Under the pieces are notes generated by a model. The model had not been told where the DNA came from. It ran no database searches and saw nothing but the letters and a program-made list of their open reading frames with translations. From an uncultured Holophagales bacterium (GTDB lineage: Bacteria > Acidobacteriota > Thermoanaerobaculia > Multivoradales > UBA5704): a DNA stretch of 64,000 bases. Each line of letters begins with the position of its first letter. Position 1 is the stretch's first letter. Shown here one piece after another: positions 1 through 64,000 of the stretch. A program made the translations under genes and the position numbers. Where the stretch lies: positions 39,156 to 103,155 of the forward strand of contig CAWJGT010000022.1 of the NCBI GenBank assembly GCA_963842525.1, read 5' to 3'.

Positions 1-1018
1 GGACGAAGTCTGGCGCGAGCTCGAGGGCGTCCCGGGCGTCGCCGGGCGGGAAGAACCCTAGCTCCCGCTTCGCCTGGGCCGCGTACCCTTCGGCCATCTC
101 CCGGACCTCCTCCAGCGTCCCCTCGGCGCGCACCAGGCCGAGGATCTCCTCCGGCGCGACGCGGGAGAAGCTGCGGTCCTCGAGAACCATCTCGACCCGC
201 CGCCGGTCGGCCGTGGCCACGCGCGGCAGCAGCAGGAGGAGCGGCAGCGTGAGCTTGCCCTCTTTCAAATCCGAGAGCACCGGCTTGCCGAGCTCGCTCT
301 CGCGTGCCGTGAAGTCGAGAAGGTCATCCACGAGCTGGAAACAGGTGCCGAGGGCGCGGCCGTAGCGGGCGAGGATCTGGCCGGCGTCCGGGCGCTGCGG
401 CGGGATCAGGCTGGGGATCGAGCAGGCGGCGGCGAAGAGGTATGCCGTCTTGCGGTCGATGATCGAGAAGTACTCGTCGACCGGCAGGTCGACGGCGCCG
501 AGGCGCTGGAAGGCGAGCAGCTCCCCTTCGGTCATGCGCAGCGTGGCATCGCAGAGGCGGCGGATGACCTCGATCTCGCCGTGGTGCAGCGCCATCTGCA
601 TCGCCTTGGTGTAGAGCCAGTCGCCCAGCAGGACTGTCAGGTTGTTCCCCCACAGGTTGTTGAGCGTGGGCTGGCCGCGCCGCAGCGACGCGTGGTCGAT
701 GATGTCGTCGTGGATCAGCGTGGCGGTATGAATGAGCTCGATGACCGCGCCATAGGTGACCTCCTCGTCGCTGTCGTGCCCGAGCAGGCGGGCCGAGAGG
801 AGCAGCAGTGCGGGGCGGATGCGCTTGCCGCCGCCCTGGGAGATGTAGTCGCCCGCCAGGTGGATGAAGGGGACGTCCGAGTCGAGGTTCTCGCGGAAGA
901 CCTCCTCGGTGGCCACCAGCTTGTCGGCGATCAGCTCGAGGAAGCGGGCGGCGAGGGCCCGCGGCGGGACGGTGTCCTCCGGAGGAGGCGCGATATTGGT
1001 GAGCGGTTGGTTCTGCAC
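1..1018 (-). CDS. Polyprenyl synthetase family protein (octaprenyl-PP synthase-like), 3' end outside window
   Basis: Manual translation gives GGKRIRP, ELIHTATLIHDDIID..RRG (FARM), RKTAYLF and FQLVDDLLD (SARM); GTG start at 1018 inferred. Confidence 0.93.
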   Translation of the reverse strand, partial: MQNQPLTNIAPPPEDTVPPRALAARFLELIADKLVATEEVFRENLDSDVPFIHLAGDYISQGGGKRIRPALLLLSARLLGHDSDEEVTYGAVIELIHTATLIHDDIIDHASLRRGQPTLNNLWGNNLTVLLGDWLYTKAMQMALHHGEIEVIRRLCDATLRMTEGELLAFQRLGAVDLPVDEYFSIIDRKTAYLFAAACSIPSLIPPQRPDAGQILARYGRALGTCFQLVDDLLDFTARESELGKPVLSDLKEGKLTLPLLLLLPRVATADRRRVEMVLEDRSFSRVAPEEILGLVRAEGTLEEVREMAEGYAAQAKRELGFFPPGDARDALELAPDFV

Positions 1019-1048
1019 CTGGGGTGGTCCTTGGAGGGGGTTGGCCCG

Positions 1049-1720
1049 TCAGGGATCCTTGACGGGTTCGAACGGGACCACCTGCTCCAGGCGGCCGTCC
1101 CGGAAGCGGTAGACGCGGCCGGCGTCGAAATACCACCAGGAGACCTCCATCCACCCGGGATACTGCACCCGCTCCACCTTGTCGGGACGGCCCATCTCGC
1201 CATAGACCCGCTGCTCGTCGGCGCTCTTCACCGAGGCCATGAACTCGCGCAGCGCGCGGACGAACTGCGAATTCTGGACGACGATCGCCGAGACCACCGG
1301 GCTGCCCGCCAGGGCGCGCCGGGTCACGTCCGTCCGCTCGAGCTCCTCCAGGCGCTCGTCCTGCGCCTTGCGCACGGGCACGCCGACGACCAGCTCGAAA
1401 TGGTTGAAATAGCTGTCCCAGGGCCAGTCCAGGGAGTACTCTCCCTGGCCGTTGGTCGTCGTGCTCACCCGCCGCATCTCGGCCTGCTCGCGCCGCAGGT
1501 GGCGCAGGCTGAAATACGTGCGGGAGGCTTCGAGGGCCACCCGCACATTGGCGAGCGGCTGCCCCTCGCGGTCGGTGACCACGCCGGTGAACTGAACGCG
1601 CTCTCCCTGGGCATACGAGGCCGCGGCGAGCGGCGAGATGCTCGGCATCAGGCCGGTCGCGAGCAGCGAGGCGACCAGCAGGAGCCGGAGGAGCGGGGAC
1701 TTCTGGGAGCGGGCTCTCAC
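1049..1720 (-). CDS. Exported protein with carboxypeptidase-regulatory-like domain
   Basis: Signal peptide, GVVTDREGQPLANVRV motif, C-terminal MGRPDKVE..WWYF; overlaps yajQ stop. Confidence 0.7.
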   Translation of the reverse strand: MRARSQKSPLLRLLLVASLLATGLMPSISPLAAASYAQGERVQFTGVVTDREGQPLANVRVALEASRTYFSLRHLRREQAEMRRVSTTTNGQGEYSLDWPWDSYFNHFELVVGVPVRKAQDERLEELERTDVTRRALAGSPVVSAIVVQNSQFVRALREFMASVKSADEQRVYGEMGRPDKVERVQYPGWMEVSWWYFDAGRVYRFRDGRLEQVVPFEPVKDP

Positions 1721-2214
1721 GTCGATCGGTAATTGGTGAACGTGAGTGGAAGGTCGAGGTCGAGCGCCTTGAGCGCCGCGATGACCGTCTGGAGGTCGTC
1801 GCGGTTCTTGCCGGACACCCGGACGGTGTCGCCCTGGATGGCAGCCTGCACCTTGAGCTTCTTCGCCTTGATCTCGGCGACGAGCTTGCGGGCCGTCTCC
1901 TGGGGGATCCCCTGCTGCAGCGTGATCTTCTGGCGCGCCCGGCCGCCGCTCGCCGGCTCGACCTTGCCGTAGCGCAGCGACTTCAGATTGACGCCGCGCT
2001 TGACCAGCTTGGTCTTGAGCACCTCTAAAGACTGCTCCAGCGAGAACTCGTCGGCCGCCTCGACCGTGATCTCCTCCTTCTCGAAGCGGAGCTCGGCCGC
2101 AGCCTTCTTGAGGTCATAGCGGTTGGCGATCTCCTTGTCCGCCTGATTGAAGGCATTGCGGACCTCCTGGAGGTCCACCTCGGAGACGACGTCGAACGAG
2201 TTCTCAGCGGCCAT
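1717..2214 (-). CDS. yajQ: YajQ family cyclic-di-GMP/nucleotide-binding protein
   Basis: SFDVVSEVDLQEV..KVQAAIQGDTVRVSGKNRDDLQ..FTNYR. Confidence 0.97.
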   Translation of the reverse strand: MAAENSFDVVSEVDLQEVRNAFNQADKEIANRYDLKKAAAELRFEKEEITVEAADEFSLEQSLEVLKTKLVKRGVNLKSLRYGKVEPASGGRARQKITLQQGIPQETARKLVAEIKAKKLKVQAAIQGDTVRVSGKNRDDLQTVIAALKALDLDLPLTFTNYRST

Positions 2215-2294
2215 ATCTCAGTCGGGCTCAGTCACTTCGATCGAACCAGCAGGAACCAGGAGCCCGATCGCTGGAGGTGATTATACTTGATCCG

Positions 2295-2502
2295 GACCTC
2301 ACCCCCTGTCCCCCTCTCCCATCGCCCCCCCTTCCCCCGGGAGAGGGGGAACGCAGGCGGAGCTATCTTCGTTCTGTGCAGCCGTCTTTCAACAGAATCT
2401 CTGTGGAGCCAGGGCTTCGGCTTCTCCCCTGGAGCCTCCTCAACGTCCCCCCTCTCCCGGTCGGTGGGGGGGCGATGGGAGAGGGGGACAGGGGGTGAGG
2501 TC
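2295..2502. repeat. Family-1 palindromic repeat (MITE/REP-like), full copy
   Basis: Terminal IR GACCTCACCCCCTGTCCCCCTCTCCCATCGCCCCCCC and its reverse complement; core similar to the 27236-27432 copy. Confidence 0.9.
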
Positions 2503-3130
2503 ACCCTTCCCACCGGATGCCGGTCGGCGGCGAGAACTGCCCCTGGCGCGGAACGCCTCGGTAGTCCTTGATCTCGAAGCGCGTGAGGTTCCCCTCCCGG
2601 TCGTGGTAGGAGACCGCGATCAGGCGCCGGTTTTCGGCGTCGACGGTCAGCGTGGCGTCCGCCAGCTCGTCGACCTTGCCCTTGGGCGACAGCGCGACCT
2701 CGACCCGGCTGCCGTCGAGCGGCTTGCTGATGGCCGTGTAGCGGCCCTTGAGCTCTTCGACGCCGAGCAGCAGCAGGTCGAGGCCCGGCTCGTTCTTGCG
2801 GTCGATCCGGTAGCGCCGGCCGGTCTGGTCCTGCGGGTTCCAGGAATGGGCGACGCCGCCGCAGAGCAGGAAGCTCTTGGGGTATGGCTCCTGATAGTCC
2901 CACCGCAGGCAGTCTGGCAGGGCCAGGGCCAGGCGGCCGGACTCCTTCTCGCCCGACGAGAACCCGGCGGGGATGTACGTCTGTGTGAACGTGGCGCCGG
3001 TCGGTCCGGCCTCCACCAGGCTCTCGCGAACCCCTGCGAGCACCTGCCAGGGATCGGAGCCCTGGGCCGAAGCGAAAACAGCCGTCGCCAGAGCGGCGAC
3101 GGTCAGGATCAGGACGTGCTTTCTCATCAT
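2501..3130 (-). CDS. lolA: Outer-membrane lipoprotein carrier LolA family protein
   Basis: Signal peptide MMRKHVLILTVAA, ATFTQTY..ESGRLALALPDCLRWDYQEP; the longer ORF start lies inside a repeat. Confidence 0.8.
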   Translation of the reverse strand: MMRKHVLILTVAALATAVFASAQGSDPWQVLAGVRESLVEAGPTGATFTQTYIPAGFSSGEKESGRLALALPDCLRWDYQEPYPKSFLLCGGVAHSWNPQDQTGRRYRIDRKNEPGLDLLLLGVEELKGRYTAISKPLDGSRVEVALSPKGKVDELADATLTVDAENRRLIAVSYHDREGNLTRFEIKDYRGVPRQGQFSPPTGIRWEG

Positions 3131-3191
3131 CTCTTCCTCCACATGCACCTTCCGGCAGGGAAAACACGGGAGGACGGAGGAAGCTTCCCGG

Positions 3192-3354
3192 GGGCCCCTC
3201 ACCCCCGGCCCCTCTCCCATCCGCCCCCCCTTCCCCCGGGAGAGGGGAGCAAGGCTCATCCCCATTGCTGATTTCCTGCGTTTTCCTGGTTCCCCCCTCT
3301 CCCGGTGGGTTGGGAGTGCGGACGGGAGAGGGGGGTTAGGGGGGTGAGGGGCCC
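3192..3354. repeat. Family-1 palindromic repeat
   Basis: CCCCTCACCCCCGGCCCCTCTCCC...GGGAGAGGGGGGTTAGGGGGGTGAGGGG; abuts the purH stop codon. Confidence 0.88.
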
Positions 3355-4905
3355 TCAGTGCCGGAAGTGCCGCGTTCCCGTGAACAGCATCGCCACCCCC
3401 TGCTCGTCCGCCGCCGCGACCACCTCGTCGTCGCGCTTGCTGCCGCCGGGCTGGACCACCGCGGTGACGCCTGCGCGGGCGAGCACGTCAAGGCCGTCGC
3501 GGAACGGGAAGAAGGCGTCCGAGGCGGCGGCCGTGCCGGCGAGCGGGAGCTGTGCCTTCTCGACCGCCAGGCGGCACGAGTCGACCCGGCTCATCTGGCC
3601 CGCGCCGATCCCCACCGTCTGGTCGCCGTTGGCGATCACGATCGCATTCGATTTGACATAGCGCTCCACCTTCCAGGCGAGCTCCAGGGCCCGGCGTTCC
3701 TCGTCCGTGGGAGAGCGCCGGGTCGGGCAGGTCCAGGCGGACGGATCGTCCAGTAGGTCGTCCGGTGGCTGGGCGAGGAAGCCGCCCGCGACCGGCCGCA
3801 GCTCGAGGCGTCCCTCGCGAGGACGGTAGAGCGGGCACTCCAACAGGCGGAGGCTCTTCTTGACCGCAAAGCGCTCCCGCGCCACCGCGTCGAAACCTGG
3901 AGCGAGGAGCACCTCCACGAACAGATCGGCCAGCGCTTCGGCGAAAGCCCCGTCCACCGTCCCGTTCACCGCGATGATCGAGCCAAAGGCCGACACCGGG
4001 TCCGTGGCCAGGGCCCGGCGGTAGGCCGCCAGGAGGTCATCCCCGCGGCCGACGCCGCACGGATTGTTGTGCTTGACGATCACCACCGCCGGCTCGTCGA
4101 AGAGAGCCGCCATGCGGCGCGCGGCGTCGGCGTCCAGGAGGTTGTTCCAGGACAGCTCCTTGCCCTGGAGCTGGCGAAAGCCGCCGAGCACGCCGCCTCC
4201 GCCGGACCGGGCATAGACCGCGCCGGCCTGGTGCGGGTTCTCGCCATAGCGCAGGTCCATCTCGCGTTCGAGCTGGAGATGGAGAACGAGCGGCATCTCC
4301 TCCTCCAGGTCCACGTCCTCCTCATGGGCCAGCCAGACGGCGACCGCCTCGTCATAGAGCTGCGTATGGCGGAAGGCCTTGACCGCGAGATGCCGGCGCA
4401 GCGTCTGGGGGAGAGCGCCGCCGGCGGATTCGAGCATCCGCAGCACCTCGCCATAGTCGGCGGGGTCCACCACCACTCCGACGCTGGCGAAGTTCTTGGC
4501 CGCGGCGCGGATCATCGCGGGGCCGCCGACGTCGATCATCTCGATCGCCTGCGCGAACGAGGCTCCGGTGGCGACCGTCTGCTGGAACGGATAGAGGTTG
4601 ACCACCACGAGGTCGATGGGGGAGATCCCGTGCTCGGCGAGCTGGCCGGCGTGAGAGGGGACGGCGCGGTCGGCGAGGATGCCGCCATGGATGCGCGGGT
4701 GGAGCGTCTTGACGCGGCCGTCGAGGATCTCGGGGAACCCGGTGACGTCCGAGACCGCGGTCGCGGGGATCCCCTTCTCCTGGAGGAAGCGGAGCGTGCC
4801 GCCCGTCGAGAGGATCTCGATTCCGAGGCGTCCGAGGCCGCGGGCCAGCTCCTCCAGGCCGGACTTGTCGAACACGGAGATCAGGGCACGGCGTGCCGGC
4901 TGCAT
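3355..4905 (-). CDS. purH: Bifunctional AICAR formyltransferase/IMP cyclohydrolase
   Basis: [39 protein letters not shown]. Confidence 0.99.
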
Positions 4906-4938
4906 CGTCGAAGCTCCTCCGGGAGCCGTGGGGATGGA

Positions 4939-5724
4939 TCAGCGGGCGCGGATCGCCCGCGGCAGGACGAACAAACGTTGGCCGCCCACCACGCTCGTCC
5001 GCTCGTCAGCGCCCCCCGCGGCAAGCCAAATATAGCGCAGCGTCAAGGCGACGTCGGTCACCGCGTGGCTGAACGACAGCGAGGCGACGCCGAAGGCGCT
5101 GGACCGGTCGTCGAACCGGCCGAGGCCGGAGGCGAACCCGATGCGCCGGTACTCGCGGCCGACCTGCGCATAGAGAGACCGGCTGCGGCGCAGCGTCTCG
5201 GCGAGCAGCGGCGCGACGCCGTTGCCGCCATCGGCGCCTGGGCGGGCACCGTAGAACACCAGGGGAAAGCGCGGCTCCGCGCTCTGGGCATAGCGTAGAT
5301 AGTCGACGAAATACCGGCCCTCCTCGGGATCGGCCGCCGAAGCCGCCAGCGGGTTGTTGGCATCGGCCACATAGTGGGAAACCACCCCAAGGCGCCGCAC
5401 GATCTCGGCGAACGGCCGATGCGACCGGATCGCCTCGATAGCCCCCTGAACCTCCTCCTGAAGCACGCGATCGAGCGAGCCCGCCCCGTCGGCGTTCTTC
5501 ATATGCCGGCCCGGGTCCTGATCCTGGAACGGAGCCACCGCCCCGGCCTCCATCTCGCGCCGGTGCTTGTCGATCTGCCGAGCCAGGTCCGGAGGCGCCA
5601 AACGAGCCGCCTCGCGGGCGATCGACACCTGCGTCTCGGGAGTCCACGCCGAGGCCGGGAGGGGGAGGGCAAACAGGGACACGAGGGCCGGGAGCACGCC
5701 AGGGAAGAACTGCAGCCGCCGCAT
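4939..5724 (-). CDS. Secreted protein, phospholipase C/S1-P1 nuclease-like fold (divergent)
   Basis: Signal peptide ending ASA-W; LGVVSHYVADANNPL resembles the HYxxD motif. Confidence 0.55.
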   Translation of the reverse strand: MRRLQFFPGVLPALVSLFALPLPASAWTPETQVSIAREAARLAPPDLARQIDKHRREMEAGAVAPFQDQDPGRHMKNADGAGSLDRVLQEEVQGAIEAIRSHRPFAEIVRRLGVVSHYVADANNPLAASAADPEEGRYFVDYLRYAQSAEPRFPLVFYGARPGADGGNGVAPLLAETLRRSRSLYAQVGREYRRIGFASGLGRFDDRSSAFGVASLSFSHAVTDVALTLRYIWLAAGGADERTSVVGGQRLFVLPRAIRAR

Positions 5725-5804
5725 GATGGGCCTTATTGTAAAGCAGGATTGTAAGGCAGGCCCGTATCTGAAAAGATCCCCCGGCTCTCGCGAGGAGCCT
5801 TGCC

Positions 5805-6052
5805 GTGCCCCCCGACCGCTATCGCCTCGACGTCACCGGCACCTTCTGCCCCCTGCCGATCCTCCTTTCGGCGCGGGAGATCCGGAAGCTCCGTCCCGGC
5901 GACCTCCTGGAGATCCTGGGCGACGACCCCGGCATCCTGGAAGACATGCCCGTCTGGTGCGAAAGAGCCGGCCACCGCCTGGTCGAGATGGTGGAAGAGG
6001 GGGGACGATCCGGTCCCTGGTGGAGAAGGGCCAGCCGAAGCCGCGCCGCTGA
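5805..6052 (+). CDS. tusA: Sulfurtransferase TusA family protein (frameshift in G-run ~6000)
   Basis: LDVTGTFCPLPIL..DDPG..DMPVWC; the proper C-terminus GGTIRSLVEKG is in another frame ending at 6052. Confidence 0.85.
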
Positions 6053-6113
6053 TCCGGAATGCATCCGCTCCCGGACCTGTTCTCAGACCGGGGGAGACTG
6101 CGCCGCCCGGCGC

Positions 6114-6142
6114 TTGACTTGGGGCTCCGCCCCTGGTAGAAA
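6114..6142 (+). promoter_or_regulatory. Putative sigma70 promoter of tRNA-Phe
   Basis: TTGACT-17 bp-TAGAAA with TG extension, ~27 nt before the tRNA. Confidence 0.5.
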
Positions 6143-6169
6143 TCCTCCCCTTGAGGCCGTCCGGCCTCT

Positions 6170-6245
6170 GCCCAGGTAGCTCAGTTGGTAGAGCACGTGA
6201 CTGAAAATCACGGTGTCGGCAGTTCAATTCTGTCCCTGGGCACCA
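6170..6245 (+). tRNA. tRNA-Phe (GAA)
   Basis: 76 nt; GCCCAGG/CCTGGGC acceptor stem, anticodon loop CTGAAAA, GTTCAA T-loop, encoded CCA. Confidence 0.98.
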
Positions 6246-6341
6246 GCTAAACTCAACAACCAAAACTATTTATTCGCCTCCTTCGGGGATATCTCCGGCC
6301 GCCCTTTTCGGGCCTGGGGACTCGTTCGAAGAGCGTTGGAC

Positions 6342-6440
6342 CTAAGTCCTATGGCGCTTACCCGGCATGCCGGTCAAGGTGGCGTAGACCTCGGCGAGGC
6401 TGTGCGCGCCGCAGCAGGAGCCTTTTTTCCCGAAGCGGCC
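6342..6440 (-). pseudogene. PIN/VapC-like toxin gene remnant
   Basis: Manual translation GRFGKKGSCCGAHSLAEVYATLTGMPGKR resembles the PIN-domain HSLAEVYATLT segment; no start or full ORF. Confidence 0.5.
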
Positions 6441-6489
6441 ATATGGCGGCGCAAAGGCCCGGCGGGCCTCACAGACAACGGCAGCGGGT

Positions 6490-6940
6490 CACGCAGTATC
6501 CGCTTGCCCGGCGCAAAGAAGCGCTCAGTGCGCCGTTGGATGACTAGAGTGCGCCGCAAATCCATCCTTTGCGACTCTTTATCGATAATTTGCGACGGCA
6601 AAACCTTCTGTCGTCGTGCTGTTGGCGCACAGCGAAGCGGTGAGCGCCCATTTTGCGCCGCTGTGCGACTCTATTGCGCCGTCGCGGGTCTACGTGCGAC
6701 GGTGCAGCGCTTCGTCGTGGCGCAAAACCCATCCAGGAATCGAGGAAGGCTTATCGAGGCGCGAAGGATCGATCCAGTGCGACGCGAGATCGATCTTTGC
6801 ACCGCTGAATCGCTATCGCGTCGCACTGAATCGCTTCTTTGCGCCGAGGCATCGATTGAGTGCGCTGCTGAATGGCTGGCTCGGCGCAAAGGAAGCTCCG
6901 TTTGCGACGTTCGGCGCGAAGTGCTCGGCGCGGCGCGCAG
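6490..6940. repeat. Degenerate ~21-bp-period tandem array
   Basis: TGCG(C/A)C-like motif recurs at 6529, 6550, 6570, 6591, 6654, 6675, 6695, 6778, 6840, 6861, 6903. Confidence 0.6.
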
Positions 6941-6964
6941 GATCGCGGCGGGCTCCAGGTGATA

Positions 6965-7087
6965 GCAAGGCGACGGCGCCAGGATGGCGAGGACCAGCAG
7001 GCGCTCGTCGCCGGTGTTGCGGATGCCGTGGAGGACCCCCCTAGTGCCGCCCTGCTGGAGGTGCCAGCCTCCTATTCGGTTGCTCAC
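6965..7087 (-). pseudogene. Cupin-domain C-terminal remnant
   Basis: GVLHGIRNTGDERLLVLAILAP is a typical second cupin motif; first motif absent. Confidence 0.55.
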
Positions 7088-7166
7088 GCGTTCCTTTCGA
7101 CCTCCTGCTCCGCCAGGGGATCTACGGCGCCCGCGCCCTGCGGGTACGGTGAGCGGGCCTCGCAGG

Positions 7167-7406
7167 CTACCCCGGGCAGAAGGGCGCGCCGCAGAAGGAG
7201 AACAGGTACACCCACTCGCCGCCGATGCATTGGTACCGCTCCTTCGGGGTCGACATCCCGTCCTCGCAGCCGCAGGTGGGGCCGACGGTCACGTTCTTGA
7301 ACTGTCCTTCGGTGCACTGGGAGGACTGCGCGGCCGGCACCTGGATCTGGAAGACCGCCGCAAATAGAAGCAAGGCAACAGCGAGCCGGATTGTCGATCT
7401 CCTCAT
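7167..7406 (-). CDS. Small secreted cysteine-rich peptide (79 aa, 6 Cys)
   Basis: RBS AAAGGAG, ATG, signal peptide MRRSTIRLAVALLLFAAVFQIQVPAA, Cys-rich mature part. Confidence 0.7.
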   Translation of the reverse strand: MRRSTIRLAVALLLFAAVFQIQVPAAQSSQCTEGQFKNVTVGPTCGCEDGMSTPKERYQCIGGEWVYLFSFCGAPFCPG

Positions 7407-7575
7407 CGCTTCTCCTTTCACGAAATGGCAGCTCCGGAGGAGCCTCCATAAGAAAGAGGTGCGGCGAGCCGGCGAAAACGAGCCCGAGATAGGTACCAGC
7501 CACTTATTCTGGAACAGGACAACCCGCATCCACACAGCCCTTACGGCGACGACGCAATCCCAGGAGGACCAGAGC

Positions 7576-7704
7576 CTACCCGGGGCCGTCCTTCATCGGA
7601 GTCTGGCCGGGATTGTCCACGTGTTGTGCACCCTTGGCGGACGGCAGGTCCTTCTCCTGGACCGGCGTGACGTTCTCGCGGCCCGGCTTCTCGCTCTTTT
7701 TCAT
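7576..7704 (-). CDS. 42-aa peptide with double-glycine-type leader-like motif
   Basis: RBS GGGAGG; MKKSEKPGRENVTPVQEKDLPSAKGA-QHVDNPGQTPMKDGPG. Confidence 0.5.
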   Translation of the reverse strand: MKKSEKPGRENVTPVQEKDLPSAKGAQHVDNPGQTPMKDGPG

Positions 7705-7828
7705 TTTCGCCTCCCTGGAAGATACGGCTGATTCTACTCCCTCAGCGCCCGATCGCCCCCTCGCTGGCAGCACCGGTGGAGTCTCGGGCGCTTTCGATAA
7801 CGGCTGTGCGGCATATCATGGGCGCGTC

Positions 7829-8906
7829 ATGTCCGAATCCTTGATGCAAGGGCGGGGCAAGGGGTGGATGTACGCCGCGGCGTGGCTGCCCTTCCTGACC
7901 ATCTATGTGGCGGCCTTCACCGCCAACGACGTCCCGCTGCAGCTCGCGGTGCGCAACGTCCTCGCGACGGTCCTGCCCCAGGCGTTGCTCGGCGCGCTGG
8001 TCCTGCGGCTGCCGCGGCGGCTGCCGTGGCCCGAGGTGAGCAGGGTCCGCTTCTTCTCGGCGCACCTCGGGCTTCTGCTCGCTTTCATTCTCGCCTCGAC
8101 CGCCGGGTGGATCGCACTGGTGAGGCTCGACGCGCACCTGTTCGGCGGCTCCTTCGATCCAGGGCTTCATCTGCGTATTTTGCCGTGGCGAGTCCTCAAC
8201 GACCTGCTCATCTATTGCACCCTCGCCGGGCTTTCCTATGCATGGCACAACGCGGCCGCCAGCCGTGAGCAGGCGGCGCGCGCAGCCCGCGCCGAGACCA
8301 TGCGTGCGCGAGCGGAAGCTCGAAGCCCTGCGGAGTCAGCTCAATCCCCACTTCATCCTCAACACCTTCCACGCGCTGATCGGCCTGGTGCGGCGCGAGC
8401 CCGCGGTCGCGGAGGCGGCGTTGGAGCGGCTGGGCGACCTGCTGCGCTACAGCCTCCGCATCCAGCGCGAGAGCCTGGATGAGATGACCCTGCGTGATGA
8501 GTGGTCGTTCGTCCAGAGCTATCTGGACCTCGAGCGTCTGCGGCTCGGAGACCGGCTGCGCGTGAGCTTCGAGGCCGCGGCGGCCACGCTGGACTGCCTC
8601 GTACCGAGCTTCGCCCTCCAGACCCTGGTCGAGAACGCCATCCGGCATGCCATTGCCCCGCGCGCCGAAGGCGGGCATCTGGCGGTCAGCGCGCATCAGG
8701 TGGATGGCCGGCTGAGGATCGAAGTGGAAGACGACGGGCCGGGAGACTCCGCACAGCCGCCTGCCGAGAGCCACAGGCTCGGTCTGCGGCTTCTCCAGGA
8801 ACCTCTCCCGCCACCCCAGCCGGGAGAGGGGCGCCACCACCCGTCGATTTTCCCCCTCTCCCGGGGTGGGCGGGAGGCGTGGCGGGAGAGGGGGCCAGGG
8901 GGGTGA
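7829..8906 (+). pseudogene. LytS/YehU-type sensor histidine kinase, frameshifted (~8315), C-terminus replaced by repeat
   Basis: TM helices, LRSQLNPHFILNTF, LQTLVENAIRH, VEDDGPG; after LGLRLLQE the frame runs into family-1 repeat sequence. Confidence 0.85.
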
Positions 8907-8910
8907 GGGC
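8800..8910. repeat. Family-1 palindromic repeat (left end truncated)
   Basis: CCTCTCCC..GGGAGAGGGG...GGGAGAGGGGGCCAGGGGGGTGAGGGC abutting the TonB-receptor stop. Confidence 0.85.
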
Positions 8911-11118
8911 CTAGTGCCGCCCCACGATCCCGAGGGTGAAGCTCCTCCCCAGCGCCAGGGCCGCGGTCTCGTCCGCCGACTCGGCAAAGCGGCGGTCGGT
9001 CAGGTTGCGGCCGATCACCCGCACCTCCAGGGCCTCGGTGACGTGGTAGCCGACTCCCAGGTCCAGAGTGGAATAGCCCGGGCGCGCCAGCTCGGCCGGC
9101 CCGGGACGGTCGTCCTCCATGTAGTTGAGGGACCGCAGGTAGGTGTAGCCCCGGTCCATCGACCAGCGCAGCGTGGCGAAGGCACCCGGCGTCGGGACGT
9201 CGGCGAGCGATGAGCCGTCCCCGGCCTCGCCCTCAGCCCAGGCGGCCGCGAGCTCCAGGGCGAAACCCGCCGGCAACGGCATCTGGAGCTCCAGCTCAAG
9301 GCCCTTGATCTCCGCCTCGCCGCGGTTGCGGAAGAAGAAGTCGTTGGCCGGCCGGAAGCGCTCGATCAGGTCCTCGATCTGGTAGAGGTACCCGAAGAGG
9401 CCGACCGAGCCGCCGCCCACGATCCAGCGCAGCGAGCCGTCGTATTGCAGGCTCCTCTCCGGCTCGAGATCCGGGTTGCCGACGACGAACCCGCGCCCGG
9501 AGGGGCCGCGGAAGTAGCGGTCCGACAGCGTCGGATCGCGGAAGCCGCGCGCTACCTGGAGGCTCCCCGTCAGGTTGTGCGGCAGGCTCGCGGTCAGCGC
9601 CGCATAGCCCGAAAGCGCCTGGTGCGAGGTCGACCGGTCGCCGAAGAATCCGCCCTTGTTCTCGGACTCCACGCGGTCCCCCCGCAGCCCGGCGGAGAGC
9701 AGGACGGACGAGGAGACCGGCCGGTCGTAGGACGCGAACACACCGGTGTCGGTCCGGATGGCGTCTTCGATGGCAACCGTCCGCTGCAGATCGGTCTGCT
9801 GGCCGGCCAGGTTGAAGAGCCGCCGATTCGTGATCGACTCGACGTTGAAGCGCGAGACGACCTCGAAGCCGACCTGCAGGCGTCCGCCGGCCAGGGGCCG
9901 CGCCGCCACGCCGCGCAGCGAGCCGTCGTCGGCGTCGGTTTCCGAGCTTTCGATCTGGCGGGTCACCGTGGCCGTGGGGAGCCTGTCGCGGTCGAGGGCC
10001 AGCCGGTAGTTGCCGAGGAAGAACCCGAAATCGAGCGAGTCCCACCCCCCGACCGGTCCGGAGGTGAGGGCGAGATTGAACCGCCGCGAGTCCTCCCATG
10101 GGTAGATCGAGCGGGTGATGTTGGAGTCGATCGCCGGGCTGCCCGTGTCGTAGCCATTGGTCATTGAAAAGCCGGCCCGCAGCCGGCCCACCGGCGTGTC
10201 CACGGCATAGCGGAGGGCGCCGCCCCGGTCGCGGTAGGAGGAGTTGTCGATGGTCTCCCCTCCGCCTGACTCGGCTTCCCCGGAGCGCCGGATGTGGAAC
10301 TGGCCGAGGATGCCGCCGCCGAACAGGTTGCCGGCGGCCTCGATCCCGGCGGACTCCTCGTCGTCGCCGCCGAACCCCTTGTTGAGCGTGTAGCGCAGCC
10401 AGGACGAGCCGGGCTCGGGATAGCGCGGGCGCGCGTTGATGACGCCGCCCAGGGCGTCCGAGCCATAGGCGACCGAGCCGGGACCGCGAGCCACCTCCAC
10501 CGAGGCGAGGGTGAAGGGGTCGAGGAACCCGGCCGAAGAGCCGGCGCGGCGCTCGGTCGTCACCCGCGAGCCGTCGAGCAGGAGCAGGGTCCGGCCGCGG
10601 GCGAGGCCGCGGATGGATGGCACGCCCGTGGGGCCTTCGCCGGTGGTCTGGGTGCCCGGCACAGCCTCCAGGACCTCGGCGAGCCGCTGCGGCCGCCGCT
10701 GCTCCAGGTCCTGCTGTCCGACCAGCGTCGTGGCCGCGGCGGGAGGGGTCTCGAGCCCGGGAGCCACGCCCGCGGTCACAGTGACCGAATCGCGGAAGGA
10801 CTCCTGGATCCGCACCTCCAGGGGGCCGGACCCGGGGAGCGCGGCTACCTCGATCGCCGGTGTCACCTCGCCGGCCGGACCCACCGCCACGACCTGGAAC
10901 GGCAAGGCGGGGTCCGGAGAGATGCGGAACCGGCCCTGCGCGTCGGTCGTCACCGAGATCGGGCGGCCGACGACGGAGATTTCATAGCCTGCGGCGGGCG
11001 TGCCGTCGGGCAGCAGCAGCCGGCCCTCGAGCGCCAGCGTCCACACCGGGAACGCGGCAAGGAGAAAGAGAAAAAGGAGCACAGCGGGCCTTTGGGGCCC
11101 GCGCGAAATGTTACGCAT
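8911..11118 (-). CDS. TonB-dependent receptor
   Basis: Signal peptide, DSVTVTA TonB box, SIRG..VEVARGPGSVAYGSDALGGVIN plug, NPDLEPE, NLTDR..GRSF. Confidence 0.96.
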   Translation of the reverse strand: MRNISRGPQRPAVLLFLFLLAAFPVWTLALEGRLLLPDGTPAAGYEISVVGRPISVTTDAQGRFRISPDPALPFQVVAVGPAGEVTPAIEVAALPGSGPLEVRIQESFRDSVTVTAGVAPGLETPPAAATTLVGQQDLEQRRPQRLAEVLEAVPGTQTTGEGPTGVPSIRGLARGRTLLLLDGSRVTTERRAGSSAGFLDPFTLASVEVARGPGSVAYGSDALGGVINARPRYPEPGSSWLRYTLNKGFGGDDEESAGIEAAGNLFGGGILGQFHIRRSGEAESGGGETIDNSSYRDRGGALRYAVDTPVGRLRAGFSMTNGYDTGSPAIDSNITRSIYPWEDSRRFNLALTSGPVGGWDSLDFGFFLGNYRLALDRDRLPTATVTRQIESSETDADDGSLRGVAARPLAGGRLQVGFEVVSRFNVESITNRRLFNLAGQQTDLQRTVAIEDAIRTDTGVFASYDRPVSSSVLLSAGLRGDRVESENKGGFFGDRSTSHQALSGYAALTASLPHNLTGSLQVARGFRDPTLSDRYFRGPSGRGFVVGNPDLEPERSLQYDGSLRWIVGGGSVGLFGYLYQIEDLIERFRPANDFFFRNRGEAEIKGLELELQMPLPAGFALELAAAWAEGEAGDGSSLADVPTPGAFATLRWSMDRGYTYLRSLNYMEDDRPGPAELARPGYSTLDLGVGYHVTEALEVRVIGRNLTDRRFAESADETAALALGRSFTLGIVGRH

Positions 11119-11210
11119 GAAGGACCTCGATCCTCGAAAAATGTACGTAGTCCATCGAGCCGCCCTCGCAGGGCGCCTCCGCTTCGGCATTGTTCGAGAG
11201 GACCGAGGCT

Positions 11211-11930
11211 CTATTCGTTATAGCGGTGAATGAGGGTGCGCACGTCGGCCGTGGGAAGGATGGCCGGATCCGCGGCAGGGAGGTCCCGGCGCTCTGGAGG
11301 AGGCTGGACGTCCGCCGTGGCGGGAGGCGGCAGGCTCGTCCTGGCGGAGCCGGGCCCGAGCAGAGGCATCCAGAACCCCGCAGCCGGCTCGACCGCGCGC
11401 ACGGACGGCAGCGCGGCATGAGCCACCATCTCGCGCAGGCGCGAGCCGTCGCGATTCCCTTCGACCCAGACGACCACGCCAGGGTTCCGGGGCCGCGCCC
11501 GCTCGCCGCGCGTCAGAGCCACTCCGCCTTTGAGCAGGCTCAGGGCCGCCGGGCCCGGCGCGGGCACGATCGAGAAGAGTCCTGGCGCCTCGACCTCCAC
11601 CTCACGCCGCTCGTCGCCGAAGCGCAGCAGCAGCCGTGCCCGGGGCGTGGGAACGTCCGGTATCCGGACCGTGAAGCGCCGGATCGAGATGTCCAGGTGG
11701 GGCGTGATCCGGACGGGCCACGTCCGCCCGCCGTCCGCCGAGAGGAAGGCCTCCCACTCCACGATCTCGGAGGGCAGCTCGCCCGCCTCCCACTCGACCG
11801 TCACCCGGGACCCGGCGGTCACCTCCGCCCCGGCAGCCGGCGAGACCAGCCGGACCGGCAGGTCCGCCCCCGCCGCCGGGACCGCGGCGGTCAGGAGAGC
11901 CAGGAGGGGGAGCAAGCTGAGCCGGCGCAT
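11211..11930 (-). CDS. Exported hypothetical protein (Ig-like N-terminal domain)
   Basis: Signal peptide, VSPAAGAEVTAGSRVTVEW, LSADGGRTWP; upstream of the TonB receptor. Confidence 0.65.
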   Translation of the reverse strand: MRRLSLLPLLALLTAAVPAAGADLPVRLVSPAAGAEVTAGSRVTVEWEAGELPSEIVEWEAFLSADGGRTWPVRITPHLDISIRRFTVRIPDVPTPRARLLLRFGDERREVEVEAPGLFSIVPAPGPAALSLLKGGVALTRGERARPRNPGVVVWVEGNRDGSRLREMVAHAALPSVRAVEPAAGFWMPLLGPGSARTSLPPPATADVQPPPERRDLPAADPAILPTADVRTLIHRYNE

Positions 11931-11982
11931 AGGTAACGATGTAGCTTCTTCCTCGGCGGCTCTCCTGTCAATGGCGCCGGAG

Positions 11983-12135
11983 GGCCCTCACCCCCCTGGC
12001 CCCCCTCTCCCAACCGCCCTCCCATCCACCGGGAGAGGGGGGGAAAGAGATCGAGGAAAAGCCGTCCAACCATCTTTGCTCCCCTCTCCCGGGGGTCGGG
12101 GAGGGCGGTTGGGAGAGGGGCCGGGGGTGAGGGGC
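11983..12135. repeat. Family-1 palindromic repeat
   Basis: CCCTCACCCCCCTGGCCCCCTCTCCCAACCGCCCTCCC...GGGAGGGCGGTTGGGAGAGGGGCCGGGGGTGAGGG. Confidence 0.88.
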
Positions 12136-12169
12136 TGGGCCGCCACGGACTTTGACAGGTCCCAGAGGC

Positions 12170-12949
12170 TCACCCGGGGCTCGTCCCGACCTCGTCCTCC
12201 TGCACCTCCGGCCCCTCGACCAGGTGCGCACGCACGATGAACCGCTTGGGTGCGGACCCCACGTAGTAAAAAGGATAACAGGTGACCAGGGTGAGCGAGG
12301 GACCGTCCGTGCCGGTGAGCACCTCGGTCTGGGAGGGACGGACCACGCGGGTCCATTCGACCTGGTAGCGCCAGGTGCCGTCGAGCGTCGTCAGCTCGAT
12401 GATGTCGTTCTTGTCGATGTCCTTGAGGCCGCGGAAGAAGCTGTCGCGGTGGCCGGCGATCCCGACGTTGCCTCCGATCTCCGACGGCAGCGAGGTGCCC
12501 GGGATGTGGCCGACGCCGTGCCGCAGCGTGCGATGGGAGATCCCTTCGAGGAGGATCGCGGAGACGCCGGTGCCGGGAATCCGGATCCGGCCGAGCAACC
12601 CCCCCTCTCCCTGGTCAGGAGATTCGGCCTCCCACTTCCAGACCTCCTCGCCGAACGAGGCGAACGAATCCGTCTCGGAGGCCGGCGGCGGAGTGTCCGT
12701 GGAAGATTTTTCCTTCTCCGCTGGAGTTTCCTCCGCACGAGGAGAGCGCTCGTCGGCCTGTGCCTGCTTCCGCTGGGCCGCCCGCTCCTGCAGCTCCTGA
12801 TCCAGCCGGCGGTTCTGCTCGCGTTCGAACAGGCGCGCATCGACGAAGGCGAACCCGTAGATCCCGAGACAGGCGATGCCAACCACCAGCAGAAGGCGTT
12901 CGATCCAGCGGCGGATGGGTGCTCTCTTCTTCAAGTCTCCCCTCCTCAA
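12170..12949 (-). CDS. Class D sortase
   Basis: N-terminal TM, GHRDSFF, TLVTCYPFYYVGSAPKRFIVRA (His/Cys/Arg triad); start uncertain. Confidence 0.95.
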   Translation of the reverse strand: MRRGDLKKRAPIRRWIERLLLVVGIACLGIYGFAFVDARLFEREQNRRLDQELQERAAQRKQAQADERSPRAEETPAEKEKSSTDTPPPASETDSFASFGEEVWKWEAESPDQGEGGLLGRIRIPGTGVSAILLEGISHRTLRHGVGHIPGTSLPSEIGGNVGIAGHRDSFFRGLKDIDKNDIIELTTLDGTWRYQVEWTRVVRPSQTEVLTGTDGPSLTLVTCYPFYYVGSAPKRFIVRAHLVEGPEVQEDEVGTSPG

Positions 12950-13023
12950 AGGAAATCACCTGGCACCGGAAGGCGCCAGGTGATCGGCCGATGTTGCCCA
13001 TCGGCGTAGCTCAGGCTGCGGGT

Positions 13024-13461
13024 CTAGAAGCGGCGCACGACGAGCGCGGCGCCCAGCGCCAGCAGGCCGATCAGGCCCACCAGCGGCAGGTTGGTCGCCG
13101 TGGCGGGCAAGGAGTCCGACACCGTGTCGGTCTCGTTGTCCAGCGAGCCGGTCTCGTCGATGCCGGAGGCGTCCGTATCGGCGTCCGTCGTGCTGTTCAC
13201 ATCGACGTCCACCAGGCCCTCGGCGTTGCTGCCGGTATCGACGTCGACGTCTACACCCGTGCCGGTCTCGGTCTCAGGCATGGTCGTGGTCGGCTCCTGG
13301 AGCGGGAGCGGGTTGCCGGGATTCGGCAGGTCGTTGCTGTTCAGCCCGGGCTCCTGCTGCTTCGTGGGGCCGGGGACCGAGGTGTTCGGGCCCTGAGCGA
13401 CGGCGGCGCCCGCCACCGTCAGGGCGAAGATGGTCAGTATGGAAAAAACAAGACGTTTCAT
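13024..13461 (-). CDS. Acidic secreted protein with LPXTA sorting signal
   Basis: Signal peptide; C-terminal LPATA, hydrophobic helix and VRRF tail. Confidence 0.88.
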   Translation of the reverse strand: MKRLVFSILTIFALTVAGAAVAQGPNTSVPGPTKQQEPGLNSNDLPNPGNPLPLQEPTTTMPETETGTGVDVDVDTGSNAEGLVDVDVNSTTDADTDASGIDETGSLDNETDTVSDSLPATATNLPLVGLIGLLALGAALVVRRF

Positions 13462-13639
13462 GATGTGGTTTCTCCTCTCCAATCCTGCTGGTTGTCCGAG
13501 GTCTGGGGACCCTGAGAGCGCCCTCCGCTTCAACTCGTACTGCAAGGGGGGGAGACTCGGTTTGCCGGCAAACCGGCGGGCGCTTCGGCTAGCACGTCGG
13601 GCCCTCCGCCCCTCCCCACTCCACTCGCCCAGAAATTAG

Positions 13640-13655
13640 TGCAAGCCCGGTGCCA
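13640..13655 (-). promoter_or_regulatory. Sigma54 (-24/-12) promoter for the LPXTA protein-sortase operon
   Basis: Minus strand TGGCAC-CGGGC-TTGCA, matching the TGGCAC-N5-TTGCW consensus. Confidence 0.75.
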
Positions 13656-13738
13656 AAGGCCCCGTTGTAGGGCCGGGCTCCACCGAGATCGCCGTCTCGG
13701 GATAGAGTAGCCCTGGGGTTCAACCAGGCGTCCAGGTC

Positions 13739-15010
13739 ATGAGCAACATCCTGCCGATCAACGTCGACGACCTCCTCCATTTTCGAGGCGTAGAGTCCGC
13801 CCGGGTGGAATTCAAGGAGTCCTGGAACACCGGCCCGACGGGTGCTCAGGTGCTGCGCACGGTCTGTGCGTTCGCCAACGACCTGCAGAACTTGAACGGC
13901 GGCTACGTCATTCTGGGCATCGCCGCGAAGGATGGCATCGCGCAACTTCCGCCCGCCGGCCTGCCGCCCGCCAAGCTTGAAGAGATTCAGCGGTGGCTCC
14001 GGGGACGCTGCAACACGCTGGACCCGGTTTACCAACCGGTGCTCTCGCCCGAGTCCGTCGACGGCCGGCACATCCTGGTGATCTGGGCACCGGGAAGCGA
14101 CACGCGACCACACCAGGCTCCCGAGACCTCGGAAAAGGGAGCGCCTCGCAAGTATTACGTCCGGCTCGGCGGCGAGACCGTCGAGGCCAAAGGTACTGTT
14201 CTGACTCAGCTCCTCCAACTCACGGCGAAGGTTCCCTTCGACGACCGCCGTGCCCTCGGCGTGCCCATCGAGAAGATCCGGGAGACACGGATCCGCGAGT
14301 TTCTGGCCGACCTCAAGAGCGGTCTATTAGAGGAGACGGACGCGCGGGAGATCTACCGCCGGATGTTTCTCTCGGCCCGGGTGAACGGCTACGAGGTTCC
14401 CCGCAACGTTGCGTTGCTCTTTTTCTCCGATGACCCCGAGGAGTGGTTCCGGGGCGCGCGAATCGAAGTCGTGCAGTTTGCGGGGGACGCCTCCGGCAAT
14501 ATTCTGACGGAACGGGTCTTCCGAGGCCCTCTGCACCAGCAGCTTCGAGATGCCTTGACCCATCTCGAGGGCCTCGTGACGAGGTACGTGCAGAAGCTCG
14601 ACGATCGGCCCGAAGCCAGAACCTGGACGAGCTATCCGGTGACAGCGGTTCGGGAATGCCTGGTCAATGCCATCTATCACCGCAGCTACGAGGGTGAGCC
14701 GGAGCCCACAAAGGTATATCTGTATCCGGACCGCATGGAAATCATCAACTATCCCGGCCCGATGCCGGGAATTGAACGAGAGCATTTCCGCCCGGGCGCT
14801 GGCATCCCACCGGTCCCGGCGCGCAACCGCCGCATCGGAGAGCTCCTCAAGGAGCTCCGGCTCGCCGAGGCCAGGGGGACGGGAGTGCCCAAGGTCTTTC
14901 GCGCCATGGAGCACAACGGCTCGCCGCCCCCGAGGTTCGACTTCGACGATGCCCGAACCTACTTCAGGGTAACGCTGCCTGCGCATCCCGAGCACCCGGT
15001 CATGTCCTGA
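13739..15010 (+). CDS. Schlafen/AlbA_2 DNA-binding domain plus HATPase_c_4 protein
   Basis: ESARVEFKES..CAFAND..GGYVILGI; RECLVNAIYHRSY, RNRRIGELL..GTGVPK. Confidence 0.92.
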   Translation: MSNILPINVDDLLHFRGVESARVEFKESWNTGPTGAQVLRTVCAFANDLQNLNGGYVILGIAAKDGIAQLPPAGLPPAKLEEIQRWLRGRCNTLDPVYQPVLSPESVDGRHILVIWAPGSDTRPHQAPETSEKGAPRKYYVRLGGETVEAKGTVLTQLLQLTAKVPFDDRRALGVPIEKIRETRIREFLADLKSGLLEETDAREIYRRMFLSARVNGYEVPRNVALLFFSDDPEEWFRGARIEVVQFAGDASGNILTERVFRGPLHQQLRDALTHLEGLVTRYVQKLDDRPEARTWTSYPVTAVRECLVNAIYHRSYEGEPEPTKVYLYPDRMEIINYPGPMPGIEREHFRPGAGIPPVPARNRRIGELLKELRLAEARGTGVPKVFRAMEHNGSPPPRFDFDDARTYFRVTLPAHPEHPVMS

Positions 15011-15114
15011 GATCTTTGAGCTTGCCGCGATGGCGTCGCTCAGGATCTCGCGGCGAGCTCGGACATGGTCTTGCCCTGCGCTTGCGGCCGCCTACGGGCT
15101 GAGTGGCCGAGCGA

Positions 15115-15429
15115 TCAGCCCCCTGCGGCCCGACGTCGTGGACGCCCCTCCTCGGAGCCCAGGAGCAGGAGAATCCGCTCTTTGGCCGCATGGAAGTCGG
15201 TGAAGACCTCTTCCGGTCCTTCGAACAGGCCAGCCGCGGGATCGCTCGATGTATCCACCAGCGAGACTCCGAAACCGAGCCGTGGTCTCCACTCCACGGC
15301 CACGAACCGGCCGTGCTCTGCGACATCCAGCCAGCCCGGAGCCTCCGGCTCCCCAGACCAGTCAAGAGTGAGGTCGAGATCCGGAGAAGAGGCGCGCAGA
15401 GCGTCTACCAGTCTTTCGAGGTCAGTCAT
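15115..15429 (-). CDS. Putative antitoxin/immunity protein
   Basis: ATG overlaps the upstream gene's stop by 8 nt; VAVEWRPRLGFGVS..EGPEEVF. Confidence 0.55.
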   Translation of the reverse strand: MTDLERLVDALRASSPDLDLTLDWSGEPEAPGWLDVAEHGRFVAVEWRPRLGFGVSLVDTSSDPAAGLFEGPEEVFTDFHAAKERILLLLGSEEGRPRRRAAGG

Positions 15430-15800
15430 CCCAAACTCCTCGTCCGTCGCGGCCGGGCGCGCGGAAGACGATCTCACTCTCCCGGACGGTGACAATCTCG
15501 ACGGCGCCGTTCTCGCGGATGTAGGTGTTGTGCCCCTTGGAGCGCCATCGCGTCACGTCCGAGCGACCCGGCACCGGACGGCGACTGTCCGGTAAAGGTG
15601 GATACAGACGCCCATCCGTCTGCCACCTCTCCGGATTGTAGAGGATTCCCGCCAATTCGTCTTCCACCTCGTTCAGGGTCGTGCTCAACACGGCGAGCGC
15701 CTCCTCCATTGAGGAAGCGGGCAGCCTCTGTGCGAGGCGCCGGAAGAGCTCCCGAAAGCCGCTGTGCCCGCGAAGGAATCTCTCCGATGATCCACCCCCC
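15422..15800 (-). CDS. Putative small toxin (nuclease-like), start uncertain
   Basis: LNEVEDEL..DGRLYPP..RSKGHNTYIRENGAVEI motif set; translationally coupled to the partner gene. Confidence 0.55.
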
Positions 15801-15980
15801 CTCCATTCCCTGTCGTGCGTTCTGTCCCTACGTGCAAATTTAGCCTGGGCCGTATCAAAAAGTCGACTCCCGTCTCTACGATGCCCGACCAGACCGACGC
15901 TCCCCTGACCTGGAGAGGGGGGACACGTCCGGACTGTCAGGCTAGCCAGAACCGTCGGTGTTCCGGTCGAGCCGCCGAAG

Positions 15981-18900
15981 TCAATCGCACTTCTCCGGCC
16001 CCGGCAGCGCCTCGCAGGTCTTGCGGTAGGGTTTGTCGGCGCCAATATAGTTTCGCCATTCCTCGCAGGTCAGATTCCGATTGGCCGTGCGGCAGGCCTC
16101 AGCCATGAGGACACCCAAGTCCAAGTCCCACAGGATGACGGTGTGGTCCTCACCCGCCGAGGCCAGCCGCTTCCCGTCCGGGCTGAAGGCCACGTCATAC
16201 ACCCCGCCCCCGTGCCCCTCCAGCGTGGCCAGCGGCTTGCGGCTGTCCACGTCCCACAAGATCACGGTCTTGTCGTAACTCGCCGAGGCCAGCCGCTTGC
16301 CGTCCGGGCTGAAGGCGACATCCCAGATCCGGCCCTTGTGCCCCTCTAGCGTGGCCAGCAGTTTGCGGCTATCCACGTCCCACAGGATCACGGTCCTGTC
16401 CCGACTCGCCGAGGTCAGCCGCTTCCCGTCGGGGCTGAAGGCGACGCTGTAGACCGATTCCTTGTGTCCTACCAGCGAGGCCAGCGGCTTGCGGCTGTCC
16501 ACATCCCAAAGGATCACGGTCTTGTCTCGACTCGCCGAGGCCAGCCGCTTGCCGTCCGGGCTGAAGGCCACGCCATAGACCTCGTCCTTGTGCCCCTTCA
16601 GCGAGGCCAGCGACCTGCGGCTGTCCACGTCCCAGAGGATCACGGTCTTGTCCACACTCGTCGAGGCCAGACATCTCCCGTCCGGGCTGAATTCCACGTC
16701 AATGCCCAAACCCTTGTGCCCCTCCAACGTGGCGAGCGGCTTGCGACCGGCCACGTCCCACAGGATCACGGTCTTATCCAGACCCGTCGAGGCCAGCCAT
16801 CGACCATCCGGGCTGAAGGCGACGCCATTGACCAAGTCTTTGTGCCCTTTAAGTGTGGCCAGCGCCTTGCGGCTGTCCACGTCCCACAGAATCACCGTCT
16901 TGTTCAAAGTTGTCGAGGCCAGCCGCTTCCAGTCCGGGCTTAAGGTGTTGCCGAGAACTTGGTCCTTGTGTCCCAGCAGCACCGCCTTGCGGCTGTCCAC
17001 GTCCCACAAGATCACGGTGTTGTCCCAACTCGCCGACGCCAGGTGCTTCCCGTCCGGACTGAAGGCGACGCTGCTGACCAGGTCCGTTTGCCCTTGCAGG
17101 GTAGCCAGTGGCTTGCGGCTGTCCACGTCCCACAGAATCACCGTCTGGTCAGCGCTCGCCGAGGCCAGCCGCTTCCCGTCCCGGCTGAAGGCCACGCTTT
17201 CGACTCCACTCTTGTGCCCTTCCAGCAGGCCCAGCGGCTTGCGACTGTCCACGTCCCACAAGATCACGGTCTTGTCGTAACTCGCCGAAGCCAGCCGCTT
17301 CCCGTCCGGGCTGAAGGCGACGCCCCTGACCAAGGTCTTGTGCGCCGCCAGCGTAGCCAGCGGCTTGCGGCTGTCCACGTCCCATAGGATTACGGAGCTG
17401 TCCTGACTCGCCGAAGCCAGCCGCTTTCCATCCGGGCTGAAGGCCACGCCCCAGACCCGGTCCTTGTGCCCCTCCAGCGTGGCCAGCGGCTTGCGGCTGC
17501 CCACGTCCCACAGGACCACGGTCTTATCCCAACTCGCCGACGCCAGCCGCTTCCCGTCCGGACTGAAAGCAACGTCCCTGAGCCGGTCCTTGTGCCTCTC
17601 CAGAATGGCCAACGGCTTGCGGCTTTCCACGTCCCACAGGATTACGGAGTTGTCCTGACTCGCCGAGGCCAGCCGCTTTCCATCCGGGCTGAAGGCGACG
17701 TCCCAGACCACGTCCTTGTGCCCCTTCAGCGTGGCCAGCGGCTTGCGGCTTTCCACGTCCCATAGGATCAGGGTCTTGTCCTTGCTCGCCGAGGCCAGCC
17801 GCTTCCCGTCCGGACTGAAGGCGACGCTGTTGACCCGGTCCGTGTGCCCCTGCAGAAACGCGGAGAGTTGCGGGTGGCTCATGAAGCGCCGCAGAAGCCC
17901 AGACGCCACATCAAGTGTCGGCTCTACTCGAACCGCTTCCAGGTTGACCAGAAGGGATGCATCATAGCTGCCGTCCTGAAGCCGATCCGCGTTGGCCACC
18001 AGCCGCGTGATCTCCGCCTCGCGCAGCAGATCGGCGGCTTTCCACGCGAGCCACCCGGCGAGCACGATGAGGACGATTACGACGACCGCTCCTGCCAGCA
18101 CGAGCGCCGCATTGCGCCGGTTGCGCCGCTGCTGCTCGCGCGCCGTCCGTTCTCGCGCCTTCACTGCCTCTTCGGCCTCGCGGGCACGGCGGCGGTCGCG
18201 GCTTTCCTTGACCACGCGGGTCAGCACGTCGTGGGTCAGCTCGAGGCGGCGCACGCTCTGCCGCTCGTCCACCCGCAGCAGGCGGCGCCGGATCAGCGCA
18301 TCGACCGCCTCGGAGGTGACGCCCGGCAGAGTCTCGTCCAAGGCGTGGCTGTCGCGGTGGCCGCGGCCGGTGATGAGCTCGTCTTCGACAAACGTGCGCA
18401 CGCTCAGATCAAGGCCAGCCACGCTGCGCTCGTAAAAGCCCGAGAGGATCTCGCGATCGGCTCCTTCCAGCAGCTCGGTCGTAATGCGCTCGAGCGGAGG
18501 TTCCGCTTGCTGGCGCTTGTGATTCAGCTCGCTGCATACCACGCTGAGCAGTGCCGGATCGATCTCGATCTTGTGGAAATTCGACGGAAAGACGGGGGGG
18601 CTGGGCTCGTTCTTCCAAGCGAGCATGAGGATCCGCCGTGCGATGACATCGTCGACCAGGTGGCCGCCCGCACGGATGACGACCTCGTAAGCCTGCGCGC
18701 CATTCATCGCCAGCAGGCGAAAGCGGTTGTACATGAGGGAGGGCATCCGCTCCTTGAGCCCCTCCATCTCGGCCAGGAAATCTTCGCGGAAGCTCAACAC
18801 TAGCTTGACCGTCGAGCGCTTGAAATCGAAGCGTCTCGCCGCCGTGGATTCGGCTTCCAGCGCCTTCCGGACCGCGTCCGGCGGCCTGTTCTCCACCAGG

Positions 18901-19418
18901 TCACACAGCTCGGCCAGGAAGGCGGCCGAACGGGCCCGGGACGCTTCGCTCTCCTGACCGAGCGTGAAGATTTCCTCGAACTGATCGAACACGACCACGG
19001 GAGTCACCGGGCGGTTGCGTTCGCTCCAGAATTCCGCGTCGCGCCGATGGAAGAACGACCACAGGCTTTCGTCTCCCGCAGGCTGGGCCGCCTGGACCCG
19101 ATCGGCCTCACATGCCACCTGCAGGGCGCGGAAGATCTGCTCTCGCAATGCAGGCGCTCCTTCGGCATGATCGAGGCGTACATAGACTGGCAGATAATCT
19201 TCGTCACGCAGCAGAGGAAACAAGCCAGCTTTCAGCAGTGAGGTCTTGCCCAGCCCGGATCGTCCGAACAGCACCGTGAGCAGCTCGCGGCGGACCAATC
19301 GCACCAATTCGCCCGCCTCCGCCGCTCGGCCGTGGAAGTACTCTCGGTCGGTCTCGTCGAAGGGATCGAGCCCGGGCCACGGGTTGTCGGGGCTGAGGGC
19401 TTGTCGTTGCAGATCCAT
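15981..19418 (-). CDS. nSTAND1 NTPase - TM - 14x WD40 protein
   Basis: NPWPGL..F..YFHGR, Walker A GRSGLGKTS, Walker B VVVFDQFEEIFT, ELTHD, a TM helix, then 14 GH..WD repeats. Confidence 0.95.
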   Translation of the reverse strand: MDLQRQALSPDNPWPGLDPFDETDREYFHGRAAEAGELVRLVRRELLTVLFGRSGLGKTSLLKAGLFPLLRDEDYLPVYVRLDHAEGAPALREQIFRALQVACEADRVQAAQPAGDESLWSFFHRRDAEFWSERNRPVTPVVVFDQFEEIFTLGQESEASRARSAAFLAELCDLVENRPPDAVRKALEAESTAARRFDFKRSTVKLVLSFREDFLAEMEGLKERMPSLMYNRFRLLAMNGAQAYEVVIRAGGHLVDDVIARRILMLAWKNEPSPPVFPSNFHKIEIDPALLSVVCSELNHKRQQAEPPLERITTELLEGADREILSGFYERSVAGLDLSVRTFVEDELITGRGHRDSHALDETLPGVTSEAVDALIRRRLLRVDERQSVRRLELTHDVLTRVVKESRDRRRAREAEEAVKARERTAREQQRRNRRNAALVLAGAVVVIVLIVLAGWLAWKAADLLREAEITRLVANADRLQDGSYDASLLVNLEAVRVEPTLDVASGLLRRFMSHPQLSAFLQGHTDRVNSVAFSPDGKRLASASKDKTLILWDVESRKPLATLKGHKDVVWDVAFSPDGKRLASASQDNSVILWDVESRKPLAILERHKDRLRDVAFSPDGKRLASASWDKTVVLWDVGSRKPLATLEGHKDRVWGVAFSPDGKRLASASQDSSVILWDVDSRKPLATLAAHKTLVRGVAFSPDGKRLASASYDKTVILWDVDSRKPLGLLEGHKSGVESVAFSRDGKRLASASADQTVILWDVDSRKPLATLQGQTDLVSSVAFSPDGKHLASASWDNTVILWDVDSRKAVLLGHKDQVLGNTLSPDWKRLASTTLNKTVILWDVDSRKALATLKGHKDLVNGVAFSPDGRWLASTGLDKTVILWDVAGRKPLATLEGHKGLGIDVEFSPDGRCLASTSVDKTVILWDVDSRRSLASLKGHKDEVYGVAFSPDGKRLASASRDKTVILWDVDSRKPLASLVGHKESVYSVAFSPDGKRLTSASRDRTVILWDVDSRKLLATLEGHKGRIWDVAFSPDGKRLASASYDKTVILWDVDSRKPLATLEGHGGGVYDVAFSPDGKRLASAGEDHTVILWDLDLGVLMAEACRTANRNLTCEEWRNYIGADKPYRKTCEALPGPEKCD

Positions 19419-19422
19419 TATT

Positions 19423-20793
19423 TCACGCCGCTCGCTGCCGGCGGTGGAAGTCGCGCACGAGCTCGACGAGCAGCTCGGCGACGTCGGGCGTAACGTTGCC
19501 GTCCGGCAAGCTCTTGCCTTGCGCTCTCTTGAAGGAGTCCGGCAGAAGGGCGCGATCGATGCGCGTGTCGTCGATCACCACAGGAACGATGAAAGCCTCG
19601 TCCGGCGCCATCCCGCGGGCGAAATCGTCCGCGTCGTTCCACTCCCGCCAGAAATATCGACGCCGGTTCTCCTCACTCACAGCCTGGCGCGAGATCACCG
19701 GCAGGAAAAGCGAACAGCGCTCGATACCGCGGCGGATGCTGCGTGCCCAGTCATCTGCCATCTGCAAGGCATTCTTGTCGAACCAAACCTCCAGGCCAGC
19801 CGAGCGCAGGCCCTCGGCCAATCTGCTGGCGGCTTCGCGGTCCTCGCTCGCGTAGCTGACAAAAATCGCCCCGGTTGGGATGCTCCTTCCGGCCGTGCCT
19901 GCCTCGGGCTCCGCTTTCCGCGCTTCTGCCGGATGGGTGGCTTGCCAGCGCCGCGCGAGCTCTGTGACGAACTGCGCTGCGGTCAATGGGACGACGCGGG
20001 TGTCGGGGCTGAAGCTTTCGAGGAACAGCGCCAGCCTGGCGTCATGTGCAATCTGGTCGCCGACCAGCACGTCCCAGCGCCTGCGCTTCTGAGACAGCTC
20101 GAGGCTCCTCGCGGTACGCAGGAAAAAGCGCGCGAGCCAGTCTCCGTAGTTGCAGCCGAGGATGAGCAAATGGTTGCCGCGCAGCTCGTCGAACAGTTTA
20201 TTGGGCTGGCGCTGCTTGTCCTGCATGCCATGCAGGAACTCGAGCAGGTCTTCATCGCAGATTGCGTAGTCCGGGGAAGCCGACGCTCGCCCCAGGAGAT
20301 GGAACACCATCGGCTGCCGGAGCTCAGCCTTTGGACAGGGGAGGTCTCGGACGGTCTTCGGCGAATAGGCGATTTGTTCAGCACGCGGCCCGCCGCCGAT
20401 CCGTGCAGCGCCGATGGCATCCGCAAGCAGCGAGTCAAAGGTCAGCGAGACGAACAGGTCGAAACCAGGGATGCCGGCCAGCGCCCGCAGCGGCTCGGGC
20501 GGTGTCAGCGCGGCGTTGCGCAGCATTCTGTGGATTTGGGCGTAGAGCTCGTCCCTCTCTCCTCGCCGACGCTGGTGCAGCGCAACGACATGGTTGAGGT
20601 CGAAGCCCGCGGGAAGCTCCGCGGTGGGCAGCTCGAGATCGGCCGCCAGCCGTTGCGCAATCCAGCGATAGAGGGGCACATCGCGGTCGCCTTCCCGAAC
20701 CGTGACCAGCTCCGAACCGATGACGGGAATGACGGCCCGGTCCTGGATGTAGTCCAGGAGATTGTCCCAGAACCCCTCCTGCAAGTCGGCCAT
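19423..20793 (-). CDS. SIR2-like plus TIR-domain protein
   Basis: VIPVIGSEL, SLTFDSLL, FHLLG, LLILGC (SIR2_2-like); IFVSYASEDR..VWFDK..REW (TIR_2 with Glu). Confidence 0.9.
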   Translation of the reverse strand: MADLQEGFWDNLLDYIQDRAVIPVIGSELVTVREGDRDVPLYRWIAQRLAADLELPTAELPAGFDLNHVVALHQRRRGERDELYAQIHRMLRNAALTPPEPLRALAGIPGFDLFVSLTFDSLLADAIGAARIGGGPRAEQIAYSPKTVRDLPCPKAELRQPMVFHLLGRASASPDYAICDEDLLEFLHGMQDKQRQPNKLFDELRGNHLLILGCNYGDWLARFFLRTARSLELSQKRRRWDVLVGDQIAHDARLALFLESFSPDTRVVPLTAAQFVTELARRWQATHPAEARKAEPEAGTAGRSIPTGAIFVSYASEDREAASRLAEGLRSAGLEVWFDKNALQMADDWARSIRRGIERCSLFLPVISRQAVSEENRRRYFWREWNDADDFARGMAPDEAFIVPVVIDDTRIDRALLPDSFKRAQGKSLPDGNVTPDVAELLVELVRDFHRRQRAA

Positions 20794-20941
20794 GGCCGCA
20801 CACCCCCCCTTGGGAAGTCCTCTGCAGCGTAGGTGAGGGCTCAGTTTAGCTGATTCGGACAGATGCCGTCCGCCGCGCCGTAATGTCGGTCGTAACACGG
20901 CGCCTTTTAGACTTCGATGTTTCCAGGGAGAAAACGGTCCG

Positions 20942-21214
20942 ATGAGTGTGCGGTTCCGCAGGAACGCTGCTGAGGTCTTTGACGTGACCCGCGCCGTGCT
21001 CGCTCCATACATCGGGGATCTCATGGCGCGGACGGCCGCCGCCGCCCACTGCCGCAGGCTTGGCATCGAGGGGCCGGTGCTCGACCATCACGAGGTCGAA
21101 TTGCTGCTGGAAAAGCTCGGCCTCGGGCTGGTCATCTTCCTGGGCCATGGGAAGACCGCCCTCGTGATTGCCTCCGTCCGTCAGGCGATCGAGGGTCTGT
21201 CTTCCCCCTCGTGA
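20942..21214 (+). CDS. Hypothetical protein
   Basis: 90-aa ORF with GC3-biased codons and upstream GGGAG. Confidence 0.6.
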   Translation: MSVRFRRNAAEVFDVTRAVLAPYIGDLMARTAAAAHCRRLGIEGPVLDHHEVELLLEKLGLGLVIFLGHGKTALVIASVRQAIEGLSSPS

Positions 21215-21306
21215 ACCATAACATCGCGGCTTTCGTTACGTATCTGGAGAGGAGCGGCCGGCTTCTCCATGGCCGGCCTCAGCTTCCTTTCAAGGAGTTG
21301 ACAGTC

Positions 21307-22990
21307 ATGCATTCACGAATCCTCCGTCCGGGGGCACGGACCCTCGGTGCCTTGTTCCTGTTGATGACCCTCACCGGCCTTCCGGCCGCGGCGGCGCCTC
21401 CATCGGATACCGAATTGACCCGCTTCGCGGACGAGCTGCTGTCCAAGACCTACCCGGCGGACGCGCCGGGCGCTTCGGCGCTGGTGGTCCGGAACGGCAA
21501 GGTGCTGCTGCGCAAGGGCTATGGCCTTGCCGACCAGGAGCTCGGCGTGCCGGTGCGGCCGGAGATGGTGTTCCAGCTCGGTTCGGTGACCAAGCAGTTC
21601 ACGGCCGCGGCGATCCTGATGCTCCAGGAGCGCGGCAAGCTCTCGGTCCAGGACGAGGTCACCAAGTACCTGCCCGACTATCCGACCCACGGCCAGAAGA
21701 TCACGATCGAGCACCTGCTCACCCATGCCTCCGGCATCCCCAGCTACACAGGGCTGGCGGAGTGGCCTCCGAAATGGCGCGAGGACCTCACGCTCGACCA
21801 GCTCATGGCGCTGTTCAAGGACAAGCCGCTGGAGTTCAACCCCGGCGAGCAATGGGCCTACAACAACTCGGGCTACATCCTCCTCGGGGCAGTCATCGAG
21901 AAGGCGTCGGGCAAGACCTATGAGGACTTCGTCGAGCAGGAGATCTTCGCGCCCCTCGGCATGAAGCACTCGTTCTACAACCACAACGAGGAGCTGATCC
22001 CCGGCCGCGTGCAGGGATATGAAAAGGAAGGGGAATATCGGCGGGCGCGTTATCTCAGCATGACCCACCCCTATGCCGCCGGCTCCCTGATCTCCAACGT
22101 GGACGACCTGTGGCTCTGGGAGCAGGGGCTGTCGGCTGGCAAGCTCATCCGCCAAGAGTCGCTCGATCAGATGTTCACCCCCGCCAAGCTCACCTCGGGG
22201 GTCAATTCCCACTACGCCTATGGCTGGAACACCTTCGAATACGGCGGCCGCAAAGTGTTCGAGCACGCCGGCGGGATCTTCGGATTCCTCACGCACGTGA
22301 CGCGTGTCCCCGACGAGCACCTGTACGTGGCGATCCTGTCGAACAACACCTCGAACGACCCGGAGGATCTGGGGTTGCGGATCGCGGCCAAATCGACCGG
22401 CACGGCGTTCGAAGACCGGCCGTCGGTGTCGCTCGACGAGAAGACGTTGGACGAGTACGTGGGCGTCTACCGCTTCGACGCAAACACAACGCGAACAATC
22501 ACCCGCGAAGGCGGCAAGCTCTTCTCCCAGCGGAGCAGCCGCGAAAAGACGGAGATCCTGGCGTCCGCCAAGGACGAGGTCTTCTTCAAGGACACCCCGG
22601 CCCGCATGCGCTTCCAACGCGATGCCCAGGGGAAGGTGACAGGCATGGAGGCTCCTGGCCAGCGCCGGGCCCGACGGCGTCGGAGTACGGACCGACGAGC
22701 CGCTGCCGGCGGAGCGCGTAGCGGTGAAGCTCGATCCGGCGGTCTACGACAGCCTGGTGGGAGTCTATGAGCTGGCGCCGGGCTTCGACTTCACCATCAC
22801 CCGCGAAGGGGACCAGATCTTCGGCCAGGCCACCGGCCAGGGGAAGGCCGAGCTGTTCCCGCAGTCCGAGACGGAGTTCTTCGTCAAGGTCGTCGACGCC
22901 CAGTTCACCTTCGAGCGCGGCCCGGACGGCAAGGCCACAGGGCTGGTGCTCCACCAGAACGGGCGGAACATTCCGGGGAAAAAGAAGTAG
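21307..22990 (+). CDS. Serine hydrolase (beta-lactamase family) with C-terminal DUF3471-like domains; frameshift ~22650
   Basis: GSVTKQFT (SxxK), LLTHASG, YNNSGY, HAGG; two YVGVY-type domains in two frames. Confidence 0.92.
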
Positions 22991-23145
22991 GCCCCTCACC
23001 CCCGGCCCCTCTCCCATCCGCCCGCCCGCACCACCGGGAGAGGGGAGCGGAGACCATCGCACCCGCATCTCGTCTCGAGACTTTCTTTTCCCCCTCTCCC
23101 GGAGGAAGGGTGGGCGGTTGGGAGAGGGGGTAGGGGTGAGGGGCC
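22991..23145. repeat. Family-1 palindromic repeat
   Basis: Starts immediately after TAG: GCCCCTCACCCCCGGCCCCTCTCCC...GGGAGAGGGGGTAGGGGTGAGGGGC. Confidence 0.88.
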
Positions 23146-23242
23146 GAGCTGCCCCCGGTCGCCGGATGCGATAACATGCGTCGACTTCGAAGAGGAGAAG
23201 GCGCGTGCTACCATGCAGGAGAGAGGCTGGAAGGGGGCAACC

Positions 23243-23806
23243 ATGGCCGTACGAGACACCGCCCGCCGCAAGCTCACGTACCAGGACTATCTGGCCTTCC
23301 CCGATGACGGGCTGCGCCACGAGCTCCTGGACGGGGAGCACTACGTGAGCTCGGCGCCTTCGCGGAGGCACCAGGCGGCCTCAAGGCGCCTGTGCACGCG
23401 TTTCGACAATTTTCTGGAGCGGACCGGGCTCGGCGAGGTGTTTCCGGCCCCGTTCGAGGTCAAGCTCTCGGAGCACGACGTCGTGCAGCCCGACCTCCTC
23501 TTTATTTCCAACGAACGCGCTGGCATCCTGACGGAGGCGAATGTCCTGGGTGCTCCGGATCTGGTGGTCGAGATCCTCTCGGATTCCTCCCATCAAGCAG
23601 ACAAGCTGGTCAAGCGCCGGCAGTACGAGCTTTTCGGGGTGCGGGAGTACTGGATTCTCGACCCGGTCCTCCGGACGGCCAGTGTCTATCGTTGGGGCCA
23701 AGGACGCTTCGCCCCGCCCGAAGAGCTCTCGGCGGCGGCAGGAGATATCCTGTCCACACCCCTCCTCCCCGGTCTCGCGATCCCGCTGGTCGAGATCTTC
23801 ATTTAG
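23243..23806 (+). CDS. Uma2/DUF820 family putative endonuclease
   Basis: HELLDGE, VQPDLLF, GAPDLVVEILS, GVREYWILDP. Confidence 0.95.
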   Translation: MAVRDTARRKLTYQDYLAFPDDGLRHELLDGEHYVSSAPSRRHQAASRRLCTRFDNFLERTGLGEVFPAPFEVKLSEHDVVQPDLLFISNERAGILTEANVLGAPDLVVEILSDSSHQADKLVKRRQYELFGVREYWILDPVLRTASVYRWGQGRFAPPEELSAAAGDILSTPLLPGLAIPLVEIFI

Positions 23807-26800
23807 ATAGCAGCGCCTCGACCTCCCTTTTCTGCAACGGATCGAGCTCGACCGCCCGGGCCAGGGCCCGGCGCGCCTCTTCCGTTTTTTTCTGCTGCAC
23901 GGCTGGATCGCGGCTGGCCCGGGCGGCGAGGAGGAGGTGGGCTCCGCGCTGGAGCTCGGCTTCGGCGTTCTTGGGGTTGATGGCCAGGGCGCGTCTCGCG
24001 GCGTTCAGGCCCTTGGCGATGGCGGTGTTTGCGGCATCCGCATTGGCGCCTCGGGCGAGGGCGTCCTCGGCCCGGATCTGCTCGGCGCCGGCCAGGATGA
24101 TCCAGGTCTTCGGGTCCTGGGAGTTGATGTCCAGGGCGCGGGCGAGGTCTCGGTCCGCGGCAGCCAGGTCCGGGGCCGGAGAGCGGCCTCGGGTGCGCGC
24201 CCATCTCGCGGCGACGAGGGCGAGGTCGGCCCGGCTGGCCAGGACTTCGCCGTCGTTGGGGTTCAAGGCGAGGCTCCGGTCCGACGCGCGACGGCCTTCG
24301 GCCACCGCCTCGGTGGGATCGAGCTTCCGCCCGAGGAGCGCCAGCGCGCGGTTGTGCTCGATCGTCGCCAGATTGGCGTGGACGAAAGGGTCATTCGGGT
24401 TGAAGGAGAGGCTCGCCTGCACGTCCTCCCGGGCCCGCGCCAGGATCGGCAGCGGGTCGAGGCCGGTCTGCAGCTCGTACTCGGCCTGCATGACAAGCAC
24501 GGCGCCGCGGTTTTCCTGCGGTGGACCGTAGCCGGGCTGGACCTCCAGGGCGCGGGTGTAGCTCGCCGTGGCCGCGGCGAGGGTGGGGCGTGGATCGATC
24601 CCGTGCGTCAGCTCGTATTGGCCCTGGACCGCATGGGCATTGCCCAGGTTCAGCCAGGCCGGCGCCGCCCCGGCGTCGATCGCGAGAGCGCGCTGATAGC
24701 CGGCGATCGACTCGCGCAGGACGGGACGCGGGTCCTGGCCGCGCTCGACTCCCCATCTCGACATGTGGTAGCGCGTATAGGCCAGGTGATGGTGGAGGAT
24801 CGCCAGGGAGCCGTCGATGGCGAGCCCCCGCCGGTATGCGTCCACGGCCCGTCTGAAGGAAGGGAGCGGGTCGATCCCCTGGGTCATCTCGTACTCGCCG
24901 AAGGAGAGGTGGGCGTAGCCGAGAGGCTGCCAGGAGAGGGCGAAGCCGGGCTGCAGGTCTACGGCCTTGCGAAGGCTCGCCAGGGCCTGCCGATAGGTGG
25001 GGCGCGGGTCCTCTCCCCGGCCGGCGGCCCGCTGTCCGAGGTACATCTGTGCCATGCCGAGCCGGTCGTGCGCCATTGCGTAGACCGGATCGGCTGCGAG
25101 GGCCCGGCGGGCAAGGGAGATCGCCGCCTCCAGACGTTCCAGAATCTCCTCCCCCCGCCGCCGATCCTGCTGCGCCACCCAGAGGTGGAGCTTCGCCTGC
25201 TCGGTCAGCACACGGGCGCTCTCGGGGTCCACGGCCAAGGCCCGGTCGCAGACGGCCAGGGCGGCCGGCAGGAGCGGCGCGAGGGGGGTGTCGCGCGCCA
25301 TGCCCAGGTCGAAGGCATGGACCTCGCGAGTGCAGATGGCGGCGTAGACCTGGGGATCGGAGCGCGCGATCCGGGCCGCCTCGGCGTAGGCGCGGCGGGC
25401 CTCGTCGAGGCGGCGGAGGGCGTCGTCGTACCGGCCGACCCGGCGGTCCGCGCTCGCCAGCTCGGTCTGGACCTCGCCCTGGAGGAGGGCGGCTTCGTAG
25501 ACGGAGGGGTCTTCGCGCAGGGCCTGGGCTGCGAGAACGAGCGCCGCGGGACGGCGCTCCTCGGCATAGGCCAGGAGAGCCTCGACATAGCTGGGGCTGG
25601 CGGCGACCGCACCTCCGCCTCCGGCGCTCTCCTTGCCCCTTCCATGGACAGACCGAAGATAGCGCCGGGCCGGCGCGAGGAAGTCGCGGGCGACAGCCTT
25701 GCGGTGGGCATCGCGAAGGGAAGCCTCGGCGATCCGGTTGGCGTCTTCGAGGCCGCGCTGGTAGCGCCCGGCCAGGACGCGGCCGAGGGTCCAGGCCACC
25801 TCCGGGGGACGGTAGCCGAGCCGCCAGGCCGCCTCCAGGTCGCGCTGCGCGGCGGCGAGCTCGTCCAGGGCCAGGTGGCCGCGCCCCAGGGCATAGTGGC
25901 CGGGGCCGGCCGCGAGGTCGCCGATCTCCTCCATCTGCCGCGCGATGGCCCGCATCCGCTCGCGCACCTGCCGGCGGTCGCGCCGCACGTCGTGGAGCGG
26001 CAGCAGGAAGGCGATGCGCAGGCGGCTTTCGATCTCCTCGACCTGCTGGCCGAAGCGCTGGGCCGCGAGCGCAGTCTCGGCCGCCCGCCACTGGGCACGC
26101 AGAGCCACGGTGCCCAGGACGGCGACGGCGGCCACCGACACGGCGAGCACGGCGGCGAGCGTCCGGTTCTTGCGCACCCGCTTGAGCAGGCGGTAGGTCC
26201 GGCTCGCCGGCCGCGCCAGGACCGGCTCGCCGTCGAGCCAGCGGTCGAGGTCCTCGGCAAGCTCCCGGGCCGAGCCGTAGCGCCGGGCGGGGTCGCGCTC
26301 CAGGCATCTCATGACGACGGTATCGAGATCGGCCGGGATCGAGCGCACCCGCTTCCGCAGGGGGACCGGGTCCTCATTCAGGATGCGCAGGACGAGGGCG
26401 GCGTCGTTGTCGGCCTCGAAGGGACGCTCGCCGGCCAGCAGCTCGTAGGCGGTCGTGCCCAGAGCCCAGACGTCCGCGCGGCGGTCGATCCCGGCGCCGC
26501 AGAGCTGCTCGGGCGCCATGTAGTCGAGGGTGCCCAGGACCATGCCGGTGCGGGTCATCCCCGCACCCGCGGTCTCGCGGGCGAGGCCGAAGTCGAGGAC
26601 GTACGGCCGGAAGACCCCCTCCTCGGTGCGCTCCACCAGGACGTTGGCCGGCTTGAGGTCGCGGTGGATCAGCCCGGTGCGGTGCGCGGCGTGCACCCCC
26701 TCGGCCACGTCGCGCAGCACCCGCATCTTCTGCTCCAGCGTCATCTCGCGGCCGGCCTCCAGGAGTCCTTCCCCTGAAGGAGCTGCATGGCGATATAGGG

Positions 26801-27166
26801 CTGGCCGCGGACCTCACCGACCTCGTAGACCTTGCAGACGTGCGGGTGGTCGACGCGGGCCTGCGCCTGCGCCTCCAGAAGAAGCCTTTTCACGGCGACG
26901 GGATCGCCGGTGCGCAGGCACTTGAGGGCGACCGGCCGGCGGAGCGCCGGATCCCACGCACGGAAAACGCGGCCCATGCCCCCCTCGCCCAACAGGGCAT
27001 CGATCCGCAGCTTGCCCCACGAGCCGCCGGGCCGCGGAGTCTCCCAGGCCTCGGATGCCAGGCGCAGGATGCGGTCCCCCTCGGCAGTGATCTCCGGCAA
27101 CGTCGGCGCAGTCTCCCGCCGCGGGTCGTCCGGGATCACAGTGGTCTCGGGGTCGTCGGGTCTCAT
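23799..27166 (-). CDS. Hanks-type Ser/Thr protein kinase with TM and TPR repeats; frameshift ~26760
   Basis: LGEGGMGRVF..VALK in one frame; HRDLKPAN, DFGLA, YMAPEQ, DVWALG in the other; TPR tail. Confidence 0.93.
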
Positions 27167-27235
27167 CCAGGCTCCCGGGGCTCGGTGGGTGGGTGAGGGT
27201 TGTGCGCGGGAAGAGTGTAGCGCGGCGTGGGCGGA

Positions 27236-27432
27236 ACCTCACCCCCTGTCCCCCTCTCCCCCCTTCCCCCGAGAGAGGGGGGACGCAGGCGGAGCTCTCT
27301 GCGCTCTGTGTAAGCGATCTTCCAACAGAATTTCTGTGGAGTCAGAGCTTCGGCTTCATCCCTGGAGCCTCCTCGTCCCCCCTCTCCCGGTCGGTGGGGG
27401 GGCGATGGGAGAGGGGGACAGGGGGTGAGGTT
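27236..27432. repeat. Family-1 palindromic repeat, core homologous to 2295-2502
   Basis: Shared core GCAGGCGGAGCT..CAACAGAAT.TCTGTGGAG.CAG.GCTTCGGCTTC..CCCTGGAGCCTCCTC. Confidence 0.9.
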
Positions 27433-27483
27433 TGATGTACCGTATACCTCGTAGCCTTTCGCAGGTCAGGAGGCCTGTTGTCC

Positions 27484-30400
27484 ATGCCCAATCCGTTCTC
27501 GTGGCTCCGGGGCAAGCTCGGTCCCCGCATCGGTTCCGTCGTCCGGCGCAAGTGGCACTGGAAGGACGTCGCTCTCCTCGTGATGGCCCTGTTGCTCGTG
27601 TCGGTCGGCGGCTATGCGTTCCGGGAGCCGATCGCGGTGGCGGTGGCGAAGCTCCAGGCCCAGGCCCAGGGCGGCGAGACGGTCTCCGTCTTCGACGTGG
27701 TGCTCGACCGCGAGAACCGCCAGTTCGTCGACATCCTCTTCGACCGGCCGCTCGGTGAAGGCAAGGTCGACGAGATCGTCGACCCCCTCCGGCCACGGTC
27801 CAGCCCGCCCTCGGCGGTTCCTGGAAATGGAAGGACACCAACGCCCTGCGCTTCCAGCCGAGCGGCGGCTTCCCCGTCGCCAGCGAATACACGATCAGCC
27901 TGATCCCCGAGCGGCTCCTGAAAGAGGGGCAGGTCTTCACCGGCGACACCGACCTCGTGGTGCGCACCGACAAGTTCCTGGTCGAGAACGTCTCGGTCGG
28001 CGAAGAGCCGGCGCTCGAAGGCGAGGCCAAGGTCATCTTCCGCGGCGAGATCCGCTTCAACTACCCGGTCAACCCCGAGGTCCTCGCCCCGCGCGTCAAG
28101 CTTGTCGATCCCAGCCGGTCCGAGCCGATCGCCGTGACCCTTGAGACCGACTGGGAGAACCAGACCATCGGCTACCGCACCGACCCGGTGCAGCGCGAGC
28201 AGGACGAGAGGAAAGCTCAGCTCGTCATTGCGGGCGACCTCACGCCGGCCAACGGCAACGCACCGCTGGGCGAGGACTTTGTCCACGAGATCCTGGTCGG
28301 ATCGCGTACCCGCCTCGCGGTCTGGAAGGTGGAAGCCTTCCCGTCCCCGCGCGAATCGACGATCCAGGTGCAGTTCTCCTCTCCGGTCTCGGCCGCGGTG
28401 GTCGAGAAGTACCTGACGATCGAGCCCAAGGTCCAGATCCGCCTCTCGGCCGAGCGCAACGTGCTGACGATCTCCGGTGGCCTCGAGCCCGGCCGGACCT
28501 ACAAGCTGACCCTCGCCGAGGGACTGCCCGCCACCGACAACGCCGTGCTGCCCGAGAAGTACGAGGCCGACGTCGCGATCCCCGACCTCGAGCCGTCCGT
28601 GGCCTATCAGAGCCAGGGGATGTTCCTCTCCGCCGCGGGCGCCCACACGGTCAACGTCGAGACGGTCAACCTCTCCAAGATGCGGGTCGCCGTCGACCGG
28701 GTCTATCTGAACAATCTCTTCTTTCTTTTTCAGTACGGCGGCTTCTTCGAGGACGAGTACGGCTGGTTCGGCGAGCTCAACCACGCCCTGGGCGACCGCC
28801 TGAAGGAGGTCACGCTGGATGTGGGCGGGCGCCGCAACAAGCCGCGCGTCACGCCGCTCACCCTCGACCGCTATGTGGATACGAAGCAGCCCGGCCTCTA
28901 CCGCGTCTCGGTCGGCAAGCCGGACGACTGGGAGGCGGCGCAGCGCTGGCTGCTGCTGACCGACCTCGGTGTGGTGGCCAAGCGCAGCGGCAGCGAGTTG
29001 CTCGTCTGGATCGCCTCGTTCCGTGACCTGGCACCGATTGAAGGGGCGCGGATTTCCCTGATCTCCGACCAGAACCAGACCATGGGGAGCGGCACGACGG
29101 ACGGCGCCGGCATCTGGCGGCTGCGCGATCCGAAGGCTCTGGCCAAGGGACGTCCCTATCTGATCACGGTCGAGAAGGGGGATGATTTTACATTCCTCCT
29201 GTTCGATCAGATGCCGGTCGACACAGTCGGCCTGGACGTCAGCGGCAGTGTTGGAATCGAGGGGCCTCCGGGAGAGGGTTATCAAGCATTTCTCTACGGC
29301 GAGCGCGACATCTACCGGCCGGGCGAGACGCTGGAAGGGCTGGCCATTGTGCGCGATGGCAGCCTCCAGGCTCCGCCCGCCATGCCGGCCCTGCTGCGCC
29401 ACCGTGACCCGCAGGGCCGGGAGCTGGAGACGCAGCGCCTGGAAGTCGACGCCCGCGGCCTCGCCTCCTTCCGGCTCGACCTGCCGGGCTATGCGCTGAC
29501 CGGCCATCACACGCTGGAGATGGTGGTGGCCGAGAAGGTCATCGGCCAGTACCGTTTCCAGGTCGAGGAGTTCGTCCCCGACCGGATTTCGGTTGAGATC
29601 GTGCCGCCCAAGCAGGTCGGCCCCGGTGAAAAGCTTTCCTACCAGGTCCGCGGCCTCTACCTGTTCGGTCCGCCCGCGGCCGGGCTGCCGGTCGAGACCC
29701 GCGTGCGGCTGGTGGACTCGGACTTCGCCCCCAAGGGGTTCGAGGGCTACAGCTTCCGCAATTCCGAGCGCAAGCTGGACGACCGGGAGATCCTCTCGGC
29801 CCAGGGCAAGCTGGACGACCAGGGCGTGAGCACCTTCGAGGCCACCATGCCCGCGGGCGCGCCGGTGCCGTCCTCGCTGGAGGCGGTGATCACGGCGCGG
29901 GTCCAGGAGCAGGGGGGCCGCGGCGTCGCCGCGCTCTCGCGGCTGCGGGTCCATCCCTATCCGTATTACATCGGGCTGCGGCGGCTCGGCGAGGGGTATC
30001 CGCAGCCCGGCCAGCCCGTCGAGCTGGAGTACGTGGCGGTCGCGCCCGACGGCAAGCCGGCCTCCTCGGGCGGCCTGCGGGCCGACCTCTTCCGCGACCG
30101 GTGGAACACCGTGCTGCGCCGCACCTCCAGCGGCTACAAGTACGAATCGACCCGCGACCCCGTCCTGGTGACGAGCCGCACGATCGAATCCGGCAAGAGC
30201 AAGGGACAGTTCGACTTCGCGCCCCGCGACTGGGGGAGCTACCGTGTGGTCCTGACCGATCCCGAGACCCAGGCTTCGGCCGAGGTGGAATTCTATGTCG
30301 CCGGCTGGGGGACTTCCCCCTGGGCGATCAAGAACCCGTCGCGCCTGGACCTCGCCCTCGACAAGGACGAGTACGCGCCAGGCGACACGGCCCGCCTCCA

Positions 30401-32966
30401 GGTGCGCGCCCCGTTCTCGGGCAAGCTCCTGGTGACCGTGGAGCGCGACCGGGTCTTCGACACCTGGACCTACGATATGGCCGGCAACACGGCCACCATC
30501 GATGTGCCGATCCGCGGCGAATACCGGCCGAACTCCTACGTCACCGCGACGCTGGTCCGCAAGGTCGCGGACCTGGAGCCGGGCTCGGCCGGCCGCGCCT
30601 TCGGCGCCGTCCCGCTGCCGGTCGACCGCAACGCCAACCATCTGAAGCCGCAGATCGTGGCGCCCAGGGAGATCCGTCCGGGCTCGAAGCTGGACGTCGT
30701 GGTCAAGACCGCTCCGGGCGCCATCGTCACCGTGGCCGCGGTGGACGAGGGCATCCTGCAGTTGATCGCCCAGAAGACGCCCGATCCGTTCGAGTATTTC
30801 TACCGGCGGCTCGCCCTGGGGGTGACCACCTACGACACCTTCAGCCTGCTCCTCCCCGAGGTCAAGCCGGCGCCGGCGGGCGGCGGCGAGGGCGAGGAGG
30901 GGATGGCCCAATACGTGCGGACCGAGGGCATCCGCCGCGTCGAGCCGGTCGCCTTCTGGTCCGGCCCGCTGACGGCGGACGGCGAAGGCAACGTCCGGGT
31001 GAGCTTTCAGGTGCCGGAGTTCCAGGGCGCCCTGCGCCTGATGGCCGTGGCCCATGTGGACGACCGCTTCGGCGCCGCGGAAGAGAAGACCCGGGTGCGC
31101 ACGCCCCTGGTCGTCCTCACCACCCTGCCGCGCATCCTCTCCTTCGAGGAGACCCTCCAGGTGCCGGTCCAGGTGCGCAACGACACCGGCCGGCCCGGCA
31201 AGTTCCAGGCCGGCCTCGCGGCCCAGGGGCCGGTCAAGGTCGAGACCCCGGCCCAGGCGCTGGAGTTGCCGAACGGCCGGGAGAAGACCGTCTACTTCAC
31301 CGTGCGCACCGGCGGCACGCAGGGCAACATCCGCTTCGTGGCCACGGCCAGCGGCAATGGAGAAACAACCCGGTCCACCACCAACGTCTCGGTCCGGCCC
31401 GACCTGCCGCCGGTGGCTGTCGAAGAGGCCGGCTCGGTCGCCAAGGCGACGATGGAGATCGGCGCCGCGAGTACTGGGACGGATACGGCGAAGTACCGGT
31501 CGGTGACCCGGCAGCTCCGCCTCGGTCCGCTGCCGCTGCTCCAATTCGCCGGCAAGCTGGAGCACCTGCTGCACTACCCCTACGGCTGCCTGGAGCAGAC
31601 CCTTTCCAGCTCCTTCCCGCTGATCTACCTGGGCGACCTGGCGCGCGCCTTGGCGCCCGAGGTGCTCGATCCCAAGAAGGGGCACGGCGATCCGGCGGAC
31701 ATGGTGCAGGCCGGCGTCCGGCGGATCGCGGCCATGCAGCTCCCGAGCGGCGGCTTCGCACTCTGGCCGGGCAGCCAGGAGGTCTACCCGTGGGGGAGCA
31801 TCTACGCGACCCACTTCCTGGTGGAGGCGCGGCGGGCCGGGCACCCGGTCGACAGCGGCATGGTGGATTCCGCTCTTCGCTGGCTCGCCGGCGAGGTCAA
31901 GGCCAAGCAGGCCTATGGAACGGAGGAGCTGCAGCGCACCGCCTACGGCCTCTGGATCCTCGCCCGCGCCGGCCGTCCCGACCGCGGCACCATGGACTTC
32001 CTGCGCCAGAAGCAGGCGAACAACCTGCGGCCGGAGTCGCGGGCCATGCTCGCTGCCGCCTACGCCGCGGCGGGCAATCCAAGGGCGGTGCAGGACCTGC
32101 TGGCCAATCTTGGAGACGTTGAACGGGTGGAGCGCCAGACCGGCGGCAACCTCAATTCGGCGATCCGCAACCGTGCCCTGCTCCTGCTCTCGCTGCTCGA
32201 CGCCGCGCCGACCAGCCCGCGCATCCCGGCCCTGGCCGACCGCCTGGCCCGCGACACCCGCGAGGTCCCCTACTGGACGACGCAGGAAGAGTCCTTCGCC
32301 CTCCTCGCCCTCGGCCAGCTCGCCCAGAGGCAGGCGAAGCAGCCCGCATATTCGGGCACGGTCTTGGTGGCAGGCAAGAAGGTCGGCACCTTCACCAACC
32401 AGACCGCGACCTTCCCCGGCCTCCCCGCCGGTCCGATCCGTATCCAGATGAGCCAAGGCTACAAGCCGGGAGCGGCCTTCTACCACGTCCTGACCCGCGG
32501 AGTGCCGACCGACGAAGCCTTCGCGCCGGCCAAGGCGGGCCTGGAAGTCGAGCGCGCCTTCCTCACCCGCGAAGGCCAGCCGGTCGATCTCAACAACATC
32601 CGTCAGGGCGACCTGATCGCCATCAAAGTAAGGGTGCGGAGCGCCTCCGGCCCGGTCAACAACGTGGTGGTCGTCAACCTCCTCCCCTCGGGCCTGGAAG
32701 TGGAAAATCCGCGCCTCCAGACCACCGAGCAGATGCCCTGGCTGACCGACGCCAGCCAGCAGCTCGACTACCTCGACCTGCGAGACGACCGAGTCCTGCT
32801 CTTCGTCGACCTGCCGGCCGGCTCCTGGCAGACCTACTACACCCTCGTCCGGGCAGTGGCCCCCGGCAGCTTCCGCCTGCCGCCGGTCCAGGCCGAGGCC
32901 ATGTACGACCCGGCCCTGCGGGCAACGGGGGAGCGGGGGAGGATCGAGGTGAAGATGCGGGAGTAG
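27484..32966 (+). CDS. yfhM: Bacterial alpha-2-macroglobulin (YfhM type); frameshift ~27790
   Basis: ERDIYRPGE, EEFVPDR, AAVDEGILQL, thioester YPYGCLEQ, DLRDDR, AEAMY. Confidence 0.95.
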
Positions 32967-33020
32967 GAGGCGCTGAGGCGGCCTTGGGGATATGCTCAGG
33001 GAGGCTCTGCAGGAGACCGC

Positions 33021-34712
33021 ATGGAGACGAAGACAACCACGATCCAGGAGCTTCTCGAGTTCCTATCCCCGGACCTTGCACGCAGCGAGACCCCTCCTGC
33101 CTGGCCGCCGGACGCCTTCGGGCTGACGGCGGCGCTGCTGCTCGAGTCGGGCGCCTACCTCTCAGTCGTCAAGGAGTGGCCGATTGCAGGCTCCGTGCAG
33201 GAGGGTTTTCTGGATTGTGCGCCTGGAAAATGGGCGAAAAAGGTCGAAGAGATCGGCAAGGCATGGCGCAGGAGCGAGGCATGGCGGACTCCCGGTAAAG
33301 CACCCATCCCGGAAGAGGTCACTCACTGGTGGCGTATCATCCGCTCGAAGGGAAATCGACCCCTAGCACAGATCAGGGAGCACAAAGCGGTTTTCTGCGC
33401 GCTGTTACAAATCTGCGCCGCTGCCGACGAAGCGTCGTATTCAGTGGGATTGGCAGAAGAGAGAGATGCCTTCGGCGATGACGCCGAGTCGGTGCTGCTG
33501 CCGAATAGAAAGACCGGCTCCACTCTTTGCAAGCAGATCGATCCTTCCAAGCTTCGCGTTCTCCCCAAGGGCCATACTCCGCAGACGGGGATTACCCTGC
33601 GCTCGCTCTCACTCTACCTGTCCCTCGAGACCGGCTCTGACGTGACACCCCTCTGGTTCACTGCAAGCCTGAAGCAGGAGGAGCCTCATGGCCCAACTGG
33701 TCAGGAGGAGTCTCACAGCCTGAGCCTGCTTCTGATCCCTTGGCCGGCACGTGTGACGCCGAGGCAGTTCGTGCCCGCGCAGCCAAGCGGTGGCCACCTC
33801 CTGAACATGCCGAGAAAAAAGTTCGGTTTTTTCACCTATCGCAGCACGTCCGACCCCGCGGCGTTGAAGACGATTGGTGAAATCTATCAGGCCGCGGTGG
33901 AGCTGACGGGCCATATCGATGGCGTGATCCTGCCGGAGCTCGCTCTGGACGAATCTGAGTACGATTCGATCCGCGATTGGGTGACTGGGCAGAAGAGCTT
34001 CCTGATCGCCGGAGTGGGCGCTGCCGGCGAGGGCCTGGAAACGGGTAAGAACAAGGTGGCCATCGAGGTGCCGACGGGGAAAGTGGAGGAGATGGAGAAG
34101 GGTCATCACATCAGTGCCTTCCAGGACAAGCACCACCGCTGGCGTCTCGATCGTTCACAAATAGTCCAGTACGGGCTCGGCGGCCAGCTAGATCCTGAGC
34201 GGCTCTGGTGGGAGAACATCAGCGCGGAAGCCCGACATCTCACGTTTATCTCGCTTCAATCTTGGCTGTCGGTCTGCGCGCTCATCTGTGAGGACCTGGC
34301 CCGTCAAGAGCCAGTCGCCCGGCTCGTACGGGCGGTGGGGCCCAACCTCGTGATCGCGCTGCTCATGGATGGTCCCCAGCTCACATCCCGTTGGCCCGCA
34401 CGCTACGCCACGGTGCTGGCAGACGATCCCGGTTCCTCCGTCCTGACCTTCACGAGCATCGGCATGTGCGAGTTTTCCCGGCCGGCGGGCAAGCCGGCGT
34501 CACGAACGGTCGCTCTGTGGAAGGACTCTTTCTCCGGAGAAACCCGGGAGATCGACCTGCCTGTCGGCGCGGAAGGCCTTGTTCTCAACCTGGTCCGCCG
34601 AATGGGCGAGGAGTGGACGGCCGATGGCAGGTCCGACGGCGGCAACGCTGGGTATCCCGCCCTGGCGGGGGTGCATCCCGTCTTCGTGAGCAGACCGCAG
34701 AGAGGCGGATGA
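33021..34712 (+). CDS. Conserved hypothetical protein with C-terminal nitrilase/carbon-nitrogen-hydrolase-like domain
   Basis: GVILPELAL (Glu), QDKHHRW (Lys), LICEDLAR (Cys) match the nitrilase E-K-C triad pattern. Confidence 0.7.
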   Translation: METKTTTIQELLEFLSPDLARSETPPAWPPDAFGLTAALLLESGAYLSVVKEWPIAGSVQEGFLDCAPGKWAKKVEEIGKAWRRSEAWRTPGKAPIPEEVTHWWRIIRSKGNRPLAQIREHKAVFCALLQICAAADEASYSVGLAEERDAFGDDAESVLLPNRKTGSTLCKQIDPSKLRVLPKGHTPQTGITLRSLSLYLSLETGSDVTPLWFTASLKQEEPHGPTGQEESHSLSLLLIPWPARVTPRQFVPAQPSGGHLLNMPRKKFGFFTYRSTSDPAALKTIGEIYQAAVELTGHIDGVILPELALDESEYDSIRDWVTGQKSFLIAGVGAAGEGLETGKNKVAIEVPTGKVEEMEKGHHISAFQDKHHRWRLDRSQIVQYGLGGQLDPERLWWENISAEARHLTFISLQSWLSVCALICEDLARQEPVARLVRAVGPNLVIALLMDGPQLTSRWPARYATVLADDPGSSVLTFTSIGMCEFSRPAGKPASRTVALWKDSFSGETREIDLPVGAEGLVLNLVRRMGEEWTADGRSDGGNAGYPALAGVHPVFVSRPQRGG

Positions 34713-34781
34713 GAGGATAAGAGTCATCCCGGGCGGTGAAAAGGTACCTGTGCTATTCTTGCGGCGTGGAGGTGATCCTCA

Positions 34782-35003
34782 GTGACAGAGCTTGACCCGT
34801 TCGATGCTTCAATTCTTCATGTCCTGGCCCGAGTGTCAGAGGACCGGCTAGATCTGCGGGAGCAACTGCTCGGTCGTCTGAGCACCGACGAGGGCAAGAA
34901 AATCGCCCGCGCGATCTTGTCGGACGACCCCGAACAGCTCGATGTCTCCGAAGATGTAAAAGTAACCGCAGCTTCGCTGAAGCGGGCTGTCGGCAAGCGC
35001 TGA
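34782..35003 (+). CDS. Small hypothetical protein
   Basis: 73 aa; GGAGGTG RBS upstream of GTG. Confidence 0.55.
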   Translation: MTELDPFDASILHVLARVSEDRLDLREQLLGRLSTDEGKKIARAILSDDPEQLDVSEDVKVTAASLKRAVGKR

Positions 35004-35032
35004 GCTGCCACGGACCGACGCCGGTCCCTCTT

Positions 35033-35410
35033 CTACTTGCACACCCGGCGCTGCGTCACCTGCCGGGCCTCGACCCTGCAGACCGCAAACTGGCGGTTAC
35101 GGGCGGCGATCTCGTCCACCAGGCGCAGGCGCTCCTCCGTGACCTGGGCCAACTCGGTTTGGGCTCCCTTCCGCGTGCGCTGCTCGGCACGCAGGCGCCG
35201 GTCTTTCGCGGCAAGCTCGGCGAAGAGCTGCTCTTCCCGCTCGTCGGCGATGCGCTGTACCGAGGCGACGGCCGCTGCACGGTCGAGGACGAGACGCTGG
35301 ACGAGCGCGCGGTTTTCGGCGGCACGGTCGGGAGAGGGAGCCTGGCCCTGGACCGGAGCCGGTAGGATGCTGCTCGCGATGAGGGCCACAAGGAGGAACG
35401 AGGGCCGCAT
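35033..35410 (-). CDS. Secreted coiled-coil protein, probably truncated
   Basis: Signal peptide plus heptad-rich helix, abrupt end. Confidence 0.5.
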   Translation of the reverse strand: MRPSFLLVALIASSILPAPVQGQAPSPDRAAENRALVQRLVLDRAAAVASVQRIADEREEQLFAELAAKDRRLRAEQRTRKGAQTELAQVTEERLRLVDEIAARNRQFAVCRVEARQVTQRRVCK

Positions 35411-35581
35411 GCCGTACTCCTCGCTGCGCCTGGAACAGGCCAGCCACAAGATTAAAGACTTATCTACCAAACAATAGCATGGGCGGCGTGGCGAGGCGCT
35501 TGGTGCTCTGGTGCGGAAGCTCGGTTAGGCCCGCGAGAGTGTCTGCCGGGATCGGTTCTGCTCTCGGTTCAGCCCGGAGGT

Positions 35582-35682
35582 CTCGCGGCCTTACAGGCCG
35601 CCTGAATGTGGGGACCTATTGACCCGGGGCATCGGCCTTCGGCCTCAGCCCCGGGCTGGAGTCTCCCGGCCCGTTGGGCCGG
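35582..35682. repeat. Family-2 REP-like repeat (single arm)
   Basis: GACCCGGGGCATCGGCCTTCGGCCTCAGCCCCGGGCTGG..CCGGCCCGTTGGGCCGG, nearly identical to 53011-53072. Confidence 0.85.
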
Positions 35683-35725
35683 CTTGGACGCTTCCCGGCT
35701 CCGCAGTGGGGGAAGGCAACTGGAG

Positions 35726-35911
35726 CAGCGCCTCGAGACAGTGGCTCAGCGCACGCTCCGCAAAGCCAGTGTGAGCTCACACTGGCGCAGCGTGTCGGGA
35801 CGCTGGCCCAGCGTGCGCTCCGCAAAACCAGCGTGAGCTCACACTGGCGCAGTGTCTCGAGACGCTGCGCCAGCGTACGCTCCGCAAACCCAGCGTCAGC
35901 TCGCGCTGGGC
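35726..35911. repeat. 62-bp-period (20+21+21) array of palindromic units
   Basis: CAG-initiated units at 35726, 35747, 35767, 35788, 35809, 35829, 35850, 35871, 35891. Confidence 0.85.
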
Positions 35912-35981
35912 TACCCTCTTCAGAGTCTTGACCTCCGGGTATCTACGTGATTACGATGTGGGTACGACGGGGCACAAGACC

Positions 35982-36233
35982 ATGAGAACACACATCATCC
36001 GGATCGGTAATTCCCAGGGAGTGCGGATCCCGAAACCCCTCCTCCAGCAAACCGGCCTCAAGGATGAGGTCGAAATCGAGGTCGAGGGCAGCCATCTGGT
36101 GCTGCGTCCAGTCGCCAAGCCGCGAGCCGGCTGGGCGGAGAGCTTTCAAGCGATGGCTCGCGAAGGGGACGACGAGATGCTCGACCCCGAGCTTGCAGCG
36201 AGCCGGTGGGATGAGGACGAGTGGCGGTGGTGA
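35982..36233 (+). CDS. mazE: AbrB/MazE family antitoxin
   Basis: IIRIGNSQGVRIPKPLL..PRAGWAE..DEDEW. Confidence 0.95.
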   Translation: MRTHIIRIGNSQGVRIPKPLLQQTGLKDEVEIEVEGSHLVLRPVAKPRAGWAESFQAMAREGDDEMLDPELAASRWDEDEWRW

Positions 36234-36550
36234 TCGACCGTGCGAGCGTGTACCTTGTCACGCTGGACCCGACGGTCGGGAGCGAAATCCAGAAGACGAG
36301 GCCTTGCCTGGTCATCTCTCCTGATGAAATCAATCATTTCATCCGCACGGTGATCATTGCGCCGCTGACCACGAAGGGGCGGCCGTATCCGACTCGCGTC
36401 CCCTGCCGTTTTGAAGGCACCGAGGGTCAAGTGGTTCTGGATCAGATCCGAACTGTCGATTCGTCCAGGCTGGTCAAGAAGCTTGGTGCAGTGGATGCGG
36501 AGACCATGACGGCAGTCCTCGAGACACTGCAGGAAATGTTCTCGCCCTAG
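36221..36550 (+). CDS. mazF: PemK/MazF endoribonuclease toxin
   Basis: LDPTVGSEIQKTRPCLVISP..DQIRTVD; overlaps mazE. Confidence 0.96.
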   Translation: MAVVIDRASVYLVTLDPTVGSEIQKTRPCLVISPDEINHFIRTVIIAPLTTKGRPYPTRVPCRFEGTEGQVVLDQIRTVDSSRLVKKLGAVDAETMTAVLETLQEMFSP

Positions 36551-36558
36551 GGGGCGCC

Positions 36559-37353
36559 TTGAGCCTCTTGCGGAGATCACGACCTCAGCCGCCCAGGCCG
36601 CCTCTGCCTCCCGACAATCTCCTCAGCGGCCTGGGTCCGGGAGACTATTGGGAGGTCGGCTCGCAGACCGTCTCCCTGATCGAGCGCACGGTCGGTGTGC
36701 GCCGTTCCGACAGGGTGCTCGACGTCGGCTGCGGCCTCGGCCGGATCGCCTGGCCTTTGGCCCGGCGCCTCGGCCGGCGGGGAAGCTATACGGGCCTCGA
36801 CGCAGCCGGGGTGTACATCGACTGGTGCAGGAGCAACCTGGCGCTCGACCCGCAACGCTTCACCTTCCACCATGCGGACCTGCGCAGCACTGCCTACAAC
36901 ACACACGGCACGATCCTCCCCGAAGAGTTCACCTTCCCCTGGACCGATGGGTCGTTCGACCTCACGGTGGCCACGTCGATCTTCACCCACCTGCTCCCCG
37001 GGGCCGTCGAGCGCTATCTGGGCGAGATCGCCAGGACCCTGCGTCCCGGCGGCCGGCTCTACTCGTCGTTTTTTCTCCTCGACGACGAAGGGAAGAGAGC
37101 CGTTGCCGCGGGCTTCACCTATCCGACTTTCACGACGCCGATCGAGCACGGGATCGTGCACGACCCAGAGGTGCCGGAGGACGGGGTCGCTTATGACCCG
37201 GACTGGGTTTTCAGTATCTTTGCGGCAGCCGGGCTCGAAGTGACCGCCGTCCATTCCGGCCATTGGAAGGAGTGGGCGGAGCCGGACAGGCCTACGTATC
37301 AGGATCTCGTCCTGGCGGTCCGGAGCCCGAGGAAAAGGCGTTGGTGGGGGTAG
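36559..37353 (+). CDS. Class I SAM-dependent methyltransferase
   Basis: VLDVGCGLGRIA, FD...SIFTHL, LRPGG. Confidence 0.92.
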   Translation: MSLLRRSRPQPPRPPLPPDNLLSGLGPGDYWEVGSQTVSLIERTVGVRRSDRVLDVGCGLGRIAWPLARRLGRRGSYTGLDAAGVYIDWCRSNLALDPQRFTFHHADLRSTAYNTHGTILPEEFTFPWTDGSFDLTVATSIFTHLLPGAVERYLGEIARTLRPGGRLYSSFFLLDDEGKRAVAAGFTYPTFTTPIEHGIVHDPEVPEDGVAYDPDWVFSIFAAAGLEVTAVHSGHWKEWAEPDRPTYQDLVLAVRSPRKRRWWG

Positions 37354-39583
37354 GAATCCACCACACAGCCCCCGCCGCCAGCCCCAGCGCGGCCAGGATG
37401 CATCCCCACAGGAACGACCGCGGCCGGTAGAGCAGATCGATCCTGTGCTCGCCGGCCGGGAGGGGCACGGCGACGAACGGGCCGTCCAGCATCCCCGCCG
37501 GCACAGAGCGGCCGTCTACGAGCGCTCGCCAGCCGCCGTCCTGGAAGATGCTGGAGGCGAGCATGGCTTCACCTCCGGTCGGAGATTGTGCCTGCACCCA
37601 CTGGGCTTCGAGGCGCTGGATGCGGACCCGTCCCTGGGGGTAGAGATAGACCCGGGGGAAGGGGCCCGGCACCTGCCAGATCCAGGCGTCCTCGCCTGCG
37701 AAGACGCGCTTCAGCGGCGCCGGCAGCTCGCGGCCGGGAGCGGTCAGCAGAGAGCGGACGCCCAGGCGCGGGTAGAGCGGGTGGGTGGGGACGCCGAGCT
37801 CGGGGATCTCGCTCCACCAGGCGGCGATGACCGGGGAGATGTGATCCACATAGGCCCGCGGCGCCATGGGATTGAAGATCCGGACGTCGGCGAGCCCGTA
37901 GAGCGACGGGACGTTGGGCGGGAAGTCCCGTCCCAGGGCCGCCATCCGGGTGCGCTTCAGGTTGTCCTGGAGGAAACGGATCGCGGGGGTGGCCGGCAGG
38001 GCGAGATGCTGCGGCATCGGCGGGTTGGCCGGCAGGTGGAGCAGGAGGAGCTCGGCCGCGATGAGGCCCGCCACGGCGGGAGGCATCCAGCGCCGGCCCC
38101 GCGTCGCCACCAGCAGCAGGACGGTCAGGACGAGGAACCTCCCCTGCCAGCGCAGCCAGCCGAAGCGCAGGATCGCCAGCAGCTCCGGATTGGTTGGATG
38201 AGGATGGGCGACGTAGCCCCAGGCGATCACCAGCCCGAGCCCGGCCGCCGCCGCCAGCACCGGCCAGCGGCGCGCCTCACCGGTCCGGAACCGCTCCAGG
38301 GTACACGCGCCCACATAGGCCAGGCAGAGGGAGAGCGGCAGCAGGAGGCGGCGGCTGCCGTAGATCGATCCCACGGTGGGCAGCACGGCGAGCAAGAGAA
38401 GACAGATTGCCACGGCCGCGAGCGCCAGCCGCTCCTGGGGGAACCGACGTTGGCCTTTTCGAATCCCCAGAGCCAGCAGGGCGGCGAGGAGCGTGGCTGT
38501 GCCCACGAAGCCGCTGGCGTCCTCGTTGGTGTTGGTGAGCCCCCAGTAGTCGACATAGCGGCTGTTGCCATAGGCGTTGGGAGCCGCCAGGGGGAGCCAT
38601 CTCCGGGCGAGCTCGTCTCCTGATTCCGGAAGCTTCCACCCTTCGAGCCCCACTCCGGCGACGCGCAGGAGGGAAACCCGCAGGGTCTTCGGGAGCAGCT
38701 CGACGGTAGGCAGGAGCAGGGGAGCGGCAGTCAAGCCAGCTATGCCCATGGCGGCGACCGCTGCGAGCAGGCGCCGCCGGCGGACCGCGGCCGACGTGCC
38801 ATCGGTCCCGTCAAACGCCTGGCTGGCCGCGAACGCCAGCGCCAGACCGAAGGCGTAGACCGTGGTCTCGGGATGGCCGCTGGCCAGCAGGGAGAAGGAC
38901 CCGAGTGCCAGAAGGACGAAATCGCGCCGGCCGCCGAGCTGCCGGCAGCGGGCCAGGGCATAGAGGACGAGAGGGAGGAACGCGGCCGAATTGGCGATCG
39001 GCCAGCCCACCCAGAGGAGCACGAAGCCGCCGAGACCATAGGCGAAGGCCCCGGCGAGAGACGACCCCGTGCTCAGCCCCTGCCGGCGCATCCAGAGGAA
39101 GGCGAAGACCAGGGCCGTGAAGACCCGCAGCGCCGCGGTCACCCCGGCGGCCCGCATCCAGGGCAGGGGTGTGGCCAGGACGATCAGCGGCTGGAAGGCC
39201 TGTGCCTGGGGATCGGCGAGGAGAGGCATCCCGGCCCCGACCCGTGCGTTCCACAGCGGCCACCGGCCCGCGGCCCAGGCCTCGCGCACAGAGGCGACCG
39301 ACGGGCCAACCAGCTCGATCAGGTCTCCCTGGAGGAAGTTGCCATGGGGATCCATGGGCGGGAGACCCTGGAACGGCGGGTGCCCCCGCAGGCTGTCCAG
39401 AGGGAGGAGGAGCTTGCCCCCGAAGAGCACCGGCCCGAAGAGGATCAGGAGGGCGAGGCCGAACGCAGAGGCCACCGTCCAAGGCACCCGGTCATACCAC
39501 CGCCGGAGGGCCGCCAGGAGCAGCCAGGCGAGGAGGCCCACCCAGAGGCCAGGCAGCAGGTCCACCGGATGCCAATCGGGCAT
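37292..39583 (-). CDS. YfhO-family membrane protein (GT-C-like)
   Basis: GRWPLWN..GAGMPLLADPQ, many TM helices, GWRALVDG..GEHRIDLLYRP; ATG at 39583. Confidence 0.85.
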   Translation of the reverse strand: MPDWHPVDLLPGLWVGLLAWLLLAALRRWYDRVPWTVASAFGLALLILFGPVLFGGKLLLPLDSLRGHPPFQGLPPMDPHGNFLQGDLIELVGPSVASVREAWAAGRWPLWNARVGAGMPLLADPQAQAFQPLIVLATPLPWMRAAGVTAALRVFTALVFAFLWMRRQGLSTGSSLAGAFAYGLGGFVLLWVGWPIANSAAFLPLVLYALARCRQLGGRRDFVLLALGSFSLLASGHPETTVYAFGLALAFAASQAFDGTDGTSAAVRRRRLLAAVAAMGIAGLTAAPLLLPTVELLPKTLRVSLLRVAGVGLEGWKLPESGDELARRWLPLAAPNAYGNSRYVDYWGLTNTNEDASGFVGTATLLAALLALGIRKGQRRFPQERLALAAVAICLLLLAVLPTVGSIYGSRRLLLPLSLCLAYVGACTLERFRTGEARRWPVLAAAAGLGLVIAWGYVAHPHPTNPELLAILRFGWLRWQGRFLVLTVLLLVATRGRRWMPPAVAGLIAAELLLLHLPANPPMPQHLALPATPAIRFLQDNLKRTRMAALGRDFPPNVPSLYGLADVRIFNPMAPRAYVDHISPVIAAWWSEIPELGVPTHPLYPRLGVRSLLTAPGRELPAPLKRVFAGEDAWIWQVPGPFPRVYLYPQGRVRIQRLEAQWVQAQSPTGGEAMLASSIFQDGGWRALVDGRSVPAGMLDGPFVAVPLPAGEHRIDLLYRPRSFLWGCILAALGLAAGAVWWIPTPTNAFSSGSGPPGRDPDT

Positions 39584-39661
39584 GACGGCGGGAGTGTAGC
39601 CGGGATGGTGTTGGGATCCCCACCATCTGTGCTTGCCCGGCCGGGGAGCGCGTCGGTTAAT

Positions 39662-42217
39662 ATGGGCCGGCAGCACCTCCCCATGCACGACCCGCAGCCG
39701 CAGCTCCTCTCGTCCCGCAGACGCCGGGCCGCGGCGGTCGCTCTGGCCCTCGTCGCGATCGGGCCGTTCTGCTGGTTCATACTTCTCAATGCCCTTTTTC
39801 CCTTCCCCTGGGAGACCCTCCGCCGCCCGCCGGCCGCGATGGTGACGGACCGCGAGGGCGAGCCGCTGCGGTTCTTCCTGCCGGCGGACGAGCGGTGGCG
39901 GTTCCCGGTGCGGCTCTCCGAGCTGCCTCGGGAGCTGCCGCAGGCGTTGGTGGCGTCGGAGGACAGGTGGTTCTGGCGGCATCCGGGGGTCAATCCGGTG
40001 GCGGTGGTGCGGGCGGCGTGGTCGAATCTTTGGGCGGGAGAGGTGGTCTCGGGCGCTTCGACCATTCCCATGCAGATTGCCCGCATGGCCGAGCCGGGAC
40101 CGCGGACGCTGCCCCGCAAGCTGCGCGAGGCGTTCCGCGCCCTGCAGCTCGAGCGACGGTACTCCAAGGGAGAGCTGCTCGAGGTCTATCTCAACCTGAC
40201 CCCCTATGGCGGCAACGTGGAGGGGGTCGGGGCCGCGGCCTGGTTCTACTTTGGCAAGACTCCGGACCGCCTCTCGCTGGGGGAGATCGCGCTGCTCACG
40301 GCGCTGCCGCGGTCTCCTTCCCGGTACGACCCGACGCTGCACCCCGCGGCGGCGCGGGCGGCGCGCGACCGGGTGTTGGCGCAGCTCGCGGCGCGCGGGG
40401 TGTTTCCGCGCGGGGAGATCGAACATGCGGCCGCCCAGCCGCTGCCGAGCGAACGCCGCCGGCCCCCGTTCGCGGCCCCTCATTTCGCCGAGCTCGCGAC
40501 CGCCAGGATGCCGAGCGCGACGCGCCTGCAGGCCACGCTCGACCGGAGCGTCCAGAGCATCGCCGAGGAGCAGGTGGCGCAACGGATCGGCGAGCTGCGG
40601 AGCCTGGGGATCTCGAACGCCGCGGTGGTGGTGCTGGAGAACCGGACCCGCGCGGTCCGCGCCCTGGTCGGCTCGGCCGGTTTCCAGGAGAAGGCCTTTC
40701 AGGGGCAGGTGAACGGCGTAATGGCTCGCCGCTCGCCGGGCTCGACGCTCAAGCCCTTCCTCTATGCGCTGGCCTTGGACCAGGGGCGGGTGATCCCCGA
40801 CTCCTGGCTGCTGGACGTCCCCACCGACTTCGCCGGCTATGTAGCCGAGAACTATGACGAGCGCTACCGCGGCCGGGTGACCGTCCGCGACGCGCTGATC
40901 CAGTCGCTCAATGCCTGTGCCGTGCGGCTGCTCGCCGAGGTCGGCCTGCGGGACTTCCACGGCCTCCTCCTGCGCGGCGGGCTCGCGACCCTGGACCGCC
41001 CGGCTCACCAGTACGGCTTGCCGCTGGTCCTCGGGGCGGGCGAGGTGCGGCTGCTGGATCTGGTCAATCTCTATGCGTCGTTGGCGGAGGGGGGGCGGTA
41101 TGAGGCGGTCCGGATGGTGGAGCCTCACCCCCTGTCCCCCTCTCCCATCGCCCCCCCACCGACCGGGAGAGGGGGGACGCATGCGGAGCGACGGAGGCAA
41201 GGTCAAGCCGATTTTCTCTCAGCCATGGCTCCCGATTCCAGTCTGCTTCCTGTCCGTCGCACACCGCCTGATCTACGTCCCCCCTCTCCCGGGGGAAGGG
41301 GGGGCGATGGGAGAGGGGGACAGGGGGTGAGGCTCTTCTCTCCTTCTGCCGCACGGCTCGTCACCCAGATCCTCACCGACGTGCGCCGGCCGGACCTTCC
41401 CGAAGCCTGGGACCTCGCGCGGGACGTGCCGTCGGTCGCCTGGAAGACGGGGACCTCCTATGGGCACCGTGATGCCTGGGCGGTCGGCTTCTCGCGCAAT
41501 TTCACGATCGGCGTCTGGGTGGGGAACTTCGACGGCCGGCCGCGGCAGGGGATCTCGGGGAGCCAGCACGCAGGGCCTCTGCTCTTCGACCTCTTCCGGG
41601 CGATCGATCCCGGCGGCCTGCGGCCGGGCGACGATCCGGCGGCGCGGCATGGGGTCGACGAGATCGAGGTCTGTTCCGAGAGCCACGAGCTGCCGGGCCC
41701 CTTCTGCCCGACGCGCATCCGGGTCCCCTATCTGCCGGACCGTTCGCGCCTGACCGCTTGCACCTGGCACCGGCGGGTGCTGGTGGACGCCGGGAGCGGC
41801 GACCTGCTCGCCGGCGACTGCCTGGGCGGACGCTCCCACGCCTTCCGGCTGTTGACGATCCCGCCGCCGGAGCTGGCCGCCTGGTGGCGGGCGCAGGGGA
41901 TGCCGGTGGCCGACCTGCCGCGGCTCTCGCCGGCCTGCCGGGGCATCCCCGCGGGCGAGCCGCCGCGGATCGTCTCGCCGGACGCCGCCACCCCGTACCG
42001 GCTGCGGCGCGACGCCCCGGCCGAGTTCCAGCGCATCCTCCTGACCGCCCGCACCGGCCCCGGCGTCTCGCGGCTCTTCTGGTACCAGGACGGTCAACTG
42101 GTCGCCGCCGCGGCGCCCGCCGAGAGCCGTTTCCTCCCCCCTGTCCGCGGCGAGCACCGGCTGGTGGTCACCGACGACCTCGGGCGATCCGACGGCATCA
42201 CCTATCGCGTAGAGTGA
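39662..42217 (+). CDS. pbpC: Penicillin-binding protein 1C with in-frame repeat insertion
   Basis: SEDRWF..HPGVNP, GASTIPMQ, GSTLKPF (SxxK), SLN, KTGTS, C-terminal PBP1C domain. Confidence 0.96.
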   Translation: MGRQHLPMHDPQPQLLSSRRRRAAAVALALVAIGPFCWFILLNALFPFPWETLRRPPAAMVTDREGEPLRFFLPADERWRFPVRLSELPRELPQALVASEDRWFWRHPGVNPVAVVRAAWSNLWAGEVVSGASTIPMQIARMAEPGPRTLPRKLREAFRALQLERRYSKGELLEVYLNLTPYGGNVEGVGAAAWFYFGKTPDRLSLGEIALLTALPRSPSRYDPTLHPAAARAARDRVLAQLAARGVFPRGEIEHAAAQPLPSERRRPPFAAPHFAELATARMPSATRLQATLDRSVQSIAEEQVAQRIGELRSLGISNAAVVVLENRTRAVRALVGSAGFQEKAFQGQVNGVMARRSPGSTLKPFLYALALDQGRVIPDSWLLDVPTDFAGYVAENYDERYRGRVTVRDALIQSLNACAVRLLAEVGLRDFHGLLLRGGLATLDRPAHQYGLPLVLGAGEVRLLDLVNLYASLAEGGRYEAVRMVEPHPLSPSPIAPPPTGRGGTHAERRRQGQADFLSAMAPDSSLLPVRRTPPDLRPPSPGGRGGDGRGGQGVRLFSPSAARLVTQILTDVRRPDLPEAWDLARDVPSVAWKTGTSYGHRDAWAVGFSRNFTIGVWVGNFDGRPRQGISGSQHAGPLLFDLFRAIDPGGLRPGDDPAARHGVDEIEVCSESHELPGPFCPTRIRVPYLPDRSRLTACTWHRRVLVDAGSGDLLAGDCLGGRSHAFRLLTIPPPELAAWWRAQGMPVADLPRLSPACRGIPAGEPPRIVSPDAATPYRLRRDAPAEFQRILLTARTGPGVSRLFWYQDGQLVAAAAPAESRFLPPVRGEHRLVVTDDLGRSDGITYRVE
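41121..41334. repeat. Family-1 palindromic repeat inside pbpC, frame-preserving
   Basis: Terminal IR AGCCTCACCCCCTGTCCCCCTCTCCCATCGCCCCCCC and its complement; 41123-41332 = 210 nt. Confidence 0.92.
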
Positions 42218-42222
42218 TTGCG

Positions 42223-42282
42223 TTCCCCCTCTCCCGGGTGGGTGGGAGTGCGGATGGGAGAGGGAGCCAGGGGGTGAGGGAA
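42223..42282. repeat. Family-1 repeat, right arm only
   Basis: CCCCCTCTCCC..GGGAGTGCGGATGGGAGAGGGAGCCAGGGGGTGAGGG just after the pbpC stop. Confidence 0.8.
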
Positions 42283-42444
42283 CTCTTTGGTCTCAGTTGT
42301 GCTCTAATAGGGGCGAGGGAGCTGTCCATACTTTTCCGGGGGACCTTGTTTCCCCCTCTAGCCAGAGGGCCCGGCGTGAGTTGAAGGTTGCTCACGCTGT
42401 GCGCGTCGGATGAGAAGACCGTGGTCGATCTCCTGGACAGGGGT

Positions 42445-42473
42445 TTGACAGCGGTTGCCTACCCGAGTAGAGT
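42445..42473 (+). promoter_or_regulatory. Sigma70-type promoter
   Basis: TTGACA-17 bp-TAGAGT upstream of ATG 42497. Confidence 0.7.
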
Positions 42474-42496
42474 GACATGCTTGAAGGGGAAGGTGG

Positions 42497-44419
42497 ATGA
42501 GAGCCGCCCATAGAACGATCCCTCTGCTGCTCCTTTTCACCCTGCTCGGCAGGGCGGGCGCGGAGGCTGCGCCCGCAGCCGGTGTCCAGGGACAAGTCCT
42601 CTCGGAAAGCTCGCCTCTCGCGGCAGCGGGTGTCTACGTCTACAATCTCGCCGACTTCAGCCGCCAAAGGGTTCAGACGGACGCGCAGGGCAAGTTCCTC
42701 TTCGAAGATCTCCCCGCCGGTCTCTACAAGGTCATCGCCCACAAGGCCGGGTTCGTTCCCGCCGTCGTGGTCGTGATGCTCACCCGCACTGCGGCGCAGA
42801 GCTACCAGACCGTCGAGCTGCAGCTCGACAAGCGCGCCCGCGGCGCGGCCGGAGCCAAAGACGACTTCTGGTCGGTCCGGTCGCGGATCCCGGGCGACGT
42901 GCTGCGCGACCTCGACAAGGCGGAATTCCAGATGGCCGGGCTCTTCGCCCCGGGATCTGCCGATGCCATGAGCCTCGCCGGCTTCAGCACCCAGATGGAG
43001 GCGATGACCGGGGTTGACCAGATCTCGGACGTCGAAGGCCAGGTCTCGGGCGGTGGGCTCGACATCCGCGGCAACCTCGGCTCGGTCCAGGTCGGCTTGC
43101 AGGGCAAATTCTGGTCGCTCAGCGGCGATCCGGGGCCGCGGCCCGGCGGTCCGGCGGCCGGCGGCCAGATGAGCTCCCTGTCGCTCGACCTCCAGGCCGG
43201 CGATGCGAGCCGCATCAGCGTGATGTCGCTCAACAACCGGCTGACCCGGGGCAACGACAGCACGGCGGAACCGGTCGGCTTCGAGCACTACCAGGTGAAC
43301 TGGTCGCAGGGCCTGGGAGAGAACGGCCGGACGGACGTCGCCGCCCAGTACACAGCGGAGAGCAACTTCCACCGCCAGGGCTCGATCGATCCGCTGGAGA
43401 TCCCTGAGGCGTCGCGCACCTGGCGCATCGAGGGGGCGTACACGGCCGACCTCGGCGACCGCAACACGCTGCAGGCCGGGCTCCGGTACCGCGAGCGCCA
43501 GCTCGGTGTGGGAGGAGGGGCCGCGAGCCTGCGGTCGGAGGAGCTGACGGGAGCGTCCACCCTCGACCTCTTCGGCCACGGCGGCCTGCGGGTGCAGCCG
43601 GCGATCCTCCTGGAGTACGGCCTCTACAGCACGGTGTCGGACGGCAGCCTGTCGCTGAGCCCGCAGGGCGGCATCGTGCTCCAGCTCGGACAGAACTGGC
43701 GGCTCGAGAGCTCGGCCCGCCAGCGCGTCTATGAAGACGTCCGTTTCCTGCCGACTTTCCTCCCCACGCTCTTCGCCGAGGGCGACCTCTGCGAGCAGGG
43801 GAGCGAGGCGTGCTACCAGGTCAGCGTCTCGCACCACAGCGGCGATGACGACTCGTTCGTCCTCTCCGCCACCCACCGCAAGGTCGGCGAGACCCTCCGC
43901 CTCTACTTCAGCGAGGAGCTGTTCGACCGCCTGGAGAGCCTGTACCTGGTCCGCGGCGACGAGCTGCCGGAGCTGCGGTTGCAGATGACCCGCAAGCTCT
44001 CGCCGCAGGTGCTCACGACTCTCGAGTCGAGCCTGGCGACAGGCGGCGGCGGCACCTTCGTGGCCGCCAACCGCCGGCCGTATGAAAACCAGGTCAAGTA
44101 CATGGTCACCTCGCTCGACACGCAGTTCCTCAGCTCCTCGACGGGGCTCTTCGTGGCCTTCCACCATCTCGCCCAGGAGCTCCAGCCGCTCGGGCCGAGC
44201 ACGCCGAACGCGTCGCGGGCAATGGGTCCGCAGTACGAGCTCGACCGGGTCCGTCTCATGCTGACGCAGGACCTCGGCTTCATGCTCGACCTCGCTTCGG
44301 ACTGGGCGGTGCGGCTCGACATGGAGCTCAGCCGCGGCCCGGTTTCCTCATCCGCCAGCAGCCCCCGCGACAACGAGGTCCGCCGGCGGCTGATGGGCGG
44401 CATCGCAGTCAAGTTCTGA
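42497..44419 (+). CDS. Outer-membrane beta-barrel-like protein with N-terminal carboxypeptidase-regulatory-like domain
   Basis: Signal peptide, TDAQGKFLFEDLPAGLYKVIAHKAGF, amphipathic strands, C-terminal GIAVKF. Confidence 0.75.
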   Translation: MRAAHRTIPLLLLFTLLGRAGAEAAPAAGVQGQVLSESSPLAAAGVYVYNLADFSRQRVQTDAQGKFLFEDLPAGLYKVIAHKAGFVPAVVVVMLTRTAAQSYQTVELQLDKRARGAAGAKDDFWSVRSRIPGDVLRDLDKAEFQMAGLFAPGSADAMSLAGFSTQMEAMTGVDQISDVEGQVSGGGLDIRGNLGSVQVGLQGKFWSLSGDPGPRPGGPAAGGQMSSLSLDLQAGDASRISVMSLNNRLTRGNDSTAEPVGFEHYQVNWSQGLGENGRTDVAAQYTAESNFHRQGSIDPLEIPEASRTWRIEGAYTADLGDRNTLQAGLRYRERQLGVGGGAASLRSEELTGASTLDLFGHGGLRVQPAILLEYGLYSTVSDGSLSLSPQGGIVLQLGQNWRLESSARQRVYEDVRFLPTFLPTLFAEGDLCEQGSEACYQVSVSHHSGDDDSFVLSATHRKVGETLRLYFSEELFDRLESLYLVRGDELPELRLQMTRKLSPQVLTTLESSLATGGGGTFVAANRRPYENQVKYMVTSLDTQFLSSSTGLFVAFHHLAQELQPLGPSTPNASRAMGPQYELDRVRLMLTQDLGFMLDLASDWAVRLDMELSRGPVSSSASSPRDNEVRRRLMGGIAVKF

Positions 44420-44449
44420 TCCTCACCTCACCCAAAGCCTTGAATCCTG

Positions 44450-44471
44450 AAAAATGGATGTATCCATTTTT
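44450..44471. promoter_or_regulatory. AT-rich palindrome, candidate operator or hairpin
   Basis: AAAAATGGAT-GT-ATCCATTTTT upstream of the sensor kinase gene. Confidence 0.45.
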
Positions 44472-44587
44472 CCGGATCGCATCCGGCCAAATTGTGGCAA
44501 AATAGGGGCGTTGGACGCATTCAAAAATGCGTCGCGGCGGGCACGGAAAGTGCTACCTCGGATTTGAACCATGGCTGCCGTCGCGCA

Positions 44588-47445
44588 ATGAAGCGGACAC
44601 GTATCTTCAAACTCACCCTGGCGCTGGTACTCGCGCTGGCAGTGGTCGCTCTCGGCGGATGGAGCGTCCACCGCAAGGTGCAGTCGTTCCAGACCCTCGG
44701 GTTCGAGCCCGAGGTCGCCGGTGGGCTGATCGAGGTCGGCCGGGTGGACGATCCGTGGACCAGCCTGAAGACCGGCGATCAGATTCTGCTTCTCAACACC
44801 CGGAACGAGGCCGCCAGTTGGGGCGAGCTCGTGCAGGCCTTGCGCGAGAAGCCGCAGACGACCGTTCCGGTGCTGCGCGGCGCCGAGGTCGTCCAGGTCT
44901 CCTACCACCGGCCGCCGCTCGACATCGACATCCCGTTCCTGATCCTGGCGCTCTCCGGCGTCGCCTATCTGCTCATCGGTCTCTATACGCTGCTGCGCCA
45001 GGGCGGCAATCAGGGCTTCCTGTTCTATCTCTGGTGCCTGACCTCGGCGGCGTTCTACCTGCTGAGCCCGATGCGGCCGGAAGACTCGATCTTCAGGGCA
45101 GTCTACCTGGGCGATGAGATCGCGCGGATCTTCCTGCCGGCGTTGACGCTGCACCTGTTCCTGGTCTTCCCGGAGCCCTTGGAGCCCCTCAAGACACAGC
45201 GGCGATGGAGCGAGCGGATCATCCCGTTCCTCTACCTGCCGGCCGCGCTCCTGCTGACCCTCCAGCTCGATCTCGCGCTGACGGACGGCCGCTGGATCTT
45301 CGGCCGGCCGCTGCTGGAGCGCCTCCTGCTGCTCGACCGGATCGAGATGGGCCACCTTGGCCTGTTCGCCATGGCCGCGGTGGCGGTGCTGATCCGGCGC
45401 CTGCTCCACGCCCGCAACTGGGAGCAGCAGCGGCAGATGCAGTGGCTGGCCTTCGGCCTGGGCGGCGGCTATGCGCCGTTCCTCCTGCTCAACCTGATCC
45501 CCGAGACCTTCGGGCTGCGCGGGCCGGAGCTGCTGGAGGCGGCTTCGGTCCTGCCGCTGGCGCTCGTGCCGCTGACCTTCGCCTACGCCATCCTGCGCTA
45601 CAAGCTGTGGGACATCGAGGTGATCGCCCGCGACACGATCTCGCTGACGCTCACCCTGCTGCTCGGCATCCTCGGCTTCTCGCTCGCCAATCTGGCGATC
45701 AACCGCGGCATCACCCAGGAGATGGCGGAGGCGCGCAACCTCCTCTCGTTCGTCGCCGGCCTGGCCATCGCCGGCCTGCTGGTGCCGACCCGCAAGGGGA
45801 TCGGCTCGGCGCTGGAGCGGTTCCAGTACCGCGGCAGCTTCGGCAAGCGCCGGGCGCTCTCTGAATTCGGCCGCGAGCTGCTCCACGAGCGCGACCTCGG
45901 CCGGCTGTGCAGCGCGCTGCTGCGGCAGATCGAAGAGGGGGTCGACCTCGACCGGGTGAACCTCTGGCTGGTGCACGGCGAGGTGCTGGCGCCGGTGCGG
46001 CCCGAGCCGGAGCTGCCCGCGCGGCTGCCCTTCGAGGCGCTCGGTCTGGAGCTGTGGAAGCGGGAGTGGGTGCCGCTCTCGGGCATTGTCATGCCGGGCG
46101 AGCCCACGTCGCTGGAGCAGCGACTGTTCATCGCCGGCTATCGCTATGCCTTCCCGCTGACCCTCCGCGGCCATGGCGTCGGCCTCGCCCTGACCGGGTT
46201 CAAGGAAGAGCACGCGCCGCTCAACAGCGACGACACCGCGCTGATCCGGCACCTGATGGACCAGGCGGCGCTGGCGATCGAGAACGCGCAGCTCCTCGGG
46301 CAGCTCCACCTCCAACTGGAGGAGGTGCGCCATCTCCAGCGCTATTCCGAGGGGATCTTCGAGTCCTCGCCGGCCGGCATCGCCGTGCTCGACGCGGAAC
46401 GCATGGTCGTCTCCGCCAACGCGGCTTTCGCGGAGATCGCCGGCCGCGAGCGCCAGTCGATCCTCGGGCGCAAGCTGGCCGAGGTCCTCCCGGTCTCGCC
46501 GCTGCCCGCTCCGGGCGACTCGCTCCAGGTGAGCTGGTGCGACGCCTCCGGCCAGGAGCGCTACCTGCAGATCAGCCTGGCGGCCTATGAAGGCGGGTTC
46601 GACCAGGAAGGCCTCCCGGAAGGCGAGCTGCGGGTCCTGGTCATCCACGACGTCTCCGAGCGGGTGGCCATGGAGAATGCGTTGCGCGAGAAGGACCGCC
46701 TGGCCGCTCTCGGCATGCTGGCGGCCGGCGTGGCCCACGAGGTCAACACGCCGATCACCGGCATCTCGAGCTACGCCCAGATGCTGCTCGCCGACACGGC
46801 GGAGAGCGATCCGCACTACGAGATCCTGAAGAAGGTCGAGCGCCAGACCTTCCGCGCCGCCCGCATCGTCAACAACCTGCTGGAGTTCGCCCGCGACCGG
46901 CAGAAGGAGCGCAAGCCGGTCGCGGTCGCCCCGCTGCTGCGCGAGTGCGTGGAGCTGCTCGCCGAGCAGATGCAGAAGCGGCGGATCGAGCTGGTGTGGG
47001 ATCTCCCCGCGGAGGCCGCCGGACAGGAGATTCGCGTGATGGGCTGCGACGGCGAGCTGCAGCAGGTCTTCACCAACCTGCTGGTCAACGCCTTCGACGC
47101 CGTCGCCGGCACGCCCTGCTCCCCGGAGGCCGGTGCAGCATCACCGGCCCGCCGGCGGATACCGGGAACACCGGGCCGGATTGCCATCGTCCTGGAGCCC
47201 GGCGAGGACCGGATCCAGGTGCGCATCGAGGACAACGGCGCCGGCATTCCGCCCGAGAAGCTGGAGGCGATCTTCCAGCCGTTCTATTCGACCAAGCTCA
47301 ACCGCGGCGGCACGGGGCTCGGCCTGTCGATCAGCTATGACATCGTGCACCGGCACGGCGGCGACCTGCGGGCCGTGAGCCATCCCGGCGAAGGCGCCTG
47401 CTTCGTCGTCGAGCTGCCGCGCCTGCGGGCTGTCGAGCCCAACCC

Positions 47446-47449
<4 letters not shown>
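44588..47449 (+). CDS. Multi-TM sensor histidine kinase (PDZ-like, GAF, PAS, HisKA, HATPase)
   Basis: AGVAHEVNTP H-box, QQVFTNLLVNA, DNGAGI, GGTGLGL. Confidence 0.95.
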
Positions 47450-48828
<1,379 letters not shown>

Positions 48829-48914
48829 GCCGGCGCCATGTCATTCTTGATGTCCCCCGCTGCCGCGCGGGCCGGATCATTTCTTCTTCTCTGTCGAAGA
48901 CGAGGGCTTTCCAC

Positions 48915-51617
48915 ATGTTCCGCAATGTTTTCGTTTCCGCCGTCGCGCTGGCGTTCTGCGCGACGCTGACGCTGGCCGAGACGCCGGCCACGGCACCCGG
49001 CTCGACCGGCTCGACCGTCTCGGGATGGCTGGCGCCGCTCTCCCGGGGGGAGGTCCTGGAGATGCCCGCCCTGGATGCGAAGGTGCCGCGGCCGGACGCG
49101 GTCCTGGGGTATCCCCTGGGCAGCCGCTTCACCTCCTGGGACCGCATCCAGGACTACCTGGAGGCGGCGGCCGCGGCCTCGCCGCGGGTCAGGATCTCGG
49201 AATACGGCCACACCTATGAAGGCCGGCCGCTGCGGCTCGTGGCCATCACCAGCCCAGAGAACGCGGCGCGCCTCGAAGAGATCCGCAAGGACCACCTCCG
49301 CCTGTCCGATCCGGGCTCGCTGTCCGAGGACGAGCGGCAGCGGCTCACCCGGAGCCTCCCGGCGCTGGTCTGGCTGGCCTATGGGGTCCACGGCAACGAA
49401 TCCTCCTCGGCCGAGGCCGCGATGGGTACGGCCTATGTCCTGGCGGCGGGCCAGGGCGAGGTCGCCGAGATGCTCAAGGGGATGGTCGTGCTGATCGATC
49501 CGCTCGCCAACCCGGACGGGCGCGAGCGGTACGTCCAGTCGTTCCGCCAGCGGATCGGCGAGACGCCCAACCCGAACCGGGTCGCGGCCGAGCACTGGGA
49601 GCCCTGGCCGGGCGGACGGCAGAACCACTATCTGCTCGACTTGAACCGGGACTGGGCATGGGCCACCCAGCAGGAAAGCCGCGCCCGCATCGCCGCCTAC
49701 CGCGCCTGGGAGCCGCAGGTCTTCGTCGACTTCCACGAGATGGGCAGCGACTCGAGCTATTTCTTTCCGCCGGCCGCCGATCCGGTCCACCCGCAGATCG
49801 ACCGGCGCGTGGTCTCGTGGCTGGAGACCTTCGGCCGCGGCAATGCCGAGGCCTTCGACCGCCAGGGGTGGATCTATTTCAAGGGGGAGAATTACGACCT
49901 CTTTTATCCCGGCTACGGCGACTCCTATCCCAGCCTGCGCGGCGCCGTGGGCATGACCTACGAGATGGCCGGCGGCGGGCGGGGCGGCCTGGCCCTGACC
50001 CTGGCCGACGGCAGCGTGCTCACCCTGGCCGACCGCGTGGCCCGGCACCTGACCACCTCGCTCTCCACGGTGCGGACGGCGTCGCGCAACGCCCGTCGCC
50101 TGGTGGAGGATTACGTCGCCGGCCGCGGCAGCTCCGCCGCAGGCAGCCGCGTCTACCTGTGGCCGGGCGACCAGCAGGAGGCGCGGGCCCTGGCCGACCT
50201 GCTGGCCCTGCACGGCGTGCGCGTGCAGCAGCTCGCGCAGACGGCCGAGGTCCCGGTGCGCCACCTGAAGGGCGGCGAGGAGACGACGCGGCGGTTCGCG
50301 GCCGGCGCCTACGTGGTGTCGACCGCGCAGCCGCTGGGCAACCTGATCGAGGCGCTGATGCAGCAGGAAGCGCCGATGGCCGAGAGCTTCCTCGAGCGCC
50401 AGCGGCAGCGGCTGGAGCAGAACCTCGACCCGGAGTTCTACGACATCACGGCGTGGTCGCTGCCCCTGGCCTACAACGTCGAGACCTGGGTGGCGTCGCG
50501 CGAGCCGGGCAGTCTCCGTCCCCTGGCCGAGCCGGGCAAGCCGGAGGGGGGGCTGCGCGGCGACGGCAGACTCGGCTGGCTCGTGCCGCCGCAGGGGCTC
50601 GCCTCCTACCGGCTGGCCGCGCAGCTCCAGCGGCGGCACATCGGCCACCGGATCGCCCTCGCCCCTTTCACCAGCGGCGGCACGGCCTATCCGCGGGGGA
50701 CCCTGTTCATCCCGCGGCACGGCAATCCCGAGGATTTGCAGGCCATGCTGGAGGGCGTCCTCCGGGACAACGGCCTCACCGGCCAAGCGGTCGCCACGTC
50801 CTTCGACATCAAGGGGCTGTCGCTGGGGTCGAACAGCATGCCCACGGTGCGCCCGGTCCGCATCGGCCTGCTCTCCGGCGACGGGGTGGACGTGACCTCC
50901 TTCGGCTTTCTCTGGTCGCTGTTCAACCGGCAGATCGGCTTGCAGCACGACCGGATCGACGTGGCGTCGCTGCGCCAGATCGACCTCTCCGAGCTCGACG
51001 TCCTGGTCCTGCCCAGCGGGGACTACGAGGACCGCATCGGCGAGCGGGCCCGGACGGCCCTGGATGCCTGGGTGAGGGGGGGCGGCGCGCTGGTGGCGGT
51101 CGGCGACGCCGTCAAATGGCTGCAGGACCACAAGCTGACCTCGGTCAAGAGCTGGGAGCCGCCGGAGAAGAAGGACGACGACCGGGCCGACAAGCAGAGC
51201 GAGGACCCGGAGGGAGGGGTGAGCCCGCTGGAGAAGGAGCTGGCCTCGCGTCCCATCTTCACCCCGGGCGCGGCCCTGGCCACCGTGATGCAGCCGCTCC
51301 ACCCGCTGACCATCGGACTGCCGTCCTCGCCGGCGGTCCTCTACGAGGGGACGCTGGTTCTGGAGACAATGGGCGATCCGCGCAAGGACGTCCTGGTGGC
51401 GGTGGACGAGGATCCGGTGGAGGCCGGATTCGCCTGGCCCGAGGCCGAGGAGCGCCTGGCTGGCTCGCTCCTCGTCGGCATGGAGACGCGGGGGAGCGGC
51501 GCCGTGGTCCTCTTTTCCCAGGACCCGGCCTACCGCCTCTTCTGGCGTGCCACGACGCCGATCCTGCTCAACGCCGTCCTCTATGGCCCGAGCATCGGGG
51601 TGGGGAGCCGGTATTAG
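48915..51617 (+). CDS. M14-family zinc carboxypeptidase, secreted
   Basis: VHGNE, NPDG, DLNRDW, DFHEM; C-terminal GATase-like domain. Confidence 0.93.
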   Translation: MFRNVFVSAVALAFCATLTLAETPATAPGSTGSTVSGWLAPLSRGEVLEMPALDAKVPRPDAVLGYPLGSRFTSWDRIQDYLEAAAAASPRVRISEYGHTYEGRPLRLVAITSPENAARLEEIRKDHLRLSDPGSLSEDERQRLTRSLPALVWLAYGVHGNESSSAEAAMGTAYVLAAGQGEVAEMLKGMVVLIDPLANPDGRERYVQSFRQRIGETPNPNRVAAEHWEPWPGGRQNHYLLDLNRDWAWATQQESRARIAAYRAWEPQVFVDFHEMGSDSSYFFPPAADPVHPQIDRRVVSWLETFGRGNAEAFDRQGWIYFKGENYDLFYPGYGDSYPSLRGAVGMTYEMAGGGRGGLALTLADGSVLTLADRVARHLTTSLSTVRTASRNARRLVEDYVAGRGSSAAGSRVYLWPGDQQEARALADLLALHGVRVQQLAQTAEVPVRHLKGGEETTRRFAAGAYVVSTAQPLGNLIEALMQQEAPMAESFLERQRQRLEQNLDPEFYDITAWSLPLAYNVETWVASREPGSLRPLAEPGKPEGGLRGDGRLGWLVPPQGLASYRLAAQLQRRHIGHRIALAPFTSGGTAYPRGTLFIPRHGNPEDLQAMLEGVLRDNGLTGQAVATSFDIKGLSLGSNSMPTVRPVRIGLLSGDGVDVTSFGFLWSLFNRQIGLQHDRIDVASLRQIDLSELDVLVLPSGDYEDRIGERARTALDAWVRGGGALVAVGDAVKWLQDHKLTSVKSWEPPEKKDDDRADKQSEDPEGGVSPLEKELASRPIFTPGAALATVMQPLHPLTIGLPSSPAVLYEGTLVLETMGDPRKDVLVAVDEDPVEAGFAWPEAEERLAGSLLVGMETRGSGAVVLFSQDPAYRLFWRATTPILLNAVLYGPSIGVGSRY

Positions 51618-51659
51618 GGCGCTCCCATGGTCTTGACAGACGCAACAGATGCTGTAGCT

Positions 51660-51903
51660 GGCGGTAACTCGGCAGGAACGTTCCCGGAAAGGAGGTGCTT
51701 CTCCCAGACGAACGAAACCGGCAACCCCTCGTGATCCTTTTCGAGGAAGAACCCGTTTCGAGAAGAACCTAAACAGACGGCCCGGAGCGAAGTAGGAGCT
51801 TCACCCCGAGCCTGACCAACGCACGGAGGATAAGTCCAATGCGTGGCTACACTCGGAAGCCAGCCGGTTTGGGAGGTTCCTGGTGGCCCCGAGATCCCGT
51901 GCC
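51660..51903 (+). ncRNA. Candidate structured non-coding RNA (unassigned)
   Basis: TTGACA at 51633 upstream; complementary 5'/3' ends and four internal stems found by eye. Confidence 0.45.
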
Positions 51904-51935
51904 GTCCAACAAACTGCCGGCGGACCGTGTCGTAT

Positions 51936-52202
51936 AGAGCAAAGGCCGATTCTTTCGGCCCGGCTCTTTGACAACTGAAGGCTGCGGGAAAAAACCATGC
52001 CAGTCAAAATTGATGCCAGCTCAAAAATGCCATTCTGGCAACGGGGTAACGGCGGAGGCTCCAATTGTTGAAAACACGGGGCTTGGCGTCATGAACGGTG
52101 CCGAAAATTGGCCTCGCGAGGGCCCGCGGCGAAGGCCCAAAAGGGGGGTAACGGCGGAGCATGGGTTAAGTCGCCTGAAATCAGAGGCTTGGAAGGGCTA
52201 CA
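51936..52202 (+). promoter_or_regulatory. CRISPR leader region
   Basis: Non-coding, A-tract-rich, adjacent to the non-degenerate end of the array; hairpin GGCCGA/TCGGCC at its 5' edge. Confidence 0.6.
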
Positions 52203-52784
52203 GTCCGAATTGACCAGAGCAGTACGGTGGGATTGCGACGTCCCTGGGCATCTGGTGCCATCGAGGCCGATCTATGTCGTCCGAATTGACCAGAGCAGTA
52301 CGGTGGGATTGCGACTCTTGAGCCACAACACTTTTATGTCTCCCCAGAACGAGCCCCTGTAGTCCGAATTGACCAGAGCAGTACGGTGGGATTGCGACTC
52401 TTGATGCGGTCGACCTCGAAGCGTCCGGTCGCGGGCACCTCGTCCGAATTGACCAGAGCAGTACGGTGGGATTGCGACAAATCTAGCTACCTTCCCAGCG
52501 TCAATAGCATATGAGTAAGTCCGAATTGACCAGAGCAGTACGGTGGGATTGCGACTTCTTGGCAGCTTCCACGCCGTGGGTGTTGACGTACTTAGGTCCG
52601 AATTGACCAGAGCAGTACGGTGGGATTGCGACCGATAGCTTATGGGGTCAACACGAGCAATAAACCTAAAAAATGTCCGAATTGACCAGAGCAGTACGGT
52701 GGGATTGCGACGGCGGTGTCGATGTCGACGTAGGCGCCCCAGTCACTGTCCGAATTGACCAGAGCAGTACGGTGGGACTGCGAC
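52203..52784 (+). CRISPR. CRISPR array: 8 repeats of 37 bp, 7 spacers of 36-46 bp; no cas genes in window
   Basis: GTCCGAATTGACCAGAGCAGTACGGTGGGATTGCGAC at 52203, 52279, 52362, 52442, 52519, 52596, 52675, 52748 (last has one mismatch). Confidence 0.99.
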
Positions 52785-52837
52785 TTTCTGTCCGCGCCAG
52801 TTACACGTATTCGTTGAGTGGGGCCCGATGCGATGAT

Positions 52838-53072
52838 CCGGCCCGACGGGCCGGCAGAGCAAAGCCCAGGGCTGAGGCCGAAGGCCGATGCCCTGGGTCA
52901 ACACCCCCGCAGCCCTGCGGCCTGACAGGCCGCGAGAGTCGCTCCCGGAGCTGTTGCCAGTCCAGCGAGGATCTCGCGGTCCTTCAGACCGCAGGGTTGT
53001 GGGGCCTGTTGACCCAGGGCATCGGCCTTCGGCCTCAGCCCCGGGCTGGGTTCTGCCGGCCCGTTGGGCCGG
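52838..53072. repeat. Family-2 REP/REPIN-like inverted doublet
   Basis: CCGGCCCGACGGGCCGG..GGGCTGAGGCCGAAGGCCGATGCCCTGGGTCAACA and its inverted copy. Confidence 0.88.
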
Positions 53073-53118
53073 GGTCCCGCAAGCACGACCGCCGGGAGCT
53101 CGCAGCCTTCCTGCCCCC

Positions 53119-53149
53119 AGATCCTTCGCTGCGCTCAGGATGACACGAC
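53119..53149. repeat. Family-3 REP-like end
   Basis: AGATCCTTCGCTGCGCTCAGGATGACACGAC; inverted copy at 55566-55592. Confidence 0.8.
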
Positions 53150-53159
53150 GGGCGATCGA

Positions 53160-54449
53160 TCAGGGAGGTGCGGCGGCTGCCGGGGCGAGCCGCAGCTCGA
53201 AGCCTTCGAGGTCGCTGTCGGCCACGTGCACGGGCTCGGGCGGGGAAGCCCCGAAGCCTCTGGCACTGGCGGAGAGCCGGTAGTCCCCAGCCCGAACCGG
53301 AAGGACGAAGGTCCCGTCGACGCGGCTGACGCCGCGTACGAGGCCCTCGGGATCGTCGGCCACCAGGAAGACGTCCGCGCCGGCCACCGGCGCTCCGGTC
53401 GGATCGGTCACCCGCCCGGCGACCTGGGATGTGCGCTCGAACCGCAGGTCCAGGCTCTGCAAGCCGGGTCGGACCGCCATGCGGATCCAGGCTTTCCGTC
53501 TCCGTGACTCCGCCAGGACGGTATGGGGTCCGGCCTCCAGCCCCTCCAGCCGGTACCGCCCGTCTCCGTCGGCCGATGTGCTTGACTGTCGGGACAAAGT
53601 CGGTGTGGAACGAGATGCCGTCGATGCTGTTCGGGACCTCCGCCTTGCGGGCCGTCACCGCGGCCCCGGGGACGGGATTCCCCTGCTCGTCGAGCACGCG
53701 GCCTTCGAGCACCGCACCCTTGTCCAGGGCGATTTCGATCGGCCCGGCCTCGGCCCTCTGTGAGAGCTGGATGCCTTGGACGAGCCGCGCCCTGTAGCCC
53801 TGCGCCCAGACCCTGATGGTCACGGAGCCTGGCCTGACGACCGGCATCCGGAAGCTCCCGTCCTGCCTGGATGCCACCACCGAGGTCCAGGCTTCGGCGG
53901 CGTCCTCGTCCAGGCGGGCCCGGATGTCCGCTCCGGAGATCGGCTCTCCTGCCGGCCCGACCACCCGGCCTGTGAGGACTGGAGCCTCCTCCAGCACGAT
54001 CCGCAGCGGCTCGCGGGTCGGGGCCTCCACGTCCAAGGCTCTGCCCGGGAGGTATCCCTCCAGACGGATATGGAGGTCGTACCGGTCCCCCGGGCGGAGC
54101 CCTGTGAGGCGGAAGCGGCCGTCGGGGCCGGCTACTCCTCCCTCAGGGTAGAAGACTTTCCACGAGTCTCCTCCGGCGGAGCCGAGGACGAGAACATCGG
54201 GCTGGCGCGGGCTCCCGGCAGCGGCTCCCCGCGCGCATCCACCACCCGTCCCTCGATCCAGGAGTCGGCGAGAGCCGGATCGTCCTTTCCTGCGAGCCGC
54301 AGACGGGCCGTCTCTCCGGGCGACCGGGCCTGGAAGAGCGACACCCGGGCCGGGCCGCATTGCGAGGGGAGCTCGACCCGGCCTGAGATCCAGACGGGCT
54401 CGGCGAGGGCCGGGGTGGCGAGGGTGAGGAGGAGGAGAAACGACCTCAC
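53160..54449 (-). CDS. Carboxypeptidase-regulatory-like repeat protein, two frameshifts
   Basis: Repeated GRVVD..GEPLPGA, GRVLDEQGNPVPGA and GRVTDPTGAPVAGA units across three frames; GTG start at the repeat edge. Confidence 0.75.
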
Positions 54450-54511
54450 CCCCTGTCCCCCTCTCCCATCGCCCCACCCCCGACCGGGAGAGGGGGGACG
54501 CATGCGGAGCG
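54443..54511. repeat. Family-1 repeat, left arm, near-identical to the pbpC copy
   Basis: CCTCACCCCCTGTCCCCCTCTCCCATCGCCCC..CGACCGGGAGAGGGGGGACGCATGCGGAGCG. Confidence 0.88.
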
Positions 54512-54563
54512 TTCAAGGCAAGGTCGAGGTAATCTTGTGGGGGGCTCGCGTGTCTGAAGAGGC

Positions 54564-55400
54564 ATGAGACCTCCAAGCTTCCAAACCGACGCTGCTCAGA
54601 CTCGCTCGCGCCTCCACTGGCGGCTCGGGCTGGCCGCTCTGGTTTTTCTTCTTCCATGGACCGCCTCGGCGCTCGACCGGGCGCGCTTCACCGCCGCACC
54701 CGAGCCCGGCCGCGCGGAGGCGTTCGCCGTGCGCCTGGACGACGACATGCTGATGTCCGGCCGCCTGGGAGACCTGGCGCGGATCCAGAGCCTGCGCAAC
54801 TCGCTCGACGGAGATTTCGTCTGGATGCGCCATGAGGGCCGCGAGTACGTCATTCAAAACCCGGACCTGCTGGGGCAGATCGACGAGCTGTGGTCGACAG
54901 GGAACGAGCCCCTGGTCCGCGAGGAGCAGGAGCTGGCCGAGGGCCGCGGCGCGCTCCTCGAGCAAGAAAAGAAAGACCTCGCGCGGCGCCGGGAGGAGAT
55001 CCGCCAGGAGCAAGACCGGGTCTCCAGCGAGGAGAGCCGCCTTTCCGACGAGCACAGCGCGCTGTTCTGGCGTAAGTTCGATCTGGATATACGGTTGCCG
55101 TTTACCGAGAGTGAAGAGGTCGCCTGCATGCTGCGGCGGGAGATCGACGACATCGACGCACAGCTCCGGGACGTCGAAACCCGCCAGGACAGGAAAGAAA
55201 AAGAAGCCGACGAGCTCGACCGCCGGATGGACGAGCTCTACCTGGAAGAGAAGGAGCTCAAGCACGAGGAAAACGCGATCGAAATGGTGCAGCGCCAGAT
55301 CGATGCGCGGCGCGACGATCGCCTCCGCACGCTCGATGCAACGCTGCTCCGCCTGCTCGAGCAGGCGATCGCCGACGGCACCGTTCAACCGTTGAAGTAA
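54564..55400 (+). CDS. Secreted coiled-coil hypothetical protein
   Basis: Signal peptide, FVWMRHEGREYVIQNP, long E/K/R heptads. Confidence 0.7.
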   Translation: MRPPSFQTDAAQTRSRLHWRLGLAALVFLLPWTASALDRARFTAAPEPGRAEAFAVRLDDDMLMSGRLGDLARIQSLRNSLDGDFVWMRHEGREYVIQNPDLLGQIDELWSTGNEPLVREEQELAEGRGALLEQEKKDLARRREEIRQEQDRVSSEESRLSDEHSALFWRKFDLDIRLPFTESEEVACMLRREIDDIDAQLRDVETRQDRKEKEADELDRRMDELYLEEKELKHEENAIEMVQRQIDARRDDRLRTLDATLLRLLEQAIADGTVQPLK

Positions 55401-55565
55401 GGGGCATGTGACGCGGCGTGTCATAGCCCAGCGTCAGCTCGCGCTGGGCGCTTCAGGGCGGTAGGCTCTCGTGCTCGATCAGGGCTCAATGCTTGTCTTA
55501 CTGTAGAGGGTGGCGCGAAAGTCTTTACCAGCGAACACGATCGACCGGCTGGTGATCCGTGGCCT

Positions 55566-55592
55566 GTCGTGTCATCCTGAGCGCAGGGATCT
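55566..55592. repeat. Family-3 REP-like end
   Basis: GTCGTGTCATCCTGAGCGCAGGGATCT, abutting the kinase stop. Confidence 0.75.
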
Positions 55593-57264
55593 ACATGCCG
55601 GATTCGGACGAGACGGGGGAGACGCGGCTGGCGCCGTAATCCGCGATTCCGGCGAGCAGAGCTTCGAGAACCTGGAAGTCCACCGGCTTGACCAGATGAT
55701 GATCGAAACCCGCCTCCCGCGAACGGCGGCGGTCGTCCTCCTGCCCCCATCCCGTCAAGGCAATCAGCACCGTATCCTCCAGCCCAGGCTGCGCCCGCAC
55801 CCGGCGGGCGACTTCGTAGCCGTCCATCCCCGGCAGGCCGATGTCGAGCAGAACCACCGCCGGATGCCAGGCGCCGATCGCGGCGAGCGCGGACGGGCCG
55901 TCGCCGGCGACCTGGACTTCGTTCCCGCGGATTTCCAGGAGCGTGCCGAGGCTCTCGGCTGCGTCCCGGTTGTCATCCACGATCAGGATACGGCGCGCGG
56001 CCGGCGCGGCGGTGTGCAAGCGGTCCTCCCGCCGTCCTTCCTCCGAGCTGGGACGGACCTCCGGAGCGAGCGGCAGGCGGACGACGAGCTCGCTGCCCTG
56101 CCCGGGGCCGTCGCTATCGGCGTGAATCGTGCCGCCGTGCATCTGGACCAGGCTGCGGGCCAGGGTCAGCCCGATCCCCAGCCCTCCCTGGGCGCGGCCG
56201 AGCGAGCGGTCGGCCTGCGCGAACATCTCGAAGATGCGGGGCAACATCTCCGCGGGGATGCCGATGCCGCTGTCCCGCACGCGGAGGACGGCCTCGATCC
56301 CGTCGCGCTCGGCAGTGAGCCAGATCCGGCCGCCGGGGTCGGTGTACTTGGCGGCGTTGTTGAGGAGGTTTGCCACCACCTGGGCCAGACGGACGGGATC
56401 GGCGTCGAGGACCAGCGGCTCGGGGGACAGATTGACCGTCAGCTCATGGCACGACGCCTCGATCAGCGGAGAGCTGGTCTCGATCGCATTCTGCACGACG
56501 GCCGCGAGGTCGATCCTCTCCTTGCGGAGATCGATCTTGCCGCGGGTGATCCGGGAGACCTCCAGCAGGTCGTCGACGAGATGCACCATGTGCCGGACCT
56601 GGCGCTCCATCATCTCTTGGACCCGCTCGCTGCTGCCGGTCATCCGCAGGATCTGCAGGGCGTTGCTGAGCGGCGCCAGGGGATTGCGCAGCTCGTGGGC
56701 CAGCATCGCCAGGAATTCGTCCTTGCGACGGTCGGCCTCCGCCAACTGCTCAACCCTCCGGTTGCGCTCCTCCTCCACCCTCCTGCGCTGGAGCACGATC
56801 GCCGCCTGGTTGGCCGCGATGCCGAGCAGCAGGCGGTCGGTCTCGCCCGGGAACTCCGGCCGCCGCGAGCCCACGGCCAGGACTCCGCAATCTCCCGCGA
56901 TCCCGATCGGGACGATGACGGTCTGCAGCGGCCCGTCCGCCGAGGGATCGGGGATGGCGACGAGGTGGCCGGAATGTCCGGGCTCCAGCCAGGGTGCCAG
57001 AGCACTGCGGATGTCTTGTGCCTGTTCGAGGGTGGCCTGCCGGGGGCCGGTGTAGGCGACCTCGAACGGAGCCGTTTCGGGCGAGCCCGCCACCCGGATG
57101 AAGATCAGGTCCAGGTGCAGGGTGCGCTGGAGGACGTCGGCCAGGTGCTCGGCGATGCCGTGCGCGTCAAAGGAGCTCCAGACCGCGGGCAGCGCCGAGA
57201 GGGCCACCAGGTCGCGGATGCAGCGGCGGAGCTCCTGGACCTCATCCGCTTTCGCCGGCTGCAT
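55591..57264 (-). CDS. Hybrid sensor histidine kinase/response regulator (GAF-HisKA-HATPase-REC)
   Basis: LAHELRNPL, NLLNNAAKYT, GGLGIGL, ILIVDDN..LDIGLPGMDG..KP. Confidence 0.96.
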   Translation of the reverse strand: MQPAKADEVQELRRCIRDLVALSALPAVWSSFDAHGIAEHLADVLQRTLHLDLIFIRVAGSPETAPFEVAYTGPRQATLEQAQDIRSALAPWLEPGHSGHLVAIPDPSADGPLQTVIVPIGIAGDCGVLAVGSRRPEFPGETDRLLLGIAANQAAIVLQRRRVEEERNRRVEQLAEADRRKDEFLAMLAHELRNPLAPLSNALQILRMTGSSERVQEMMERQVRHMVHLVDDLLEVSRITRGKIDLRKERIDLAAVVQNAIETSSPLIEASCHELTVNLSPEPLVLDADPVRLAQVVANLLNNAAKYTDPGGRIWLTAERDGIEAVLRVRDSGIGIPAEMLPRIFEMFAQADRSLGRAQGGLGIGLTLARSLVQMHGGTIHADSDGPGQGSELVVRLPLAPEVRPSSEEGRREDRLHTAAPAARRILIVDDNRDAAESLGTLLEIRGNEVQVAGDGPSALAAIGAWHPAVVLLDIGLPGMDGYEVARRVRAQPGLEDTVLIALTGWGQEDDRRRSREAGFDHHLVKPVDFQVLEALLAGIADYGASRVSPVSSESGM

Positions 57265-57943
57265 CGGGCGCGACCCTCATCCCTTCCGACCTGGGAGGCG
57301 TACTGGCAGGAGAGCCCGGGCCCTCCCGCTCGCGGAGCTCGCGCAGGAACTCGTCCGGCGGGACGAAGAAGGGGTTCTCCTGCAGGATGCCTCCCAGGAT
57401 GACCATGGGATGGGTGCGGAGGATGTCGAGCACGATCCCGGCGCCAAACTTGGCGCAGTCGTACGTTCAGACCACGGCATCGTCATACTTGGGGAGGATG
57501 TAATTGAGCCGGGCCTCGTACGCCACGATATCGTTCACTCCCGGCCGGTCCTCCAGCGCCCACTCCATGTTAGCCACCAGGCGGGTCAGGGGGAATCCCT
57601 GGGACTTGCCGCCGTTCAGGACCACCTCGATCAGCGCGAGCATGGCATCCTGGTCGAAGTGCCCCTCCCGGAGATACGCCTCCTCCCACGGGAGGACCTC
57701 CAACTGGCCCGCGTCCTGAGCCGTTGTGACGTCGATGCCAGCCTGTGCCAGGTGCCGCAGGTGGTCCGCGCGGCGCCTCCCGTCGACGATATGGAAGGCC
57801 TTGTCCCCCACCTCGAAGCCCTCCTGGATGAAGGGCAGGAGGACGCGGTACTCCTCGTCCTTGCTGTTGAAAAAGGCGCAAACGTGCCGCGAGCGGTCGA
57901 GGACGGACCCCGCCAAACGCACAGCTTCTCTCGCATGGACCAT
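57242..57943 (-). CDS. MEDS-domain sensor protein with in-frame TGA (candidate selenocysteine) at 57467-57469
   Basis: RHVCAFF, RLVANMEWAL, YEARLN, DAVV*TYDCAKFG continuing in the same frame to LRTHPMVI..ENPFFVPPDEFL. Confidence 0.88.
57431..57463 (-). promoter_or_regulatory. Putative bacterial SECIS hairpin
   Basis: mRNA UGA-ACG-UACGA-CU-GCGCCA-AGUU-UGGCGC-CGGGA-UCGUG; loop 16 nt from UGA with G at loop position 2. Confidence 0.6.
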
Positions 57944-58126
57944 AAGCTCCTCCTTCAGATGCAAGCTGATTCCGGCTCCAGAGAACCCTTCGCGCTTCCT
58001 TCTTGCCCAGTATAGTCTCAAGGGCCTCTGGGCTCATCGCGACGGCGAACGGGTCTGGGACCTCGCCGAATCGCTGCGGGCTCCGGCCGGTCCTGAGACC
58101 CTTCAGGGCCGCTCTCGATGCGTAAC

Positions 58127-58630
58127 GGACGGTCCTCGACGCGGTCCGGACGGTCCTCGATGGATTTCGAACCATCCGGAACGCCCAGCGGACGTTCCTC
58201 AACGCGTTGAGAACCGTCCGATATGCATAAAGGACGGTGCGAAAGGCGAAAAGGACGATTCGCAACGCGTTCCGGATCGTCCGTTGCGCCTTCAGAACCG
58301 TCCGCAAGGCATTCAGGACCGTCCGAAACACATATCGAACGATCCTCGATGCGTTCAGGACCATCCGGAACGCCTATCGGACGGTCCTCAAGGGGCACAG
58401 GACCGTCCGCAACGCGAAGAGGATGGTGCGGAACGCATTCAGAACCATCCGCTGCGCACTCGGAACCGTCCTCAACGCGTTCAGAACCGTCCGGAACGCC
58501 TAACAGATGACCCTCGATGGGTTCAGAACCGTCCGCTTCGCGTGCAGAGCGCCCCGCATCGCAGGAAAGACCGTCCGCTCCCTGTGGAGAGCCGCTCGGA
58601 CTGCGAGGAGAACTGTCCGCTTCCGGGCCG
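58127..58630. repeat. 21-bp-period degenerate tandem array (~24 units)
   Basis: Consensus approx. GRACSRTCCGNAACGCNTTCA; reads RTV(R/L)NAF on both strands. Confidence 0.9.
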
Positions 58631-58673
58631 GGAATCCGTTGCAGCAAGTTGCCATCTTTGGTAGCTTGGACGC

Positions 58674-59315
58674 ATGAAGTTCGAGCGGCTGCTGGAGACC
58701 GTAGGGGACGAGCCGGTCTTCGAGCCTGGGCTCCTCCTGGCAGGCGACGTCGATCCTGCCGATGTCCGCCGCCAACTCTCGCGCTGGGTCGAGGCCGGCC
58801 GCCTCTACCAGCTCCGCCGCGGCCTCTACGCCCTGGCGCCGCCGTACCAGAAGGTCAAGCCCCATCCGTTCCTGGTCGCCAACCGCCTCGTCCGGGGCTC
58901 CTACGTAAGCCTCCAGTCGGCCCTGGCCCATTGCGGCCTGATTCCGGAGTACGTCCCGGTGACCACCAGCGTCACCACCTCTCGTCCGGCCCGCTGGGAT
59001 ACGCCCCTGGGGATCTACGACTTCCGGCACATCCAGAGCGAGCACCTGCGGGGTTACAGGCGCACGGACCTGGGAGGCGAACAGGAGGCGTTCCTGGCCA
59101 CGCCCGAGAAGGCTCTCCTGGACCTGATCTATCTGGAGCCGGGCGCTGATGCGCCCGCCTACCTGAACGAGCTTCGTCTGCAGCACATGGAGGTTCTGGA
59201 CCTGGACGAGCTCCGAAGACAGGCGGAAGCTTTCGGGAAACCCAAGATCCTGCGCGCCGCTGAGCACGTGGCCCGGTTGGCGGAGACCGAAGCCATGGAG
59301 TACGAGGCTCTATGA
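58674..59315 (+). CDS. abiEi: Type IV TA antitoxin AbiEi-like
   Basis: QLSRWV..LRRGLY, SYVSLQSAL, ATPEKALLD. Confidence 0.9.
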   Translation: MKFERLLETVGDEPVFEPGLLLAGDVDPADVRRQLSRWVEAGRLYQLRRGLYALAPPYQKVKPHPFLVANRLVRGSYVSLQSALAHCGLIPEYVPVTTSVTTSRPARWDTPLGIYDFRHIQSEHLRGYRRTDLGGEQEAFLATPEKALLDLIYLEPGADAPAYLNELRLQHMEVLDLDELRRQAEAFGKPKILRAAEHVARLAETEAMEYEAL

Positions 59316-60118
59316 AAGAGGATCTGCGGAATCTGGTCCGCGGGGCTAAGGGTGCGACGGACGCCCGGAACCGCATCCGCGAGTACCTCCAGGCTCGGAT
59401 TCTCGGGTCGCTCCAGCGCTCCGGCGCCATGATCCCCCTGGCGTTTCAGGGGGGCACGGCCCTGCGCTTTCTCTACTCGATCCGAAGGTACTCGGAAGAC
59501 CTCGACTTCGCTCTCGAGCGGCCGGACCGCGGATACGACTTCCGGAGCTACCTCAAGAATATCCGCAGCGATCTTCAGCAGGAGGGTTACGAAATCGAGC
59601 TCAAGGCCAACGATGCCAGGACCATCCACAGCGCCTTCATCGGCTTCACCGGTCTTCTGTTCGAGGTGGGCGTCTCACCTCACCGAAACGAAAAGCTCTC
59701 CGTCAAGCTGGAGGTCGACACCCGCCCTCCGGCCGGAGCGGTTCTGGAGACCACCATTATCCGCAGGCATCTGACGTTGCAGCTTCAGCACCACGACCGG
59801 GCTTCTCTTTTAGCCGGAAAGCTTCACGCGATCCTCCAGCGTACCTATCCAAAGGGCAGGGACATCTACGACCTGATCTGGTATCTGAGCGACCCCACCT
59901 GGCCCGCGCCCAATCTCCTCCTGCTCAACAATGCCCTGGAGCAGACCGGCTGGCCCGGTCCATCGCTGACCGAGCGGACCTGGCATTCAACAGTGGCCGA
60001 ACGAGTTCAGCTCCTCGGCTGGAAGCGGATTGAGGTAGACGTTCAGCCGTTCCTCGAATCCTCCCATGAGCTAAGTCTGCTGACCCGAGAGAACATCGTC
60101 CGGCTGCTGAGTGATTGA
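59312..60118 (+). CDS. abiEii: AbiEii/AbiGii nucleotidyltransferase toxin
   Basis: FQGGTALR..RYSEDLDF, KLEVD, GKLHA, KGRDIYDL; ATGA overlap. Confidence 0.94.
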   Translation: MKEDLRNLVRGAKGATDARNRIREYLQARILGSLQRSGAMIPLAFQGGTALRFLYSIRRYSEDLDFALERPDRGYDFRSYLKNIRSDLQQEGYEIELKANDARTIHSAFIGFTGLLFEVGVSPHRNEKLSVKLEVDTRPPAGAVLETTIIRRHLTLQLQHHDRASLLAGKLHAILQRTYPKGRDIYDLIWYLSDPTWPAPNLLLLNNALEQTGWPGPSLTERTWHSTVAERVQLLGWKRIEVDVQPFLESSHELSLLTRENIVRLLSD

Positions 60119-60264
60119 CCGCCGTTTGAGCTCGGCCATAGATGTCTCGGTCAAGCGTAGCTCTCACACAGCGGATCCTTTCTGACGACCCAAAGATACT
60201 ATAGATGGCACCAATGCGCATCTGCAAGGGTGTTGAAATCCAGCGTTCTGTGCTCTATATTTAG

Positions 60265-62095
60265 TTAGGTCCGGAAGACAGCGAAGTTATCGAAGCGGTA
60301 TCGCCCACGGCTGACCGCCACAATCCCCACCTGATCCCCCCAGAGAGGGTTAGGCTCCTCGATCGTCTTGACGCGCTGCTCGTTGATGTACAGATGGATC
60401 GAATGCCCGGCTCCGAGTATAGCCAGCCGGTTGAGTTCCCCGGTGCGGATCGCCGTAGAGAGTTCGCTATAGACTAGGCCGAAGCCTTGGGCATCGAAGC
60501 GATAGAAGGCGAAGCTCTGCCCGGGTTTCAGCAGAAACGCGTAGTAGCATCCAGTTCGCGAGTCGCAGCGATAGAGGAGCCCCGCTCCCGCTAAGTCCGG
60601 TTCCCGGGCCACGCTTTCGATTGCGACCTCGACAGAAACAGGCGCCTCAGAGAGATTGAGCATGTTATCGCTCAGACAAAAGTACTTGATGTCTTCGCGC
60701 TTGCCATCGTTAATCAATACATAGCCGCCTTCGACAAATACACCTGTCCATGCGCCCCGCCGGCCGGTGAGAAGTGAGTTGCTTGGCGTGGTTTCGCGCG
60801 CCGCCTTAAGCCGTGTAGGAGGAGTGAAGTCAACGATAAACAGGGGCTGCATATCCGCCCAGACCACTCAGACAAAATCTTCATTCACTCCGTCGGCATG
60901 GCCCCGCGCTTCGGCGTTTTGCGCGCTTGGTGCAAAGAGCCGCCCGTCAGGGACGTTCAGGAAGAGAGCTGGCGTCGCCCATTCAAAGGAGTAGGGAGCC
61001 GCGCGATAGATCGCAAGGCGGCCCTCGGACGCCGCCCTATCAACCGGATCGCCGGCCGGCTAGAGCTGAGTAGAACGCTCCACTGAAGCAGATTGCGGCC
61101 TCGTCGGAAATCGGAAACTGCATGGCGAGCACGGAAGGAACACCCCGCATAACCAGAGCGTTGGCGACGCCTGTATAGGGTCTTGGCCCGATCGGCGGGA
61201 GAATGCTGCGCTCTGGCAGGCATTGAGGACAACGAGGCGCAGGGACCGAATACCGCGTAGGGTCTCTCCCAAGACTTCCCCTGCAACTGGAGCACTCCAT
61301 CCGGTCTCGTCTTCGAAAAGCAGCACCCCTTTGTCCGCGTCAAAGTCTCCATGCCCCATGAAGTGCAGCACCTCATATGCACCGTCCCGCAGCTTCTGAT
61401 AGACATTTTCAATGCCGGCGTGCTCTATGAAATCGACAGTGACTCCAGAGGTTCGAGCCCAGGCCGCCTCGATCCGTCGTCTCTCGGCTGGCAGATCGAG
61501 GGCCTGGGCATCGGTGGGGCTCGCCATCGCAACTAGAATACGCAAAGGTCCCATGATCGGAAGCGCACGGCTGGGTTGCTGGACATTGAGGAAGCGGCAT
61601 ACCGGCGTCCGCACATCCCGTGCAAGAAAATGGCGAGTCTGAGGGCGATAGAGCAGCTCCCAGGGAAGAGCGCAGAGAGGGGCGATCTCGGGCCGTGAGG
61701 GATCGAGGACCAGTCTTATGCGAAGGCCAGCCTCCGGCTGGGCCTCGACCAAACCAAGGCTCGACAAGTATCTCTCGCGTACCGTGCCGTGAAGAGAGCT
61801 TCGAATAGGACTTCTCCCACGGTCAGGGCTATCGGATTAGGAGCACCCTCTGGACTAAGGGGAGTTTCCGCCTCTACAAGCGTTAGATGCCTAGCCTGCG
61901 CGCTGGCTGTCGAGCCGCACCGACACACCGAGTTCTCCAATTCCGTAAGTAGCTCCTGCATCTCGTCGCCGGCAAGCGGCAAGTTGAAGCGAGCCTCGCC
62001 CCCTCCATAAGGCGAGCGCAGCAACCGCACCCGAAAGTCACTCCCGTCGGCCTCTAAGGTGAGGGCGAAGTCTCATAGTGGGTGCTACTATGGCC
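60265..62095 (-). pseudogene. CHAT (caspase-like) domain protein with C-terminal beta-sandwich, multiply frameshifted
   Basis: LPWELL, VLHFMGHG, LVVLNAC, VLAMQFPISD spread across several frames. Confidence 0.8.
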
Positions 62096-62248
62096 AACTC
62101 TCTGCCCGCGCTCCGGTGTCGTCATCTTTGTCATCCCCAAGCAAGTCAACGAGTCTACCACATCCTCACGTCCACTGAGACTATGGACACCCATCGAGAT
62201 CTCGCTTAGAGTAGACATCTGCACCAGGATACATGGGGAGGAACCCTT

Positions 62249-63366
62249 ATGGGAGGATCTGATCTTCTCGCGCATCGAAGGCCCGATGAGACGCAGCCTA
62301 TCTCGGGGAATGTGGTCACGCCTATGGTAAATGGAGAGGCAGCGTACCCACAGATGCTTGCTGCCACGAGAACGCGCGCTGCTCAATATCACTCGCGACA
62401 TACTATTTTGCCAACGACAAAGTCGGAGACCTCTTTTGCGGTACACTTGCAGCAGCCGTCGCGAGGGGAGTTAAAGTTCGAGTGCTGATCGACGGCCGGC
62501 TCTCTTTTCGCAGGATGTTCCTCAGGCTCAGGAAGTGCGGATTACGGTCCGCCATCTCTTGCTACCCCGTAGGACTCGCAATTTGTCTCCCGATATCGTA
62601 GGAGGATTCTCATAGTAGATGGCCGTTTTGGCTTTAGTGGGGGCATGACCATCAGGGCCGCTCAGATGGTTAAGAGTGGAGATCCGAAGGTTAATCAGGA
62701 TGTGCACTTCAGAATCGAGGGTCCAATTCGACCTCATTCTTTCAAAGTTTGTTCACAAGGGATTGGCATGATGTCTCAAGTGAGCTTCTTGAGGGAGAGG
62801 AGTGGTACCCACTCTTGGAGCGTCATGGTGACGCAACTGTGAGGCCTCTAGTTACCGGCCGCGGGTATCCGAGGGCCCTGCTTGAGACCTTTCTTTGCCG
62901 CGCGATTTCGTCCGCCAAGCAGCGAATAGATGTCGTGACTCCGTACTTCTTGCCCACAGATGCCTTGAGGAGCGCCTTGGTCGATGCCGTCAGAAGGAGA
63001 GTCATGGTGCGTCTTCTAATACCGCAATACAATTTTGCTGTAGTCGAGTGGGCATCGAATAGGCATTTAGAACTACTTCTCAAGGAGGGGTGTATAATTT
63101 TGGCCACCCCCCCGCCTTTTGACCATTCGAAGCTGATGACGATCGATGAAGATTGGTCTCTAATAGGATCAGCAAATTGGTACTCCTGGGAGCCTATTTG
63201 TAAACTCAGAAGTCAACTTCGAGGTGCATGACAACCGGCTCAGACAGCATCTGGGAAGGATAGTTGAAGAGAAGGCGGCTAAGGCGTTACCTGTAACACT
63301 TTCTAACGTTTCTACCGTTTCGAGAACAAAAAAGCTGCTTTGTTGGTTAATAGAAGCTTGGCTATG
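62249..63366 (+). pseudogene. Cardiolipin synthase/phospholipase D family, fragmented
   Basis: NGEAAYPQML, RGVKVRVLIDG, TPYFLP, HSKLMTID..GSANW in broken frames. Confidence 0.8.
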
Positions 63367-63389
63367 ATATATCAATCACGTTTAGATTT

Positions 63390-64000
63390 TCAATCACAGT
63401 CAAAACCTTTTCTGAGGAAGATTAATTTCCCGAACTGGTTTGTGTGGAGGTAGCGACAAACAATCCTAGCGACGTACTCAGGCGAGAGCATCGTCTCCGT
63501 TCTTGCCGAAGGATTTATTGTCTTTTGAAGACGCGTGTTTACCTTGCCAGGTGCGACGATGTTCACGACAAATTCCCTTAGATGCCAAGCGTGCTGCGTC
63601 AGATTCAACAAGTGCGTTAAGGGCCGCCTTAGAGGCAGAATAGATCGGTATCCCCTGGCGTCCCCATGCGGACGCTGTGGAGGAAATCAATACAATGTTG
63701 CCTTCCCACCTTCTTGATTCCGCTTGAGATAGAATATTAAAGCAGCTAAAGAAATTAACTCTCATAATATCTTCAGGTGACGCGTTATACTCGCCTGCTG
63801 TGTGGATCACAGCATTGCACGTGGTTAGCTCCGAAAAGCCCTGTTCGCGGTCGAGGTCGAGTTGCTGGTGGGTGGGCGCATTATAGGTTGCCCCGAGCTT
63901 TTCAAGCGCATCCATGCGTGACATTGCCGATGCCACCACTCCCGCCCAATACAAGGACATGGAGGCCATGGAGATCGGGAGGGTCTTCGGCGATTTCTTT
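63390..64000 (-). CDS. SDR family oxidoreductase, partial and frameshifted
   Basis: VIHTAG, LISST, YSASKAAL, VNIVAPGKVNT. Confidence 0.75.

Follow-up and report, generated by a model that had tools for sequence, protein, structure and literature searches.

A probable MEDS-domain selenoprotein encoded next to a hybrid histidine kinase in soil bacteria

The window analysed in this study is a stretch of 64,000 nucleotides from an uncultured Holophagales bacterium (assembly GCA_963842525.1, contig CAWJGT010000022.1), and all coordinates below are positions within it. On its minus strand, the reading frame, Pfam, orthologues and an AlphaFold2 model delimit a gene for a MEDS-domain protein (57242..57943) with 233 codons, of which codon 159 is a TGA (57467..57469). 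The first-pass annotation had joined two open reading frame pieces of the minus strand (57467-58021 and 57242-57433) across this codon, and we found that they do lie in one frame, with the TGA at 57467-57469 as the sole interruption. The read-through product contains ...KYDDAVV-U-TYDCAKFGAGIV..., where U is selenocysteine (Sec). The gene likely starts at the ATG at 57943, which is preceded at a distance of 3 nt by a Shine-Dalgarno-like AAGGAGGAG (57947..57955, minus strand, read from the sequence). In addition, the read-through protein matched the Pfam MEDS family PF14417 at 140.6 bits (cut-off 29.8) over the complete profile (positions 1-161 of 161; residues 19-179). This match spans the TGA end to end, and it scored 133.6 bits on DNA.

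The MEDS gene ends with a TGA (57242-57244, minus strand) that lies 20 nt within the next gene, which encodes a hybrid histidine kinase of 557 aa (55591..57264, minus strand) and is defined by Pfam, a model of the N-terminus and synteny. As had been read from the letters alone, this overlapping downstream gene has the order GAF-HisKA-HATPase_c-REC. HisKA (56539-56724, 56.7 bits), HATPase_c (56065-56400, 98.6 bits) and REC (55657-55989, 79.2 bits) all scored above their Pfam cut-offs. The GAF region (56755-57264) reached 25.8 bits with GAF_3, just below the 27-bit cut-off. Furthermore, the AlphaFold2 model of the N-terminal 170 aa of the kinase had a pLDDT of 91.7, and almost all of the top PDB matches listed for it were GAF domains (TM 0.48-0.64). 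The kinase N-terminus thus appears to be a GAF domain by predicted fold, but it is marginal by sequence. A promoter and terminator scan of 55400-58300 gave no signal above expectation. The sequencing runs listed for the window were four soil-metagenome DNA runs, with shares of at most 0.11, and no RNA run; they gave only short contig pieces, of which one of 723 nt ended at 57470, too near its end for the TGA to be judged.

The TGA codon coincides with a signature position of the MEDS domain, as the orthologue and paralogue columns indicate. The window protein carries H20-x-C22 and U159-x-Y161, which correspond to the MEDS motifs HxC and CxY, and all 19 distant MEDS paralogues examined have both motifs; that they are signatures of the domain is our reading of the present alignments. 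A cysteine had been claimed to be typical of the CxY position, and all 19 of these paralogues have it. Searching 61 genomes (G000 and 60 relatives), we found the orthologue in six other genomes of five genera, 71-84% identical and with TGA at the same column, and one orthologue from a different family with Cys at this column. The first-pass annotation had proposed to look for homologues with TGA/Cys pairs at this column, and such pairs were abundant. Among the best 80 loci from 381 relatives (one genome per species), the codon was TGA in 75, TGC in 4 and TGT in 1 (TGA in 74 of 79 when L101, which comes from an unpublished genome, was left out). By the phylum labels of the records, these 80 loci belong mostly to Acidobacteriota and Planctomycetota; all carriers are MAGs, and labels seen only once could reflect binning errors. 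In full-length metagenomic homologues that matched the motif, the column held Cys in 107 of 108, and the remaining database homologue had W, presumably owing to translation with another code. A further 300 genomes of the phylum yielded only two more MEDS matches with a TGA; these are stand-alone frames of short length (224 and 248 aa), one of which lies in the unpublished genome G132.

The terminal stop was also TGA in 7/7 Sec-form genes examined, so TGA is not reassigned overall in these genomes. Furthermore, purifying selection was equally strong on either side of the TGA, with dN/dS of 0.063 over the 38 codons 5' of it and 0.085 over codons +13 to +46. The codons of the SECIS hairpin described below showed a dN/dS of 0.21 and a dS of 0.92 versus about 1.4 elsewhere. 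In a FastTree phylogeny of 187 Sec and Cys forms, there were 14 changes between Sec and Cys, of which well-supported branches force only one.

A bacterial SECIS hairpin lies within the coding sequence at 57431..57463 (minus strand), and it is supported by fold, conservation, covariation, slid controls, energy and reduced dS. Folding reproduced the stems and loop noted earlier: a lower stem UACGA/UCGUG (57463-57459 with 57435-57431), an upper stem GCGCCA/UGGCGC (57456-57451 with 57446-57441) and an apical loop AGUU (57450-57447), with a spacing of 16 nt from UGA to loop. The bSECISearch program sets numeric limits on such hairpins, and a G early in a small apical loop is expected. In a shuffle test, the window hairpin by itself gave z = -0.66, with 51 of the 200 shuffles folding equally well or better. 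Because the single-sequence fold is no better than chance, the significance of the hairpin is taken only from the comparison of orthologues. In Rfam, the hairpin had no match, and the sole match within 57300-57600 was a chance lncRNA (E 0.35).

Among the Sec forms, the hairpin occurs in two registers, the K-type and the Q-type. In the K-type, 87.5% of cells were paired versus 32-62% with slid partners, and pair 23-38 was UG in 25 and GC in 7. The K-type covariation score was 0.099 versus 0.093 in the shuffle control and was reached by 125 of 500 shuffles; it does not rise above the shuffles because five of the seven upper-stem pairs never vary. For the K-type, the argument is drawn from the frozen synonymous sites. 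In the Q-type, pair 29-33 was AU in 21 and GC in 7, and TTC accompanies all seven CGG codons; pair 26-36 was AU in 8, GC in 2 and UG in 1, and the Gly wobble base matches the His, Leu or Arg codons. The apical loop (n = 76) was AGUU in 39, GUU in 28, AGUUC in 5, GGUU in 1 and another sequence in 3, and its Phe codon was TTT in 64/76 versus 19% for other Phe codons. Folding energies were -13.9 kcal/mol for the Sec forms and -6.8 kcal/mol for the Cys forms; a hairpin with a GUU-containing loop was found only in TGA forms and was absent from Cys forms. Conservation of the hairpin, which had been named as a check on the idea, is thus borne out by its retention in Sec forms, by compensatory changes and by the frozen synonymous sites.

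The machinery for Sec insertion, which the first-pass annotation had suggested looking for, is complete in the genome. We found selA (446 bits) and selD (265.6 bits), both above the curated cut-offs; selB, also above its curated cut-off, with 316 bits alone and 361.6 bits when joined to a neighbouring in-frame piece; and the tRNA-Sec (selC) with 71 bits and the anticodon TCA. In addition, 44 Sec-form genomes were tested for selA, and 42 had it with a score above the cut-off. The two exceptions, G108 with no selA and G094 with selA fragments, are both MAGs.

Coupling between the MEDS protein and a GAF hybrid histidine kinase had also been suggested, and the order of genes agrees with it: in 76 of the 80 loci, the MEDS gene is immediately followed by a homologue of the kinase N-terminus (GAF). 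There was no conserved upstream neighbour, the largest cluster of upstream ORFs covering 16/80 loci. The MEDS gene and the hybrid kinase thus form a conserved two-gene module, in which the N-terminal GAF domain is the conserved part of the kinase.

The AlphaFold2 model of the MEDS protein had a pLDDT of 88.6, and its best Foldseek matches were KaiC, FlaH and SSO2452 of the RecA superfamily (E about 1e-5, TM 0.49-0.57); weak profile matches to KaiC and SSO2452 were also found. By sequence, no solved MEDS structure was found in the PDB (best E 0.17). We predict a KaiC/RecA-like fold, and the likeness to the P-loop ATPases is limited to the fold. KaiC/RecA P-loop ATPases have the Walker A motif GxxxxGK[ST] after strand 1, whereas the MEDS protein lacks it and has FFNSKDEEY; GGKS at residues 111-114 lies within a helix and is not conserved. 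In the model, HxC is on strand 20-25 and C/UxY is on strand 156-162, and these two strands may be neighbours if the usual strand order of RecA folds (rather than the model coordinates) is taken as a guide. KaiC, too, has a partner histidine kinase, SasA, via which it signals.

A UxxxC redox motif had been proposed as well, and this part did not hold for the family: Cys stands at +4 in only 6 of the 75 Sec-form loci, and Leu in 67. The motif was rejected, and the +4 Cys codon (TGC) is a pairing partner within the SECIS stem; this codon covaries with the opposite codon (TGC..GCC versus CTC..GGG). By conservation, the better candidates for a partner of Sec would be Cys22 of HxC, which is invariant in the alignments examined, and the Cys immediately before Sec (CU), which 32 of the 75 Sec forms have and whose counterpart in many Cys forms is a CC doublet.

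The orthologues, the SECIS hairpin and the Sec machinery agree with the initial proposal that the TGA is a Sec codon at the conserved MEDS cysteine. We conclude that, very probably, UGA159 is a genuine Sec codon and the gene represents a new selenoprotein family. Other explanations have to be weighed against this. A nonsense mutation could have turned TGC or TGT into TGA and killed the gene, the two pieces being its remnants. Decayed sequence does exist here, since the last 9.5 kb of the window consists of a repeat that stands at three contig ends and differs between them by indels, the MEDS gene is frameshifted in its C26 copy, and the first-pass annotation reported other broken genes in the genome. 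However, 75 of the 80 species-level loci have the TGA at this column and it is retained even in the degraded C26 copy, the sequence after the stop evolves at a dN/dS of 0.085 and includes a covarying hairpin, and the remainder of the MEDS gene and the kinase are intact; a pseudogene is extremely improbable. An error of sequencing or assembly at 57467 might be suspected from the contig-end region and the indel noise of the assembly, but its probability is practically negligible, as both the C12 and the C26 copy have the identical TGA, and so do 75 other genomes.

The UGA could also be a true stop, giving a MEDS protein of 158 residues with or without a C-terminal peptide started separately at GTG 57433, or a site of read-through without Sec, at which near-cognate decoding would insert Trp or Cys. 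Gene callers end the gene at this point, as the 158-aa fragment P0013 of the protein collection shows, and W stands at the column in a single database homologue. Some truncated product is to be expected in any case, since Sec is generally inserted with low efficiency. But the frame and the protein conservation continue across the TGA and leave no need for the GTG start, the alternative residue is Cys (5 of 80 loci, 107 of 108 proteins) rather than Trp, the GUU-loop hairpin and the frozen synonymous sites occur only in TGA forms, and the co-occurrence with selA is near-perfect. We give this explanation very little probability. Finally, the protein could be a genuine selenoprotein but an enzyme, such as a thiol/selenol oxidoreductase or a dehalogenase-like protein, with the kinase merely co-regulated. 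In the consulted parts of the review table of PMC13188914, most of the families named are oxidoreductase-like, and the CU/CC doublet (32/75 Sec forms and many Cys forms) would suit such an enzyme. On the other hand, in the consulted portions of PMC11507031 and PMC11197473 MEDS domains are seen only in regulators (DcmR, EtnR2, RsbA-type; NF041045 is a weak match), the sole conserved neighbour is the GAF domain of the kinase, and EtnR2/EtnR1, as passages of PMC11197473 describe, are an earlier example of a MEDS protein that stands alone and is paired with a GAF protein. An enzyme thus seems unlikely.

The best explanation overall, which we hold with good confidence, is a stand-alone MEDS selenoprotein with Sec159 that is paired with the hybrid kinase; the recoding signature, the SECIS hairpin, the Sec machinery, the synteny and the predicted fold are its established part. 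In this selenoprotein, the hairpin, which starts 4 nt past the UGA and has a GUU-containing loop, would recruit SelB and tRNA-Sec, and Sec stands where MEDS domains have one of their two signature cysteines. The sensing centre may be the selenol, by itself or together with Cys22 or the Cys that precedes Sec, and it may react with oxidants or electrophiles or coordinate a metal. The resulting change in the MEDS protein might be passed to the kinase via the GAF domain, whose input would set the HisKA-to-REC phosphorelay. We give this sensing mechanism about an even chance. More tentatively, at slightly worse than even chances, this could be the first selenoprotein family for signal perception, a KaiC-like MEDS receptor with a selenol nucleophile that controls a two-component phosphorelay and that spread, probably horizontally, through soil Acidobacteriota, Planctomycetota and others.

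A literature search for the MEDS domain or DcmR together with selenocysteine or selenoprotein found no relevant paper among those listed, as judged by title and abstract. PMC13188914, a family review of May 2026, tabulates selenoprotein families with Pfam and NCBIfam accessions, and PF14417, MEDS, DcmR, sensory and histidine kinase are absent from its main text. The main texts of PMC12013277 (deep-Sep), PMC13326102 (BSepDB) and bioRxiv 10.1101/2022.07.06.499078 likewise contain no MEDS, DcmR or 'histidine kinase'. PMC8318568 mentions 'a histidine kinase' that bSECISearch predicted, without verification, for a marine deltaproteobacterium; it belongs to a different protein family. For the MEDS selenoprotein family, which is widespread in soil bacteria, no description was found in the literature searched, which consisted of main texts; supplementary tables might list it.

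Selenocysteine is used almost only where cysteine chemistry is demanding. Sec at the MEDS signature cysteine therefore points to the functional centre of the sensor domain and gives a testable hypothesis, namely that oxidants, electrophiles or metals are sensed at a selenol/thiol centre. If this is true, Sec, as a mark of catalytically or chemically critical cysteines, would pinpoint the sensing centre (HxC plus CxY), long unknown, of the MEDS family as a whole, and the output of the pathway could additionally depend on selenium supply. Furthermore, a signalling protein is added to a selenoproteome otherwise made up mostly of redox enzymes, and, in soil metagenomes, gene callers systematically truncate its members after 158 residues. 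In the metagenomic protein collection, Sec forms are thus seen as pieces of about 158 aa with the ending ...DAV[VCTI]. The family also offers a natural set of SECIS variants, with two registers, compensatory amino-acid changes and SelBs of several phyla.

Several known systems resemble the window pair in part. RsbA-type anti-sigma regulators (NF041045) likewise have an N-terminal MEDS domain; identity with them was rejected, as the match reached 57.8 bits over residues 19-205 against a 210-bit cut-off and the HATPase anti-sigma domain is lacking, and no NCBIfam model scored above its cut-off for the MEDS protein. Passages of PMC11197473 describe EtnR2 of Mycobacterium NBB4, which takes part in ethylene-oxide sensing, as a stand-alone MEDS protein whose working partner is the GAF-containing EtnR1. 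The similarity of this pair to ours is one of architecture, and the output domain is a PucR-type HTH in EtnR1 but HisKA-HATPase-REC in the window kinase. The ligands of EtnR2 (ethylene oxide) and DcmR (dichloromethane) are small electrophilic C1/C2 compounds; neither protein is reported with Sec. Sensing of small hydrocarbon derivatives by MEDS is, in the portions of PMC11507031 and PMC11197473 consulted, a prediction only, dating from 2005. For bacterial selenoproteins with a SECIS inside the ORF, of which E. coli FdhF is the archetype, parts of PMC1976440 name a UGA at a Cys column, a 3' stem-loop, sel genes and Cys homologues as marks of a Sec gene, and all of these were found for the MEDS gene. 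Like the FdhF type, it has the UGA at a Cys position, an adjacent 3' stem-loop and an apical loop with a G (here GU). Unlike the FdhF-type oxidoreductases, however, the gene encodes a MEDS/KaiC-like sensor module that appears to be wired to a histidine kinase.

The in-frame TGA of the MEDS gene was proposed in the first-pass annotation to encode selenocysteine (Sec), and this reading is supported by the conservation of its column, a SECIS hairpin, the Sec machinery of the genome and the constraint after the TGA. The gene lies on the minus strand, starting at ATG 57943, with AAGGAGGAG just 5′ of it, and ending at a TGA stop (57242-57244). The TGA at codon 159 (57467-57469) is the sole interruption of the frame. 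When the frame was re-read and the hairpin refolded, the earlier description of both proved correct. The read-through product has 233 residues and matches Pfam MEDS (PF14417, 140.6 bits) over the complete profile (1-161/161, residues 19-179). Thus, the match spans the TGA.

We searched 61 genomes (that of the window and 60 relatives) and found orthologues of 71-84% identity with one internal TGA in six other genomes of five genera. The TGA stands at the identical column in all six translated orthologues (KYDDAV[VC]-TGA-TYD), and protein conservation past it is unchanged compared with that before it. In addition, a genome from another family has an orthologue without the stop and with Cys at this column. 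A wider scan, with one genome per species, gave 381 related stretches, of which the 80 best (64-84% identity) had TGA at this codon in 75 cases, TGC in four and TGT in one, so that the expected TGA/Cys pairs were indeed found. By record title, the 75 TGA loci comprise 54 from Acidobacteriota (53 so labelled, and a 'Candidatus Acidoferrum' record without phylum label), 12 from Planctomycetota, three from Pseudomonadota and single metagenome-assembled genomes (MAGs) of six other phyla; all carriers are MAGs, and one TGA locus (L101) is from an unpublished genome. One Gemmataceae MAG encodes the protein in both forms, with Sec in L066 and with Cys in the more divergent L132.

The terminator is also TGA in 7/7 Sec-form genes examined; therefore, TGA is not reassigned overall. 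Pairwise dN/dS among 76 Sec forms was 0.063 over the 38 codons preceding the TGA; over codons +13 to +46 it was 0.085. In a metagenomic protein collection, where the window's own product is listed as a 158-residue fragment, 107 of the 108 full-length homologues matching the motif carry Cys and one carries Trp. The latter reads I-W-TYDLAKFG at the Sec column; here the depositor's gene caller most likely applied a TGA=Trp code to a Sec form.

Bacterial SelB recognises a small GU-containing apical loop a few nucleotides after the UGA, as known from work on E. coli fdhF. Folded alone, the hairpin of the window was no better than shuffled sequence, and no Rfam model matched it. It is the comparison of orthologue sequences, not the single fold, that settles the question in favour of a putative SECIS: the hairpin is present at the same place in every Sec form, in one of two registers. 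The K-type register (43 sequences; ..GCC AAG UUU GGC G.., loop AGUU) has 13 invariant nucleotides, GCCAAGUUUGGCG, every synonymous site included, and 87.5% of cells are paired versus 32-62% in slid controls. Its pair 23-38 changes from UG (25) to GC (7), corresponding to Leu..Gly versus Cys..Ala codons. Since most of its pairs are invariant, the K-type covariation score did not exceed that of the shuffles. For the Q-type register (33 sequences; ..C CAG UUU GGN GC.., loop GUU), the covariation score was reached by 0/500 shuffles. Here pair 29-33 is A-U in 21 sequences and G-C in seven, and all seven Gln-to-Arg (CGG) changes are accompanied by the Phe codon TTC in place of TTT. Furthermore, pair 26-36 is A-U, G-C or U-G for a His, Arg or Leu codon, matched by the opposite Gly wobble base.

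The loop Phe codon is TTT in 64/76 Sec forms, while elsewhere in these genes 141/748 Phe codons are TTT; at the loop position of the Cys forms it is 0/5. In addition, dS was 0.92 over the SECIS codons versus about 1.4 elsewhere. The 33-nt hairpin had a folding energy of −13.9 ± 2.2 kcal/mol in the 76 Sec forms, compared with −6.8 kcal/mol in the five Cys forms, which encode FS or FD where the Sec forms have FG.

The machinery asked for in the first-pass annotation is complete. The genome of the window (9.95 Mb, 34 contigs) carries selA (446 bits), selB (316 bits by itself, rising to 361.6 when an adjoining piece is read in frame) and selD (265.6 bits). It also has a tRNA-Sec, which scores 71 bits in Rfam and has the anticodon TCA according to ARAGORN. 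Among the Sec-form genomes tested, selA was above cut-off in 42 of 44, with a fragmented copy in one more and none in the other. It was also above cut-off in 3/5 Cys-form genomes.

The hybrid kinase gene (55591-57264, minus strand) starts 20 nt ahead of the MEDS stop. It had been described as an overlapping GAF-HK-REC gene; the overlap holds, and HisKA, HATPase_c and REC are above Pfam cut-offs, whereas the N-terminal GAF score is slightly below. For the AlphaFold2 model of the N-terminal 170 residues (pLDDT 91.7), nearly all of the listed top structural matches are GAF. A homologue of this domain, beginning with LRRC[IV]R[DE]L.ALS.L...W, starts just past the MEDS gene in 76/80 loci; two of the other four loci end within about 300 nt. 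The kinase core follows the GAF domain, in some loci behind extra domains. No conserved neighbour was found upstream of the MEDS gene in the 80 loci. Thus, the conserved unit is MEDS-Sec plus GAF kinase. In the closest orthologue (L028/L053), about 245 nt are inserted between the two genes, which overlap in the window.

The last 9.5 kb of the window (54444-64000), including the module, recur at the ends of two further contigs, C12:1752-11311 (99.4% identity) and C26:1-9505 (97.7%, with frameshifts), so the organism may have one or several copies of the module. Either a true duplication or an artefact, of assembly or of strains, could account for the repeat. Its left boundary (54444-54527) holds an 82-84 nt element that is found again in contigs C4, C34 and C22. 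The C12 module (L015, G000:C12:6312-10010), otherwise identical, has indels relative to the window copy near the start of the kinase gene (initial ~100 nt); they change the N-terminal frame and are probably assembly noise at the contig end. Upstream of the MEDS gene, a tandem array (58261-58499; 21-nt units, ~11.4 copies, 63% matches) gives long spurious ORFs in several frames. Beyond it, a type IV toxin-antitoxin pair lies on the plus strand (58674-60118), in divergent orientation to the MEDS gene. The antitoxin is AbiEi-like (PF13338, 25.3 bits), and the toxin is an AbiEii nucleotidyltransferase (PF08843, 96.8 bits).

The AlphaFold2 model of the MEDS protein (39-sequence alignment, pLDDT 88.6, pTM 0.83) shows an alpha/beta fold, for which FlaH, SSO2452 and KaiC were the best PDB matches (E ~1e-5, TM 0.49-0.57); weak profile matches agree. 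The MEDS protein lacks a Walker A motif. In this model, H20-x-C22 is on strand 20-25 and U159-x-Y161 on strand 156-162; by the usual strand order of RecA folds, these strands should be neighbours. In 19/19 distant paralogues, where MEDS is part of a larger fusion protein, both HxC and CxY are retained, confirming that Cys is typical here. Thus, Sec replaces one of the two MEDS signature cysteines. The UxxxC motif suggested earlier does not hold across the family. Of the 75 Sec forms, 67 have Leu at position +4, six have Cys and two have Val, and the codon at this position belongs to the SECIS stem. Position −1 is Cys in 32/75 (a CU doublet) and otherwise Ile, Val or Thr, and many Cys forms have CC there. 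Among 300 further genomes, sampled evenly across the phylum, 35 had MEDS matches; only two matches had TGA, both short stand-alone frames, one in an unpublished genome.

Sequence comparison thus establishes the putative SelB-dependent recoding signals and the conserved two-gene module, and modelling establishes the predicted folds. We infer that the selenol of residue 159, together with Cys22 or the neighbouring Cys, may react with an oxidant or electrophile, or bind a metal. Such a change would alter the hold of the MEDS protein on the kinase GAF domain, a predicted contact, and this grip would set kinase autophosphorylation and phosphotransfer to REC. Selenium supply might additionally control how much full-length sensor is made.

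No NCBIfam model covers the MEDS-Sec family (best RsbA_anti_sig, 57.8 bits versus a 210-bit cut-off). In the main texts searched, no paper joins MEDS or DcmR to selenocysteine, and PF14417 and MEDS are absent from the family table in the main text of a 2026 review (PMC13188914). Sec recoding is standard and the MEDS domain is known; what we regard as new is the use of Sec in the centre of a predicted sensor that is coupled to two-component signalling. Among systems described in the accessible text of earlier papers, DcmR is a dichloromethane regulator (PMC11507031), and EtnR2, a stand-alone MEDS protein, and EtnR1, GAF plus HTH, respond as a pair to ethylene oxide (PMC11197473). On these accounts, EtnR2/EtnR1 is the closest described arrangement to the stand-alone MEDS and GAF kinase pair of the window.
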